64,000 nt of DNA from Bacillota bacterium (GTDB lineage: Bacteria; Bacillota; Sulfobacillia; JAUYEG01). Numbering within the stretch: the stretch's first letter is position 1; each line of letters opens with the position of its first letter. Below are positions 1 through 64,000 of the stretch, piece by piece. Location: the NCBI GenBank assembly GCA_040766985.1, contig JAXGPL010000002.1, positions 98,847 to 162,846 of the forward strand, written 5' to 3'. The position numbers were made by a program, and so were the translations under genes. The notes beneath the pieces are model-generated. The model was not told the DNA's origin. It did no database searches and saw only the letters and a list, made by a program, of their open reading frames with translations.

Positions 1-969
1 CTCGAACGCGAGTGCGCGTCGGCCGAAGGCGCGGTTGCCCGCTGCCGCGATGAGCGCCAGGCGGCAGAGGCCGACGTCCGCCAGTTGCAGGCCCAGCTTC
101 AGGCCCAGGAGTTGACCGTCCGCAATTACCGTTCCGAGGCGGACAAGCTTGCCGCGGCGCGGGCCGACGTCGACCGCCGGCTGCACCGGCTCGAGCTCAC
201 CCAGGAGCGGATGGCCGGTGAATCGCGTAGCCTCCAGGTGGAGAAGAAGGCCCTTCCGCCCCGGCACGCGGCAATCGAGCCCCGCCCCGACCCCGAAGCC
301 GCGTCGCTGCGGGCCCGCAGCGAAGAGATCGAGAGCCAACTGCTTGCGATGGGTTCGGTCGACCTCAGCGCTGCAGAGCAGTGCCGGCGACTTTCCGAAC
401 GGTATGCCTTTCTCACGGCGCAAGAGCGCGACCTGGCAGCGTCGGAGGGATCCCTTCAGGCCTCTGCCCTGGAGATCGAGCGGGAAATCGAGTCGAGGTT
501 GATGCGCAGTTTCGAGGAAACCCGGCGGCGTTTCGGCGAGGTCTTCGCAGGCCTGTTCGGTGGAGGAAGGGCCGACCTCGAGCTGACCGATCCCGAGCAT
601 CCGCTTACTTCGGGTGTCGAGGTGATGGCACAACCACCAGGCAAGCGCATGACGAGCCTTGCGCTTCTTTCGGGCGGCGAGCGCGCCCTGACAGCGATTG
701 CGCTGCTGTTCGCCTTGCTGGGGCGCAGCAGGACCGGCTTCTGCGTGCTCGATGAGGTCGACGCGTATCTGGATGAGCCCAACTGCCTGCGGTTCCGGCG
801 CTACCTTCGGAGCCTTTCCGGCGATCGGCAATTCCTGGTGGTTACACACAATAAGTCCACGATGGAGGCAGCCGATGTGCTGTACGGGTTGACCATGGAA
901 GAGGACGGCGTATCGCGGGCGGTTTCCGTCCGCCTCGATGATCCCGCCGCCGACGGGAGGGCCGGTTAG
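1..969 (+). CDS. smc: Chromosome segregation protein SMC, C-terminal part (5' end lies outside the window)
   Basis: Frame 1 is open from base 1. Coiled-coil-like Q/E/L/R-rich segment, then ABC signature LSGGERALTAIALLFAL and Walker B FCVLDEVDAYLD. Followed by ftsY as in Bacillus. Confidence 0.9.
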   Translation, partial: LERECASAEGAVARCRDERQAAEADVRQLQAQLQAQELTVRNYRSEADKLAAARADVDRRLHRLELTQERMAGESRSLQVEKKALPPRHAAIEPRPDPEAASLRARSEEIESQLLAMGSVDLSAAEQCRRLSERYAFLTAQERDLAASEGSLQASALEIEREIESRLMRSFEETRRRFGEVFAGLFGGGRADLELTDPEHPLTSGVEVMAQPPGKRMTSLALLSGGERALTAIALLFALLGRSRTGFCVLDEVDAYLDEPNCLRFRRYLRSLSGDRQFLVVTHNKSTMEAADVLYGLTMEEDGVSRAVSVRLDDPAADGRAG

Positions 970-1895
970 TGTCGGTCAAGTCGCTGTTTTCGGGTATGGA
1001 ACGCGCCCGCAGGGGCCTTCTCGGCAGGCTTGCGGACATGGTCGCCGGACGCAGGCCGGTCACGGACGCGATGTGGGATTCGCTCGAGGAAGCTCTGATC
1101 GAATCGGACATGGGGGTGGACCTTGTCCTATCGGTTCTGGAGGACCTCAGGGGCAGCCTCGGCCGGCGGGCGGACACCACCGAGTTGTTTTCCGGATTGG
1201 CCGAGCGACTTTCAGCCCTGCTAGGCGACACCGTTCCGCTCCTACCTCCCGGCCGCCCGGGAAGTCCTCTGGTCATCGCCATGGTCGGAGTCAACGGTAC
1301 CGGAAAGACCACCACCATCGGCAAGCTCGCGCACCGGTACATTAACGCCGGCGCCAAGGTCATCCTTGGGGCAGGGGACACGTTCCGGGCAGCCGCGATT
1401 GAGCAACTTGAGGTCTGGGCAAAGCGGGCCGGCGCAGCATTCGTCGCACACCAGCCGGGCGCGGACCCCGCCGCCGTCGCGTTCGACACAATTCAGGCCG
1501 CTCAGTCCCGGGGCCACGAAGTCGTGATCCTCGACACGGCCGGGCGCCTGCACACGCGCAAGAACCTGATGGAGGAGTTGCGCAAGACGGTCCGGGTTGC
1601 AGGCCGCGCCCAGGACGGGGCTCCGCACGAAACGCTGCTCGTCATCGATGCGACGATGGGTTCGAACACATTTGCCCAGGCCAAGGTGTTCGGCGAGGCG
1701 ACGCCCCTGACCGGAGTGATCCTGACCAAGATCGACAGCACGGCGAGGGGCGGGACGGTCTTCCGGATCCGGCGCGAGCTCGGCGTACCGGTCAAACTGT
1801 TGGGAACAGGCGAAGGGCTTGGCGACCTGGTCGACTTCGAGCCGCACGTCTTTGTCCAGGCGCTGCTCGCACCGCGATGGAAGGGGGAGGGGTAG
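969..1895 (+). CDS. ftsY: Signal recognition particle receptor FtsY
   Basis: GTG start overlaps the smc stop by 1 nt. SRP-GTPase motifs GVNGTGKTTTIGKLA, DTAGRLH, TKIDSTARGG. Confidence 0.95.
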   Translation: MSVKSLFSGMERARRGLLGRLADMVAGRRPVTDAMWDSLEEALIESDMGVDLVLSVLEDLRGSLGRRADTTELFSGLAERLSALLGDTVPLLPPGRPGSPLVIAMVGVNGTGKTTTIGKLAHRYINAGAKVILGAGDTFRAAAIEQLEVWAKRAGAAFVAHQPGADPAAVAFDTIQAAQSRGHEVVILDTAGRLHTRKNLMEELRKTVRVAGRAQDGAPHETLLVIDATMGSNTFAQAKVFGEATPLTGVILTKIDSTARGGTVFRIRRELGVPVKLLGTGEGLGDLVDFEPHVFVQALLAPRWKGEG

Positions 1896-1899
1896 AACA

Positions 1900-3234
1900 A
1901 TGAGCACCCTTTTCAGCTCGCTCGGCGAACGCCTAGGTGAGGTCTTCAAGCGCTTACGCGGCAAGGGCAAGCTCAGCGCGGTGGATGTGCAGGCGGCGAT
2001 GCGGGAGGTCAGGTTGGCCCTGCTCGAAGCGGATGTTAACTACCGGGTCGCGCGTGATTTCGTCGAGCGCATCACCGAGCGCGCTGTTGGACAGGAAGTG
2101 CTGGAGAGCTTGACGCCGGCCCAGCAAGTGGTGAGAATCGTTCACGAGGAACTGACCGCGCTGCTCGGGGGCACACGCGCGCGGCTGGCTGTTGCGCCGA
2201 AGCCGCCAACCGTAGTAATGATGGTTGGTCTGCAGGGTTCAGGCAAGACCACGGCGTGCGGCAAGCTTGCGATGTTGCTTAAGCGCGAGGGCAGGAGCCC
2301 GATGCTCGGCGGACTCGATACGCAGCGGCCGGCCGGCGGCCTGCAGTTGCAGCGGCTGGCGCAGAGCGTCGGCGTGCCGTCGTTTGTGGCCGAGGCGGGG
2401 TCGGACCCGCTGGTTTCCGTGTCGCCCCTGCTCAACGAGTGCAACCGCAAGGGCTGCGACTACCTTGTGGTCGACACAGCGGGTCGGCTGCATGTCGACG
2501 AAGAATTGATGCACCAACTGGCCGACCTTCGTAGGCTTGGCAAGCCCCATGAGGTCCTCCTGGTCGTGGACGCCATGACCGGGCAGGACGCAGTCAAGGT
2601 GGCCGAGTCGTTTTCGCAGGCCGTGGGCATCGACGGCGTCGTGCTGACCAAGCTCGACGGCGATACGCGCGGCGGAGCGGCGCTGTCGGTCAAGGCCGTG
2701 ACGGGCAAGCCGATCAAGTTCGCGGGCGTGGGTGAGAAGCTCGAGGCCCTTGAGGCGTTTCATCCGGAACGAATGGCGTCGCGGATCCTGGGCATGGGCG
2801 ATGTCCTCACACTGATTGAGAAGGCGGAGCAGAACCTGGACGCGGCAAAGGCCGCCGAGATGGAACGCAAACTCCGGCAGGCTGAGTTCACCCTGGACGA
2901 CTTCCTGGATCAGCTCAAGCAGGTCCGCAAGATGGGTGGGCTGGAGCAATTGCTGAGCATGGTCCCGGGCATGCAGCGCCGGAACACGCCGGTGCAGGTA
3001 GATGAGCGCGAACTTGCGCATACCGAGGCGATCATCAATTCGATGACGCCCGAAGAGCGACGCAATCCGTCCGTCATCGACGGGAGCCGCCGGCGGCGTA
3101 TCGCCGGCGGGAGTGGGACCAGCGTGCAGGCTGTCAACCGGTTGCTGCGCAGCTACGACGATGCGCGGCGGCTGATAAGGCAGATGGCGGGACGCGCCGA
3201 CGGCGGCCGCACGGGCCGGCGCCGCCCGTTCTAG
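1900..3234 (+). CDS. ffh: Signal recognition particle protein Ffh
   Basis: ATG at 1900, 4 nt after the ftsY stop, with GGGGGAGGGG upstream. MSTLFSSLGERL N-terminus, GLQGSGKTT, DTAGRLH, TKLDGDTRGG, Met-rich M domain. The longer ORF from 1819 overlaps ftsY and is unlikely. Confidence 0.95.
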   Translation: MSTLFSSLGERLGEVFKRLRGKGKLSAVDVQAAMREVRLALLEADVNYRVARDFVERITERAVGQEVLESLTPAQQVVRIVHEELTALLGGTRARLAVAPKPPTVVMMVGLQGSGKTTACGKLAMLLKREGRSPMLGGLDTQRPAGGLQLQRLAQSVGVPSFVAEAGSDPLVSVSPLLNECNRKGCDYLVVDTAGRLHVDEELMHQLADLRRLGKPHEVLLVVDAMTGQDAVKVAESFSQAVGIDGVVLTKLDGDTRGGAALSVKAVTGKPIKFAGVGEKLEALEAFHPERMASRILGMGDVLTLIEKAEQNLDAAKAAEMERKLRQAEFTLDDFLDQLKQVRKMGGLEQLLSMVPGMQRRNTPVQVDERELAHTEAIINSMTPEERRNPSVIDGSRRRRIAGGSGTSVQAVNRLLRSYDDARRLIRQMAGRADGGRTGRRRPF

Positions 3235-3289
3235 GGATACGGACCAAGCAGGGCCGGGGATGCCCCGGCAGAGAGGGTGACGAGTCAAG

Positions 3290-3532
3290 GTGAGCACTAA
3301 GATCCGTCTAAAACGCATGGGTGGGAAGAAAAAGCCCTACTATCGTGTAGTTGTCGCCGATTCGCGGCAGCCGCGCGGCGGGCGCGTCATCGAAGAGATC
3401 GGCACATACGATCCGGGCCGGGAGCCTTCGGCCTTCACGGTCGACGTCGACCGGGTCAAGGTCTGGCTGGAACACGGCGCTCAGCCCACCGATCGCGTGC
3501 GGATCCTTCTGAGCAAGGTCGGGGTCCTCTAG
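3290..3532 (+). CDS. rpsP: 30S ribosomal protein S16
   Basis: [25 protein letters not shown] is a canonical S16 N-terminus. 80 aa. Confidence 0.95.
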
Positions 3533-3553
3533 GCAGAAGACGCCCACCGCGAC

Positions 3554-3805
3554 ATGGAGGGCGATTCAAAGATGAAGGAAGTGCTTTCGGCTCTTGTCCG
3601 CAGCATCGTCGACCAACCAGAAGCTGTGATGGTCGACGAGATCAGGGCGGACGATGCTGTGCTGTACGAGATCCGGGTGGCGCCCGGCGACGTCGGCAGG
3701 GTCATCGGCCGCCAGGGCAAGGTCATCCGGGCGTTGAGGGTTGTCATGCGTTCAGTCGCCGCGCGCGAGTTCCACAAGGTGGATGTGGAGCTTGCCGGCG
3801 AGTGA
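3554..3805 (+). CDS. khpA: KH-domain RNA-binding protein (YlqC/KhpA, UPF0109)
   Basis: KH GXXG loop VIGRQGKVIRALRVV. Conserved position after rpsP. The alternative ATG at 3572 would give the usual length of about 77 aa. Confidence 0.85.
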   Translation: MEGDSKMKEVLSALVRSIVDQPEAVMVDEIRADDAVLYEIRVAPGDVGRVIGRQGKVIRALRVVMRSVAAREFHKVDVELAGE

Positions 3806-3862
3806 TCGCTGGTTTCCGGCCGGCGGCCGCCCGCCGATCGGCGCTAAGGATGGTGAGCGGCG

Positions 3863-4285
3863 ATGCCGCTTCGGATCAGACGGACGATAACGGTCAAGGC
3901 CATCGTGACTGAAGAGCTTAAGGCCAGGCTGGCCGCGGAGCTTCAGTCCGCCTTGGCTCAGGTCGAGGCCGAGTTGGCGCGTCTTGACGCGCTCGGGCGC
4001 GCGGCCGGGGCCTCCGGCAGAAAGACCCCGGGCGATACCGCGCAGGCTGCGGGAGCAGGGGCACCCAACGGGGAGCCTGCCGGAGCGGAGCGTGCGAAGC
4101 GGGCCGCCCAACGCGATCATCTCCTCGGGCGGATGCGTGAACTTGCCAAGCTCGAACTGGGTGCTGAGATCGTCCAGGGCACCCTTGAGGGGGAGGCCGA
4201 CGTCAGGCTGGGCGACGAGTGGGCCCGGTTGTTTGCCGCCGAGGTAGTTCTCAAAGACGGCAGAGTGGTGGCCATCCGTGAGTGA
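3863..4285 (+). CDS. ylqD: YlqD family protein
   Basis: 140 aa. N-terminal VKAIVTEELKARL, central coiled coil, C-terminal LGAEIVQG..VRLGDEW..VLKDGRVVAIRE pattern as in B. subtilis YlqD. Conserved position between the KH protein and rimM. Confidence 0.7.
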   Translation: MPLRIRRTITVKAIVTEELKARLAAELQSALAQVEAELARLDALGRAAGASGRKTPGDTAQAAGAGAPNGEPAGAERAKRAAQRDHLLGRMRELAKLELGAEIVQGTLEGEADVRLGDEWARLFAAEVVLKDGRVVAIRE

Positions 4286-4817
4286 GGACGGCAGCCGCCC
4301 GGATTACCTCACCATCGGCACCGTCACGTCGCCCCACGGCGTGCAGGGCGCAGTCAGGGTCTTCCCGCACACCGACATGCCGGACCGGTTCCGCGCCCTG
4401 GCAGAGGTGTGGCTCGGCTCGGGAGGACGCCCGCAGCGCCAGTGCCGCGTCGAAAGCGCAACGACCGGGCGGAAGTTGGTGGTTCTCAAACTGGCAGGAG
4501 TGAACACGCGCGAACAGGCTGAAGCCTTACGCGGAACCGACCTCCTGGTCCCCGTCGAGCAGGCCTGGCCGCTTCCGGAAGGCGCTTACTACCACTTCGA
4601 GCTGGAAGGGATGGCGGTGTTTGACTGCGCAGGACGTCTCCGCGGCACGTTGACCCGGGTGTACCCCGGTCCGGCCAATGATTTTTTCTGCGTATCCGAA
4701 GCCGGCTCCGGCCGTGAAACCCTGCTCGCCGCCGTGCGTTCCGTCGTCAAGGAAGTAGATCGAGAGCGCGGAAGGATGGTTGTCGAGTGGCCGGAGGAAT
4801 ACGGGCATGCGGATTGA
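4278..4817 (+). CDS. rimM: 16S rRNA processing protein RimM
   Basis: GTG start overlaps the ylqD end. GTVTSPHGVQGAVRV motif and a PRC-barrel C-terminal half. Confidence 0.9.
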   Translation: MSEDGSRPDYLTIGTVTSPHGVQGAVRVFPHTDMPDRFRALAEVWLGSGGRPQRQCRVESATTGRKLVVLKLAGVNTREQAEALRGTDLLVPVEQAWPLPEGAYYHFELEGMAVFDCAGRLRGTLTRVYPGPANDFFCVSEAGSGRETLLAAVRSVVKEVDRERGRMVVEWPEEYGHAD

Positions 4818-5628
4818 CATCGCGACGATCTTCCCGGCCATGTTCGCGGGCCCCCTCGGGACGAGCATCCTCGCGCGCGCGCAGGAAGCCGGGCTGCTCG
4901 ACATCCGGATTCACGACCTCCGTGACCACACCTCGGACCGGCACCGCACCGTTGACGACTATCCCTACGGAGGCGGAGCGGGAATGGTGATGCGGCCGGG
5001 CCCGTTCTTTAGCCTCTACGACAGCCTGGTCGGCGCGGACGGAGAGAGCGGGGAGGCGGGGAGCCGTGAAGCCGCGCCCGTCCGGCCTAGGCCAAGAGTC
5101 GTGCTGTTTTCACCTGCGGGGAAGGTCCTCAGCCAGCAAACCGTCCGGCGGTACGCCGGCGAGCCGTGGCTTCTCCTGATTTGTGGCCACTACGAAGGGA
5201 TCGACGACCGGGTTGCGGCCGGCCTCGGCGCCGAGGAAATCTCGCTCGGGGACTTCGTGCTGACCGGCGGAGAACTACCCGCGATGGTCCTGGTTGATGG
5301 AATCTCCCGGCTGTTGCCCGGAGTGCTTGGCACGGACGAATCGCTGGCCGAGGAGTCCTTCACCGCGGGGCTGCTGGAGTATCCCCAGTTCACCAGGCCT
5401 CCCGAGATCCGCGGCCTCACCGTGCCCGCTGTCCTGTTGTCCGGCGATCATCCGGCCGTGCACAGGTGGCGAAGGGAGCAGTCGTTGCTGCGTACAGCGC
5501 AGCGCAGGCCGGAACTCCTGGCGAGCGCCTGCCTGACCGAGGAAGAGCGCGCGATGCTTGAGCGAGCCGGCCTTGGCGCGGGCGCCGACGCGGGCCCGGA
5601 CGCGGGAGAGCCGGAGATAATTCGGTAG
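4807..5628 (+). CDS. trmD: tRNA (guanine37-N1)-methyltransferase TrmD
   Basis: ATG at 4807 gives MRIDIATIFPAMF. Also YPYGGGAGMVM, CGHYEGIDDRV, LTGGELPAMV. Carries a G/E/A/P/R-rich insertion of about 25 aa and a short acidic C-terminal tail. Confidence 0.93.
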   Translation: MRIDIATIFPAMFAGPLGTSILARAQEAGLLDIRIHDLRDHTSDRHRTVDDYPYGGGAGMVMRPGPFFSLYDSLVGADGESGEAGSREAAPVRPRPRVVLFSPAGKVLSQQTVRRYAGEPWLLLICGHYEGIDDRVAAGLGAEEISLGDFVLTGGELPAMVLVDGISRLLPGVLGTDESLAEESFTAGLLEYPQFTRPPEIRGLTVPAVLLSGDHPAVHRWRREQSLLRTAQRRPELLASACLTEEERAMLERAGLGAGADAGPDAGEPEIIR

Positions 5629-5643
5629 CAGCTGATTCATTCG

Positions 5644-5673
5644 TTGTATTGCCATTTTTCGCTGTGATATAAT
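5644..5673 (+). promoter_or_regulatory. Putative sigma-A promoter of rplS (extended -10)
   Basis: TTGTAT (5644-5649), 18-nt spacer, TGaTATAAT (5665-5673) in a local AT-rich island. GAGAGGAGGG Shine-Dalgarno follows, then ATG at 5700. Confidence 0.5.
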
Positions 5674-5699
5674 CGCCATGTTTGAGAGGAGGGCCCAGG

Positions 5700-6043
5700 A
5701 TGGACCTGGTTCGCATGGTACAACAGCAACACCTGCGGCAAGATATCCCTGAGTTTCGGCCTGGGGACACCGTCCGCGTCCACGTTAAAGTTGTTGAAGG
5801 CGGACGTGAGCGTACTACAGGTATACGAGGGCACCGTGATCGACCGCAAGGTGGCAGTCTTGACGAGACCTTCACCGTCCGGCGGGTTTCGTTCGGCATC
5901 GGGGTTGAGCGGACGTTCCTCGTCCATTCACCCCGGCTGGCCAAGATCGAGGTCGCGCGGCGCGGCCGCGTGCGCAGGGCAAGCTATACTACCTGCGTGG
6001 TCTTAGGGGCAAGGCGGCGCGGATCCGGGAGCGCAGGGACTAG
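5700..6043 (+). pseudogene. rplS: 50S ribosomal protein L19, reading frame broken by three 1-nt indels (probably sequence error)
   Basis: [38 protein letters not shown] (frame 0), [11 protein letters not shown] (frame 1), [44 protein letters not shown] (frame 0), [20 protein letters not shown]-stop (frame 2). Shifts lie near 5815, 5850 (G run) and 5981 (A run). Net length is 344 nt, which is 345 minus 1. Confidence 0.9.
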
Positions 6044-6086
6044 TTCTTTGGGTCCCCGTGCGGTGGATCAAGGGGGCTCGAGTGAC

Positions 6087-6611
6087 ATGGCGGCGGCGAC
6101 GACACGCAGGGCAGTCCGGGAAATCGTCGAGACTATCCTCATCGCCGTCGTTCTTGCTTTCGTGGTCCGGGGTTTTGTCGTCGAGACCTTCGTCGTGCTC
6201 GGCCCCTCGATGGAGCCCACCCTCCACGATCTCGAGCGCCTCTTCGTCAACAAGGTCGTGTACCGCGTCCATCCCCCGCACCGGGGCGACATCATTGTCT
6301 TCGCGTACCCGCGTGATCCCGACAGGGACTTCATCAAGCGCGTAATCGCCCTGCCTGGTGAAACCATCGAGATCCGGGACGGGCGGGTGTACGTGGACGG
6401 TGAGTTCATCGCCGAGACCTACATCGCATTTCCGGATAACCACGGGGAATACGGGGCCGTCCAAGTCCCGCCGGAGCATGTCTTCGTCATGGGCGACAAC
6501 CGTCGCAACAGCGAGGACAGCAGGTACTTCGGCCCTGTCCCGTTTGAAAACATCAGGGGCAAGGCATTTCTGATCTATTGGCCGATCAACAGGTTCGGCC
6601 TTGCCCACTAG
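6087..6611 (+). CDS. lepB: Signal peptidase I
   Basis: ATG at 6087 ([27 protein letters not shown] segment). Catalytic [31 protein letters not shown]. Confidence 0.9.
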
Positions 6612-6617
6612 ACTGCC

Positions 6618-7514
6618 ATGTCACCGCAGCAGACCGCCTGGTATCCGGGCCTTATGGCACGGACCAGGCGCTTTCTTGACCGGTATCTAAAGCACCTCGA
6701 TGTGATCCTCGAAGTCACCGACGCCCGCGCCCCGCGCTCTTGCCGGTGGCACGGCCTGGACGAAGTTCTCCAGGGCAAACCACGGATTCTGATCCTCAAC
6801 AAGGCGGACCTCGCCGACACGGCAGTAACCGCTGAGTGGCAGGCATTTCATGAGGCTGCTTCGCTCCCTGCAGTGCCTGTCTCGGCCGCGGCGACAGGGG
6901 CCGCAGCCCGAGACCAAGCCCGCCGCCTGCGGGAGATGCTTCGCAGCATGGCCGGCACAAGCAGTCCGCTGAGGGCGGTTAAGGTGGCGGCGGTCGGCGT
7001 GCCCAACGCGGGCAAGTCGTCCGTTCTCAATCTGATCGGCGGCAGGCGCAGGGCGGCCACGGGGGCAAGGCCCGGACTGACTCGCGGCCAGCAGTGGATC
7101 GTGCTTTCCGGAGGCATCTGGCTCCTCGACCTTCCCGGGGTCCTGCCCCCCGCGCCGCGCGACCAGCGGGAGCTCTCAATCCTTGCTGCAGTAGGAACCC
7201 TGCCGGAAGGCGCCTATGACACACCCGACGTCGCGCTGTTGCTTCTGGCTGCCATGGCAGCCCACCCGGGGCCTGCTGAGTTAGCTAAGCGGCTCAAACT
7301 GGGGCCTGGCGAGACGGGCTTTGCAGGGGCCGGCGAACGTGAGCCTGTCGATTGGCTGAAGGCCTGGGCGCTGCGGCGCGGCGCCCTCGCCGCCGGCGGC
7401 GAGCCCGATTTCGCCCGTGCAGCGGCGATGCTGGTTGCGGAGTTCCGGAGGGGCGGGTTCGGCAGGGTCAGCCTTGAGCGTCCTGAACACGGGGAGGCTG
7501 ACGCACTTGGCTAG
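6618..7514 (+). CDS. rbgA: Ribosome biogenesis GTPase A (YlqF/RbgA)
   Basis: WYPGLMARTRR N-terminus, circularly permuted GTPase (NKADL before GVPNAGKSSVLN). Conserved position before rnhB. Confidence 0.9.
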   Translation: MSPQQTAWYPGLMARTRRFLDRYLKHLDVILEVTDARAPRSCRWHGLDEVLQGKPRILILNKADLADTAVTAEWQAFHEAASLPAVPVSAAATGAAARDQARRLREMLRSMAGTSSPLRAVKVAAVGVPNAGKSSVLNLIGGRRRAATGARPGLTRGQQWIVLSGGIWLLDLPGVLPPAPRDQRELSILAAVGTLPEGAYDTPDVALLLLAAMAAHPGPAELAKRLKLGPGETGFAGAGEREPVDWLKAWALRRGALAAGGEPDFARAAAMLVAEFRRGGFGRVSLERPEHGEADALG

Positions 7515-8178
7515 ACCCGAAGCGGACGACCTCAGAGTAGCGCGGATGTGGCGGCACGAACTCAAGCTCACACGCGACCAGGGTTGGAGGGGACCGATTG
7601 CGGGGGTCGACGAAGCCGGCCGGGGACCGCTGGCCGGCCCCGTCGTGGCGAGCGCTGTGGTCCTGCCGCGGCGGATCTATCTGCCATCGCTGAACGATTC
7701 CAAGGCGCTTTCCGCCACGGTCCGCGAGCGCCTCGAAGGCCAGATCAAGGAGCGCGCCATTGCCTGGTCAGTGGTCGAGGTTTCCGTTGCCGACATCGAT
7801 CTGATCAACATCCTGCAGGCCACGCACAAAGCGATGCGCCTTGCCCTGGAAACCCTCGGGACGCCGTTCGCCGGCGCCCTTCTCGACGGCCTGCCGGTGG
7901 CGACACTGGGGTTCGCCCACGCGGCTGTCGTCGATGGCGATGCCCTGTGCCCATCGATCGCGGCCGCTTCGATCCTCGCCAAGGTCCAGCGCGACCGGAT
8001 GATGGCCGAACTCGACGCCATCTACCCGGAATACGGCTTTGCGCAGCACAAGGGCTATCCGACGCCGCAGCACATCGCAGCCCTCCGCCGGCATGGCCCG
8101 TGCCCGATACATCGACGGTCGTTTCACTGGCACGGGACCACTCTTTTCGATCTCGCGGAGTTGTCCAGGGGTAAGTGA
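7507..8178 (+). CDS. rnhB: Ribonuclease HII
   Basis: IAGVDEAGRGPLAGPVVASAVVL, DSKALS, ASILAKV. Start is uncertain. TTG at 7507 has GGGGAGG 9 nt upstream. ATG at 7546 is the alternative. Confidence 0.88.
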   Translation: MARPEADDLRVARMWRHELKLTRDQGWRGPIAGVDEAGRGPLAGPVVASAVVLPRRIYLPSLNDSKALSATVRERLEGQIKERAIAWSVVEVSVADIDLINILQATHKAMRLALETLGTPFAGALLDGLPVATLGFAHAAVVDGDALCPSIAAASILAKVQRDRMMAELDAIYPEYGFAQHKGYPTPQHIAALRRHGPCPIHRRSFHWHGTTLFDLAELSRGK

Positions 8179-8210
8179 CGGTCAAGCTGAGAACCAGTCC
8201 GGAAACCTAG

Positions 8211-8234
8211 AGGCCACCGCCTGGGCGGTGGCCT
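8211..8234. terminator. GC-rich hairpin between convergent rnhB and the SASP gene (possible bidirectional terminator)
   Basis: AGGCCACCGC / GCGGTGGCCT 10-bp perfect stem with a 4-nt loop. U tracts are weak on both strands. Confidence 0.5.
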
Positions 8235-8256
8235 CGTCTACTCCGGGGACGGGTGC

Positions 8257-8535
8257 CTACCTACTGGTGCGGGTAGTGGTCCCACCGGTAGTACCGATAG
8301 TCGTGCCGGTCGTGCCTCCGGTGCGCCCCGCGAGCTGCTGCTCGGCGAGCTGGACCATCCGGCGGACCATGTGGCCGCCGACAGCGCCGCACTGACGGGA
8401 GGTCAGGTCACCCCAGTAACCGTCCGACGGAGTCGGAACGCCGATGTCACGGGCGACCTCGTACTTGAACTGATCCAGGGCCCGCTCGGCACCTTGGACG
8501 ACAGTCTGCCTGGTAGTGGTAGAGCCTTGAGCCAT
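8257..8535 (-). CDS. Alpha/beta-type small acid-soluble spore protein with a Gly/Thr-rich C-terminal tail
   Basis: ALDQFKYEVARDIGV...GDLTSRQCGAVGGHMVRRMVQLAEQQL matches the SASP DNA-binding signature. GGAGGTG lies 9 nt before the ATG (revcomp of 8533-8535). Only the last 92 codons of the 361-aa track ORF are credible. Confidence 0.9.
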   Translation of the reverse strand: MAQGSTTTRQTVVQGAERALDQFKYEVARDIGVPTPSDGYWGDLTSRQCGAVGGHMVRRMVQLAEQQLAGRTGGTTGTTIGTTGGTTTRTSR

Positions 8536-8559
8536 GTGGTTGTTCACCTCCTCGAGCGT

Positions 8560-8588
8560 TAAGCTGCTTCGGATAGCTGCGCGTATGC
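8560..8588 (-). promoter_or_regulatory. Candidate forespore (sigma-G/F-like) promoter of the SASP gene
   Basis: The minus strand reads GCATA-17 nt-CAGCTTA. Compare the sigma-G consensus GHATR-17/18-CATXXTA (one mismatch in the -10). It sits about 15 nt before the Shine-Dalgarno. Confidence 0.35.
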
Positions 8589-8823
8589 TAGGCAATTGTT
8601 GGTCAGGACGGGTCCGCCTTTGCTTTGCGAAGCATCGTACCCGCGACCAAATCCGGCTCTTCCCTCCCGCTCCCGGCGGTCCGCCACCGTGCCATTGGTG
8701 TAACCCCTGGTAGCCCTTCAGCCCAGAGCCTTGTCCTAATTGCTTCGGAAACCAACGGCTCCGAGAGGAGGAAATTATTGCCATGCCGCCGAATTGATAG
8801 CAGCAACAAGGAGGTGCAGATCG

Positions 8824-9265
8824 ATGGTCCGTCGTCCCAAGGATATCGTTTTCGGTCGCGGCGGCGTGTGCGCTTCGGCTCGCTCCGGGCCTGCGACGCA
8901 GGCCGCGCGCACATCGCACATCGCCAAAGGCCGCGAGGCTGAGTTGGCGGCGCACCGTTATCTTCTGCAGCACGGCTATCTGCCAGTCGCGCGCAACGTG
9001 CGGACAAGATATGGCGAGATTGACATCGTGGCCAGAGATGGCACGACGCTTGTGTTTGTCGAGGTCAAGTCGCAATCGGGGGCCTGTTCTCAAACCCGCG
9101 CCGCAGAAGCGGTCGGACCGCGCAAGCAGGGCGGGCTTCGCGCGCTTGCGTGGTACCTGCGAGCAGGGGTACGGGCCCAGTACCCCATGCCGGTTCGACG
9201 TCGTCCTGGTGGACTTTCCGCCGTTTGGCCTCCCGTCGGCTAGCCTGGTCCGCGATGCGTTCTGA
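8824..9265 (+). pseudogene. yraN: YraN family (UPF0102) endonuclease-like protein, one frameshift
   Basis: AAGGAGGTG 7 nt before ATG at 8824. GEIDIVARDGTTLVFVEVK and AEAVGPRKQ..YL in one frame, C-terminal PCRFDVVLV motif in the +1 frame. The shift is at G run 9166-9169 (an extra G). Confidence 0.8.
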
Positions 9266-9271
9266 CCTCCG

Positions 9272-10895
9272 TTGAGCGTTACGGTACTCGGCGGCGTCAT
9301 TCTGGGCATCAGCGGCAGGATCGTGGCCGTCGAGGTCAACATGCGCGAGGGCTGCCCGGCATCGAGGTGATCAGGCTCGCCGGGCGTACAGGGAATCTGC
9401 GCACCGGGTCAGATCCGCGCTCGCCGCCGTGGGATACCGGCTGCCGCCCCGCAAGTTCGTGGTAAATCTGACGCCGGCCGACATGCCCAAGCGAGGGTCG
9501 TCGCTCGACCTTCCCATCGCGGTGGGCCTCCTGCGGGCTACCGGCAGCCAGGTCCGCACGACGACCATTGGTTCGCCGGGACCGGCTTTAAGGGCAGGTC
9601 GGGCTGGACGGCAGTCTGTTGCCTTCGCCTGGAGCGCTCGCGTTCGCGCTTGCCGCCGAGCAGCGGGGCCTCGGAGGATCGTCGTCGCGCCGGGCGATGC
9701 GCCCTTCGCCGCGCTCGGCGGGATCGCGGTCTTGACGCTGGAGTCGGTGACCCAGTTTGTCCGCTGCGGGCCGCGCCCGTGGGATCGACGGGCGGGCCGC
9801 CTGCCGGCCGGTACGGATGGGCTCGTGCTGGAGTCCGACGGCATGCGCGCCGGCCGTGCGGACCCTGCCAGCCGGGCGGCACACCACCTGGCCATCGCGG
9901 GCCTCGCGGGGCCCCGGCGCGCCGTTCACCTCGCCGCGGCGGGCGGGCACTCGTGTTGCTTCCTTGGCCCGCCCGGCGTCGGCAAGAGCATGTTGGCGCG
10001 TTCACTACACGCGCTGCTGCAGCAACCCGCGGAAAGCGAACTGGTGCAAATCGTCGCCATCGCGACTGCCGGCAACCCTCTGCCGAGATCAGGCGGGGAC
10101 CTGGAGCAACAGAGGCGTCGCTTCGCGAGCCGATGCTGTCCTGGTATCCCTGGGCGCCATGGTCGGCACCGGCAAGCCCTTTTGCGCAGGCGAGTGACGA
10201 GGGCCACGGGGGCGTGCTGTTGCTTGATGAGCTTGGCCGGTTTCGGGCGGAGGTGCTCTCGGCCATCTGTACCGCGATGGACAGGCGGTGGGTCGAGGTG
10301 CGCACCGAGCACGGCCCGGTTAGGCTGCCAGCCGGTTTCCAGTTGGCGGCGACATCAACCTCTGTCCCTGCGGCCGCCTGGGCGGGCGACTCGGAGGCTG
10401 TCTGCACTCCTGCGGCCAGGCGCTTTGGCGGCAGCTCTCGGGGTCGGTTCTGGACCAGGTCGACATGCACGTTGAGGTCTCAGGTCCGGAGCTTTGTGAA
10501 TTGGAGCAGCGGTTCGTCGGCCGTTCGGCAACCATGCCGGATCCGTTCCCGCCAGCAGCTTTACAGAAGAGCAACGGGCATTGGCCGAGCTTGCCGCGCA
10601 TCGCGCTTCGGTCGCCGAGGTGCGGGCCGTCCAGGCCGCAAGATACGGCGGCCAGGCCACCAACGCGACCGCGCCGGACGGGCTGGTGCTGGACCGGGCG
10701 ATGATGTCGCAGGATGCGTTGCGGTTGTTGGCTCAGGCACATCAGGAGTTGGCCCTGTCCGCGAGGGGTTACTTCTCCGTGGTCCGGGTGGGGCGGACCA
10801 TCGCAGATGTCGCAGGCCACGAAGCGATCGAGGCGGATGACCTCGCGGAGGCAGTAGCCTACCGCGCGAGAGGAGCGGGGGGAGGGGCCGGTTGA
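9272..10895 (+). pseudogene. comM: YifB/ComM family Mg-chelatase-like ATPase, at least 8 frameshifts
   Basis: Pieces are spread over all three + frames: VAVEVNMRE / GLPGIEVI / RESAHRVRSALAAVGYRLPPRKFVVNLTPADMPKRGSSLDLPIAVGLL / AAAGGHSCCFLGPPGVGKSML / GGVLLLDELGRFRAEVLSAI / NLCPCG..LDQVDMHVEV / LSARGYFSVVRVGRTIADVAGHEAIEADDLAEAVAYR. Confidence 0.85.
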
Positions 10896-10976
10896 CCCAA
10901 GTTGCCCATCTATGCTGCACACGGGCTCACGTTTAGGTATGCTAGGGATAGCTTTGCGCAAGGGGGATGCAGCCGG

Positions 10977-12643
10977 GTGCAGGTGTGCCGCCGCAGATCG
11001 CGTGCTCGAAAGGGGCTGTTCCTCGCCCTGTGCCTTGCGCTGAGCCTGCCGGTCCTCATGGCGTCGCTCGCCGGCTGCGGGCCGAGACGCCCGGTTGAGC
11101 GGGAGGGTGGCGTATTGCGCGTCGTTCTGCCGCGGGATCTTGGGGAGTTGGACCCGCACCGGGCCCGGTTGGGCACGCCCTTGCACAGCGCGTTGTTTGA
11201 CACCCTGCTCGTCCTCGGGGCCGACAATCTCCCGCGCGCGGGGCTGGTCGGGTCGTGGCAGGTTAGTGCCGACGGGCTTGCCATCACGCTTGAACTAAGG
11301 CAGGGCGTGTTCTTCCACGACGGGACTCCGCTCACCGGTTCGGCCGTCGTCAAAAACATCGAGCGCGTGATGTCGGGCGGCAGCGAGCGGTTTCCCGTCA
11401 GGGCGATGTTAGGACCGCTTCGCGAGGCCAGGGCTGACGGGCAACAGGTCACGCTGGCCTACGATACGCCGTTTCCTCCCATCTGGGCTGCCCTGGCGGA
11501 CCCCAGGCTGGGGATCATCGCTCCCTCTACATTGCAGCTCCTAGACGAGGGTGAAGCAGAGGCCGGCACCGCTGCTGTTCCGGCCGGGTCGTTCTGCGGC
11601 TCCGGACCGTACCGGCTTTCTGAACTCCAGGCCGATGTGGTCGAACTCGAGCGTTATTCCTCATATGCCTGGCCCCCAAAGACCGTCGACAACCCCGGGG
11701 CCGCATACCCCGACCGGCTGCAGGCCGTTCTTGTGGGCGACCAGGATCCCGCGCCTCCAGGGCAGCCCGATCCTCGACCTGCGGCTTCGATCGAGCCCCC
11801 ACCCGACATCATCTGGTGGCCGGCGGACTACGGCGGTCCGGCAGCCGGCAGCCCCGGCAGGCAGGCGAGGACTGGCTTGATCACCCGTTCGGCGGCCACC
11901 GTCTGATCTATCTGGCCCTTGATCTGCGGCACCTGCCGCTGGCAGACCCGGCGGCCCGCCAGGCGATATCCCTGCTGGTCAATCGCGAGGGGTTGCTGGC
12001 GACGATGGGTGAGTCTCTGAGCGTTACGGCGTCCCTCGTACCGAGCGGCCTGCCCGGCGCTGTGGCAAGGATCGGCGCCGGCGGCGACCCTGCCGCCGCG
12101 GCTGAGTTGCTGGATCGGGCAGGGTGGACTGTTGCAGAGGACGAGACCAGAGCAAAGAACGGCGTGCGCCTCGAGGTCCGTCTCGCGACCTACGAGGATA
12201 ACGAAGCCTTTGACCGCCTTGCCGACGCCGTCTGTGAGGCTCTCGAGACCGCGGGAGTGGCGTGCCGCCGCGTTGCCCCCCGGAGATACTTCGATCCCGA
12301 TCTGGTTGAGGGCGCTCCAAACTTGTGGCTGCTGTTCTACGACTGGCCCGACACTGATGTGCTGTACTACCTGTTCCACTCGGGCGAAGTGGGTTCCGCC
12401 AACCGCTCCCGGTACAGCAACCCCGATGTCGACACTCTGCTGTCGGCCGCCCGGCAGGATATGGACCCGGAGCGCCGGGCGGAAATGTATCGGCAGGCGC
12501 AGTTGCTGATCACCGGAGACGCCGCGGCGATACCGCTGTTTGAGTCGCGCGGCGAGTTGCGGGTATCGTCAAGGGTGGCCGGTTTCAGACCCCAGGCTCC
12601 GGGCAGCCTGCTTCTTCAGGATCTATACCTGCGATTCCGATGA
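10977..12643 (+). pseudogene. ABC transporter substrate-binding lipoprotein, family 5 (peptide/nickel type), one frameshift near 11850
   Basis: Signal peptide with lipobox LMASLAGC. SBP_bac_5-like LRVVLPRDLGELDPH, FHDGTPLTGSAV, then after the frame change LIYLALDLRHLPLADPAARQAISLLVNRE. The start (GTG 10977 or 10983) is uncertain. Confidence 0.75.
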
Positions 12644-12780
12644 CGTCCGGGATCCTAAGCGGACAACCGAAGTCTGAATACAGCGAAACTTAACCTTCCG
12701 CCTGGCGTAGTAGCAGGGTAACAAAACCTCTCAATCCAGCAATCGGGCGTTCCGTCCCGCTAGTCAGTACCGGGGGTGCA

Positions 12781-14600
12781 GTGCCAGTGGAACAATTCCA
12801 GGCCATCTTGGCAGCGGACGTAGGCAGCACGACCACCAAGGCGATTCTCATTGAGCGTAATGGACAAGGCTATCACCTGAGGGCCCGCGGCGAAGCTCCC
12901 ACCACCGTCGAATCCCCGCACGAAGATGTCATGATCGGCATGCGCAACGCCCTTCACAGGCTCGAAGAAGCATCAGGCAGGAAGCTCCTCGGCGAGAGCG
13001 GCCTGATCGTCCCGGCGGCCGACAGCCAAGGGATCGACCTGTTTGTGGCAACCTCCAGCGCCGGCGGCGGCCTGCAGATGACCGTGGCGGGGCTGATCAA
13101 GACCCTGACGGCCGAGAGCGCCCAACGGTGCGCGCTTGGGGCGGGCGCTATCGTGATGGATGTGGTATCGATCGATGACGCCCGGCTCGTGATCGAGCGC
13201 ATACGCAGGCTCAAGGAAATGCGACCGGACATGATCCTCCTCTCGGGCGGCACCGACGAAGGCGACATCAGCCACGTTGCGGCGATCGCCGAGTACATCG
13301 CTGCCGCCAACCCCAAGCCGCGCCTCGGGGGCAGCGTCCGCGTGCCGGTGATCTACGCGGGCAACGTCAAGGCCAGGGAGTACGTCGAGGACGTGCTCGG
13401 CGACCTGATGGACGTCCGGGTTGTGGACAACATCCGGCCACGTCTTGACAGGGAAGTGCTCGAACCAGCGCGCGCGGCGATCCACGACCTGTTCCTCGAG
13501 CACGTGATGGCGCAGGCGCCCGGATACCGCAACCTTCTTGAGTTGACCCAAAGCCGCATCCAGCCTACTCCGATGGCCGTTGGCAAGATCCTGCGCCGCC
13601 TTTCGGAGAGCCAAGAAGTCAACATCGTGGCGGTCGATATCGGCGGTGCGACGACCGACGTCTTCTCGATCATGGATGAGAACTTCAACCGCACGGTCAG
13701 CGCCAACCTCGGCATGAGCTACAGCCTCGCCAACGTCATGGTTGAGACCGGCGTCGAACGCATCCTCCGCTGGCTGCCTTTTGAGTTGTCCGAACGCGAG
13801 TTGCGCAACTGGACCGCCAACAAGATGATCCGCCCGACGACCCTCCCTCAAGGGCTGGACGAGTTGGTCTTCGAGCACGCGATGGCCCGCGAGGCCATCC
13901 GCCTCTCGTTTGAGAACCACCGCAAATTGGCTGTCACGCTGCGCGGCGTTCAGCAAAAGCGCACGTTCGATGATGTTTTTGACCAGAAGCTGACGGGACA
14001 GCCGCTTGTCAGCCTCTCACAGCTCGACGTGATTATCGGCAGCGGTGAGCACTTCCTGTACGCTCCCCGCCGCGCCCAGGCGCTGGTGCTGATTGACGCG
14101 CTGCAGCCCGAGGCGGTCTCCAGGCTGTTTGTCGACAGCGTCTTCTGGCGATGCCGCATCTCGGAGCGATCTCCGACTCCTCTATCCAGACGTAGCCCTC
14201 GATGTGCCGCCTGGGCGATTGCCTGGTTCCGCTCGGCACGTGTATCGCGCCCACGTCGAGCCGCCAATGAACTGCTCGCGGTCGTCACGGCTGTCCCTGC
14301 CAGACGGGCGCAAGGAAACCATTGAGGTCCGGGGCGGCCAGATCGTCCAGGCTCTGCGCCGACGAGCGCGCCGGTCTGCTGGTTGAGCCCCGGCGGGGCG
14401 TCGACATGGGCGCGGGGCTCGGCAGGCGCGTGACGGGTGAAGCGCGGGCGGCGAAGTCGGCCTGGTGATCGACGGCCGATCGTCTTTCCGGCGCGGCGCA
14501 GCAGCGTGCCGCAAAGGTACACGAATGGCTGACTGCTCTCAACGTCTATGATCCGGGGCTGCTCAGCGACTATGCACGAGCCTACGCAGGGGGTGTGATC
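12781..14600 (+). pseudogene. Glutamate mutase L (GlmL/MutL)-like ATPase-fold protein, 3' third riddled with frameshifts
   Basis: ILAADVGSTTTKAILI, LLSGGTDEGD, VAVDIGGATTDVFS and IIGSG..APRRAQALVLIDALQPE are typical of the GlmL family. From about 14130 the expected continuation (MPHLGAIS, CLVPLGTCIAP, EVRGGQIVQAL, LLVEPRRGVDMGAGLG, GLVIDGR) hops between frames. The end coordinate is approximate. Confidence 0.7.
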
Positions 14601-14635
14601 CGGCATGACCGCGATGGACGCCAGCGCCCTCCGGC

Positions 14636-15964
14636 ATGTACGTCCGGCGCGAGCGCCTCCTCCCAATCCCAGGCGAGGTGCCGGTCAACGTCGGCGACGA
14701 GGTGCGGCCGGATACCGTGATCGCCAAGATCGAGGTCCTGCCCGGCGATCCTTACGTCATCGATCTTCGCCAGGAGTTCCGCCAGAAGCTTACGGCCGCC
14801 GAGGTCAGTAAGGCGATGCAAAAACGCGTCGGCGAGCGGGTCATTGCCAACGAAGTGATTGCCCAGTTGGCCAAAGGCATTTTCAGCGAGGTGGTCACCG
14901 TCAAGTCGCCGGTCGACGGCGTCATCGAGTTTATCTCCCGGGCATACGGGCGTGTGCTGATCCGTGACCACCCGCGGTCGGCCCTGCCGGTGTCGGTCGT
15001 TCCGGTTGCCAAGCAACTCGACGTCTGGCCGGCTACAATACGGATGGCCTGCGCTACCGGGAGGGCGACGAGGTCAAGCAGGGCGCGGCCCTTGCCGACA
15101 GCCCGGGCGTGACCGGCGTGGACTACCTGCACAGCACCGATCAGCGGGATCATTGAAAAGATCGACACCCGCAACGGGACAGTGACCGCCGGCGCGCCCC
15201 ACGATGGTCGAGGCGTACATCGCCGGCCGGGTAGGAGGCCGTCACGCCTGGAGTATGGCGCAGTCGTGACATGCGACGCGTCGGTCGTTCCAGGCGTGTT
15301 CGGTATCGGTTTCGAGAACTGGGGATACCTCAAGATGGTCGCGAGCGATCCGCAGGATGTCGTGGATGCTTCCGATCTGCCGGGCGAACTCCGCGACGCC
15401 GTTATCGTCGGCGGAGCCAAGCTCACCACCGAAGCGGTTCGCAGAGCCGCGGCGGCGGGGGCGCGCGGCATTGTCTGTGGCGGGATGGACCATCTGGACC
15501 TTGTCGCCATCGCGGGCCAGGAAATTGGAGTCGGCATCACGGGCCAGGAGGATATCCCGCTGACCATCGTTCTTACCGAGGGGTTCGGCCTGATGCCGAT
15601 GGCTGAATGGACCTTTGAACTGCTGCGTGCAAACGAGGGGCGTCTGGTTTCTTTCAACGGCACGACTCAGGTCCGGGCCGGTGTCATCCGCCCAGAGGTG
15701 ATCATCCCGTTCTCGGGCGACGGGCCTGCCCGCACTGAGGCAGTCGAATCCGGCGGCCAGGTCGTGCGCGTGGCACGCGGCCTGGCGCCTGGAGCGACTG
15801 TGAGAGTGCTCCGCAAGCCGTACTTCGGGATGTGGGGCGAGGTGGACGAAGTGCCGGTTGCGCCGGAGCGCTTGGAGACTGAAGCTCTGGTCAGGGTGGT
15901 CCGGGTCCGCCTGCAGGACGGGCGTACCGTCACGGTGCCGCAGGAGAACGTCGAGGTGTTCTAG
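14636..15964 (+). pseudogene. Conserved hypothetical protein paired with the GlmL-like gene (barrel-sandwich-like N-terminus, KOW-like C-terminus), frameshifts at 15030-15260
   Basis: MYVRRERLLPIPGEVPVNVGDEVRPDTVIAKIEV and SPVDGVIEFI resemble lipoyl/biotinyl-type hybrid motifs. The C-terminus GATVRVLRKPYFGMWGEVDEV..VRVRLQDGRTVTVPQENVEVF is KOW-like. The middle section (YREGDEVKQGAALA, ISGIIEKIDTRNGTVT, MVEAYIAGR) sits in other frames. Confidence 0.6.
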
Positions 15965-16009
15965 CTGCAAGCGGAGCGGCCGCTTGGCCGCACGTGATGG
16001 GCATCGCAG

Positions 16010-16039
16010 GGCGTGGGGCAACGGGCCCCACGCCTTTGT
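16010..16039 (+). terminator. Rho-independent terminator after the GlmL-partner gene
   Basis: GGCGTGGGGC / GCCCCACGCC 10-bp stem, 5-nt loop, followed by TTTGT. Confidence 0.6.
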
Positions 16040-16127
16040 CCAAGCAGGAGTAGCATTTCCTTTGTGGTATGTTCTGTTTGATGTTCGAAGCAATAGTGCC
16101 CGCCTCGTGCCGGATGGGGGTTCGGAT

Positions 16128-17930
16128 TTGACCATTCTGCTTCGCCTTCTGCGCTACACCCTCAAGTACTGGCGGTGGTCGCTGCTCGGTCTGAGCGCGA
16201 TGATCGCCGGCTTGTTCACGCGTCTTCTCATCCCGCGGCTCGTCCAGCGGGCCATCGACGATGGCATCATTGCGCAGGACGGCGCCCTGCTCCTGACCAC
16301 GGCCGCGTTGATCGTCGCAATGGCTGTGCTCGGCGGTCTGATTCGTTTCGCCGACCGGTATTCGATGGAGTTCATGTGCCAGAGGGTTATCTACGACCTC
16401 CGGAATGATCTCTATAATCACCTGCAGGCCCTGTCGTTCAGCTATTACGACGAGGCCCACACGGGCCAACTGATGTCCCGCGTTACGGGCGACGTGGAGA
16501 CAGTCCGCCGTTTCATCTCGCGGGGTGTCTCCGAACTGATCGGCAACCTGCTGCTGCTCGCGTCCGTCGTCACCATCCTGGTCCGCTACCACCCGGGGTT
16601 GGCGGCTGCGTCTCTTTCGATGCTGCCCCTGCTCGCCTGGGCGGTGGTGCAGTTCGGGCGCAGAGTGCGACCGGCCTATTGGGCGATCCAGGCGCAGGTG
16701 GCATCGATGACGGCGGTGTTGCAGGAGAACATCACCGGCGTCCGCGTGGTGCGGGCGTTTGCCCGGGAGGATGAGGAAGAAGCCAAATTCGCCGTGGAAA
16801 ACAGAGCATACCACTCAAAGCAGATCACAGCCGTCAAGCTGTCCGCGTTTTACATGCAACTGATGGCCTTTCTGAGCAACTTCGGTGTGGCAGTTGTGCT
16901 TTATTACGGCGGCCGGCTGGTGATCGACGGGACGCTCACCATCGGCACGCTCGTGGCGTTCTCCTCCTATCTGACTCAGCTTATGCAGCCGATGCGGATG
17001 GTCGGTTTCATCGTCAGCCTCGCGCAACGAGCCGCCGCCTCAGGCCAGCGCGTGTTCGAGATCCTCGACGAGAAGCCGCAGATCCAAGATGAGCCGGACG
17101 CCGAGCCGTTACCGGCAATCGCCGGGCATGTCGAGCTGCGCGACGTGAGCTTTGGCTGCTTGGTGCGCCCGACGAACTGGTGTTGAAGCGGGGATCAACC
17201 TGGTGGTGCCACCGAAGACCGTTGCGCTGCTCGGGGCGACCGGGTCGGGTGCAAGTCGTCGATCATCAACCTGATCCCGCGCTTCTACGACCCCACCGAA
17301 GGGCAGGTCCTGGTCGACGGCCACGATATCAGGCGCGTTACGCTGCAGAGCCTCCGAAGGCAGATCGGCATGGTCCTGCAGGAGACGTTCTTGTTCTCGG
17401 CCAGCATCCGCGAGAACATCGCGTACGGCCGGGCCAACGCAAGCGAGCAGGAGATACTCGAGGCAGCCAAAGCCGCGCACATCCACGACTTTATCTTGTC
17501 GCTCCCCAAGGGCTACGACACGGTGATCGGCGAGCGTGGGGTGGGGCTGTCGGGAGGGCAGAAGCAGCGCCTGGCAATCGCCCGCGCGCTGCTCATGGAC
17601 CCCAAGATCCTGATCCTCGACGACTCTACATCGAGCGTCGACACAGAAACCGAGTATCTCATCCAGCAGGCCTTGTCCAACTTGATGCGTGACCGCACGA
17701 CCATTGTGATTGCCCAACGGCTCTCGACCATCAAGAACGCAGACGAAATCGTGGTTCTCGAACAGGGAGAAATCGTCGAACGCGGCCAGCACGAAGACCT
17801 GCTGGCCGCCAGCGGCATCTATACCCGGATCTACGACCTTCAGCTGCGGCAACAGGAAGACGAGCCGCAGCCGCAGGAGGATGCGGCGGACGCTCCGCCC
17901 GCCGGGCGCGCCCGTGGAGGTGACCGCTGA
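16128..17930 (+). pseudogene. ABC transporter ATP-binding/permease protein (type I exporter half-transporter), frameshifts at 17150-17260
   Basis: TTG start after GGATGGGGG. Six-TM exporter domain is intact to VELRDVSFG. The Walker A region (INLVVPPKTVALLGATGSG / SSIINLIPRFYDPTEGQVLVDG) is split over frames. The rest is intact: LSGGQKQRLAIARAL, ILILDDSTSSVD. Confidence 0.85.
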
Positions 17931-19729
17931 TGGGCCACTTCCACTTTCACGGGCCGATGCCTGACGAGGATATGAAGGCGATCGACACCAAAATCCTGCG
18001 CCGGCTGCTGGGTTACGTCAAACCGTATATGGCCAAGTTCCTGCTCGGCATAGTGATGATTCTCTTCGCCACAGGTGCGGGCCTGGCCGGGCCGTGGTTG
18101 ATCCGTCTCGCCGTCGACAAGTACATCCTGGCGGGAGACTACGGGGGCCTGACCCTGATCGCCGGCCTTTACCTCGGTATCCACGCCGTCAGCTGGATTG
18201 TCAACTACCTGCGCCAGTTGCTCATCGCTAGCGTCGGGCAGAGCGTCATCTTCGACCTCCGCCGCGACCTGTTCGCCCACATCCAGAGGCTGACGTTCAA
18301 GTTCTTTGACACCACACCCGCCGGAGTCCTCATCTCGCGCGTCGTCAATGACGTCGGGGCGGTGCAGGAACTGGTTTCCGGCGGCATTCTCAGCGTCGTA
18401 AGCGACGTGGTGACCCTCGGGGGCATCGTGGTGCTAATGCTTACAATGCACTGGAAGCTGGCCCTGGTGTCCTTTATCACCATGCCGCTCCTGTTCCTGG
18501 CGGCGAACGCTTTTCGGACCCGCGCTGCAAGGGCCTACCGCAAGGTGCGCACCCAGATCGCCAACGTTACCGCCAATCTCCAGGAGAGCATCAGCGGCGT
18601 GCGGGTAACGCAGAGCTTCGCACGCGAGCAGGCCAATCTGGAACGCTTTGATCAGACCAACCTTGAGAACATGCAGGCCAATATGGAAGCGGTTTCGGTA
18701 TTCTCGATTTTCGTGCCCGTGGTGGAGTTCATCAGTTCGCTCGGGACCGCTCTGGTGCTTTGGTTTGGCGGCCGGTTCTTTGGAATGGGCGACATCGAGG
18801 CCGGGGTGATCGTCGCCTTCATGCTCTATGTGGGACGCTTTTACGGGCCGATCCGCGACCTGACGATGGTTTACAATGAGCTCCAGGCGGCCAATGCGGC
18901 GTGTGAGAAGATATTCCAGATCATGGATACCCCGCCGGAAGTCGTCGACCGGCCTAGCGCGGCCGACCTCGGGAGCGTTCGCGGCGACGTCCTCTACGAC
19001 GACGTGACCTTCGCCTACGAGGACGACCAGTACGTCCTGAAGGAGATCAATCTTGCGATACCCGCGGGATCGCGCATCGCGCTCGTAGGCCCGACAGGCG
19101 CGGGCAAGAGCACGATGATCAATCTCCTGGCGCGGTTTTACGAGCCGACGGCGGGAGCCGTCAAGGTCGACGATGTGGACACCCGCCAGGTGACGATGCG
19201 CTCCCTGCGGCGCAACATGGGCATCGTGCTCCAGGACACGTTCTTGTTCTCAGGGACCGTGCGCGACAACATCCGGTACGGCAATCCCGAGGCGACCGAG
19301 GACGAGATCATCGCGGCTGCCAAAGCCGTTCGCGCGCACGAGTTCATCATGCGGCTGCCGGAAGGCTATGACACCGAAGTGAGAGAACGGGGCGGCAAGC
19401 TCTCGGTCGGCCAACGCCAGTTGATTTCGTTCGCCCGCGCGCTCTTGGCCGACCCGCGCATCCTGGTCCTCGACGAAGCCACCTCAAGCGTTGACGCATA
19501 TACCGAGGTGCTGATCCAGGAGGCGCTGGAACGCCTGATGATCGGCCGCACGTCAGTGATCATTGCCCACCGTCTGTCGACCATCCGGAACGCCGACAAG
19601 ATCGTCGTGCTCGACGGCGGCAGGATCGTGGACACCGGCCGCCACGAGGAGTTGCTGGCCAGGGGCGGTCTATACGCCCACCTCTACGAAATGCAATTCC
19701 GGCTGCAGGAGGCGGTCGCGGAGGGCTAG
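17930..19729 (+). CDS. ABC transporter ATP-binding/permease protein (partner half-transporter)
   Basis: ATG overlaps the upstream stop (TGATG). 599 aa, TM domain plus GPTGAGKST, LSVGQRQLISFARAL, ILVLDEATSSVD. Confidence 0.92.
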   Translation: MGHFHFHGPMPDEDMKAIDTKILRRLLGYVKPYMAKFLLGIVMILFATGAGLAGPWLIRLAVDKYILAGDYGGLTLIAGLYLGIHAVSWIVNYLRQLLIASVGQSVIFDLRRDLFAHIQRLTFKFFDTTPAGVLISRVVNDVGAVQELVSGGILSVVSDVVTLGGIVVLMLTMHWKLALVSFITMPLLFLAANAFRTRAARAYRKVRTQIANVTANLQESISGVRVTQSFAREQANLERFDQTNLENMQANMEAVSVFSIFVPVVEFISSLGTALVLWFGGRFFGMGDIEAGVIVAFMLYVGRFYGPIRDLTMVYNELQAANAACEKIFQIMDTPPEVVDRPSAADLGSVRGDVLYDDVTFAYEDDQYVLKEINLAIPAGSRIALVGPTGAGKSTMINLLARFYEPTAGAVKVDDVDTRQVTMRSLRRNMGIVLQDTFLFSGTVRDNIRYGNPEATEDEIIAAAKAVRAHEFIMRLPEGYDTEVRERGGKLSVGQRQLISFARALLADPRILVLDEATSSVDAYTEVLIQEALERLMIGRTSVIIAHRLSTIRNADKIVVLDGGRIVDTGRHEELLARGGLYAHLYEMQFRLQEAVAEG

Positions 19730-19802
19730 GGTCCGCGGTCCTGTGTCGAACGGATGAAGAGGCCGCGCGCGATAGTAAGGAAGGAGACGGCATCTGCCGC
19801 GG

Positions 19803-19845
19803 CCAATCCCCCTGACAAATAATGGCAGGGGGATTGGTGTTTTCG
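19803..19845 (+). terminator. Rho-independent terminator after the ABC exporter pair
   Basis: CCAATCCCCCTG / CAGGGGGATTGG 12-bp perfect stem, 11-nt AT-rich loop, then TGTTTTCG. Confidence 0.75.
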
Positions 19846-20987
19846 TGGGTCCGGACCAGAGAGAGGGTGGAGGCGGGCCGATACCGGCCCTCGACCGGCC
19901 CTACGCCTTAGCGGTATGCGCTCTTCCCGGGATCGGTCCAGCCAGGGCCCGTGCTTTGCGCCTGCGGGCAGGGTCGTTTCGCGACGCCTGGCTCGGCCCG
20001 CCGGAGTTGTTCGATGGACTCGGGCTGCCGCACCGCCTTCGCGAGCAGGCCATAGGGTGGCGGCCCCCGGCAAGGCCGGTGGAGATCATCGAGTTGCTGG
20101 AGCGCTTCTCCGTGCGGGCTGTTTTTGAGGGCGATCCGGGCTATCCGTGGGGATTCGCCGCTATGCACGATGCTCCGCTCGTGGTGTATATTAGGGGCGA
20201 ACTTGCCGAGACGGACCGTCTCGCATGCGCTGTGGTCGGCACCAGGCGGGTTTCGCCGTACGGCCGCTGGATCACCGGCAAGATCGCGGCAGGGCTCGCG
20301 CGGGCCGGTGTCACCGTTGTCAGCGGCCTCGCCGCCGGCGCCGACGGAGCAGCCCACGAGGCGGCGCTTGCCGCGGGCGGCCGTACCATTGCGGTGTTGG
20401 CAGGCGGGCTCGACCGGGTGTATCCTGTGGAACATGCAGGCCTTGCCAGGTGCGTTGAGTCCAGAGGTGCTCTGATCACCGAGTACTGCCCGGGAACGCC
20501 GACCCGTGCCGGCAACTTCGTCAGCCGCAACAGACTGATCGCGGCCTTGGGGATGGCGACCGTCGTCACAGAGGCTGGAAGGCGCAGCGGCGCGATGATT
20601 ACCGCGGGGTTCGCCGCAGACTACGGTCGTGACGTTCTGGCTGTGCCCGGCAGAGTCGGCGACCCAGGTTCGAGCGGCGTTCACGCCCTGCTGAGAGACG
20701 GCGCGGGCCTCGTCGAGACAGCCGAGGACGTGCTTGCCCTCCTCCCGGCGCTTCGGACGGCCGGTTCGGGAGGCGCGACACGGCCTGCGGGCGGCCCGGG
20801 CCCAGGACGCGAGCCACGGTCGAGCGCTCTGCTCGCCCTGCTTGCGGCGGGGCCGTACAGCGAGCGCCAGTTGATCGACCGCTCCGGCGGCAGCCCTGGA
20901 GCCGTGCGGGCGGAGTTGGTGCGGCTTGAGCTGGCAGGCAGGGTTGCCCGTCTGCCCGGTGGCATCTTCATGGCCACCGACCGATAG
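19845..20987 (+). CDS. dprA: DNA processing protein DprA
   Basis: VVGTRRVSPYGRWITGKIAAGLARAGVTVVSGLAAGADGAAHEAAL, SRNRLIAALG and a C-terminal winged-helix-like tail. Precedes topA as in Bacillus. The exact start is uncertain. Confidence 0.88.
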   Translation: MGPDQREGGGGPIPALDRPYALAVCALPGIGPARARALRLRAGSFRDAWLGPPELFDGLGLPHRLREQAIGWRPPARPVEIIELLERFSVRAVFEGDPGYPWGFAAMHDAPLVVYIRGELAETDRLACAVVGTRRVSPYGRWITGKIAAGLARAGVTVVSGLAAGADGAAHEAALAAGGRTIAVLAGGLDRVYPVEHAGLARCVESRGALITEYCPGTPTRAGNFVSRNRLIAALGMATVVTEAGRRSGAMITAGFAADYGRDVLAVPGRVGDPGSSGVHALLRDGAGLVETAEDVLALLPALRTAGSGGATRPAGGPGPGREPRSSALLALLAAGPYSERQLIDRSGGSPGAVRAELVRLELAGRVARLPGGIFMATDR

Positions 20988-21012
20988 CCGATCGAGTTCC
21001 GGAGGTGTTACC

Positions 21013-23163
21013 TTGGCAAAACCGCTGATCATCGTCGAGTCGCCGGCCAAGGCAAAGACGATCGAGAAGTTCCTTGGCCGCAGATATAAAGTCAAAGCCT
21101 CGCTCGGCCACCTGATAGACCTACCTAAGAGCCAGCTTGGTGTGGATGTCGAAAAAGGCTTCGCCCCCAAGTACATCACCATCCGCGGCAAGACCAAGAT
21201 CCTCAAGGAGTTGCGCGACGCCGCCAAGGACGCAGGCAGAGTACTGCTGGCCACGGACCCCGACCGCGAGGGCGAGGCGATCGCCTGGCACCTTGCGAAT
21301 GCGCTGCAGTTGGACGACTCCGATTGCCGCATCACCTTTCAAGAGATCACGGCCGATGCCGTCAGGCGCGCGCTGGAGCATCCGCGGCGGGTCGACATGG
21401 GACGGGTCAACGCGCAGCAGGCCCGGCGCATTCTTGACCGTCTCGTGGGGTACAAGCTCAGCCCGCTGCTCTGGCGCAAGGTCCAGCGTGGCCTGTCCGC
21501 GGGTCGCGTGCAGTCCGTTGCCGTAAGGATGATCGTCGACCGCGAACTGGAGATACGCGCCTTTACGCCCGAGGAATTCTGGTCGCTGACCGCCTGGGTC
21601 TTTCGCCCGGATGATGGCCCTGACCGGGCGTTTTCGGCCAAACTACAGTCCAAGGACGGCCGCAGGGTCGCCCTCGGCGACGAAGGATCCGCAAAAGCGG
21701 TCCTTTCCGACCTCGCCGGGGCGGCTTACTCCGTCGCCAAGGTGGACAAACGCGAGCGTCGCCGGCAGCCGCCTGCGCCGTTCACAACGAGCACCCTGCA
21801 ACAGGAGGCCGCCCGCCGGCACGGGTTCGGCGCAAGGCGCACTATGCAGGCTGCTCAGCAGCTATACGAAGGTCTTGATCTCGGCCCACACGGCCGGATG
21901 GGCCTGATAACCTATATCCGCACCGACTCCACCCGGGTGGCGGACGAGGCGGTCGCCCAGGCCAAAGAATACATAACCGGTCGTTATGGTGAGCCGTATC
22001 TAGGCAAAGGCCGGAGGCAGTCGGCGAGGGAACAGGGTCCCATGGTTCAGGGGGCGCACGAGGCAATCCGTCCGACCAGCCTCGAACTCGAGCCCGATGC
22101 GGTCAAGCAGTTCCTTGGCGGCGACCAGCAAAGGGTATATCGCCTGGTCTGGGAACGTTTTCTGGCGAGCCAAATGACGCCCGCCGTCTACGACGCGGTC
22201 AGCGTGGATATCAAAGCCGGAGCGTACATGTTCCGGGCAAGCGGCCAGACGCTTCGCTTCCCGGGCTTTCAGGCGGTCTACATCGAGTCGCGCGACGACC
22301 AGGGTTCTGCCGAGGATGAGCCGGATTCGGGCGCGCTTCCCGAACTCGCCCCCGGCGACCAGCTCGGCCTCCAGCGGCTTGATCCCAAGCAGCACTTTAC
22401 CCAGCCTCCGCCGCGCTTCAGCGAGGCAAGCCTGGTCAAGGCACTGGAAGAGCTCGGCATCGGCCGTCCAAGCACCTACGCGCCGATCATCGAAACCATC
22501 CAACAGCGGGGATACGTCCGGCAGGATGAACGGCGCTTCCATCCCACTCCCCTTGGCGAAACAGTAACTGAGCTGCTTCGAAAGCAATTCCCGGACGTCG
22601 TCGACGTCAACTTCACAGCCACGATGGAGGCCCGCCTCGACCGCGTCGAGAAGGGCGAAGAAGACTGGCTCGGACTTCTGGAGCAGTTCTACGGGCCGTT
22701 CAGCCGGACCGTCATGGAGGCGGAGAAGAACCTTGAACGGGTCAAGGTTCCCGTCGAGGAGACCGACATCAAATGCGAGAAGTGCGGCCGCATGATGGTC
22801 ATCAAGCACGGCCGTTACGGCCCGTTTCTCGCTTGCCCCGGCTTCCCGGAATGCCGCAACGCCAAACCCCTGGCCAAGAAGATCGAGGCCACCTGCCCCC
22901 TGTGCGGCGGGGCGATCCTCGAGAAGAAGAGCAAGCGTGGGCGCAAGTTCTACGGCTGCGAACGGTATCCCGAGTGCGAGTTCACATCGTGGAACAAGCC
23001 GCTGCCCCAGACATGCCCGCAGTGCGGGACGTTCCTGGTGCAAAAACGAACCAAGGACAAAGGTGTCTACTATGCATGCGGCGACGAGAAGTGTGATTTT
23101 GTGGCCAAGTCGCTGCGCGGCCTTAAGCCAGGGCAGGCCGCGTCGCTTGAGGCCGGCGAGTAG
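21013..23163 (+). CDS. topA: DNA topoisomerase I
   Basis: TTG at 21013 with GGAGGTG 5 nt upstream. LIIVESPAKAKTIEKFLG Toprim, TYIRTDS active-site Tyr region, three C-terminal Cys4 zinc ribbons. Confidence 0.95.
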   Translation: MAKPLIIVESPAKAKTIEKFLGRRYKVKASLGHLIDLPKSQLGVDVEKGFAPKYITIRGKTKILKELRDAAKDAGRVLLATDPDREGEAIAWHLANALQLDDSDCRITFQEITADAVRRALEHPRRVDMGRVNAQQARRILDRLVGYKLSPLLWRKVQRGLSAGRVQSVAVRMIVDRELEIRAFTPEEFWSLTAWVFRPDDGPDRAFSAKLQSKDGRRVALGDEGSAKAVLSDLAGAAYSVAKVDKRERRRQPPAPFTTSTLQQEAARRHGFGARRTMQAAQQLYEGLDLGPHGRMGLITYIRTDSTRVADEAVAQAKEYITGRYGEPYLGKGRRQSAREQGPMVQGAHEAIRPTSLELEPDAVKQFLGGDQQRVYRLVWERFLASQMTPAVYDAVSVDIKAGAYMFRASGQTLRFPGFQAVYIESRDDQGSAEDEPDSGALPELAPGDQLGLQRLDPKQHFTQPPPRFSEASLVKALEELGIGRPSTYAPIIETIQQRGYVRQDERRFHPTPLGETVTELLRKQFPDVVDVNFTATMEARLDRVEKGEEDWLGLLEQFYGPFSRTVMEAEKNLERVKVPVEETDIKCEKCGRMMVIKHGRYGPFLACPGFPECRNAKPLAKKIEATCPLCGGAILEKKSKRGRKFYGCERYPECEFTSWNKPLPQTCPQCGTFLVQKRTKDKGVYYACGDEKCDFVAKSLRGLKPGQAASLEAGE

Positions 23164-23172
23164 GGTCTTGAG

Positions 23173-24504
23173 GTGGAGGCGGAGCGCGTTCTCGTTGCCG
23201 GCGGCGGGCTGGCCGGCTGCGAGGCCGCCTGGCAAATTGCCCGACGGGGCATCGCCGTTGACCTCTGGGAGATGCGGCCGCAGCTAATGACCCCGGCGCA
23301 TCAGACAGATGGTCTCGCGGAGCTGGTTTGCAGCAATTCCCTCGGCTCCGATCGGACGGAGAGCGCGGGCGGCCAGCTCAAGGCCGAACTGCGCGAACTG
23401 GGGTCGCTGCTGCTGGCCCTTGCTGAGAAGGCGCGTGTCCCCGCCGGCAAGGCGCTCGCCGTGGACCGGCGCCGGTTTTCGGACGCGGCCGGCGCAGAGC
23501 TCGCGGCCAACCCGTTGATCCGGGTCCGGCGCGAGGAGTTGACCGGGATTCCCCGGAGCGGCCCGGTGGTGATCGCCACCGGCCCCCTGACGTCAGACCG
23601 GCTGGCGGCAAGCATTGCCGAACTGACCGGCGGAGGGCGGCTGTTCTTCTACGACGCGGTCGCGCCGATCGTCGCTGCCGAGAGCGTCGATCCGGAACGC
23701 AGTTTTTGGGCATCCCGCTATGCCGCGGGCGGCGACGACTACCTCAACTGCCCGTTGACCGTTATGGAGTATGAGGCCCTGTGGCGGGCGCTCATCGAGG
23801 GCGAGCAGCACGAAGTACACGCATTTGACAAGACGGTCTTCTTCGAGGGCTGCCTGCCGATTGAGGAGATGGCGAGGAGGGGCAGGGATACGCTTCGTTA
23901 CGGCCCGCTCAAGCCCGTCGGCCTTCTCGATCCCCGTACCGGCCACCGCCCTTACGCTGTGGTGCAACTGCGGCGCGAGGACGAGCAAGGCGCCCTGCTC
24001 AACCTCGTTGGTTTCCAGACCAACCTCACCTTCGGGGCCCAGCGGGAGGCGATTCGCCTGATCCCCGCCCTCCGCGAAGCCGACATCGTGCGCTACGGCG
24101 TCATGCACCGCAACACCTACCTCAACGGCCCGGCCGTACTGGAGGCGACGCTTGAGAGCAGGGTGCGCCCGGGGCTCTACTTCGCAGGCCAGATCACCGG
24201 CGTCGAGGGTTACACGGAGTCGATCGCGACAGGCCTTCTTGCCGGCATCAACGCCGCGCGCCGGGTTCGCGGGGAGCCAGCGGCGGTGCCCCCGCCGGAA
24301 ACGGTCTGTGGTTCGCTCGTCAGATACGTTTCCTCGGCGCCGACCTCAGACTTCCAGCCGATGAACGCCAACTGGGGGCTGTTGCCCCGTCTCCAGGACA
24401 AGCACCAAGCGGCGCGACCGGCCGGTGCGCTACGCGGCGCGGCAACGGAGGCAATTAAGGTCTTTGCAGCCTTGTCGGTTAGACCCGCCGCCCCGCGTTG
24501 TTAG
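23173..24504 (+). CDS. trmFO: Methylenetetrahydrofolate-tRNA-(uracil54-C5)-methyltransferase TrmFO (Gid)
   Basis: VLVAGGGLAGCEAAWQIARRG FAD-binding N-terminus. 443 aa. Conserved topA-gid-codV order. Confidence 0.92.
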   Translation: MEAERVLVAGGGLAGCEAAWQIARRGIAVDLWEMRPQLMTPAHQTDGLAELVCSNSLGSDRTESAGGQLKAELRELGSLLLALAEKARVPAGKALAVDRRRFSDAAGAELAANPLIRVRREELTGIPRSGPVVIATGPLTSDRLAASIAELTGGGRLFFYDAVAPIVAAESVDPERSFWASRYAAGGDDYLNCPLTVMEYEALWRALIEGEQHEVHAFDKTVFFEGCLPIEEMARRGRDTLRYGPLKPVGLLDPRTGHRPYAVVQLRREDEQGALLNLVGFQTNLTFGAQREAIRLIPALREADIVRYGVMHRNTYLNGPAVLEATLESRVRPGLYFAGQITGVEGYTESIATGLLAGINAARRVRGEPAAVPPPETVCGSLVRYVSSAPTSDFQPMNANWGLLPRLQDKHQAARPAGALRGAATEAIKVFAALSVRPAAPRC

Positions 24505-24526
24505 TTGCAGGGCTGCGTGGTATATT
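24498..24526 (+). promoter_or_regulatory. Putative sigma-A promoter of the xerC-hslVU-codY operon
   Basis: TTGTTA-17 nt-TGgTATATT. The -10 ends only about 10 nt before ATG 24536 and there is no Shine-Dalgarno between them, so the transcript may be leaderless. Confidence 0.45.
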
Positions 24527-24535
24527 GACTCTGAT

Positions 24536-25689
24536 ATGGATAGCTCACCCACCAAGCAGGGCCTTTCCCCGACTGCCGGCGGCACGACTGAAGTCGATGA
24601 CCGCTATGTCATTGAGCAGGACCCGACGCCGGTTCCGGCCGTCGACGCAGCTGCCGGCGAGCGTCTAGTTGTCGAGCACGACTCCCTTCCGGGCTACATT
24701 CTTGAGCGTACCGGTCGTCCGGCTCTTGTGCCGGGCAATGGTTTTCTTCAGGAGTTGAGCATCAAGGGGGCGAGCCCGAACACCATCGACGCATACCGCC
24801 GCGACCTCCGGCAGTTTGGGGCGACTTGTTCCGAGCTGTTCGTTCACCAGGTGAGCCGCGAGAGGATCCGCCTGTACCTCAAAGAGGTACGGCGAGGCAA
24901 CGTTCCCAGCGACCTCAAACACGCGCGAAAGCCGGAAGCCGCGACCAACAGGTCCATGGCCCGCAAACTCTCGTGCCTGCGGTCTTTTTTCAGATGGGCC
25001 TTGCTGCTGAACCACGTCGTCCACGACCCGACGATGGGCGTCCGCAACCCACGGCTGCCAAAGTCCCTTCCGTACCCGCTGACAAAGCCCGAGGCCAAAC
25101 AAATCGTTGAAACCCGCCCCCAAGACGAACAACCGCGCCCTCGCACTGCGTAACACGGCCATTCTCGAGACCCTCTACGCGACGGGGGTCAGGGCCAGCG
25201 AGTTGACCGGCTCGACCTGCGTGACCTGGATATGGGACAGGGAATGCTCAAGGTGATGGGCAAGGGCGGCAAAGAGCGATTGTCCCGGTCGGCCGTGCCT
25301 CGCAGGCTGCCCTGCAGCTTTACCTGAGGGACGGACGGCCGCGGTTGGCCGGCGGGGCGGGAGTAGGCGAGAAGAGCGCTTTTTCCTCAACAAGGACGGG
25401 GGAAGGCCGACCCGCCGCAGCCTTCAGCGCGTCGTCGCGTCGGTGGCAGCAGAAGTCGCGACGCTGGACCGCCTGCACCCCCACACCTGGCGGCACACCT
25501 TCGCGACGCACCTGCTGGAGGGCGGCGCCGATCTACGTTCCGTCCAGAGCTTTGGGGCACGCTTCGGTGCGTTCGACACAGATCTACACCAAGGTGACGA
25601 GCGATCACCTGAAGGCGGAATACAAGCATCATCCGCGCGATCTCGGCCGAGATACAGAACCGTGCGATCCCGGCGGGGGCCGCTCATAG
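24536..25689 (+). pseudogene. xerC: Tyrosine recombinase XerC/CodV, at least 5 frameshifts at 25110-25550, with an N-terminal extension of about 70 aa
   Basis: Core-binding domain is intact (SPNTIDAYRRDLRQF, ARKLSCLRSFFRW). The catalytic domain is spread over frames: ALRNTAILETLYATGVRASELTG / LDLRDLDMGQGMLKVMGKGGKER / IVPVGRAASQAALQLYL / HPHTWRHTFATHLLEGGADLRSVQ / LGHASVRSTQIYTKV. Confidence 0.85.
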
Positions 25690-25714
25690 ACATATGATTC
25701 GGAGGTGGTAGCCG

Positions 25715-26302
25715 GTGTACCTCGGCACGACCGTCATCGCCGTCAGGCGCGGAAGCAAGGCCGCCATGGCCAGTGACGGCCAGGTGACCCAGCAGGAGCA
25801 ACACGTCATCCTCAAGCACCAGGCGCGTAAGGTCCGCAGGCTCGCGAACGGTAAGGTCTTGGCGGGTTTCGCAGGCTCGGTGGCCGACGCGATGACCCTG
25901 TTCGAGAAGTTCGAGGCCAAACTCGAGGAGTACCGGGGTTCGCTGGCCAAAGCGGCGGTCGCCCTGGCCAAGGAGTGGCGGACCGACCGCATGCTCCGCA
26001 GCCTGCAGGCCCTGCTGTTGGTGCTCGACAAGGACCACCTGTTGCTGGTTTCCGGAACCGGCGAGGTGATCGAGCCCGACGAGCCGGTCGCCGCCGTCGG
26101 TTCGGGAGGGCCCTACGCGCTGGCGGCGGCAAAAGCCCTTCTGCGCAACACCGGCCTTCCCGCGGACGAGGTGGCGCGCCAGTCGCTCTTGATTGCGTCG
26201 GAGATCTGCATCTACACCAACGACCACGTCACGCTGGAGGAGATCGCGATCTCCGAGGACCACGGCTCCAAGCTGGAGACGGAGGGGGCGCATTGCCAAT
26301 GA
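25715..26302 (+). CDS. hslV: ATP-dependent protease subunit HslV (ClpQ)
   Basis: GGAGGTGG Shine-Dalgarno. [23 protein letters not shown]-terminal nucleophile region, ARKVRRL. Confidence 0.93.
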
Positions 26303-27699
26303 TCGACCTGACCCCACGCCAGATCGTGGCCGAACTGGACCGCTATATCGTCGGGCAGGAGAAAGCCAAGAAGGCGGTCGCCATCGCCCTGCGCAATCGC
26401 TACCGCCGCCAGCAGCTGCCGGAGGACATCCGGGATGAGGTGCTGCCCAAGAACATCCTGATGATCGGACCGACCGGCGTCGGCAAGACCGAGATCGCAC
26501 GCCGGCTGGCGCGGCTTGTCGGCGCGCCGATGATCAAGGTGGAGGCAACCAAGTTCACGGAGGTCGGCTACGTCGGCCGCGATGTTGAGGGGATGGTCCG
26601 CGACCTTGTCGAGACCGCGATCCGCCTTGTCAAGAATCAGGCCCTCGACAAAGTCTCGGAGCAGGCAGCCCAGGCCGCCGAACACCGGTTGCTCGACGCC
26701 ATCGTGCCGATGCCCAAGCGTGAGTCGAGCCGCAACCCATTCGAGGCGCTGTTCGGCGGCGTCGCCACACGGGACGACCCCGACGAGGACACAGAGTATC
26801 AGGAGCAGGTCCGCCGTGCCCGCCTCGACCGCTCCGACGCCCGCCGCCGGCTGGCGGCAGGCGAACTCGAGGACGAACTCGTCGAGGTCGAGGTCGAGGA
26901 TACCAGCACTCCGACCATGGGCGTGTTCACTCCGGGCGGCGTCGAGGAGATCGGGCTGAATATGCAGGACCTGCTGGGCGGTTTGATGCCCAAGCGGCGC
27001 AAGAAGCGCCGGGTGCCGGTGCGCGACGCCCGCAAGATCCTCGCGCAGGAGGAAGCCCAGAAGCTGATCGACGTCGACGACGCGATCCAGAAGGGCATCG
27101 CGCTCGCCGAGCAGTCCGGGATCATCTTCATCGACGAGATGGACAAGATTGCGGGCCGCGAACGGAGCGCGGGGCCGGACGTGTCCCGCGAGGGTGTCCA
27201 GCGCGACATTCTGCCGATCGTCGAGGGGTCGACCGTCGTGACCAAGTACGGGCCGGTCAAGACCGACCACGTCCTGTTCATCGCCGCGGGCGCCTTCCAC
27301 GTCAGCAAGCCATCCGATCTGATCCCGGAGCTTCAGGGCCGGTTTCCGCTGCGCGTCGAGCTCGACCCGTTGACCGAGGCCGACTTCCGGCGGATCCTGA
27401 CCGAGCCGCGCAACGCTTTGACCAAGCAATACCAGCAGTTGCTGGCTGCGGATGGGGTCACGCTTGAGTTTGCGGACACCGGCATCCAGGAGATCGCCCG
27501 TGTTGCCGCAACCGTCAACGAACGCACCGAGAATATCGGAGCCCGCCGCCTTTACACGGTCCTCGAGCGCCTCTTGGAGGAGGTATCCTACCGGGCGCCC
27601 GACCCGGAGTGCCGCACGGTCCGCGTCGACAAGGATTTTGTGCGCTCGACGCTCAAGGACATCATCGAGGACGAGGATCTCAGCCGGTACATCCTCTAG
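26299..27699 (+). CDS. hslU: ATP-dependent protease ATPase subunit HslU (ClpY)
   Basis: ATGA overlap with hsl[60 protein letters not shown]. Confidence 0.95.
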
Positions 27700-27728
27700 C
27701 GCCGTTCGGTGGCTCACGGTTTGTTGCA

Positions 27729-27767
27729 GGGCCGGGCTCACGGGTGACCACCCGGCCCCGCGTTTTG
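27729..27767 (+). terminator. Possible terminator/attenuator hairpin after hslU
   Basis: GGGCCGGG...CCCGGCCC outer stem with an inner TCAC/GTGA pairing, followed by CGCGTTTTG. Confidence 0.45.
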
Positions 27768-27905
27768 CCCATTCTGCGTGGTTTTCCTCAGCAAGGGCAG
27801 GGATTGATACACTGATTGCAGTATATTTAGACAAGTTAGACCCGGTTTCCCGGCGGCCGCGGGACGACATCGAGGGGCCGCCCACATAAAGCGAGGGTTG
27901 GCGAT

Positions 27906-28685
27906 TTGAGGGAGCTTCTGGAGCAGACAAGGCAGATCGGTAGGGCGGTCCAGCAGCTGTCGCGGCGGCCCGAGGAGTTCCGCGAGATGGCTCAGGTGCT
28001 CAGCCGGCTGATCGGAGCCAACGTCTATATTGCCGATACTCAGGGCGTGGTCAAAGGCTACGCGCTGACGCATGGTTTTGAGTGTGACATCCTTCGCGAG
28101 GAGGTCCTCGGGCCGTTGCGGTTTCCGTCGCTCTACGTGGCGTTGTTGTCGCGGTTCATGGAAACCCACCCCAACGTCAAGCAAGAGGGCAGGGCCTGCG
28201 TCTTCAAGTCCAACGAGCGGTGCCTCCTGGCCGATAAAGTCACGACGATCGTGCCGATCAACGGGGCCGGCGAGCGCTTGGGCACGCTGATCCTCGCCCG
28301 GTTTGCGCAGCTCTTTGATGACGGAGAGCTCATCCTCGCCGAGTACGCGGCCACCGTTGTCGGCATGGAGATCCTCCGCTCCAAGAGCGAGAAGTCCGAG
28401 GAGCAGGCGCGGCAGAAGGCGACCGTCGAGATGGCCCTGAGTACGCTCTCGTACTCGGAGCTGGAGGCAGTCAGGCACATCCTCAACGAACTGGACGGTG
28501 AAGAAGGGCTGCTCGTCGCGTCCCGGATTGCCGACCGCGTTGGAATTACGCGGTCGGTGATCGTCAACGCCCTGCGCAAATTCGAGAGCGCCGGGGTGAT
28601 CGAGTCCCGTTCGCTAGGCATGAAGGGGACGCGGATCCGGGTGCTCAACCCATACCTCCTGAGCGAACTGAGCAAGCACGGCTAA
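27906..28685 (+). CDS. codY: GTP-sensing pleiotropic transcriptional repressor CodY
   Basis: TTG start. Near-identical C-terminal HTH region to B. subtilis CodY ([62 protein letters not shown]). Confidence 0.95.
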
Positions 28686-28715
28686 GCGTAGAGGCCACGA
28701 CCTGGCCGGGGTTGG

Positions 28716-28744
28716 TTGTTGCCAGGATGCGGCTATGCTATACT
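28716..28744 (+). promoter_or_regulatory. Putative sigma-A promoter of the rpsB-tsf operon
   Basis: TTGTTG-17 nt-TATACT, leaving a GC-rich 5' leader of about 100 nt before the GGAGG Shine-Dalgarno. Confidence 0.5.
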
Positions 28745-28853
28745 CGCCTAGAAATCGCGGGGCCGACCAAGTCCGGCGCCCGGTGCCGCCAGCAGCGCGG
28801 TCGCGCCGGACAATGCGGTAGCCCCCCGACATCAACCAAATGGAGGCTTGATT

Positions 28854-29683
28854 ATGGCTGTCATCACAATGAAGCAATTGCTCGAAGCCGGGGTTCACTT
28901 CGGGCACCAGACCCGTCGTTGGAACCCCAAGATGGCCCCCTACATCTTCACCGAACGCAACGGCATCTACATCGTCGACCTTCAAAAGACCGTCCGCAAA
29001 TTCGAAGAAGCCTACAATCACGTTCGCAGCATGGCGGGCGAAAAGAAGACCCTTCTCTTTGTCGGTACCAAAAGCAGGCCCAGGAGTCGGTACGGGAAGA
29101 GGCTTCGCGTTGCGGCATGTTTTTCGTCAACCAGCGCTGGCTTGGTGGCATGCTGACCAACTTTGTGACCATCAAGCGGCGCATCGAGCGCCTGCGCGAG
29201 CTGGAGCAGATCCTGGCCAACGAGCAGACCGTCGCGGCCTTGACCAAGAAGGAAGTAGCGGGGCTCCAACGCGAGAAAGACAAACTGGAGAAATACCTCG
29301 GCGGGATCAAGGACATGGAGAACCTGCCGGATGCCGTCTACATCATTGACCCGCGCAAAGAGCGCATTGCGGTGGCCGAGGCCCGTCGCCTGGGCATCCC
29401 GATCATCGCCATCGTCGACACCAACTGCGATCCCGATGAAGTGGACTTCATAATCCCCGGCAACGACGATGCCATCCGGGCAGTCCGCCTTCTGACCTCG
29501 CGGATCGCCGACGCTGTGATCGAGGGCAGGGCGATGATCAAGGACGAGACGGGCGAAGAGGTTGAGGAGGAGGCCGCGATGACCGCCTCCGGCGAGCAGG
29601 AGGAGCCGGTGGTCACGGAAGCCGAGTTTGTGGCGGTCAATGAAGAGGGGGAGGATCAGAATCCCCGTGGGAGGTCGTCCTAG
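28854..29683 (+). pseudogene. rpsB: 30S ribosomal protein S2, single frameshift at A run 29070-29073
   Basis: [27 protein letters not shown]...LLFVGTK in one frame, [30 protein letters not shown]... in the next. ACCAAAAGCAGG would read ACC AAA AAG CAG with one more A. Confidence 0.92.
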
Positions 29684-29685
29684 TC

Positions 29686-30288
29686 ATGGTCACAGCTCAA
29701 ATGGTCAAAGAACTCCGCGAGAAGACCGGCGCCGGCTTTCTCGACTGCAAGAAGGCCCTTGGGGAGAGCGGCGGCGACCTGGATAAGGCCGCGGACCTGC
29801 TCCGGCAGTGGGGCATGGCCGCAGCCGGCAAGAAATCCGGCAGGACCGCCAAAGAGGGACTCGTCGAGGCCTACATCCACGGCGAGGGCAGGCTCGGGGT
29901 GCTCTTGGAGATCAATTGCGAGACGGATTTTGTGGCGCGGACCGCGGAGTTCAAGGCGTTCGCCCATGACGTCGCGATGCAGATCGCCGCGGCTCGCCCT
30001 GTGTACGTGTCCAAGGAAGACGTCCCGGCAGAGGTCGTCGAGCACGAGAAGTCAGTGCTTCTTGCGCAGGCCCAGGCGGAAGGCAAGCCGCCAGCCGTGG
30101 TTGAACGGATGGTCGCCGGCCGGCTCGACAAGTTCTTCGCCGACGTATGTCTACTCGAGCAGCCGTTCATCCGCGACCAGGACAAGTCCGCGCGCAAGGT
30201 CGGCGACCTCGTCCGCGAGATGATCGCCAAGTTCGGAGAGAACATCCAGGTCCGCAGGTTCGCCCGTATGGGGTTGGGCGAGGAGTAA
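29686..30288 (+). CDS. tsf: Elongation factor Ts (short form)
   Basis: [23 protein letters not shown]-like N-terminus. 200 aa. Confidence 0.95.
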
Positions 30289-30308
30289 TCAGGGCGGGAG
30301 GGGCGGCC

Positions 30309-31034
30309 ATGACCGATCCGAGCCCGAAGTACCGGAGGGTCGTTCTCAAGCTGAGCGGCGAGGCTCTGGCGGGCACGCAGGGTTTCGGCATCAGCACGGA
30401 AGTGGTCCACGACATCGCCAACGAGATTTCGGAGGTTTCCAGGCTCGGCATCGAGGTCGCCATCGTGGTCGGCGGAGGCAACATCTGGCGGGGCAGGTCG
30501 GGGTCGCAGGGCGGAATGGACCGCGCCGCGGCCGACTACATGGGCATGCTCGCTACGGTGCTCAACGCTCTGGCCCTGCAGGATGTGCTTGAGAAACTCG
30601 GCGTCGAGACCCGCGTGCAGACCGCCATTGAGATGCGTGAGGTCGCCGAACCGTATATCCGCCGCAGGGCGATCCGGCACCTGGAGAAGGGCCGGGTCGT
30701 CATTTTCGCGGCCGGGACCGGTGCGCCGTACTTCTCGACAGATACCGCTGCGGCGCTGAGAGCCGCAGAGATCGAGGCCGACGCGATTTTAATGGCCAAA
30801 CGAGGCACGGATGGGGTGTACGATAAGGATCCCAACCGTTTCCCGGACGCGCACCGCTTTGACCAACTGAGTTTCATGGAACTAATCCAGCGCGGCCTGA
30901 CGGTGATCGACGCCACAGCGGCGTCTTTGTGCATGGAAAACGGGATTCCCGTGCTGGTTTTCGAACTTGGCAAGCCCGGGAACATCAAGGCGGCGGTCCT
31001 CGACGCCAACGTCGGGACCCTGCTCTTTGCCTGA
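30309..31034 (+). CDS. pyrH: UMP kinase
   Basis: ATG at 30309 after [42 protein letters not shown]. Confidence 0.95.
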
Positions 31035-31048
31035 GGGGGGATTTGCGA

Positions 31049-31606
31049 GTGATCGATGAGCTACTCAAGGACGCCGCATCGCGGATGGAGAAGGCCACCG
31101 AGGTGCTGACCCGCGAATTCGCCAGCCTGCGGGCTGGGCGTGCCAGCCCTGCTCTCCTGGAGCGGATCCGCGTCGATTACTACGGCGTTCCGACGCCGAT
31201 CAACCAACTGGCGACGGTGCTTGTCCCGGAGGCCAGGCTGATGGTTATCCAGCCCTGGGACAAGAGCGTCACCTCCGCGGTCGAGAAGGCGATCCTTAAG
31301 TCTGACCTCGGGATTACGCCCAATAGCGACGGCCAGGTGATCCGCCTGGTCGTGCCCCGGCTGACCGCGGAGAGGCGCGCCGACCTGACCACAGTCGTTC
31401 GCAAGCTTGCCGAAGAGGGCAGGGTGAGCGTGCGCAATGTCCGCCGGGAGGTCATCGAGGATCTGCGTTCGCTGGAGAAGGACAGCGAGATCACCGAGGA
31501 CGACTTCCACCGTGCCCAGGACAAGGTCCAAAAGCACACCGACGAGATGATCGCCGTGATCGACAGGTTGCTTTCTGAGAAAGAAAAGGAGCTAGCTGAA
31601 GTTTGA
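31049..31606 (+). CDS. frr: Ribosome recycling factor
   Basis: GTG at 31049. 185 aa. LRAGRASPALLERIRVDYYG, ITEDDFHRAQDKVQKHTD. Confidence 0.95.
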   Translation: MIDELLKDAASRMEKATEVLTREFASLRAGRASPALLERIRVDYYGVPTPINQLATVLVPEARLMVIQPWDKSVTSAVEKAILKSDLGITPNSDGQVIRLVVPRLTAERRADLTTVVRKLAEEGRVSVRNVRREVIEDLRSLEKDSEITEDDFHRAQDKVQKHTDEMIAVIDRLLSEKEKELAEV

Positions 31607-31629
31607 CAGTGCCTGACGTAGTCGCATGC

Positions 31630-31659
31630 CCGTGAGCAGGGCCGTGTCCCTGCTCACGG
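31630..31659 (+). other. Perfect 12-bp GC-rich hairpin immediately after frr
   Basis: CCGTGAGCAGGG-ccgtgt-CCCTGCTCACGG. There is no adjacent U tract. It overlaps the first codons of the in-frame ORF that starts at 31626. Confidence 0.6.
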
Positions 31660-31772
31660 ATGCCGGCTATCAGGTTTCGGTTCGTAGGACCTCCCCGCCC
31701 TGGCCGGTCGATGCCGCTTCCCAAGACGGTCACGTGATCAGACAGCAGTGGCCGGGGCCGCGCGAGGTCGAG

Positions 31773-32523
31773 TTGCTCGTCGCGCCGGAGGACCCCCAGC
31801 GCTTACCCCGCCGGATCCCCCGGCACATCGCGATCATCTGCGACGGCAACGGCCGGTGGGCCAAGTCGCGCGGGCTCACGCGGCAGGAGCTGCCACAGAG
31901 CGGGCACCGAGAATGTTCGCAAGGTCGTTGAATGGTGCAGGGAGCTTGGGGTAGAGCATCTGACCTTCTATGCGTTCTCCACCGAAAACTGGCGGCGCCC
32001 CGCAGACGAAGTTCGCAGCCTGATGGACCTGATCGTCGAAGGCGCGAGGACCGCAATGGACAGCCTGGCGAGTTCCGGGGTGCGCGTTCAGGTCCTCGGT
32101 GACACGGGCGGTCTGCTCTCCGGCCGTGCGGCAGACCATCAACAAGGTCGCCGAGGCGACCGCAGGCGCGGCTGAGATGACGGTCAACCTCTTGATCAAC
32201 TACGGCGGCCGCGCCGACATCGTCAAAGCCTGCAGGAGTTGGCGGCGGCCGCCGCCCGGGGCCGGCTCCGCCCCGAAGCTATCGACGAGCTGGCTGTGGC
32301 GGGCCACCTCTATACCGCGGGCATTCCCGATCCCGAACTGGTCATCCGGACCGCGGGCGACCTCCGTCTCTCCAACTTCCTGCTGTGGCAGGCAGCCTAC
32401 AGCGAGCTTCACTTCAGCCCGGTCTACTGGCCGGCGTTCTCGCGGTCCCATCTCCTGGCGGCGATCGACGACTACTCCCGCCGGCAACGGCGATTCGGCG
32501 GCCTGATACCGGAGGAAAAGTAA
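31773..32523 (+). pseudogene. uppS: Undecaprenyl diphosphate synthase UppS, at least 4 frameshifts at 31880-32250
   Basis: [21 protein letters not shown] / [35 protein letters not shown] / [10 protein letters not shown] / [30 protein letters not shown]...RRFGG spread over frames. TTG at 31773 (GAGG 6 nt upstream) gives the canonical length of about 250 aa. The same frame is open back to ATG 31626. Confidence 0.85.
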
Positions 32524-33321
32524 GTGCTGAGGGCGCGTGTCTTCACCGCAGCCGCGGGCCTTCCCCTCCTGTTGTTCGGCCTCTACCTCGGAGGGCCGGT
32601 GTACGCCGCCGTGGTTGTGGCGATCGCTGCCGTCGCCCTCTTTGAAACCCTTCGCCTCCTGGGCCTGGAGGACAGGCACGATGTCCTGCTGCTTGGTTTC
32701 CTTGGCGCCGCAGCCTGGCTGATCGGGCCGGTCACCGCGAGGGCAGACTGGACATTGCCGGCGGTGGCCTCCTTTTCCGGCCTTGTGTTGGTCCGCCAGG
32801 TCGTTCTGTTTCCGGCGGCGACGACGGACGAATCGGCCCGGATCGGGTTCGCCGCGACCTATGCAGGGTTGCCGTTTGCCCATTTCATTCTGCTCCGGGC
32901 CACGCCCCGCGGCTTTGACCTGACTTTGGTTGCGTTCCTGCTGACCTGGGCCTTTGATACGGCAGCCTACTTCGGCGGCCTCCGATGGGGCAGGCACAAG
33001 CTCGCGGCGGCCGTTAGCCCCGGCAAGACCTGGGAGGGCGCCTGTTTTGGATCTGCGGCCGCCCTGGCGGTGGCGCTGTTGCCGCTCGGCACGTGGCCAC
33101 TCCGCCTGGGCGAGCGCGTTCTTGCAGCAGTCTTGGTTATCGTATTCGGCCAACTGGGGGACCTTTTCGAGTCGGCCATTAAGCGGCACGCCGGCGTCAA
33201 GGATTCCGGCCGGCTGCTCCCGGGACACGGAGGAGTGCTCGACCGCTTCGACAGCCTGATGCTGACTGTCCCGGCGGTGTACTATCTTGCGCAACTCCTG
33301 CCGGCGGGGATGGTCAGGTGA
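32524..33321 (+). CDS. cdsA: Phosphatidate cytidylyltransferase
   Basis: Multi-TM protein with signature SAIKRHAGVKDSGRLLPGHGGVLDRFDS. Confidence 0.93.
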   Translation: MLRARVFTAAAGLPLLLFGLYLGGPVYAAVVVAIAAVALFETLRLLGLEDRHDVLLLGFLGAAAWLIGPVTARADWTLPAVASFSGLVLVRQVVLFPAATTDESARIGFAATYAGLPFAHFILLRATPRGFDLTLVAFLLTWAFDTAAYFGGLRWGRHKLAAAVSPGKTWEGACFGSAAALAVALLPLGTWPLRLGERVLAAVLVIVFGQLGDLFESAIKRHAGVKDSGRLLPGHGGVLDRFDSLMLTVPAVYYLAQLLPAGMVR

Positions 33322-34568
33322 GCCGTGCCCCGCAAGGCCCACGCAGCGTGGTCGTTCTCGGTTCGACGGGGAGTATCGGCCGCCAGGCTCTTGACGTCGT
33401 CCGCGCCAATCCTGCGCTGTTCCGGGTCACCGGCCTCGCCGCCGCCAGCCAGGCCGACGAACTCGCGGCCCAGGCCGACGAATTCCGTCCGGCGTACTGC
33501 GGGCTGACGAACGGCCGGGCCTGCTTGCCGCACGGCACTCTGGCGTACTATGGGCCGGAGGCGCCCTTGCGGGTTGTAGAAGCCGCGGCCGCCGACGTGG
33601 TGGTCAACGCCATCTCCGGCCTGGCCGGCCTTGCCCCTGCGTTTGCGGCCCTCAAAGGCTCCGGTGTGCTGGCGATGGCCAGCAAGGAGCCCGTGGTGGT
33701 TGCGGGACACCTGCTCAAGCAGGCTGCTGAGAAGGGAGCGGGCCGGCTCATCCCCGTCGACAGCGAGACAACGGCCGTCGCCCAGTGCCTCGCCGCCGTG
33801 CCGCGGGAACAGGTGGTCCGCGTGTACATATCCGCCTCGGGCGGCCCCTTTCTGCGGCGGGACCCGAATGAGCTCGAATCCGTCTCACCTTCCGAAGCGG
33901 TCAGGCACCCGCGCTGGGCGATGGGGCCGAAGATCTCGGTCGATTCCGCGACGTTGTTCAACAAGGGCCTTGAGGTTATCGAGGTATCGCGGCTGTTCGA
34001 CCTGCCGCAGAGGAGCGTGACGATCCTGGTTCACCCGCAATCGGTTGCGCACGCTATGGCTGAGCTCAAAGACGGTTCGATCATCGCGCAGCTTGGGCCG
34101 ACCGATATGCGCGTACCCATATCCCAGGCGATGTTCTGGCCGCAACGTGCGCCGACGGCGCCTGCCAGGCTGGAGCTGGAGGGCCTTGAGCTAGGCTTCC
34201 GCAAACCGGACTTTGCCAGGTGGCCGTGCCTGCGGGCGGCGCTGTGCGCCGGGGCCGAAGGACACACCGCGCCCGCCGCTGTGAGCGCGGCCGATGAAGA
34301 ACTGGTCAGGATGTATTTGGCCGGCGACGTTACCTTCGGAGACATCGGTCGCGGGCTCTGGGCGGTCATCAAGGCGCACCGCTGGGAGTATGGACACGGC
34401 GACAACGGCACGGATGCGGGGAACCCATCCGGCAGGGATGCCACGTTAGCGGAGATAGCCGGGGTGGACCGTTGGGCGCGGGCTTTTTCTCGGGAGTGGG
34501 CACGGCGTTCCGCCGCGTCGGAACGCGGGCGACACCCCGACCAAGTTGGGGAGGATTACATCGAATGA
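33318..34568 (+). CDS. dxr: 1-deoxy-D-xylulose 5-phosphate reductoisomerase
   Basis: VVVLGSTGSIGRQALDVV NADPH motif. SASGGPF, HPRWAMGPKISVDSATLFNKGLEVIE. C-terminal extension of about 30 aa. Confidence 0.93.
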   Translation: MSRAPQGPRSVVVLGSTGSIGRQALDVVRANPALFRVTGLAAASQADELAAQADEFRPAYCGLTNGRACLPHGTLAYYGPEAPLRVVEAAAADVVVNAISGLAGLAPAFAALKGSGVLAMASKEPVVVAGHLLKQAAEKGAGRLIPVDSETTAVAQCLAAVPREQVVRVYISASGGPFLRRDPNELESVSPSEAVRHPRWAMGPKISVDSATLFNKGLEVIEVSRLFDLPQRSVTILVHPQSVAHAMAELKDGSIIAQLGPTDMRVPISQAMFWPQRAPTAPARLELEGLELGFRKPDFARWPCLRAALCAGAEGHTAPAAVSAADEELVRMYLAGDVTFGDIGRGLWAVIKAHRWEYGHGDNGTDAGNPSGRDATLAEIAGVDRWARAFSREWARRSAASERGRHPDQVGEDYIE

Positions 34569-35620
34569 CCATTCTGGTCCCGATACTCGTACTCGGACTG
34601 CTCGTCTTCTTTCACGAGTTGGGCCACTTCCTGGTCGCCAAGCGGGCCGGGGTCCACATTCACGAACTGGCCTTTGGAATGGGCCCGCGTGTCCTGGGCG
34701 TGCGGCGCGGCGAGACGCTCTACAGCCTGAGGGCGCTGCCATTCGGGGGATTCGTGCGCATGGCATCGGTCGCCGACCCTGAGAACCAAGAGGACGCCCC
34801 GGTCGATCCGCAGCGGACCTTTGAGAGCCGCCCGCTTTGGAGACGCATCGGCGTCATCTCCGCCGGCCCGGCCATGAACTTCGTACTTGCGGTCGTCCTG
34901 TTGTTCGGGGTCTTCGGCATCATCGGAGTCGACCAGCCGGTGCCCGAATCGACCGTCATCGGCGCTGTCGTCGTCGGCAGCCCCGCTGCAGAGGCAGGCC
35001 TCCTGCCCGGCGACAGGATCGTCTCGGTCGACGGGAGCAGCGTTGATGACTGGCAATCGCTTGTGGCCGTCCTGCAGACATCCCTCGGCCGGACCATCGA
35101 GGTCTCGTTCGAGCGGGACGGCGTCGTCTCGCAGGTCAGCGTCACGCCCGCCCCGCATCCGCAGGATGCCACGATGGGCTATCTCGGCATCGCCAGCAGC
35201 ACAGTCCGTCGCCATCTGCCCCTCGGCGCCGCATTTGTCGCAGCGGTCACGGAAACGGGTCGCATGCTCGGGATGTGGATATCGGCGATCGCGAACCTGT
35301 TCCGCGGCCAGGGCACTCCCGATGTCACCGGGCCGATCGGCATCATCCAGATGCTCGGCGAAGCGTCCCGATTCGGCTTGGCGAGCCTGTTCTACCTGGC
35401 TGCGGTCATATCCGCCAACTTCGGGCTGATCAATCTCCTGCCGGTCCCGGCGCTGGATGGGAGCAGGCTGATTTTCTTCGGCATCGAGGCCGTACGGGGC
35501 AGGCCGGTACCCCCCGAACAGGAGGGGCGAGTTCACATGATCGGCTACGGCCTGCTGATGGCGCTGTTGGTCCTGCTGACTTACCGCGACCTGGCCAGGC
35601 TCGGCGGAGGCGGTCCTTGA
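34565..35620 (+). CDS. rseP: Site-2 (RIP) zinc metalloprotease RseP/RasP
   Basis: ATGA overlap with dxr. FFHELGHFLVAKR HExxH motif, PDZ segment, NLLPVPALDGSRL. Confidence 0.92.
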   Translation: MTILVPILVLGLLVFFHELGHFLVAKRAGVHIHELAFGMGPRVLGVRRGETLYSLRALPFGGFVRMASVADPENQEDAPVDPQRTFESRPLWRRIGVISAGPAMNFVLAVVLLFGVFGIIGVDQPVPESTVIGAVVVGSPAAEAGLLPGDRIVSVDGSSVDDWQSLVAVLQTSLGRTIEVSFERDGVVSQVSVTPAPHPQDATMGYLGIASSTVRRHLPLGAAFVAAVTETGRMLGMWISAIANLFRGQGTPDVTGPIGIIQMLGEASRFGLASLFYLAAVISANFGLINLLPVPALDGSRLIFFGIEAVRGRPVPPEQEGRVHMIGYGLLMALLVLLTYRDLARLGGGGP

Positions 35621-36738
35621 TCGCCGGGCGCCACCTGAGCCCCATCGCCGGGCGCCGCCCGACCCGCGCGGTCAGGGTAGGGGGCGTGACGATCGGCGGC
35701 GGGAGCCCGGTTTCCGTGCAAAGCATGGTCAAGCGGGACCCGTACGATGGCGGTGCCGTCCTGGCGCAGGTCGAGGAGTTGGCAGCGGCCGGATGCGAGG
35801 TCTGCCGGCTCGCGGTCCCTGACCGCAGGGCGGCGGACGTGTTCGCCTGGGTTGCGCGCCGGACGGACTTGCCGCTGGTCGCGGACGTCCACTTCGACTA
35901 CCGGTTGGCATTGGCCGCCATCGATGCCGGTGCCGGCAAGCTGCGGATCAACCCCGGGAACCTCGGCGGCCCCGAAGCCCTCCGGGCCGTGGCCGGCGCG
36001 GCTACCGCTGCCGGGATCCCCATCCGCGTCGGAGTCAACCTCGGCTCGCTCGAGGCCGATCTGGCAAGGCGACTTGGTTATACCGGCGCGGCGATGGCCG
36101 AAAGCGCTATCCGCCAGGTGCGATTGCTTGAGGACCTCGGGTTCGAGGGGATCGTGATCTCGGCCAAGGCGCCGGATGTCGCCCGCACCATCGAAGCGTA
36201 CCGCCTGATCTCCGGACGCACTTCCTGGCCGCTTCACCTCGGCGTGACCGAGGCGGGTCCGGGCACGCCAGGGCTGGTCAAGAGCGCGGTCGGCATCGGT
36301 GTCCTGCTGGCTGAAGGAATCGGCGACACGGTGCGGGTATCGCTCAGCGAGGACGCCGTGGAGGAAGTCGCGGCGGGGTATGCGATCTTGGCAAGCCTGA
36401 GCCTGCGGGCGGCCGGGCCGGAGCTAGTTTCGTGTCCGACCTGCGGCAGGTGTCAGTTCGATGTGATCGGCGTGGCGCACGAGGTGAACGAGCGTCTCAA
36501 GGACATCCGGCGGCCGCTGACCGTCGCAGTGATGGGTTGCGCGGTCAACGGCCCCGGCGAAGCCAGGCGAGCCGACGTCGGCGTCGCAGGCGCGGCAGGC
36601 GGCCAGGCGGTGCTGTTTGTTCGCGGCGAGGTCCAGCGCAGCTTCCCGGCTGAACAAGCGGTGGATGAGCTATTCCGGGAGATCGAAGGGCTTCTCGGCG
36701 GGGAGCCCGGCGACGGTAGCGAGGGGAGATCGGGATGA
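35617..36738 (+). CDS. ispG: 4-hydroxy-3-methylbut-2-en-1-yl diphosphate synthase IspG
   Basis: TTG at 35617 (GGAGG 6 nt upstream, overlaps the rseP stop). VSVQSM, RINPGN, CPTCGRC and GCAVNGPGEA cluster motifs. Confidence 0.9.
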   Translation: MIAGRHLSPIAGRRPTRAVRVGGVTIGGGSPVSVQSMVKRDPYDGGAVLAQVEELAAAGCEVCRLAVPDRRAADVFAWVARRTDLPLVADVHFDYRLALAAIDAGAGKLRINPGNLGGPEALRAVAGAATAAGIPIRVGVNLGSLEADLARRLGYTGAAMAESAIRQVRLLEDLGFEGIVISAKAPDVARTIEAYRLISGRTSWPLHLGVTEAGPGTPGLVKSAVGIGVLLAEGIGDTVRVSLSEDAVEEVAAGYAILASLSLRAAGPELVSCPTCGRCQFDVIGVAHEVNERLKDIRRPLTVAVMGCAVNGPGEARRADVGVAGAAGGQAVLFVRGEVQRSFPAEQAVDELFREIEGLLGGEPGDGSEGRSG

Positions 36739-38207
36739 GCCAGAACAAGCCAGAACGGGGTCAGGACCGGGGATTCGTCAGTCAAATCGCGGATAAGGCG
36801 GAGAACTTCCCGCAGTGGTACACGGATGTGATTTTGAAAACCGAGATGGTGGACTACGCGCCCGTCCGCGGGTGCATGGTCATCCGACCGTACGGCTACG
36901 CGATATGGGAGACGATGCAGTCGCTCCTGGACCGCCGGTTCAAGGAAACCGGGCACGTCAACGCGTACTTCCCGCTGTTCATCCCGGAGAGCTTTCTCCG
37001 GCGCGAGAGCGAGCACTTCGAGGGCTTTGACCCCGAGGTCGCCTGGGTGACGCACGGTGGAGGCGAGCAACTCACCGAACGGCTCGCGGTCCGGCCGACG
37101 TCGGAGACCGTCATCTGCACGATGTACGCCAAGTGGATTCAGTCCTACCGGGACCTGCCCGTGCTCATCAACCAGTGGTCGAACGTGGTTCGCTGGGAGC
37201 GCTCGACCCGGCCGTTCCTCAGGACCATGGAGTTCCTCTGGCAGGAGGGCCATACGGCGCACCGTACGGAGGAGGAAGCCGAGGCCGAGACCCTCCGTAT
37301 TCTTGGTGTGTATAAGGATTTCGTGGAAACCGAGATGGCCATCCCCGTGATCGCAGGGCGCAAAAGCGAGACCGAGAAGTTCGCCGGCGCGCTCCGGACG
37401 TACGCCATCGAGGCCCTGATGACCGACGGCCAGGCGCTTCAGGCCGGTACTTCCCACAACCTCGGGCAGCATTTCGCCAACGTCTTCGACATCAAGTTCC
37501 TTGACGATGACGGCCAGCTCAAGCTGGTATGGCAGACCTCCTGGGGCGTCTCGACCCGGTTGATCGGGGCTTTGGTGATGGTCCACGGTGACGAACGCGG
37601 CCTTCGCATTCCACCGCGCATCGCGCCGGTCCAGGCGGTCATCGTGCCCATCCTCCCCAAGGCGTCACGCGACGCAGTTCTTGCCGAGGCCAGGTCATTG
37701 CGCGACGAACTGGCGGGACGCTTCCGGGTGCAGCTTGACGACCGGGAAGACCAGAGCCCCGGCTGGAAGTTCAACGCCTGGGAATTGCGCGGAGTGCCGC
37801 TACGAATCGAGATCGGGCCGCGCGATGTCGCAGCCGGGCAGGTCACATTCGTCCGCCGCGACGACGGCGAAAAGACGGCGGTAGCTCGTGCGGGTGTTGC
37901 GGATGCGGTTGAGAGGACCCTTGCGGAGGTCCAAACCACTATGTTCGACCAGGCCCTGGCGTACCGCGAGTCTCACACCTGCGACATTGAGACGCTGGCG
38001 GACCTGGAGCGGATGCTTGCCGCGGGCGGCGGCTTCGGGCGGGCCGGATGGTGTGGCGATGCCGGGTGCGAAGCCCGCATCAAGGCCGAGACCGGCGCGA
38101 CGATCCGGGTGCTGGCGGACGACGGCGGCACCTCGTCCGAAAACCGGAAGTGCCTCGGGTGCGGCACACCGGCAAAACACTTGGCGTATTTCGCGAGGGC
38201 GTACTAG
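36735..38207 (+). CDS. proS: Proline-tRNA ligase, archaeal/eukaryote-like type (no INS editing domain)
   Basis: FPQWYTDVILKTEMVDYAPVRGCMVIRPYGYAIWE N-terminus, class II motifs, C-terminal CLGCG Zn-type domain ending ...FARAY. 490 aa. Confidence 0.92.
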   Translation: MSQNKPERGQDRGFVSQIADKAENFPQWYTDVILKTEMVDYAPVRGCMVIRPYGYAIWETMQSLLDRRFKETGHVNAYFPLFIPESFLRRESEHFEGFDPEVAWVTHGGGEQLTERLAVRPTSETVICTMYAKWIQSYRDLPVLINQWSNVVRWERSTRPFLRTMEFLWQEGHTAHRTEEEAEAETLRILGVYKDFVETEMAIPVIAGRKSETEKFAGALRTYAIEALMTDGQALQAGTSHNLGQHFANVFDIKFLDDDGQLKLVWQTSWGVSTRLIGALVMVHGDERGLRIPPRIAPVQAVIVPILPKASRDAVLAEARSLRDELAGRFRVQLDDREDQSPGWKFNAWELRGVPLRIEIGPRDVAAGQVTFVRRDDGEKTAVARAGVADAVERTLAEVQTTMFDQALAYRESHTCDIETLADLERMLAAGGGFGRAGWCGDAGCEARIKAETGATIRVLADDGGTSSENRKCLGCGTPAKHLAYFARAY

Positions 38208-38320
38208 CCCGGCGATCAGGCCCGTCCGCTGCGCGCCGAGGCGCGGCTGAGAGGCAGGGCGGGGCTTGGCGGCGGCGAGCCGGAGCGGGGCAGCGTGCGG
38301 CGGCCGGCTCGTGCTTTGCC

Positions 38321-38349
38321 TTGTCACGCTGCGGTTGGGATGGTATACT
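38321..38349 (+). promoter_or_regulatory. Putative sigma-A promoter of the rimP-nusA-infB operon
   Basis: TTGTCA-17 nt-TGgTATACT (extended -10). Confidence 0.6.
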
Positions 38350-38374
38350 AACCCGGTGAAAGACTGGATGCGCG

Positions 38375-38412
38375 AGAGTGGGTTTCCGACCCACTCTTTG
38401 CACATTTTCAGC
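38375..38412 (+). terminator. Leader terminator/attenuator upstream of rimP-nusA
   Basis: AGAGTGGGT-ttccg-ACCCACTCT 9-bp stem followed by TTTGCACATTTTC. It lies between the promoter and the rimP Shine-Dalgarno. Confidence 0.55.
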
Positions 38413-38468
38413 GTCCGCCTGACGGCCCGACCGGCCACAGAGCGGGCGCTTTGGCGGAGGCGGACGAT

Positions 38469-38975
38469 ATGCGGCGGGATCAGCTCGAGGCGCTTGCCGC
38501 GGCTCTGGCCCAGGAGATCTGCGCCGGCCGTGGGCTGATTTGGGTTGATACCACTTACCGCAAGAGCAACGGCGTGTGGCGCGTTCTCGTCCGGATCGAC
38601 CGGCCGGAGGGTGTCTCCATCGACGATTGCGCCGAGGTGTCAAAGGCCCTCGGCGCAAAGCTCGATGAGCTCGACCCGATCGAGCACCAGTACACGCTGG
38701 AGGTTTCCTCGGCGGGGCTCTCGGACCCGCTCAAGACGGAGCGCGATTTCGAGCGCTTTGTCGGCAGGATGATCGAGGTGGAGATGCCTCTATTCGGCGG
38801 GTCGGCCAGGGCGCGCGGCAAGTCCTCGCAGACGATCGTGGGGCGCCTTGAGGAATTCAGTCCCACGGCCCTTACGGTCAGAACCGGAGACGGGCAGATG
38901 AAGATCGAGCGGAGCCAGATCCGGCGGGCGCGGCCCGCCGTTGATTTCGAGGGTACGGGGGCAAAAGGGCGATGA
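38469..38975 (+). CDS. rimP: Ribosome maturation factor RimP
   Basis: ATG at 38469 with GGAGG 8 nt upstream. VLVRIDRPEGVSIDDCAEVSKAL..YTLEVSSAGLSDPLK. Confidence 0.9.
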   Translation: MRRDQLEALAAALAQEICAGRGLIWVDTTYRKSNGVWRVLVRIDRPEGVSIDDCAEVSKALGAKLDELDPIEHQYTLEVSSAGLSDPLKTERDFERFVGRMIEVEMPLFGGSARARGKSSQTIVGRLEEFSPTALTVRTGDGQMKIERSQIRRARPAVDFEGTGAKGR

Positions 38976-40020
38976 ATCGCGAGTTCATCACGGCTCTGGG
39001 CCAAATAGAGCGTGAGCGGGGCATTTCCAAAGAGGTGCTGATTCAGACCATTGAGGCTGCCCTGATATCCGCGTACCGTCGGAACACCGGGTCGTCGCAG
39101 AATATCACGGTCAACATCGACCGTGAGACCGGCGAGGTCAAGGTGTGGGAGCGCCTCGCCGTGGTCGACGAAGTGGTAGACACGCACGCGGAGATCGAGC
39201 GCGAACGCGCGGAGCAGCTTGTCGGCGGTCCAGTCGAGGACTACATCGAGGTCGAGGTCACGCCGGGCGACTTCGGGCGCATTGCGGCCCAGACCGCCAA
39301 GCAGGTTGTGGTCCAGCGCATCCGCGAGGCGGAGCGCGGCGTCATTTACGAGGAGTTCAGCAACCGCGAGGGCGACATCGTCACAGGGATCGTTCAGCGC
39401 CTCGAGGGCCGTACCGCTCTCGTCGACCTTGGCAAAGCCGAAGCGGTGCTCCGCCTCCCGAGCAGATGCACCATGAGCGCCTGCGGATGGGCGACCGGAT
39501 CAAGACCTATGTCGTGGAGGTCAAGCGCACGACCAAGGGGCCGCAGATCATGGTCTCGCGGACTCACCCCGGCCTGCTCAAAAGGCTGCTTGAGCTTGAG
39601 GTCCCCGAGATTCACGACGGGATCGTCGAGATCCGCGGCCTGGCGCGGGAGCCCGGGTCCAGGGCTAAAGTCGCGGTCTACTCGCGTGACCTTAATGTCG
39701 ACCCCGTCGGCGCCTGCGTCGGTCAAAAGGGAGCGCGCATCCAGGCGATCGTCAACGAGCTCAAGGGAGAAAAGATCGACATCGTCCGCTGGGATGCCGA
39801 TCCTGCGGTCTTCGTGGGCAACGCTTTGAGCCCGGCGAGGGTCCTTCGGGTCGACGTCGACGAGGAGAACCGGGTGGCCCGTGTCGTGGTCCCCGACTAC
39901 CAGTTGTCGCTGGCAATCGGCAAGGAAGGCCAGAACGCACGCCTGGCGGCCAAGCTGACCGGGTGGAAGGTTGACATCCGAAGCGAGAGCCAGGCCAGGG
40001 CCGAGGGGCCCGCGAGGTAG
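38972..40020 (+). pseudogene. nusA: Transcription termination/antitermination factor NusA, single frameshift near 39455
   Basis: N-terminal and S1 domains (MNREFITALGQIERERGISKEVL...GKAEAVL) in one frame. [43 protein letters not shown] plus the KH domains in the next. The shift is at a C run (CTCCGCC). Confidence 0.92.
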
Positions 40021-40024
40021 AGGC

Positions 40025-40318
40025 ATGGCCAAGGTTCGCAAGGTACCCATGCGGCAATGCACCGGGTGCCTGACGGTCAGGCCCAAGAAGGAACTCGTCC
40101 GGGTGGTGCGTACCCCCGAGGGCGAGGTTGTGCTAGATTTTACGGGTAAGCGATCGGGGCGGGGCGCTTACATCTGCCCGGATGTGAACTGCCTGGCCGA
40201 AGCCCACAAGCGCGGCCGGCTGAGCAAGTCACTCGAAGTCCCGATCGACCAGGAGACTTGGGAGCAGCTCGAACAGGCCTGTATTGACAGACAGGCCGGC
40301 GGGCAGGCAAAGAGGTGA
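40025..40318 (+). CDS. ylxR: YlxR/RnpM family (DUF448) RNA-binding protein
   Basis: [40 protein letters not shown]. Confidence 0.9.
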
Positions 40319-40322
40319 TTCG

Positions 40323-43017
40323 ATGGCCCGGATGCGGGTTCACGAACTGGCAAAACTTCTCGGCGTGGAATCGTCCAAGGTACTGGAGATCCTCGCCGGG
40401 TTAGGTTTGGATGCCGCCAACCACATGGTGATGGTCGACGATCAGGCGGCAAGCGCGGTTCGCTCCGCGCTCACGCGTGAAGCATTGCTCAAACAACGTC
40501 AGGCCATGCAGGCCAGGCAAACCGGCGGCAGGCCCGGGCAGCCGCAGGCGAAGGTCGTCCGGAGAGCCCGCACGGTGGAGCCGGCAGTCCCGGTTCAAAA
40601 GGCACGGGTCATCCGCCCCGCCGAGGGACTCACCTGCCGTGCGGCGGGCAGAGGCTCCCGCACAGCCTCTGGAGACCCCTAAAGCTCGCGCGGTCCCCGC
40701 AGCGGAGGCTGCTCAGGCGGCGCATGCTGCGGCCGGCGGGGCAACCCCCGAGGCAGTGCAATCCGGGGCCATTCCCGGTGTCCCGGTTGCGCCGGAGGCT
40801 GGCACAAAATCCCCGGCTGCCGGTGTAGCCGGTCAGGCCGCGCCGGAGGCGCAGGCAACAGGCGAGGCAGCGAGCGCCCGGCCCGAGCCGGGAGCCGCGC
40901 GCGCCCGTCCGACAACGCCTCAGGCCAGGACGGAAGGGCGCTCTGACGGCACCGCCAGGCCCGCCCGCAAACCGGTCCGGGCTGCGACAGGCCGTCCGGC
41001 ACCCGGGACACCCGGCGCAGCCGGTGAAGAAGATGCAGGCGACGAGCAGGGGCGCCAGGCAACTGCACGCAGCGCCGCTGCACGGCCACGCGGCACGGGA
41101 CCGGTGGCAGCCCCCGCCAGGCGCAGGCCGGGCGGCGGTGGCGCACGGCCAGGCGCAAGGCCGTGGACCGGCGGGGGGCGTTCGCGTTCGGGTGGCGGGA
41201 CGGGTCGCACACGGCGCGGCCGCAGCCAGCGGCACTCAGCCGAATCGCGGCGGCCGGTGCGCAAGACCAACGTGACGATAGAAGGGCCGATCACCGTCAA
41301 GCAGTTGGCCGCAGACATCGGGGCGCCGATGGCCGAAGCCGTCAAGACGCTGATGGGCATGGGCATTATGGCCAACGTCAACCAGACGTTGGATGTGGAT
41401 ATCGCGCGCAAGCTTGCCGCTGAACTAGGTGCACAGGTGGAGGTTCCGGGGGCGGCAGGGGATGAGGACGCGTCGAGGCCCGCGATTAAGGAGAAGGCGG
41501 GCAAGTTCCTGCTTGATCGCCCGCCGGTGATCACTGTGATGGGGCACGTCGACCACGGCAAGACGACTCTTCTCGACACCATCCGCCGGACCAACGTCGT
41601 CGCCCAGGAAGCCGGCGGCATCACTCAGCACATCGGTGCGTCGGTGGTTTCCTGGAACGACAAGAAGCTGGTCTTCATCGATACCCCGGGCCACGAGGCC
41701 TTCACGGCGATGCGGGCCCGCGGGGCAAAGGTGACTGACGTCGTCATCCTGGTCGTGGCCGCGGACGATGGTGTCAAGCCGCAGACCGTCGAAGCCATCA
41801 ACCATATCCGGGCCGCCAAGGTTCCCATGATTGTGGCGGTTAACAAGATCGACCGGCCCGGCGCCGATGCCGAGCGCGTCAAGCGGCAGCTGACCGAGCA
41901 GGGCGTCGTTCCGGAGGATTGGGGTGGCGACACGGTTTTCGTGGAGGTTTCCGCCCTCCAGGGCACCGGAGTAGACAATCTGCTCGAGATGATCGTTCTG
42001 GTCAGCGAGATGCAGGAACTCAAGGCCAATCCGCTTCGGCCGGCCAAGGGCACGGTCATCGAGGCCAAGCTCGACCGGTCGCGTGGCCCTGTTGCGACCG
42101 TCCTCATTCAGACGGGCACTCTCCGGGTCGGCGACACTGTCGTCGCCGGCGCCGCATTCGGCCGCGTCCGGGCGCTCTACGACTACCGTGGCGAGCGCCT
42201 TGAGCAGGCGGGCCCGTCGCAACCCGTGGAGATTCTCGGCCTGGCGGACGTTCCGCAGGCGGGCGAGCAGTTCGAGGCGGTCGAGGATGACAAGGTCGCG
42301 CGTGAGATGGTCGCCAAGGTCAGCGGCGACCGCAGGGCGGAGCAGACCGCAAGGACGTTGCTGAGCCTGGAGGATCTCTACCAGAACATCCAGTCGGGCG
42401 CTGTCAAGGACCTCAATGTTGTTGTCAAGTCCGACGTCCACGGATCGCTCGAGGCGTTACAGGGTTCGCTTTCAGGCCTCGAACTGCCGGAAGTCCGCCT
42501 CCACGTCCTGCACGGGGGGGTCGGGCCCATTTCGGAGTCCGACGTCATGCTTGCGGCGAGCAGCAATGCAATCGTCATCGGCTTCAATGTGCGGCCCGAT
42601 GCCAACGCGCGCAAGGTCGCCCAGCAAGAGCAGGTCGACATCAGGTCCTACCAGATAATTTACGAGATCCTGGACGACATCACTGCTGCCGCGAAGGGTA
42701 TGCTGCAGCCCAAGATGCAGAAGGTACTTATCGGAAAGGCCCAGGTCAGAGCGATGTTCAGCGTCCCGCGTGTGGGCATGGTCGCAGGGTGCTATGTGCA
42801 GGACGGGCGGATCGCGCGCAACGCCGAGGTCCGTGTCCTGCGTGACGGCGCGCTGCTGCATGAGGGAAGGATCAGCTCGCTCAAGCGGTTTAAGGATGAC
42901 GTCCGCGAGGTGCAGTCTGGGTTCGAGTGCGGTATCGGTGTGGAGGGCTTCGAGAGTTTCCAAGAAGGTGACATAATCGAAGCCTACTTGACAGAACGAG
43001 TGGAACGCGCTTCCTGA
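40323..43017 (+). pseudogene. infB: Translation initiation factor IF-2, one frame break in the low-complexity linker (about 40560-40680)
   Basis: IF2-N domain MARMRVHELAKLLGVESSKVLEIL in frame 0 ends at 40682. The main ORF (frame 1) carries an A/P/G/R-rich linker, the G domain ([26 protein letters not shown]) and the C-terminal domains. Confidence 0.9.
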
Positions 43018-43030
43018 CGGGTGGCAGCCG

Positions 43031-43330
43031 ATGGTCGTCGGTATGGCTAGGGCGGAGCTTGAATTGCCCGCTGGCGGCACGCTAAAGGACAAACGCCGGG
43101 TTATCAAGGGGCTTACGTCGCGGATCCGGCAGCGGTTCGAGGTGGCGTGCGCCGAGGTTTCACGGCTTGACGATCATCACCGGGCGACCCTCGGGATCGC
43201 GGTGGTGGCCAACGATGGCGGTCACGTGGGCGTGGTGCTGGCCCGGGTGGAGTCCTTTCTCGCAGCAGCGCAGGATGCGCTGCTGCTCGACTACTACACG
43301 GAAACCGCGCGCCTTGCCCCGGGCCCGTAA
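43031..43330 (+). CDS. ylxP: DUF503 protein (YlxP-like)
   Basis: MVVGMARAELELPAGGTLKDKRRVIKGLTSRIRQRF. Conserved position between infB and rbfA. Confidence 0.85.
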   Translation: MVVGMARAELELPAGGTLKDKRRVIKGLTSRIRQRFEVACAEVSRLDDHHRATLGIAVVANDGGHVGVVLARVESFLAAAQDALLLDYYTETARLAPGP

Positions 43331-43354
43331 GCATATCGCACGGAGGACGATGAA

Positions 43355-43721
43355 GTGGACGAACTGCGTTCGGAGCGTGTCGCCCGGGCGTTGCGGCGGG
43401 AGATATCCGACATCCTGCGCAACGAGATCAAAGACCCGCGGGTCGGCTTTGTTTCGATCACCGACGTCGAGGTCAGCCCCGATTTGCGCCAGGCGAAGTG
43501 TGTACTTCAGCGTGATGGGCGCCGGCGACGAGAAAAAACGTGCGGCAGAGGGGCTTAATAGCGCGACGGGCTTTATCCGGACGGAGGTCGGCCGGCGAAT
43601 CAGGCTCCGCCACGCGCCGGAAATCGCCTTTGCGCTTGATGAATCCATCGAGCGCGGCGTGCGTGTGATCGACTTGATGAATAAGCTTGCCGATCAAAGG
43701 CCCGGGCCAAAGGGGAGCTGA
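43355..43721 (+). pseudogene. rbfA: Ribosome-binding factor A, one frameshift near 43495
   Basis: [41 protein letters not shown], then [44 protein letters not shown] in the next frame. Confidence 0.9.
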
Positions 43722-43726
43722 ACGGC

Positions 43727-44711
43727 TTGTCTTCGCCCCCGCAGGAGGTCATCGCCTGGCCTCAAGGGAGTCGCCGGCCAAACCGTGTACGTGGTCACGC
43801 ACGAGGCCCCGGACGGCGATGCCATCGGCTCGCTTCTCGCGGCGGCCAACCTGCTTGATTCCCTTGGCGCGAGCACAGCCATGTTATGCGCCGATCCCGT
43901 GCCAGAGGTCTACCGGTTCTTGGCGGGAGCCCGATCGATCGTCGAGGGTATCCCGGCGCTGCCCGGTGGCGCCGCCGAGGATGCGCACCTGTTCGTCGAC
44001 TGAGGCGAGCGCGCCCGTGCGGGCACGCTCGCCGGGCAACTGCGCGAAGGCCTATTCACGGTGAGCTTTGACCACCACACCTCAAACGACCGGTTCGCCG
44101 ACCTCAACTGGGTGGCGCCGGAGGCGTCGTCGACGGGCGAGATGCTGGCCAACCTCTATCTCGCGACCGGCACGCCGTTTGGCCCTGCCCGGGACGCCAT
44201 CTACACAGCGATCGTTACCGACACGGGTGGGTTTGCTTTCGAGAGCACCGCCGCCGGCACCCATGAAGCGGCAGCCGCCCTCCTGCGCGCAGGCGCCAGG
44301 CCGGGCGACCTGCACGACCTCATCTATAACTCGCGCGACCGCGCCGCCCTCGGCCTTCTTGGCCGGGCTTTGGCTTCGCTTGAGGTGGACGCCGGCGGTC
44401 GTATCGCTCATATTGTGCTGCGGCCCGAGGATTTCCAGGCCAGCGGGGCCGGGCAGCAGCACACCGACGGGATCGTCAACTACGCCCGGAGCCTAAAGGG
44501 CGTCGATATCGGCCTCTTCTTCTACAGCATCAAGCCGGGAGAGGTCAAGGTGGGCATCCGCACGCGTACCCCGGTCCCTGCACACGGTATCGCCGAGGCC
44601 TTCGGCGGCGGCGGCCATCCCAGGGCTGCCGGCTGCAGGCTCAAGGGCGACCTCAAGGAGGTTGTCGAGCAGGTGTTGGCGGAGGCGCGGAGGCACCTTG
44701 GAGGGCAATGA
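43727..44711 (+). pseudogene. nrnA: DHH/DHHA1 phosphoesterase NrnA (oligoribonuclease/pAp phosphatase), one frameshift plus an in-frame TGA
   Basis: TTG at 43727. VYVVTHEAPDGDAIGS, FDHHTSN, TDTGGF, GGGHPRAAG. Frameshift near 43765. In-frame TGA at 44001-44003 between LFVD and GERARAG, with the same frame on both sides. Confidence 0.85.
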
Positions 44712-45721
44712 GCGCCAATATCCCCCCTGAAGGCGGAGTCCTCGGACTCCTTAAGCCGCCGGGAATGACTTCGCACGATGTGGTCCACGCCTGCCGGAGC
44801 CTCCTGGGCACCAGGAACGTGGGGCATACGGGTACGCTCGATCCGCTCGCCGCAGGAGTGCTCCCCCTCGTATTCGGGCCCGCTACCAGGCTCTCCGAGC
44901 AGCTTGCCTGGCCCGCAAAGGTCTACCGGGCGGAAGCCGTGTTCGGGATCAGGACCGACAGTGGCGACCTCGAGGGACAGGTCGTCGCGGAGGACGATTC
45001 AGAGGCGACGGAGATCACCCTCGACCTCGTTCGGGCGGCCGGCGAAAGGCTCGTGGGCAGAAGGCTTCAGGTTCCATCGCCCTTCTCGGCCCGGAAGGTG
45101 AACGGCCGGAGGCTATACCAGCTGGCCCGTCGAGGCCGGGTTCGTGAGCGGCACCTCCGGGAGGCCGCGCGCGAAATCGAGGTCTATTCGGTGCGGGTGC
45201 TCGGCTCTGGACCGCTCAGTTGGGGCAAACATGCGGCGCGGCCGGCCGCCCTTCTGGAGTTCGTCTGTTCCGGCGGTACCTATGTGCGGCAGCTGGTGGA
45301 AGAACTCGCGGCCGGCCTCGGCACGGTGGCTTGCCTTTCGTTTCTGGTCCGTACCGCCTGCGCGGGCATTCGGGCCGCGGACTGTGTCACATTGGACGAT
45401 GTGGCCATGCCGTCCGCCGCACTCCCCTACGACCGGTTCGGCTGCGCGTGGCGGCGGCCTGCGCAGGCAGTCGGGTTTCTCCCGGTAGTTGTTGTCGGGC
45501 CGAACACGGCGAGGCAGGTTGGGCACGGCGTCGCCATCACCGGCCGTGCCGGGGAGAGGCGCGATCCGGGCTTCCCCGTTGATGCCTCGGCTGACGGCTG
45601 GCTGGCCATCGTTGATGAGGCGATGCGGCTCGTCGCCCTGGCCCGGGCGGAAGGCGGCGAAGGCCGGGACGGCGGCTGCCTGCCGCGGTTGCAGCCGAGA
45701 AAGGTTTTCCAGCCATGCTGA
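44708..45721 (+). CDS. truB: tRNA pseudouridine55 synthase TruB
   Basis: GVLGLLKPPGMTSHDVV, GHTGTLDPLAAGVLPL. ATGA overlap with nrnA. Confidence 0.93.
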   Translation: MSANIPPEGGVLGLLKPPGMTSHDVVHACRSLLGTRNVGHTGTLDPLAAGVLPLVFGPATRLSEQLAWPAKVYRAEAVFGIRTDSGDLEGQVVAEDDSEATEITLDLVRAAGERLVGRRLQVPSPFSARKVNGRRLYQLARRGRVRERHLREAAREIEVYSVRVLGSGPLSWGKHAARPAALLEFVCSGGTYVRQLVEELAAGLGTVACLSFLVRTACAGIRAADCVTLDDVAMPSAALPYDRFGCAWRRPAQAVGFLPVVVVGPNTARQVGHGVAITGRAGERRDPGFPVDASADGWLAIVDEAMRLVALARAEGGEGRDGGCLPRLQPRKVFQPC

Positions 45722-46677
45722 TCGCCCGCGAGATCCGGCAGCTCAAACGGTACGCGGGCCGTGTCGCCGTGGCGATCGGGGTCTTCGACGGGGTGCATAT
45801 GGGGCATCGAACAATCCTCGGCGAGATGGTCGCCTTGTGCCGGGCCCGGGGACACTTGCCCGTGGCGGTGACTTTCGAGCCCCACCCGGCGGAGGTCCTG
45901 GGCAAAGCAGCGGGCGCTGACCGGCTTACCACACTTGCCGAGAAGGCTAGGCTCATCGCAGCCACCGGGGTCGACTTCCTGCTTGCCATCCCGTTCGACC
46001 GCTCCTTCGCGGACCTTTCCGCGCGGGATTTCGTCCACGATTTCCTCGCCGGGCCGCTGGACCCCAAGGCCGTCCACGTCGGGTTCAACTTTAGTTTCGG
46101 CCGCCGCGGCGAGGGCGACGCCCGCCTGCTCAGTGATCTTGGCGAGGTGCACGGATTTGCGGTCAGGGTCTTTGGCCCCTTGATGGGCAACGGGGAGGTC
46201 GTCAGCAGCACGAGAATCAGGGAGGCCGTTCTGGCGGGAGACGTCCGCCGCGCGACACGGCTTCTGGGGCGGCCGTACCGCCTGCGCGGTGAGGTCGTAC
46301 ACGGTGACGGCCGGGGGAGCAGCCTCGGGTTTCCAACTGCGAACGTCGAGCCCGATCCCTGCGTGCTCAGGCCCGGCGGCGGCGTCTACGCTGCTTGGGC
46401 GGCGGTGGGCGGGCGCGCCTGGCCGGCGGTGGTCAACGTCGGCACGCGGCCGACCTTCGGTGAAGGGGGGCAGGCCACGGTGGAGGCGCATCTTGTTGGT
46501 TTTAGCGGGACGATATACGGCCGCAGCCTGGAGATACTGTTCGTTGAAAGGATGCGTGACGAGATGCGTTTTGCGACGTCCGGGTCGCTATCCCGCCAGA
46601 TCGACGCCGACATCGCGGACGCTCTCAGAGCCCTGAACTTGCGCAACACGCACGGCGCGGCGCACGACGGCTGTTAA
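45715..46677 (+). CDS. ribF: Bifunctional riboflavin kinase / FMN adenylyltransferase
   Basis: VAIGVFDGVHMGHRTIL, GDGRGSSLGFPTANV, FVERMRDEMRF. Confidence 0.93.
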   Translation: MLIAREIRQLKRYAGRVAVAIGVFDGVHMGHRTILGEMVALCRARGHLPVAVTFEPHPAEVLGKAAGADRLTTLAEKARLIAATGVDFLLAIPFDRSFADLSARDFVHDFLAGPLDPKAVHVGFNFSFGRRGEGDARLLSDLGEVHGFAVRVFGPLMGNGEVVSSTRIREAVLAGDVRRATRLLGRPYRLRGEVVHGDGRGSSLGFPTANVEPDPCVLRPGGGVYAAWAAVGGRAWPAVVNVGTRPTFGEGGQATVEAHLVGFSGTIYGRSLEILFVERMRDEMRFATSGSLSRQIDADIADALRALNLRNTHGAAHDGC

Positions 46678-46688
46678 TGTGGTAATAT

Positions 46689-46697
46689 TGTTACAAT
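46689..46697 (+). promoter_or_regulatory. Extended -10 element (TGtTACAAT) upstream of rpsO
   Basis: TGTTACAAT in a short AT-rich island just after the ribF stop. There is no good -35. Confidence 0.4.
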
Positions 46698-46787
46698 CCG
46701 CCGAAAGGCGGCTCCGAACCCCGGCTCAGAGCGCCGAGTACCCCGACGGGCTCTTGGCCGGTGGGGATTTCACGCAAAGGGGGTGTC
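46698..46787 (+). promoter_or_regulatory. Structured rpsO 5' leader (candidate S15 autoregulatory element)
   Basis: CCGCC-gaaa-GGCGG hairpin, then a long irregular helix (CCCCGGC...GCCGGtGG enclosing CAGAGC...GCTCTtG) that ends about 12 nt before the GGGGGTG Shine-Dalgarno. Confidence 0.35.
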
Positions 46788-46790
46788 ATG

Positions 46791-47060
46791 ATGCCTCTCA
46801 GCCAGGATCTCAAGCAGACGATTATCGCTGATAACCGCCGGCATGACGGTGACACCGGTTCACCCGAGATCCAGATCGCGTTGCTCACCCGCCGGATTGC
46901 CGACCTCACCGAGCATCTCAAGGCGCATAAGCGGGATTTCCACTCGCGGCGTGGGCTGCTCAAGATGGTTGGGCAGCGTCGTGGTTTGCTGAACTACCTG
47001 CGCGACCACGAGATCGACCGGTACAGGGCGATAATCGAAAAACTCCAGCTTCGGAGATAA
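46791..47060 (+). CDS. rpsO: 30S ribosomal protein S15
   Basis: 89 aa from the second ATG (6 nt after GGGGGTG). [45 protein letters not shown]. Confidence 0.95.
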
Positions 47061-47067
47061 GCACACG

Positions 47068-47091
47068 GGAAGGCGGGGCGACCCGCCTTCC
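47068..47091 (+). terminator. Hairpin between rpsO and pnp (partial terminator or processing site)
   Basis: GGAAGGCGGG-gcga-CCCGCCTTCC 10-bp perfect stem. No U tract. Confidence 0.5.
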
Positions 47092-47156
47092 GCGCTAGTT
47101 CCCGTCGGCCGGGAGTCATCGGCGCCGCGGGTGATAGGAGGGTAAGTAGGCAGCAC

Positions 47157-49268
47157 ATGATCAAGCAATATGAACTGGAGATCGCCGGACGTACGTTGTC
47201 TTTCGAATTCGGCCGGATGGCCGGGCAGGCCAACGGCAGTGTCCTGGTCCGCTATGGCGATTCCGCCGTGCTGGTAACGGCGACGATGTCCGCCCAACCG
47301 CGGGAGGGCATCGATTTCTTCCCACTCACAGTCGACTATGAAGAGCGGCTCTACGCCGTCGGCAAGATTCCCGGCGGGTTCATCAAGCGTGAGGGACGGC
47401 CGAGCGAAAAAGCGATTCTGGCCGCCCGCCGCACCGACAGGCCGATTAGGTCCGTGTTCCCCGAGGGCATGCGCAACGACGTACAGATCATTTGCACGGT
47501 TCTTTCGGTGGACCACGACGCGTCCGCGGAGTTCTGCGGGATGAACGGGGCCTCGATTGCGCTGGGCGTCAGCGACATCCCGTTCGGTGGCCCTCTGGGC
47601 TCGGTGATGGTCGGCCGCGTGGACGGGCGGATGGTCGTCAACCCCGCCCGCGAGCAGATCGAGCAGAGCGACATGAACCTCATCGTCACCGGCAATGCCC
47701 GTGGCGAAGTCGTGATGATCGAGTTCGGGGGCCGTGAGCTCTCGGAGGATGAGGTCACCGACGGAATCAAGCTCGCGCTTGAGGCGATCGCGGAGATCGT
47801 TGGTCTCCAGCAAAAGATCATCGCCGAAATCGGCAAGCCCAAGGCCGAAGTCCCGGTCTTCGCGATTGACGAGGCGATCGCGGCTCGTATCGAGGCCATG
47901 GCGTCGGAAGAGCTCCGGCAGGTTGTCTTCAACCCGGACAAGCTGAACCGGGAGGCGACGACGGAGAGCCTCCGGAACCGGGTTATCCAATCCTTGAGCG
48001 AGGAGTTCCCCGAGCGGGGCGGAGAGATCTCCGCGGCCTTCGAGGAACTGGCCAAGAAGTTCGTCCGCCGGAGCATCCTTGACGGCCGCAGGCCCGACAA
48101 CCGGCGGCCCGACGAGATCCGCGACCTTGCGGCGGACGTCGCGCTGCTGCCGCGGGCCCACGGCTCAGGGCTGTTCACTCGCGGGCAGACGCAAGTTCTG
48201 ACCGTCGCGACGTTGGGCACGCTGTCCGAGGGACAGCGACTGAATGACGTCGGTTTTGAAGAGTACAAGCGTTACATGCACTTCTACAACTTCCCGCCGT
48301 ACAGCACCGGCGAAACCCGGCCGCTGCGCTCCGCCGGCCGCCGCGAGATCGGCCACGGCGCCCTGGCCGAGAAGGCGCTTGACCCGATGATCCCGCTGGA
48401 GATTGATTTCCCGTACGCGATCCGGCTGGTTTCCGAGGTCCTTGAATCCAACGGGTCGTCGTCGATGGCGTCGGTCTGCGGCAGTACGCTGGCGCTGATG
48501 GATGCCGGGGTCCCGATCAAGGCTCCCGTGGCGGGCATCGCGATGGGCCTGGTTTACGAGCCCGACGGGTACACCATCCTGACGGACATCCAGGGGGCCG
48601 AGGACCACTGGGGCGACATGGACTTCAAGGTCGCCGGCACCCACAACGGCATTACGGCCATCCAACTGGACCTCAAGCTGACCGGCGTACCGATGCAGGT
48701 ACTCGAGGAGGCCATGGTCAAGGCGCGCGACGCCCGTCTCAAGATTCTTGAGGTGCTCACGGGTGCACTGCCGGCGCCGCGCGCCCAGATCTCGCCTTAC
48801 GCCCCGAGGGTCATCGTCATGCACATCGACCCGGAGAAGATCCGCGATGTCATCGGTCCGGGGGGCAAGACCATCAACAAGATCATCGCCGAGACCGGGG
48901 TCAAGATCGACATCGAGGACGACGGCCGGGTGTTCGTTGCAGCGCTCGACGACGACAGCGGCAGCAAGGCCGTGAAGATGATCGAGGACCTGACCAAGGA
49001 CGTGGAAGTCGGAGACTTCTACCTCGGGCGGGTTTCGAGGATCGCCAACTTCGGCGCCTTCGTCGAGGTCGCTCCCGGCAAGGAGGGCCTTGTCCGCATC
49101 GGCGAGCTGGCCGAGGAGCGCATCGGCAAGGTCGAGGATGTCGTGCAGGTTGGCGACCAGATCATGGTCAAGGTGATCGAGATCGATTCACAGGGCAGGA
49201 TCAACCTCTCCCGTCGCCAGGCGCTGCGCAACGGGAAGGGACGCGAGGAGCGTAAGGGCCGCGAGTAA
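47157..49268 (+). CDS. pnp: Polyribonucleotide nucleotidyltransferase (PNPase)
   Basis: 703 aa. Two RNase PH domains, KH (VIGPGGKTINKI) and S1 (GRVSRIANFGAFVEV) domains. Confidence 0.96.
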   Translation: MIKQYELEIAGRTLSFEFGRMAGQANGSVLVRYGDSAVLVTATMSAQPREGIDFFPLTVDYEERLYAVGKIPGGFIKREGRPSEKAILAARRTDRPIRSVFPEGMRNDVQIICTVLSVDHDASAEFCGMNGASIALGVSDIPFGGPLGSVMVGRVDGRMVVNPAREQIEQSDMNLIVTGNARGEVVMIEFGGRELSEDEVTDGIKLALEAIAEIVGLQQKIIAEIGKPKAEVPVFAIDEAIAARIEAMASEELRQVVFNPDKLNREATTESLRNRVIQSLSEEFPERGGEISAAFEELAKKFVRRSILDGRRPDNRRPDEIRDLAADVALLPRAHGSGLFTRGQTQVLTVATLGTLSEGQRLNDVGFEEYKRYMHFYNFPPYSTGETRPLRSAGRREIGHGALAEKALDPMIPLEIDFPYAIRLVSEVLESNGSSSMASVCGSTLALMDAGVPIKAPVAGIAMGLVYEPDGYTILTDIQGAEDHWGDMDFKVAGTHNGITAIQLDLKLTGVPMQVLEEAMVKARDARLKILEVLTGALPAPRAQISPYAPRVIVMHIDPEKIRDVIGPGGKTINKIIAETGVKIDIEDDGRVFVAALDDDSGSKAVKMIEDLTKDVEVGDFYLGRVSRIANFGAFVEVAPGKEGLVRIGELAEERIGKVEDVVQVGDQIMVKVIEIDSQGRINLSRRQALRNGKGREERKGRE

Positions 49269-49290
49269 CGGCGTTCGGCCTGGTCCAGGC

Positions 49291-50163
49291 ATGAGAGTCG
49301 GCGGACACCTCTCGATCGGCCGTGGTTTTTCGGTCATGGCCCGGGAGGCGTGCCGCATTGGCTGTGAGTCGGTCCAGGTCTTTACCCGCAGCCCGCGCGG
49401 GGGCGCCGCAAAGCCGCTGGACGAGTCGGACGTGGCTCAAATGCGGGAGACTCTAGAGGGGGCCGATATCGGTCCCCTTGTTGTTCACACGCCCTACTTC
49501 GTCTCGCCCGCCAACGATAAGCAAGAGGTCGGGGCCCTGGCGACGCAGATGATCGTCGAGGACGGCATCCGCGCCGCCCGCCTCGGCGCGCCGTACATCG
49601 TCGTCCACGCAGGACACCGCAAGAAAGGCGAGCCCGAAGACGCGACGCGCGCGGTGGTTCAGCGGATTGGCGACGCGGTGCGGGTCCTGGAGTCCGAACC
49701 CGAGACGGCGGGCAAGGTCCTGGTACTGCTGGAAAATGGGGCAGGGGGCAGGGGCGACGCCGCAGGCAGCCTCATGCTGTGGGCCGCCTGCATCAAGGGC
49801 GCGTCCGAGGCCGGCTTCCCACTTGGCGGCTGCCTTGACACGGCGCACCTGTGGGCAGCCGGGTGGGATCTCGATCCCGTGCGAACGGAACGCCTGGTCA
49901 CTGCGATTGAGGATGCCGGCATACTGGAACGCCTGCGTGTTGTCCACTTCAACGATTCGTCCGTCGAGGCCGGCTCCCGCAAGGACCGGCATGTCCACAT
50001 CGGAGACGGGGTCATCCCGCTGCCCGTGTTTTCCGCGCTCCTTGGCGATCCCCGCCTCGATGGCGTAGCGGGGATCGTGGAAACCGACCCCGCTGGAGGC
50101 GGGGTTGCCCGGGACGTCGCGACGCTCAAGCAGCTCCGCGCTTCGGCCGGGCAACCGGGGTGA
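49291..50163 (+). CDS. nfo: Endonuclease IV family AP endonuclease
   Basis: VVHTPYFVSPAN, VVHAGH, LLENGAGG, CLDTAHLWAAGWD, VHFNDS..GSRKDRHVHIGDGVI metal-ligand pattern. Confidence 0.85.
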   Translation: MRVGGHLSIGRGFSVMAREACRIGCESVQVFTRSPRGGAAKPLDESDVAQMRETLEGADIGPLVVHTPYFVSPANDKQEVGALATQMIVEDGIRAARLGAPYIVVHAGHRKKGEPEDATRAVVQRIGDAVRVLESEPETAGKVLVLLENGAGGRGDAAGSLMLWAACIKGASEAGFPLGGCLDTAHLWAAGWDLDPVRTERLVTAIEDAGILERLRVVHFNDSSVEAGSRKDRHVHIGDGVIPLPVFSALLGDPRLDGVAGIVETDPAGGGVARDVATLKQLRASAGQPG

Positions 50164-50166
50164 GCC

Positions 50167-51879
50167 GTGTTGCCGCAGGCTGACAGGGCCAGGATCCAGG
50201 CCGGGCCATGGAGACTTGCCGGCCTGCTTCTGCTGGTCACGATTGTCCTTTCGGTGTCCCCGGCAGCGGGCCCGGCCTGGCCCGCAGAAGCGGCTCCCGC
50301 GCTGGCGATCAGGATCGGCCTGGCCTGGGACCGGTGGGCGGCCGAATGCGCCGGCCAGCCTTCGTCCGGGATCGGCTCGGCCGCCCCGGCCTGGCGGTGG
50401 CCGGCAGCCGAAAAAGGCGTAGCTGCGGTTTCACCGGAAGGCGTATCTCCCGCCCGAGGTAGCTATCTGGTTGGCACGGCCGGCCCCGCCGTGGCCTTGG
50501 CAGCGACCGACAGCGCTTGGCTCGCGCGGTCCGCGCAGGCGGCCGCGGCCCGCGCTGCGGTGCGTGGCAACACAGCAGGCATCGCGTGGGGCGTTGGAAC
50601 CGTCCTCCGCAGGGCCGGACCGACCTGGTATTGCCTCCTTGACCCGGCTGCGGGAGATGCCGCGACGGTAGCCGCCGCCGCGGCAGGAATGACTCAGGCA
50701 GGTTGGCCGGCCTTCACGCTGGACTGGCCCCGCAGCCCGGGGGCGCCCGGGCCAAGCGGCTCCGGTGTGGCGATAGCGCTCGACGGCGGCCACGCCGGCA
50801 TGCCCTTCCCGACTTCGTTTCCGGCCCTCTTCTCCGCTGCACAAGACGGCTCGCCCGTTCGTCACGCAGGCCAGCCCTACCGTGGAGCGTTGCAGGTGGT
50901 CCGGGCCGGCGAACGCGGGTTGTTCTCGGTGATCAACCGTTTGGACATCGAAGACTACCTGCTCGGGGTGGTCCCCTCCGAGATGCCCGCAGCATGGCCG
51001 ATTGAGGCCCTCAAGGCCCAGGCGGTCGCGGCCAGGACGTATGCTGTCGCGAACCTCGGCAAACACGCGTCGCGCGGGTTTGACCTCTGCGATGACATCC
51101 ATTGCCAGGCGTACCTGGGGTACAACAACGAGTATGCCAGCCCGACAGCTGCGGTCCGCGCGACCGCGGGTGTTGTCGCCACATACGGAGGCAGGCTAAT
51201 CAATGCCGTCTACCACGCGCACGCCGGCGGGGCGACGGATTCGAGCGCGGTGATCTGGGGCTCGGCCGAGCCGTATCTCGCCGGGACGGACCGGACGTAT
51301 GAGAAACCGTACTACTGGACAGCCAGCGATTCGCGCGGCGAAGTCGAACGGGTGGTCGCCACGGCGTTTCCCGACGGGGTGCCTGAGGGGTTGTTCCCGC
51401 TGTTGCGGATGACGCCGACGCACTTCACGGCTGGGCACCGAGCCTTGCGCGTGGACCTTCAGGGCGCGGGGGCTTCGGCGCAGATGACGTCGAGCAAGCT
51501 GCGCGCCGGCCTCGGGACGTATCGTCTTCGCGATGCCAACTTCGGCGCCTGGGCGGTATGGGTTGCGGTGCTATGGCCCGATGCAGGGGCAGCGGCTGCG
51601 CTCGAGGCTGCGCAACAGGTGGTTACCTGGGCGCCGGGCGCACGCGGCGAGGGAGTCGTGGTGACCTATGTCGACGGTGATGGTGGCAAAGCCCCGATCC
51701 CGGGCACCCTCAGCTGGCTCGACCCGGCCTTCTTCGTCTTCTCGGGGCAGGGATTTGGGCATGGCGTTGGGATGAGTCAATGGGGCGCGCGGGAAATGGC
51801 CGCCGTCGGCAAATCGTATCGCGAGATCTTGACCAACTTTTACCGCGGGATAACCCTTGCGGGCAACTACGGACGTTGA
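50167..51879 (+). CDS. SpoIID/LytB domain-containing protein (large form)
   Basis: N-terminal signal/TM segment. An Ala-rich region of about 240 aa, then the SpoIID domain (YLLGVVPSEMPAAWPIEALKAQAVAARTYAV, CDDIHCQAYLGY, AVYHAHAGGATD, GHGVGMSQWGA). Confidence 0.85.
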   Translation: MLPQADRARIQAGPWRLAGLLLLVTIVLSVSPAAGPAWPAEAAPALAIRIGLAWDRWAAECAGQPSSGIGSAAPAWRWPAAEKGVAAVSPEGVSPARGSYLVGTAGPAVALAATDSAWLARSAQAAAARAAVRGNTAGIAWGVGTVLRRAGPTWYCLLDPAAGDAATVAAAAAGMTQAGWPAFTLDWPRSPGAPGPSGSGVAIALDGGHAGMPFPTSFPALFSAAQDGSPVRHAGQPYRGALQVVRAGERGLFSVINRLDIEDYLLGVVPSEMPAAWPIEALKAQAVAARTYAVANLGKHASRGFDLCDDIHCQAYLGYNNEYASPTAAVRATAGVVATYGGRLINAVYHAHAGGATDSSAVIWGSAEPYLAGTDRTYEKPYYWTASDSRGEVERVVATAFPDGVPEGLFPLLRMTPTHFTAGHRALRVDLQGAGASAQMTSSKLRAGLGTYRLRDANFGAWAVWVAVLWPDAGAAAALEAAQQVVTWAPGARGEGVVVTYVDGDGGKAPIPGTLSWLDPAFFVFSGQGFGHGVGMSQWGAREMAAVGKSYREILTNFYRGITLAGNYGR

Positions 51880-51889
51880 GGTGAGCCAA

Positions 51890-53218
51890 GTGGGCAGACC
51901 GGCCGATCCTTCCTGCTTATCCGGCGCGCAAGTGACCGTTCTCAACAACGGGCTGACGGTCGTCGCGGAGCCCATGCCCTCGGTGCGGTCCGTGGCGATC
52001 GGCGTATGGATGCTGGCCGGTTCGCGCCACGAGAAACCCGAAGAGCAGGGGATATCCCACTTCATCGAGCACCTGATGTTCAAGGGGACCCAGCGGCGGT
52101 CCGCGCGCGAGATCGCCGAGGTAATGGATCAGGTCGGCGGCCAGCTAAACGCCTTTACGACGAAGGAATACACTTGTTACCACGCCCGCGTCCTCGACGA
52201 CCACCTTCCGCTGGCGATCGACGTCCTCTCGGATATGCTCAGGGCCTCCCTGCTGCGCGAAGAAGACATCGAGCGCGAAAAGGGAGTGATCCTCGAGGAG
52301 ATCGGCATGTACCAGGACACGCCCGACGAGATGGTCCACGAGCTGTTCGCCCAGGCCCTCTGGGGTGAGCACCCGCTGGGGCGCTCGATTCTCGGGACCC
52401 CGGCGACGGTCGGGTCGCTCGACCGTGAGAAGGTCAGCTCCTATCTCTCATCGGCATACACCTCCGGCGGCGCCGTCGTTGCGGTGGCGGGCAGCTTTAG
52501 CCCAAGCCGGTTGCTTGACCTCCTCGATAAGTCCTTCGGGACGTGGGGAGGGGACCGTCTGCCGCAGGGCGGCGAGCCGCCGGGGACGCGCGTTGCGACC
52601 CTGACCCGGGCCAAGGAAACCGAACTCGTCCACGTTTGCATGGGCGGCGAGGGACTTCCACTCGCCGACGACGGGATCTACGCGCTAAACATCATGAGCA
52701 ACATCCTCGGCGGGGGCCCGAGCTCGCGGCTGTTTCAGGAGGTCCGCGAGGAGCGCGGGCTGGCGTATTCGGTGTACTCCTATACTTCGGCCTTCCGCGA
52801 CGGCGGGGTGTTCGCAGTCTACTGCGGTTCAGGGCCGGAGCGCATCGGGCAGGCCGTGGAGGTCATCGGGGACGAGTTGCGCCGCATGGCCCACGACGGA
52901 GTCGGCGACCTTGAGCTTTACCGGGCAAAAGAGCAACTCAAGAGCAATATCACCATGGCCCTTGAGTCGACCGGCGCCCGCATGAACCGGATCGGCAGGT
53001 CCCAACTCCTGTTGTCAAAGGTGGTCCCGATCGACGAGGTTCTCGTCAAGATCCAGAACGTGACCGTCGACCACATCCGCGGCCTCGCCGGCAGATTCTG
53101 CGATCCCAACCGCCTCTCGGTGGTCGCCATCGGCCGGGCCCCCGACAAACTTGACCTCAGGGCCGCCCTGCGCAGAGGCGTTGCAGAAGGGCCTGCCACT
53201 GCCTCCCCGGGGAATTGA
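51890..53218 (+). CDS. M16 family zinc peptidase (MlpA/YmxG-like)
   Basis: Inverted zinc motif HFIEHLMFKGT. Two M16 halves. The start could be GTG 51881 or 51890. Confidence 0.88.
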   Translation: MGRPADPSCLSGAQVTVLNNGLTVVAEPMPSVRSVAIGVWMLAGSRHEKPEEQGISHFIEHLMFKGTQRRSAREIAEVMDQVGGQLNAFTTKEYTCYHARVLDDHLPLAIDVLSDMLRASLLREEDIEREKGVILEEIGMYQDTPDEMVHELFAQALWGEHPLGRSILGTPATVGSLDREKVSSYLSSAYTSGGAVVAVAGSFSPSRLLDLLDKSFGTWGGDRLPQGGEPPGTRVATLTRAKETELVHVCMGGEGLPLADDGIYALNIMSNILGGGPSSRLFQEVREERGLAYSVYSYTSAFRDGGVFAVYCGSGPERIGQAVEVIGDELRRMAHDGVGDLELYRAKEQLKSNITMALESTGARMNRIGRSQLLLSKVVPIDEVLVKIQNVTVDHIRGLAGRFCDPNRLSVVAIGRAPDKLDLRAALRRGVAEGPATASPGN

Positions 53219-53377
53219 GCCAGGCAGGACTGTAGTCGCCGACTTCCAGCCCCGGGACCCTGCCGCGTCTGGCTCCCTCGTCAGGCCATGCGGAGTCCTC
53301 AAGACAAGCACCCGCTCCTTCTGGCTGCACATATCATGTAACTACTGTAGCCAGCCCGAGATCGAGAGGCGAATCCC

Positions 53378-54310
53378 ATGGCCGACCTGCCTGTCGCCGA
53401 TGCCCTTTTTCCGCGCGCTCGAAAGGTGGCAGGCGTCGGAGTCGCCGTCCTCGGCGGCGACGACCGTGAGCGGACCCTGGTGGTGGCCCTGCTCGAGGCG
53501 GGATACCGGGTAATATGCGCGGGCAGGGATCTGTCCGTTCTGGAAACCGTCGCGGGCGCCGAAACGGCCGCTCCCGGAGAAGCCCTTGGGCCCGGCACCC
53601 GGGTCGTCGTCGGCCCGATGGCCGGGATTGCCGCTGACGGAACGGTCTGGAGCCGCGAGCCCCACCCGGGTGCGGCGCTCACGCCGCAAATGCTTGGGCG
53701 ACTGCCGCGGGGGGCGCTTTGGTTCAGCGGCAAGATCAGCGGTCCCGTCGAGGCTGCCCGGCGGGAGATGGGCATCCAGTTCATCGACCTCGCTGAACAC
53801 GACGTCCTCGCCGTCCTGAACGGCGTACCCTCGGCCGAGGGCGCGATTATGATGGCAATGCAGGAATCTCCATTCTGCCTGCACGGTTCGCAATCGCTCG
53901 TCCTCGGATTCGGGCGGACGGCCGGGCCGCTGGCGATGATGCTCGCAGGCCTGCGCAGCCGGGTGACTGTCGTGGCCAGGTCCGATGCGGCGCGCGCGCG
54001 TGCCGGGGCCATGGGGTACGAGGCTGCCGGCTTTGAGGACCTTCCGGCTTTGATGGGCGGGCACCCGCGGTTCTGCTTCAATACAGTGCCTGCCCTGGTC
54101 CTGACCGCCGAGGTGCTCGCGGCGGCTGATCCCGGCATGCTGGTCGTCGACGTTGCGTCAAGGCCGGGGGGGACAGACTTTGCGGCGGCCGCGCGCCTTG
54201 GGATCAAGGCGCTCCTCGCGCCCGGCCTACCGGGACTGGTGGCCCCACGCACCGCGGGCGGGCACCTGGCGCAGATCATCCTCAAGACCCTAAAGGAGCG
54301 GGGATTATGA
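53378..54310 (+). CDS. dpaA: Dipicolinate synthase subunit A (SpoVFA)
   Basis: Rossmann-type VAVLGGDDRE and VLGFGRTAGPLA. NGVPSAEGAIMMAMQ. Followed by dpaB with an ATGA overlap. Confidence 0.88.
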   Translation: MADLPVADALFPRARKVAGVGVAVLGGDDRERTLVVALLEAGYRVICAGRDLSVLETVAGAETAAPGEALGPGTRVVVGPMAGIAADGTVWSREPHPGAALTPQMLGRLPRGALWFSGKISGPVEAARREMGIQFIDLAEHDVLAVLNGVPSAEGAIMMAMQESPFCLHGSQSLVLGFGRTAGPLAMMLAGLRSRVTVVARSDAARARAGAMGYEAAGFEDLPALMGGHPRFCFNTVPALVLTAEVLAAADPGMLVVDVASRPGGTDFAAAARLGIKALLAPGLPGLVAPRTAGGHLAQIILKTLKERGL

Positions 54311-54894
54311 GCCTGGAGGGCAAACGAGTCGGCTTCGCCTTGACCGGTTCGCACTGCAACCTCGAGCCGGTTATTCCGATCCTGGAGGAACTGGTCAAAC
54401 TGGGGGCAAGGGTCACTCCGATTCTCTCGGAAGCCGTTGCCGGACGCGACACGCGCTTCGGACCGGCAAGCCATTGGTACTCCACGGTGCGGGAAGTCGT
54501 CGGCACAAAACCGCTCACCACCATTCCGGAGGTCGAGCCGGTCGGGCCCGAGCGCCTGTTCGACGTTCTAGCGATTTGTCCTTGCACCGGGAACACGATG
54601 GCCAAACTGGCGTCCGCTATCACCGACAGCGTCGTAACGATGGCCTCCAAAGCGCATCTGCGCAACGGGCGGCCGCTGGTTATTGCGGTATCGACCAACG
54701 ACGGGTTAGGGTTGAATGCAAGGAACCTGGGCGTCCTGTTGTCGACGCGCCACGTTTACTTCGTCCCGTTCGGTCAGGATAACCCGAAATCAAAACCAAA
54801 CTCTATCATTGCGGACTTTGCCCGCCTTCCGGCCACGATCGAATCCGCGCTGGAGGGGAGCCAACTGCAGCCGCTGCTGATCGGACGGGAGTAG
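54307..54894 (+). CDS. dpaB: Dipicolinate synthase subunit B (SpoVFB, flavoprotein)
   Basis: KRVGFALTGSHCNLEPVIP, ICPCTGNTMAKLA. Confidence 0.9.
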   Translation: MSLEGKRVGFALTGSHCNLEPVIPILEELVKLGARVTPILSEAVAGRDTRFGPASHWYSTVREVVGTKPLTTIPEVEPVGPERLFDVLAICPCTGNTMAKLASAITDSVVTMASKAHLRNGRPLVIAVSTNDGLGLNARNLGVLLSTRHVYFVPFGQDNPKSKPNSIIADFARLPATIESALEGSQLQPLLIGRE

Positions 54895-54914
54895 CCCATC
54901 TAGGAGGCATGTCC

Positions 54915-55931
54915 ATGACCGGGTATCGAGTGGCAATCGCGGGCGCGACCGGTGTCGTCGGCCGCACCATCATGGAAGTACTGGCAGAAAGGCGGTTTCC
55001 AGTCAGCGAGTTGAGGCTGCTGGCGACGGAGCGTTCGGCGGGGCAAAAGCTGCCCTTTGCGGGGCGGAAGATCGAGGTGAGGATCGCCGCGCCGGATGAC
55101 TTTGAAGGCGTCGACCTCGCCTTCTTCGCCGTGGGCACCGAGGCCAGCCGCGTGCTGGTCCCAATGGCAATCGCAAAAGGCGCGGTCGCCATCGACAAGA
55201 GCAACGCCTTCCGCATGGCCGCCGGCGTGCCGCTGGTTGTGCCCGAGGTCAACTCCCATGCGTTGGCCGGCCATAGCGGCATCATCGCCAGCCCCAACTG
55301 CACGACGATTCAGACGGTCATGGCCTTGAAACCGCTTCTCGACATCGCCGGCCTGGACTGGGTCCATGTCTGCTCATACCAGGCGGTTTCCGGCAGCGGG
55401 CGTGAGGGAATGGACGAACTGCAGGCCCAGCGGCAGGCCATGGCAGCCGGAGAGCCGCCACGGGCAAAGCTCTACCCGTGTCCGATCGCCGATAACGTCA
55501 TCCCGCACATCGATTCGTTCGGCCCCGACGGGTACACCGGCGAAGAGCGTAAGATGCTCACCGAGACCCGCAAGATCCTCGACCTGCCGGACCTCCCGGT
55601 GGCGGCTACGTGCGTGCGGGTTCCTGTGATGGTCGCCCACGCCACTGCCGTGATGGTCAAGACCAAGGAGCCGATCTCGGCACCGGACGCGCGGCGGGCG
55701 ATCGGGGCCTTTCCCGGGGTTGTGCTGATGGACGAACCGGGCACTTTCATCGACCCCCTCGACGCGGCAGGCCGTGACGAGGTCTTGGTGGGGCGGGTCC
55801 GCGAGGCCCCTGGGATGCCGAACACCCTGGAAATGGATCGTCGGCGATAATCTGCAAGGAGCAGCACTAAACGCGGTCCAGATTGCCCAACGCCTGGCGG
55901 AAATGGTCCCCAGGCGGTATCCGGGGAATAG
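54915..55931 (+). pseudogene. asd: Aspartate-semialdehyde dehydrogenase, two compensating indels near the 3' end (about 55835 and about 55900)
   Basis: VAIAGATGVVGRT, ASPNCTTI active-site Cys, SYQAVSGSG. The C-terminal WIVGDNLQGAALNAVQIAQRLAE lies in the +1 frame. Start and inferred TAG (55929-55931) are in the same frame (1017 nt). AGGAGG lies 7 nt before ATG 54915. Confidence 0.85.
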
Positions 55932-55932
55932 C

Positions 55933-57135
55933 GTGCGGATCATCGTTCAGTTCGGCGGGACTTCCGTGTCAACGTCCGAGTTGCGCTCGGACGTGGTGGC
56001 CCGGGTCCGGGAGGCTCTGGACTCTGGGTTGCACAGCGTCGTCGTGGTCTCGGCGAGGGCCGCGGCGACCCCTACGCCACCGACACGCTGCTCAGCCTGG
56101 TCCAGAGCGAAGCCACAGATGCTTCTGGGCGAGCTTGATATGCTGATGTCCTGCGGCGAAATCATCTCGGCCGTGATTACGGTAAACGCGCTTCGGGCGC
56201 GTGGGATCGACGCCGTGGCGATGACCGGTTGGCAGGCCGGAATCCATACCGACGACAACCACCTCGACGCCCAGATCGTCGGTGTCGAGCCCGATGCCGT
56301 TGTTCGCCAGTTGAGGCGGGTGGTCGTGGTGGCGGGTTTCCAGGGGATCACCGAGACAGGTGACATAACCACGCTCGGCCGAGCGACACCACCGCTGCAG
56401 CCAGCGGCCTCGGCGCGGAGGTCGTGGAAACGGCATGGACGTCGATGCTCAAGATCGCGGGATCCGCGGATCGTGCCCGAGGCCAGGACGATCGAAGTCG
56501 TCGGGCATTTCGAGGTGTGTCAGATGGCAAGTGAAGGGGCAAAGGTAGTCCACCCGCGCGCGGTGGAGATCGCGATGCGGTCGAACGTCCCGCGGGTCAA
56601 GTCCACGCAGGCGTCCTCGGCACGCCGATCGCGACCGGGACGAGGCGGATGAGTTGGCCGGTGATCACCGACGGGCGGCCGGTGACGGCCGTGACCCACG
56701 TCCCTGCTCTGAGCCAGGTGATTGTCGAAGGGCCGTCGGGGACCCTTGACCCGGATACCGAACTGCGGGTGTTCGAGGCCATGGCTTCGTCCGGGATCAG
56801 CGTCGATCTTGATCAACGTTTCGCCCGAGGGGTACGTGGTACCGTTCTCGAGCGCCAGGAAGCCGCGCCGTGCAGCCCTGGCGCACCCTCAACCTGTCGG
56901 TCGAAGCTCAAGAACCCCTGCGCCAAGGTTTCCGTGGTCAGGACTGGGATGCGGGGGTGCCTGGAGTGATGGCGAAGGTCGCCCGCGCGCTGGCCCTCGA
57001 GGGTGTGGCAATCCTTCAGTTCGCCGACTCACATGCGACCATATCCTGTCTGGTCGAGGCCAGCACATGGAGAAAGCGACGTTGCCTTCCGCACCGCGAG
57101 TTCGGCCTCGCCAAGACTGCTCCGGTGCCGGAAAG
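55933..57135 (+). pseudogene. dapG: Aspartokinase (DapG-type), heavily frameshifted, stop codon not identifiable
   Basis: VRIIVQ-FGGTSV, MSCGEIISAVITVNALRARGIDAVAMTGWQAGI, VVVAGFQGITETGDITTLGR, DPRIVPEARTIEVVG.FEVCQMASEGAKVVHPRAVEIAM, ACT-domain pieces (VTAVTHVPALSQVIVEG, GVPGVMAKVARALALEGVAILQFADSHATISCLV) in all three frames. The end is approximate. Confidence 0.8.
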
Positions 57136-57140
57136 GTGGA

Positions 57141-58002
57141 ATGGAGTTGGAGCTGGAACGGTTCTTACGGCAATGGTGGTCCTGTTCAACGGCAACCTTG
57201 AGGTTGACTACCGTCGAGCGCGGGGAACTTGCCCGATATTTGGTGGACAATGGTTCCCGAGCGGCTCGTCGTCGCGGGGACGACCGGTGAGTCCCCCGCG
57301 CTGGAGGAACGCGAGAAGCTCGTTGTTCGAAACGGTGCTCGTAGCCGGCAACGCGCTGGTGATCGGGTGCGAGGCTCGAATTCGACCGCCGCGAGCATCC
57401 GGCTGACCAAGCAGGCCGAAGCCATAGGGGTGCCCGCCGCGATGCCTGGTCCGTACGAACAAGCTGCCGCAGGAGGGCTGGCCCGCCACTTCGAAGCGGT
57501 GGCCAAAGCAACCGACCTGCCAGCTGATAATGCTGTACAACGTCCTCGGGCGCACCGGCGTTAACATGCAGGCCGCCACCACGCTGAGGCCTGCCAACGT
57601 GCCCAACATCGTGGCCGTCAAGGAGGCTTCCGCGCAACCTTGACCAGATCACGGAGACCGTCGCGAGTGCGCACCGGAGGGTTTCCAGGTGCTGAGCGGC
57701 ACACAGCCTGACACAAGGACTCTGGCCGCCGTCGGGGCACGGGGCATAGTAAGCGGTAGCGTCACACGCCGGCGGGAGATCGCGGCCAAGGCCATGTGCC
57801 GCGCCTACCGCGAGTGGCGCGGCAACGTGAGCAGGCCATGCACCAGAAGCTGCTGCCGCTGTTCAAGGTGTTGACCATCACAGCCAACCCGATTCCGGTC
57901 AAGGCGCTTCGACTTCGCGACATGGGCCGTGCCGGCTGCCGCTGTCGGGTCCTCACCCGGCGACATGCCGCCGCGGCGGTACGGAGCAACCGGGCTGGTT
58001 GA
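57141..58002 (+). pseudogene. dapA: 4-hydroxy-tetrahydrodipicolinate synthase, heavily frameshifted
   Basis: AAAGGTGG before ATG 57141. Pieces: GTVLTAMVVLFNGNLEVDY / ARYLVDNGSERLVVAGTTGESPALEEREKL / GSNSTAASIRLTKQAEAIGV / GLARHFEAVAKATDLP / NVPNIVAVKEAS / HQKLLPLFKVLTITANPIPVKA. Confidence 0.8.
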
Positions 58003-58213
58003 CCGCTTGCGCGCCGCCCTGTCCGCGGCGCTGTCGGCGCCGACCGCTCCCGCAGTCTGGGGCCACTCTTCGCCTCGACTTGAACCGGTAGACGTACGGT
58101 GGTCCCTGAGGCAATGCCTTCCAGGGGACCGGCAGCTCTGCGGGGATGGGGCCGGGTCCGGCAGCTGCAGTTGGAAGGCGGGTTGTGGGCACGTCACGCG
58201 CCCTCGCGTCAGG

Positions 58214-58242
58214 TTGCCCGGCCCGGGGACCGGGGCTATAAT
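58214..58242 (+). promoter_or_regulatory. Putative sigma-A promoter of rnj
   Basis: TTGCCC-17 nt-TATAAT, about 40 nt upstream of TTG 58286. Confidence 0.5.
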
Positions 58243-58285
58243 TGGTTGGACATTGCCTGCATTTTGACCCTGGAGTGATCTGCTC

Positions 58286-59947
58286 TTGAGCACCAATCGC
58301 CTATCGGTTTCATTTCTCGGCGGCCTCGGCGAGATCGGCAAGAACGTCATGGCCCTCACCTACGGCGGCGAAACCCTGATCATCGACTGCGGGTTGACCT
58401 TCCCGGACGATGAAATGCCCGGGGTGGACGTGGTCATCCCTGACGTCACCTACCTCGTTCAGAACAAGGACTCGATCCGCGGCATCCTCCTGACGCACGG
58501 TCACGAAGACCACACCGGAGCCCTGCCGTACGTGCTGCCGAGCCTCGACGGCGTCCCGGTGTACGCGTCAAAGCTGACGCTCGGCCTGGTAACGGGCAAG
58601 TTGCGTGAGTTGTGTCCCGGCCTCGATCCCGATCTGCGGCCGGTGACGGCGGGCGACAAAGTCACCGTGGGGGCGTTTACCGCCGAGTTCTTCCGCGTCA
58701 ACCACAGCATTCCCGACACGATGGGCATCGCCGTCCGCAGTCCGGTCGGGACCGTCCTGCACACCGGGGATTTCAAGTTCGACCAGACGCCCGTGGACGG
58801 CGAGGTGACCGATTTCCACAGGATTGCCGAATACGGTCGCGAAGGCGTGTTGGTCATGCTCTCCGACAGCACTCACGCCGACCGCCCCGGCTATACGCCG
58901 TCGGAAAAGGTCGTCGGGGTGCGCCTTGACCGGATCATGGCGGAGGCCCCGGGCCGTGTGCTCGTGACTACCTTTGCCTCCAACGTTCACCGCATCCAGC
59001 AGGTTTTCACCGCCGCCGAACGACGCGGGCGCAGGGTGGGGATCGTCGGGAGGTCGATGCTCAACACCGTCGACGTTGCGGGGCGCCTGGGATATCTCAG
59101 GATCCCGTCGGGACTCGTGGTCAACATCGACGAGGCTCTGCGCCTTCGAGACAAGGAATGTGTCCTCCTGGCATCGGGCAGCCAGGGAGAGCCGATGTCC
59201 GCGCTCACCCGGATCGCACGCCACGAGCACCCCCGGGTTGAGGTCAGGGAGCACGACACAGTCGTGATGGCCGCGACGCCGGTGCCGGGCAACGAGAAGA
59301 CCGTCGCCAGGACCGTGGACGACCTCTATCGCGAGGGCGCTCGCGTGATCCAGCCGCCGTATGAGCAGGTCCACGTCAGCGGCCACGCCAGTGAAGAAGA
59401 ACTGAAGATGATGATCAATCTGGTCAAGCCGCAGTACTTCGTGCCGATCCACGGCGAGTACCGGAACCTTGTCCGCCACGCCGAAATGGCACACGAGCTC
59501 GGGGTGCCCAGGGACAACACGTTCATTGTCGAAAACGGCTCCGTCCTGGAGTTTTCGTCGTATCACGGACGGCTTGCGGGGCGTGTCGCCTCGGGTTCGG
59601 TGTTCGTCGACGGCCGCGGAGTGGGGGACATCGGCTCGGCGGTGATCCGCGACCGCACCCAGCTTTCGCAGGACGGCGTGATGGTCGTCGCCGTCACGAT
59701 CGACTCCGCTAAGGGCAAGGTCCTTGCCGGCCCCGATGTCGTCACGCGGGGGTTTGTTTACGTCCGCGAATCAGAGGAACTGCTGAACGAGATCCGCGAG
59801 GCCCTGGCCGACGCACTGCGCGAGCTCGAGGGCGGTCCGATGGACTGGCCGCTCGTCAAGTCAGTGCTGCGTGACAGGGCGCAGGAGATCATCGCCGAAC
59901 TGACGGGCCGTAGGCCGATGATCCTGCCCATGATCATGGAATGCTAG
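58286..59947 (+). CDS. rnj: Ribonuclease J
   Basis: [19 protein letters not shown], metallo-beta-lactamase [12 protein letters not shown], beta-CASP and C-terminal domain. 553 aa, intact. Confidence 0.95.
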
Positions 59948-59974
59948 CACCCCCCCGCCAACAATACTAGAGTC

Positions 59975-60003
59975 GGGCCCGGCGCGGCGTGCCGCCCGGG
60001 CCC
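59975..60003 (+). terminator. GC-rich hairpin after rnj
   Basis: GGGCCCGG(c)GCGG...CCGC CCGGGCCC, about 12-13 bp. No clear U tract. Confidence 0.4.
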
Positions 60004-60044
60004 TTAACTTGACTCGAGTCTTGACTTGGTGGAGGGGGATTATC

Positions 60045-60917
60045 ATGTCCTACCGCCAGAGGAGGAGCGCTGCGCGGAGGCGGCGTCCCACGGTTCTTCC
60101 TGGCGCCGCCGATCCCGTCGTCAACCCCTGGTTCACCAATCCCGGTGTCCCGGCAGTGCCGGCGGGAGACCGGCCTGAGCACGACCGTCAGGAGCCGGGC
60201 GTGGAAACCGGAGGGGGCGGGACCGGCCAGACTAAGTCGCTTGAGCGCTTCGGTACGCTCCGGCTGCCCACGCCGGGCAAGGGCGAGAACATCCACTGCC
60301 TGACGATCATTGGCCAGGTCGAGGGGCACATCGTCCTGCCGCCGCAGAACAAGACCACCAAGTACGAGCACACGATACCGCAGCTTGTGGCAATCGAACT
60401 CAACCCGGCGATCGAAGGCGTCCTGATCGTCCTCAACACCGTCGGTGGGGATGTCGAAGCAGGCCTCGCGCTGGCCGAGATGATCGCCAGCCTGTCCAAG
60501 CCCAAAGTCTCGCTCATCGTCGGCGGCGGACATAGCATCGGCGTGCCGATCGCGGTTGCCGCGGATAAATCGTTCATCGCCCACACGGCGACCATGACCA
60601 TCCATCCAATCCGGCTCTCCGGCCTGGTGGTAGGCGTGCCGCAGACGTATGAGTACCTTGACAAGATGCAGGACCGGGTAGTCAAGTTCATCGTAGCCAA
60701 GTCGCGGGTTTCCGAGGAAGCTTTCCGGGAGATGATGTTCCGGACCGGCGAACTAGCCAGGGACATCGGCACTGTGCTTGTTGGGTCCGACGCGGTGCGC
60801 TCCGGGCTGATCGACGAGGTCGGCGGCCTCGGGGAAGCCATCGCCACGCTTCAGCACATGATCAGCTCACGGAAGGGGGACCCCGAGGATGCTGCTGTGG
60901 ACACCGCTACCCATTGA
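60045..60917 (+). CDS. tepA: ClpP-fold serine protease-like protein TepA
   Basis: ATG at 60045 after [50 protein letters not shown]. Conserved rnj-tepA-ylzJ order. Confidence 0.85.
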
Positions 60918-61119
60918 AAGCGTGATGGAGGGGTATGGGGAGAGCAAGCCCGCCCTATCGCAAGTCGAACTGCCCGACGGCGGCGGCTTGCTGCTCATCG
61001 ACAGCTCTTCCGGTCGCGACCGGATCTGGCGCGTCCTGAGTACAAACCCCTTCGACTACCTGAGGCCCGAACTCGCTCCCGGCCAAGCTTGGGCGGCCCG
61101 CGACGGCAAGAGGGCCTGA
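60889..61119 (+). CDS. ylzJ: YlzJ-like small protein
   Basis: 76 aa. [12 protein letters not shown]...[19 protein letters not shown] pattern. Overlaps the tepA end, as is typical of this pair. Confidence 0.6.
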
Positions 61120-62510
61120 ATCGCCAGCGCTGCCTTCAGCCGTTCCTTCATCAGGGCGCAGCCCAGCGGGTAGGGGCAAAGAATGTCGCCGCCCCACTTG
61201 AGCGCGGCGTAATGGCAGCCCCCGCCGCAGTGCAACTGCGCCCAGCAGTCCCTGCAGGCGGGCTTGTTGCCCACGTGGGCTGAGGTCAGGCTGCGCACCC
61301 GGTATACGCCAGCGCGGGCGGAGCCGCCGATGCCGCGCCGCCGTCTGCAGCTGCACGGCCAGGCGTCAGCCGGCCCAACTCGTATCCCTCGACGCCGTCA
61401 ATTGATGGCACGGGTATACGGCCCCGGAGGGTTCACACATGCGTACCCGCCGCCGGCAGCGCACCCGGTGAACCGTTTTGGCGCGCAGGCGGGGCTCTCC
61501 GTGTTCAGCTCAAGTGGAAAAAGCGCACCCGTCCGTCCAGTACCAGCTCTGCGATTCGTTCGTAAGACTCGGCGATGGGACCGAGATCCTCCGCCCTGAT
61601 CGCGTGCCGGGTCGAGGGCATCGCAACGGGTTCCATCGAAACCTGTCCAAAGCCGCTCGCCGCCAGAAATTCCACGTCACGCCAAAAATCGAGGTTGTCC
61701 TGCCGTGACGTCCCGCGGATCCAGAGCGGCCCCGAGTCGATGGGTAGGTCGGGGTGCAGGGACGTAGCGCGCGAACCGGGCACGGCGCCGTCGCGCTTTG
61801 CCCTCTGTTCGAGTGCCCGCGCCAGTAGCTTTGCGCCGGCGAACGCCCGCTCGAAGCTCGGCCCTCCCGTACGGGTCCGGCGGTGGCGGTCGTGACTTCC
61901 GGGCGCCCGTCGATGGAAACGATCAGCGTCGACATGTTCCCGGCGCAGAACGCCGCCCGCTCTTCGTCCAGGCCGACTCCGTTCGTAGTCAGCGTGAAGC
62001 GGATCTCCCTGCCCGTCGCCGCCGCGCGCTCACGGCCGTAGCGGACCGCCTCGGTTACCGCCGGCCACGCCAGGAGCGGCTCACCCCCAGAAGTCGACGC
62101 TGAGCGACCTGCCGGCCGGGGAGTTGGCCATCAGGTAGTCGATGGCCGCGCAGGCCGCTTGCGGCCTCATGATCGATGCGCCAGGGGAGCCGTAGCAGCC
62201 GCGGCCGGCAAAACAGTAGTCGCACGCCAGGTCGCATGCATGGGCGACGTTCAGGCATAGCGATGAAGTCCCTGCACGGGCAGCGTGCCGCTGGGGTACT
62301 GGGGCCGGCGGAACAGCCCCGCAGCCGCTAGTTCGTTCAAGCCTTGCGCGGCTCGGACGCGCCGGGCGCGTCGGGCGCCGCCAGGAACTGTTTCCAGGAA
62401 TGGTAGGCGCCCTCGCCAAGGCTCACGAGGGCGCCGCTCGAACCGTCGTAAAGCAAGTTGCGATCAAGGGTCCGGAAAACCCGGACCAGGCCGCAGTAGG
62501 GGGCCGCCAC
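61056..62510 (-). pseudogene. scfB: SCIFF radical SAM/SPASM maturase (ScfB, ranthipeptide thioether-forming enzyme), at least 8 frameshifts
   Basis: The minus strand, straight after the scfA stop, reads VAAPYCGLVRVFRTLDRNLLYDGSSGALVSL / LNELAAAGLF / LCLNVAHACDLACDYCFAGRG (CX3CX2C) ..AIDYLMANS..SVDFWG / GEPLL..IRFTLTTNG / LIVSIDGRPEV / NLDFWRDVEFLAASGFGQVSMEPV..FFH / GCAAGGGY / CRDCWAQLHCGGGCHYAA..CALMKERL (SPASM). Confidence 0.85.
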
Positions 62511-62687
62511 CTAAGCCGGTCGATCGCCGGTCGCCGTGCAAGGCTGGTTGCCTACCGTGCACGACGTCTTGCAGGCCGATTGGCAGGAAGCGGAACATGC
62601 CGAGCAGTCCGCCGCTGGAGGAACAACTGCGGCGATCGGGCGGAGGACGATCTCGAACGCAGGGCTATTGGCCTGCTTATCACTCAC
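62511..62687 (-). CDS. scfA: Six-cysteine SCIFF ranthipeptide precursor (ScfA)
   Basis: The C-terminal CSACSASCQSACKTSCTVGNQPC contains the hallmark SCQSACKTSCTVGNQ string and six Cys. GAGGTG lies 6 nt before GTG at 62687. The track start (GTG 62696) lies inside that Shine-Dalgarno. Confidence 0.85.
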   Translation of the reverse strand: MSDKQANSPAFEIVLRPIAAVVPPAADCSACSASCQSACKTSCTVGNQPCTATGDRPA

Positions 62688-62720
62688 GGATCTCACCTCT
62701 TCATGGGATGCACAGTCATC

Positions 62721-62749
62721 ACTATACTCAATGCCGCCGGGCCAGGCAA
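62721..62749 (-). promoter_or_regulatory. Putative sigma-A promoter of scfA-scfB
   Basis: The minus strand reads TTGCCT-17 nt-TATAGT, about 25 nt upstream of the scfA Shine-Dalgarno. Confidence 0.5.
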
Positions 62750-62783
62750 CCGCGCAAGCGTCCGCCCCGCGCCCCGCGCCATA

Positions 62784-64000
62784 TCAGCCTGCCGCTGCCG
62801 CAAGCATACCCGGCAGGATGGCGTATACGGCCGCAGCCTTGACCATTCCGGGGATATCCACCTGGTCCTCCACCGTATGCGCGAACCTCTCCCGGCCCGG
62901 GCCGAAACCGATGGTCGGGATGCCCAGGCGACCCATCGTCATGACCCCGTCGGTTGAGAACTCCCACTTGCCGATGACCGGTTCCGATCCCGTTATCAGC
63001 CTGACAGCGGAGGAAAGGGCGGTCACGAAGCAGTGCTCGGCAGGCACCTCCCAGGCGGGATACTCCTTCGGAGCGCTCTTGCGGAGGCCAGTGTAACTCG
63101 GCTGGCTGTACTCCACGAGCCGCACGTCCGGGGCCTTGGCGCCCGCGCCGCCGGCAGTTGCGATCAACAGCCTGGTGAGGTCCGAAGCCGCGTCGCCCGG
63201 AAGGGTCCGCCAGTCGACCACGGCTGAGCAGCGTTCGGGCACGACGTTGGGCGAGCCCGAGGCGGCGTGGATCCGGGTCACCGCCACGCTGGCAGGCCCG
63301 AGAAAGGCGTGTCTTGGGAGGTCGGCCCCAAGGGCTTCGATGGCCTTTGCCCACGCCGCCATGTCGTAGATGGCGTTGTGGCCCCGCCACGGAGACGAGC
63401 CGTGGCAGGCCGTGCCGAGGGTTTCGATGCCGAACTCGCAGCGCCCGCGGTGCCCGCGCGCAATCCCGAGGTCGGTGCACTCGCCGAGGACGACACAATC
63501 TGGCGAAACCTCGCCCGAGCCGATGGCGTCGCCGATCGCCCAGCCTTCGGCTACCTCCTCCTCGACGACACCGACGAGGTCCAGTTGCCAGGCCCCGTCC
63601 TGCGCCAATCCGAGTTCGGACGCGATGCGTAGCCCCGCGATCATCGCAGCCAGAGCTCCCTTGTTGTCGCAAGCGCCTCTGCCGAAGACCCGGCCGTCCT
63701 CAACCTTGCCCTTGAACGGGTCGAACGACCAGACCGCGGCGTCTCCGGGGCCGACCGTGTCCATATGGGCATCGTAAACGACCCGGAACGGCCCGCCGCC
63801 GAGGGTGGCGATCACGCTGCCGCAGCGGTCGCGCCGCGCCGGAATGCCCAGGGACCGGCACTCGGAAATGACGCGGTCGGCAAGCTTGCCCTCGTTGCAG
63901 CTGACGCTGGGAATGGCGATCAAATCCCGCAACAGGCCGACCACATACGACTCGTATTCGCGGGCCTTGTCAAGGCATGCCCGGGCTGCGCCGTCAACGC
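62784..64000 (-). CDS. M20 family metallohydrolase, YgeY-like (5' end outside the window)
   Basis: LLRDLIAIPSVS, DAHMDTVGPGD, FGRGACDNKG, RGHRGRCEF, CHGSSPWRGHNAIYDMA, SQPSYTGL, KWEFSTDGVMTMGRLGIPTIGFGPG. The frame stays open upstream of GTG 63944 to the window edge. Confidence 0.8.
   Translation of the reverse strand, partial: VDGAARACLDKAREYESYVVGLLRDLIAIPSVSCNEGKLADRVISECRSLGIPARRDRCGSVIATLGGGPFRVVYDAHMDTVGPGDAAVWSFDPFKGKVEDGRVFGRGACDNKGALAAMIAGLRIASELGLAQDGAWQLDLVGVVEEEVAEGWAIGDAIGSGEVSPDCVVLGECTDLGIARGHRGRCEFGIETLGTACHGSSPWRGHNAIYDMAAWAKAIEALGADLPRHAFLGPASVAVTRIHAASGSPNVVPERCSAVVDWRTLPGDAASDLTRLLIATAGGAGAKAPDVRLVEYSQPSYTGLRKSAPKEYPAWEVPAEHCFVTALSSAVRLITGSEPVIGKWEFSTDGVMTMGRLGIPTIGFGPGRERFAHTVEDQVDIPGMVKAAAVYAILPGMLAAAAG

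Follow-up and report, generated by a model that had tools for sequence, protein, structure and literature searches.

SCIFF systems are among the most widespread RiPP systems in Clostridia, and their product and role are poorly defined. Because canonical members are nearly alike in sequence, comparing them tells little of how the maturase recognizes its substrate. The precursors CteA from Clostridium thermocellum and Tte1186a from Caldanaerobacter subterraneus contain the block SCQSACKTSCTVGNQ and a fixed spacing of six cysteines, and canonical ScfA loci, found in spore-forming Bacillota, hold one copy of the precursor gene directly upstream of an ScfB-type gene. The maturase CteB (ScfB family TIGR03974; PDB 5WGG, 5WHY) has a radical SAM CxxxCxxC motif, eight cysteines in the SPASM region and an N-terminal three-stranded sheet. 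In the N-terminal recognition element of CteB, the bound leader forms a β-strand flanked by strand 3 and helix 3; CteA Cys21 extends to the open iron of one auxiliary cluster, and the mapped cross-link of CteA runs from Cys32, the fourth cysteine, to Thr37 or Thr34 (PMC8326336). As to biological function, which a preliminary description of the present DNA had given as still unknown, that statement no longer stands as worded: going by how Chen et al. 2020 are cited in PMC8326336 and PMC8102284, SCIFF has been linked to quorum sensing and sporulation in solventogenic clostridia. Within the same SPASM superfamily, PapB (freyrasin; NF047865), QhpD (TIGR03906) and CcpM (TIGR04068) likewise introduce thioethers into Cys-rich peptides, but the substrates of these systems lack the SCIFF core.

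Here, we analyzed a SCIFF-type precursor gene, scfA, in a 64,000-nucleotide stretch of Bacillota DNA (hereafter, the window). The gene shares the SCQSACKTSCTVGNQ block and the six-cysteine spacing with CteA and Tte1186a and, as in the canonical loci, occurs once, directly upstream of an ScfB-type gene, in the DNA of a sporeformer. Our joint reading, to which we assign a probability of roughly 0.8, is that scfA is a real, lineage-specific SCIFF precursor gene, that its leader has co-diverged with the recognition domain of the maturase, and that the breaks seen in the adjacent scfB are assembly errors. Related loci and proteins are referred to by our own labels (L001, P0001 and so on).

The scfA gene and its expression signals

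The precursor gene, its predicted signals and the maturase gene are arranged as follows:

62511..62687, minus strand: scfA, SCIFF-type precursor gene, 58 aa plus TAG stop, GTG start at 62687
62694..62699, minus strand: scfA ribosome-binding site GAGGTG, 6 nt upstream of the GTG start, read from the sequence
62721..62749, minus strand: scfA sigma-70-type promoter TTGCCT-17 nt-TATAGT, from a consensus scan
61056..62510, minus strand: scfB, radical SAM/SPASM maturase gene, GTG start abutting the scfA stop (TAG-GTG), from a three-frame translation

Translated from GTG 62687, scfA encodes the 58-residue peptide MSDKQANSPAFEIVLRPIAAVVPPAADCSACSASCQSACKTSCTVGNQPCTATGDRPA. A mechanical ORF listing had returned a frame of 61 aa (62511..62696, minus strand), but the GTG opening this longer frame lies inside the ribosome-binding site, so that GTG 62687 is the likelier start; of the 58–61 aa initially proposed, the shorter form is therefore favored. 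The resulting N-terminus agrees with homologues that open MSDQK (P0003) or MSEAK, and GGAG- or GAGG-type motifs are found at the equivalent position upstream of scfA in three related loci (L001, L004, L172). The preliminary description had also claimed that the gene has a promoter of its own, and both this promoter and the ribosome-binding site are present. The promoter is the sole promoter-like site that the consensus scan found in 60800..63000, against 0.1 expected from shuffles. It is kept as TTGCC[TCG]-17/18-TATA[GT]T in the window, L001, L008, L171 and L172, is identical to that of the window in L007, and reads TTGTTG-17-TATATT in L004, a conservation that spans loci with only 50–65% protein identity. 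An Rfam scan of the whole window returned no RNA families, giving no riboswitch or sRNA reading of the region upstream of scfA.

Codon comparisons bear on whether the frame is translated. The scfA protein is identical in L007, a locus from a metagenome-assembled genome (MAG), with one synonymous nucleotide difference. Of the 23 core codons, 12 differ synonymously and none non-synonymously between the window and L001. In 21 pairwise comparisons among seven clade loci, codon differences in the core add up to 196 synonymous and 72 non-synonymous, with zero amino-acid changes at 15 invariant core residues. From this pattern, the core is judged to be under purifying selection, which we take as evidence of translation, and scfA to be a real gene, predicted to be transcribed from its own promoter. 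Spurious ORFs are plentiful in high-GC DNA, and gene finders left scfA uncalled in the MAG (L007) and in four related loci, as would suit a chance open frame that is not a gene at all. That reading is already refuted by the conservation data and retains next to no probability: the peptide matches Pfam SCIFF at E 1e-11, synonymous changes in the core outnumber non-synonymous ones while the 15 invariant residues stay unchanged, and promoter, ribosome-binding site and placement upstream of scfB are all conserved.

A SCIFF core with a divergent leader, first block and tail

The peptide divides into three parts:

62607..62687, minus strand: leader, residues 1–27 (MSDKQANSPAFEIVLRPIAAVVPPAAD), no alignment to SCIFF profiles
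62538..62606, minus strand: core, residues 28–50 (CSACSASCQSACKTSCTVGNQPC), with six Cys
62514..62537, minus strand: C-terminal tail, residues 51–58 (TATGDRPA), of the clade type [TPAV]-A-...

Against Pfam PF13165 (SCIFF), the peptide scored 45 bits and passed the gathering score of 27 (E 9.9e-12), whereas against NCBIfam TIGR03973, the profile that had been proposed as a check, it reached 46 bits and fell short of the equivalog cut-off of 50. Residues 27–51 alone align in both profiles, to profile positions 19–43; the TIGR03973 cut-off is thus missed because only the core aligns and the leader adds no score. Members of the clade described below score 44–54 with TIGR03973, straddling the cut-off, compared to 87.5 for a canonical control. 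At 58 aa, the peptide exceeds the roughly 45 residues typical of SCIFF precursors, and it does not align over the full profile with its MKH[IV]KT-type leader. The core Cys spacing, C-x2-C-x3-C-x3-C-x3-C-x6-C, is identical in 53 background SCIFF and 13 clade peptides, and the 15-residue invariant block SCQSACKTSCTVGNQ, with the canonical form QSACKTSCTV[GA]NQxC, is present. By an offset of +7 relative to the numbering in PMC8326336, Cys39, Thr41 and Thr44 would correspond to CteA Cys32, Thr34 and Thr37. Directly downstream lies the ScfB-type radical SAM/SPASM gene, with its frame broken in the window itself. A PDB sequence search with the peptide gave no match. With its core, six-Cys spacing and Pfam score, the gene is confirmed as the SCIFF-family precursor that it had been proposed to encode.

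As canonical reference, we used 53 unique SCIFF peptides from the 80 metagenomic loci listed by a scan with the peptide alignment; the matches listed were to the universal core motif and belonged to canonical SCIFF loci, not to the subfamily of scfA. Canonical leaders are 20 aa long, Lys-rich and of the form MKH[IV]KT[LV]...GG, whereas the window leader is 27 aa long, Pro/Ala-rich, uncharged or acidic, and unalignable to the model; the non-canonical leader noticed at the outset is real. Both have a hydrophobic segment at the same place, with F11–L15 of the window peptide lying 17 residues before the first Cys, by direct count the distance from Ile4 to Cys21 in canonical leaders. The first block is CGECQ[TA]SC in canonical peptides (GE in 42/51) and CSACSASC in scfA, so that the residues before the third Cys read GG-CGECQTS and AD-CSACSAS, respectively. 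The first Cys pair had also been called non-canonical; the intervening residues indeed differ, but the cysteines themselves are intact and their spacing, C-x2-C-x3-C, is unchanged. The tail, put at about nine residues in the preliminary description, has 8, which is longer than the canonical median of 4 but within the canonical range of 2–21. Glu comes first in 37/51 canonical tails, T-A in that of scfA. Set against the reference peptides, the scfA tail is unusual in composition and not exceptional in length.

A clade of divergent SCIFF peptides with its own gene order

The departures of scfA are not those of an isolated oddity, since 13 peptides from one lineage of uncultured Bacillota have the leader type, the first block and a tail of 7–15 residues in common. 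Searching 5.8 billion proteins returned P0001–P0008, which are 52–66% identical to the window peptide over a full-length alignment, leader included (BLAST local identity 59–75% over 72–98% of the query), and four more clade peptides are uncalled ORFs in the related loci L008, L170, L171 and L172. Their leaders follow the pattern x-F-E-I-I-x-P-V-A-A...G-A-D-C, the first block is C-[SA]-x-C-x-[AS]-S-C, and seven of the 13 tails end in P-A. The clade consensus reads:

x(5-15)-[FYV]-[ERK]-[IVL]-[IV]-[ILV]-x-P-[VIL]-[AP]-[AP]-x-x-P-x-G-A-[DN]-C-[SA]-x-C-x-[AS]-S-CQSACKTSCTVGNQ[PA]C-[TPAV]-A-...

Two clade peptides already carry a SCIFF label from JGI, so the family assignment itself is not new.

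The genes around scfAB in the window are:

62784..64000, minus strand: M20 hydrolase, YgeY family (NF009555, 358.7 bits against a cut-off of 321), running off the window end
60889..61119, plus strand: ylzJ (Pfam YlzJ, 65 bits), convergent with scfB, whose 3' end it overlaps
60045..60917, plus strand: ClpP-related (TepA-like) protease gene, a conserved neighbor

All sampled clade loci, and likewise the window, follow the order [ADI/DDAH]-[M20 hydrolase]-scfA-scfB-ylzJ-ClpP-like-RNase J, with the M20 hydrolase absent from L004, L169 and L170. The M20 hydrolase gene lies directly upstream of scfA on the same strand in the window and in L001, L007, L008, L171 and L172, and ylzJ occupies the same position in L001, L007, L171 and L172. 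For the ClpP-like gene, the protein is identical in the MAG and 3/3 nucleotide differences are synonymous. A radical SAM neighbor, the lack of which in related genomes was to have spoken against the gene, was found in every relative examined. Canonical SCIFF loci have only the scfA-scfB pair in common with the clade; because the M20/YlzJ/ClpP-like/RNase J context is clade-specific, a shared-neighborhood test of orthology against canonical Clostridia is uninformative.

A role of the M20 hydrolase in cleaving the leader was considered but not retained: the enzyme scores above the cut-off of the metabolic YgeY family, it is missing from the three loci named above, and scfA's own promoter separates the two genes. 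We also scanned a genome collection with the ScfB alignment, using back-translated patterns that proved too strict, in a collection that includes neither the window genome nor the near-identical MAG. A single true relative, L008, was recovered, alongside 79 loci with unrelated SPASM enzymes, most of them from Actinomycetota.

A predicted CteB-like architecture of the clade maturase

Intact scfB genes are present in L007, L001, L004, L008 and L169–L172. The encoded enzymes are 47–65% identical among themselves and about 35–44% identical to canonical ScfB, or 31–38% identical to background loci by tblastn. TIGR03974 is their best family, with 326 bits for L007, 306 for L001 and 347 for L004, all missing the equivalog cut-off of 425, and in the 'not_ScfB' exception model the clade enzyme lies far below that model's own cut-off. 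Compared to the ScfB score of 326, the PapB, QhpD and CcpM families NF047865, TIGR03906 and TIGR04068 gave 187, 145 and 104 bits, respectively. In a protein collection, about 17 clade ScfB clusters scored 333–858 bits, followed by a gap, with named canonical ScfB at 317 bits or below. Going by these scores, the clade maturases form a discrete ScfB clade. As the peptide (46 vs 50) and the maturases (306–347 vs 425) both lie below their equivalog cut-offs, identical chemistry is not guaranteed.

CteB (5WGG/5WHY) is the sole PDB sequence match of clade ScfB (E 7e-70), with residues 79–226 and 263–470 aligning in phmmer and the N-terminal 78 not. An AlphaFold model of the clade member P0050 (pLDDT 91.6, pTM 0.91) has CteB 5WGG_A as its best fold match, over the full length (TM 0.78/0.85, rmsd 3.2 Å, E 7e-34, 490 columns), at 28% identity in the fold alignment. 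In this one member, the predicted structure thus has the CteB-like three-domain fold. The radical SAM cysteines C92, C96 and C99 (CxxxCxxC) and the SPASM cysteines C344, C352, C370, C423, C426, C432, C436 and C455 occur without exception in clade and canonical ScfB, and all of them are also present in the frame-corrected ScfB of the window. Two features set the clade apart from this ground plan, namely the replacement by Ala of a C-terminal Cys found in 96% of canonical ScfB, and an insertion of about 36 residues after residue 226 relative to CteB.

Joint divergence of leader and recognition domain

The N-terminal domain of clade ScfB keeps its three strands and an F...D-x-x-S-G-A motif, as in CteB, but in the alignment its helical part is about 20 residues shorter, with two helices in the P0050 model compared to three. 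Its net charge also differs, averaging -10.3 (range -13 to 0) in canonical and 0.0 (-3 to +2) in clade enzymes. Over the rest of ScfB, the net charge per residue is -0.025 in canonical and -0.003 in clade members. On the peptide side, the last 20 leader residues carry a mean net charge of +3.8 in canonical precursors, -4 to +1 in the clade and -1 in the window peptide, and their Pro+Ala fraction is 0.05 in canonical and 0.20–0.45 in clade leaders. These sequence comparisons show leader and ScfB recognition domain to have diverged together around a fixed core and fixed catalytic cysteines. High-GC amino-acid and codon bias may lie behind part of the charge shift. Given the domain-specific size of the charge change, we infer compensating evolution of two binding partners, the leader and its predicted binding domain.

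By homology, the clade pair should work like CteA/CteB. The leader segment FEIVL, 17 residues before the first Cys, would dock as a β-strand on the N-terminal recognition domain of ScfB. The enzyme, with two auxiliary SPASM clusters, would then act by hydrogen-atom abstraction on a Thr side chain of the invariant C-K-T-S-C-T motif and form a thioether between the Thr carbon and the sulfur of a Cys, with Cys39 and either Thr41 or Thr44 as the predicted partners. What would have changed in the clade is the interface, with the leader losing its Lys-rich character and becoming Pro/Ala-rich, and the recognition domain losing about 20 helical residues and its net negative charge. A stronger version, in which SCIFF leader recognition has been rewired from a Lys-rich leader with an acidic three-helix domain to an uncharged, Pro/Ala-rich leader facing a truncated domain of neutral charge, the core staying frozen throughout, is a tentative proposal that we consider unlikely as it stands. 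If true, the clade would be a natural swap experiment on the contacts that the maturase needs.

The same divergence could mark a SCIFF-like but functionally distinct RiPP system, whose enzyme makes another cross-link pattern or whose product plays another biological role. Such a system would account for the sub-cut-off NCBIfam scores of both partners, the remodeled recognition domain, the lost C-terminal Cys and the 36-residue insertion, as well as the longer tail of different composition and the clade-specific gene neighborhood. It is nevertheless improbable, as every cross-link residue mapped to date lies in the invariant block SCQSACKTSCTVGNQ, the cluster-binding cysteines are all kept, the modeled fold superposes full-length on CteB, and ScfB ranks far ahead of the other families in score, with 'not_ScfB' far below its threshold. 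We therefore retain a SCIFF system whose leader and recognition domain diverged jointly. A mildly divergent member of SCIFF such as this will not surprise a specialist. What seems not to have been described before is a coherent clade in which the leader has co-diverged with a recognition domain that is both shortened and neutral in charge. A diverged leader/recognition-domain pair with an unchanged core could serve in leader and domain swaps with CteA/CteB to map the determinants of recognition. Moreover, with both partners below the NCBIfam cut-offs and scfA uncalled in five related loci, the system is under-annotated in high-GC Bacillota.

The broken scfB frame in the window

The window copy of scfB carries 8 frameshifts, which break its reading frame, as well as two 3-nt deletions. 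We mapped these breaks by a custom dynamic-programming, reference-guided and frameshift-aware alignment, plain tblastn having smeared the match across frames; the frame-corrected ScfB is 61% identical to that of L001 and L004. A comparison is offered by the near-identical L007 (MAG contig GCA_964430585.1), which is 99.36% identical to window positions 58212..64000 and contains an intact scfB of 488 aa. Relative to L007, the scfB indels lie at about 61288, 61335, 61399, 61428, 61511, 61606, 61893, 62088, 62263 and 62345. All 10 indel events over 58212–64000 fall within scfB and are mostly homopolymer contractions or small complex clusters, whereas the 4.35 kb of flanks differ by 12 isolated substitutions only, those in the ClpP-like gene (three) and scfA (one) being synonymous.

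Taken at face value, these breaks describe a strain-specific pseudogene beside an orphan precursor, the latter being a relic or retained for a maturase-free role. The clustered substitutions that accompany the 8 frameshifts and two deletions, including the change of a conserved RGTYT to RGTSR, would fit this, as would the confinement of every indel over the 5.8 kb in common with the MAG to scfB, which is how gene-specific decay would look, and the perfect state of scfA and its promoter. If scfB were truly lost while a promoter-equipped scfA was kept perfect, a maturase-independent role of the peptide would be implied. Ten indels are, however, far beyond neutral decay between close strains with a flank substitution divergence of roughly 0.3%. 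Similar damage also occurs elsewhere in the window. An indel patch at 55.75–58.2 kb covers the 3' end of asd followed by lysC and dapA; to restore the frame, dapA requires 11 corrections in 870 nt and lysC, over 720 nt of its 3' part, at least 5. A single frameshift breaks nusA mid-gene near 39465, and the coding sequence of a comM/yifB-like gene is scattered over three frames. The other window genes tested for frame are intact, and GC content, considered as a cause of the indel patches, showed no clear difference. Exact-protein look-ups of PNPase and DpsA, meant to reach the MAG's version of the asd-lysC-dapA patch, gave no record. Joint loss of such genes is unlikely in a sporeformer, and conserved motifs in the broken genes read perfectly after frame correction, as exemplified by VAGTTGESPAL among the invariant motifs of the dapA/lysC patch. 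True decay of scfB is on balance rather unlikely.

An intact scfB in a 99.4% identical genome, together with the indel patches in asd, lysC, dapA and nusA, makes an assembly artefact likelier, and both a patch that starts mid-gene and crosses three essential genes and an indel/substitution ratio far above what 0.3% divergence would give point to assembly or polishing errors. We thus infer that the scfB frameshifts are probably errors of the source assembly. The most eye-catching feature of the locus, a precursor left alone next to a defunct maturase gene, is probably artefactual. The scfB that had been assumed to need repair for co-expression is intact in the near-identical genome. More generally, where an apparent pseudogene lies beside a gene of interest, whole-assembly quality should be checked before a biological reading is made.

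Host lineage

The preliminary description had placed the gene in a high-GC sporeformer, and this holds given a window GC content of 65.7% and the sporulation markers in the window, an alpha/beta SASP, DpsA, a SpoIID/LytB-domain protein and YlzJ. For RNase J, we found about 14 uncultured sequences at 70–81% identity, several of them on contigs with clade scfAB, and then a gap, with identity to every named Bacillota genus at 60% or less. This distribution suggests that the peptide clade tracks an uncultured, deep-branching lineage, in which scfA is best seen as the vertically inherited SCIFF orthologue.

Systematic omission of scfA from gene calls

Because gene finders made no scfA call in the contig of the near-identical MAG GCA_964430585.1 (L007), nor in four further loci of the clade (L169 to L172), the divergent SCIFF type is systematically under-annotated. 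The uncalled scfA genes lie at the following positions:

L007, 4312-4488
L169, 4808-4993
L170, about 4930-5100
L171, about 4790-4990
L172, 4730-4924

Genomic neighbourhood and divergence of the maturase

Directly upstream of scfA, most clade loci carry genes for an M20 hydrolase and an ADI/DDAH-family protein:

62784-64000, minus strand, M20 hydrolase, scoring above the equivalog cut-off for 'YgeY family selenium metabolism-linked hydrolase'
L007 5883-6851 (outside the window), ADI/DDAH-family gene

On the other side, the 3' ends of ylzJ (plus strand) and the maturase gene scfB (minus strand) converge and overlap by about 64 nt (61056-61119), an arrangement also present in L001, L007, L171 and L172. 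Whereas 96% of canonical ScfB proteins carry a C-terminal cysteine within the motif R-x-E-C-A-L, all four clade enzymes aligned have alanine at this position (residue 464 of the L007 ScfB, window about 61120). Compared to the structurally solved canonical enzyme CteB (PDB 5WGG), clade ScfB additionally contains an insertion of ~36 residues after residue 226.

Lineage of the source organism

The RNase J gene is also found in the clade loci:

58286-59947, plus strand, RNase J

Its relatives comprise about 14 uncultured sequences at 70-81% identity, while none exceeding 60% was found among named Bacillota. This distribution places the source organism in an uncultured, deep-branching lineage. ScfB follows a similar pattern, with uncultured relatives and then a gap to named Bacillota.

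Further broken reading frames and a spore protein gene

Besides scfB, several other genes in the window are interrupted:

38973-40020, plus strand, nusA, an essential gene with one mid-gene frameshift at ~39465
9400-10900, plus strand, ComM/YifB-type Mg-chelatase gene, in at least three frames
55750-58200, plus strand, 3' end of asd followed by lysC and dapA, with many frameshifts

In nusA, the KH domains and the NusA_N domain fall in separate frames, and in the ComM/YifB-type gene Pfam Mg_chelatase positions 5-63, positions 105-177 and the C-terminal domain occupy three separate ORFs. The asd-lysC-dapA patch begins in the middle of asd. Comparison with the intact copies of the related locus L172 calls for 11 frame corrections over 870 nt of dapA and for no fewer than five over 720 nt in the 3' part of lysC; correcting the frame restores the conserved motifs of the patch perfectly. 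The L007 contig stops at window position 58212, the edge of this patch.

The window also encodes a spore protein:

8257-8535, minus strand, alpha/beta-type small acid-soluble spore protein (Pfam SASP, 100 bits)

It carries an unusual C-terminal extension rich in Gly and Thr: GRTGGTTGTTIGTTGGTTTRTSR.
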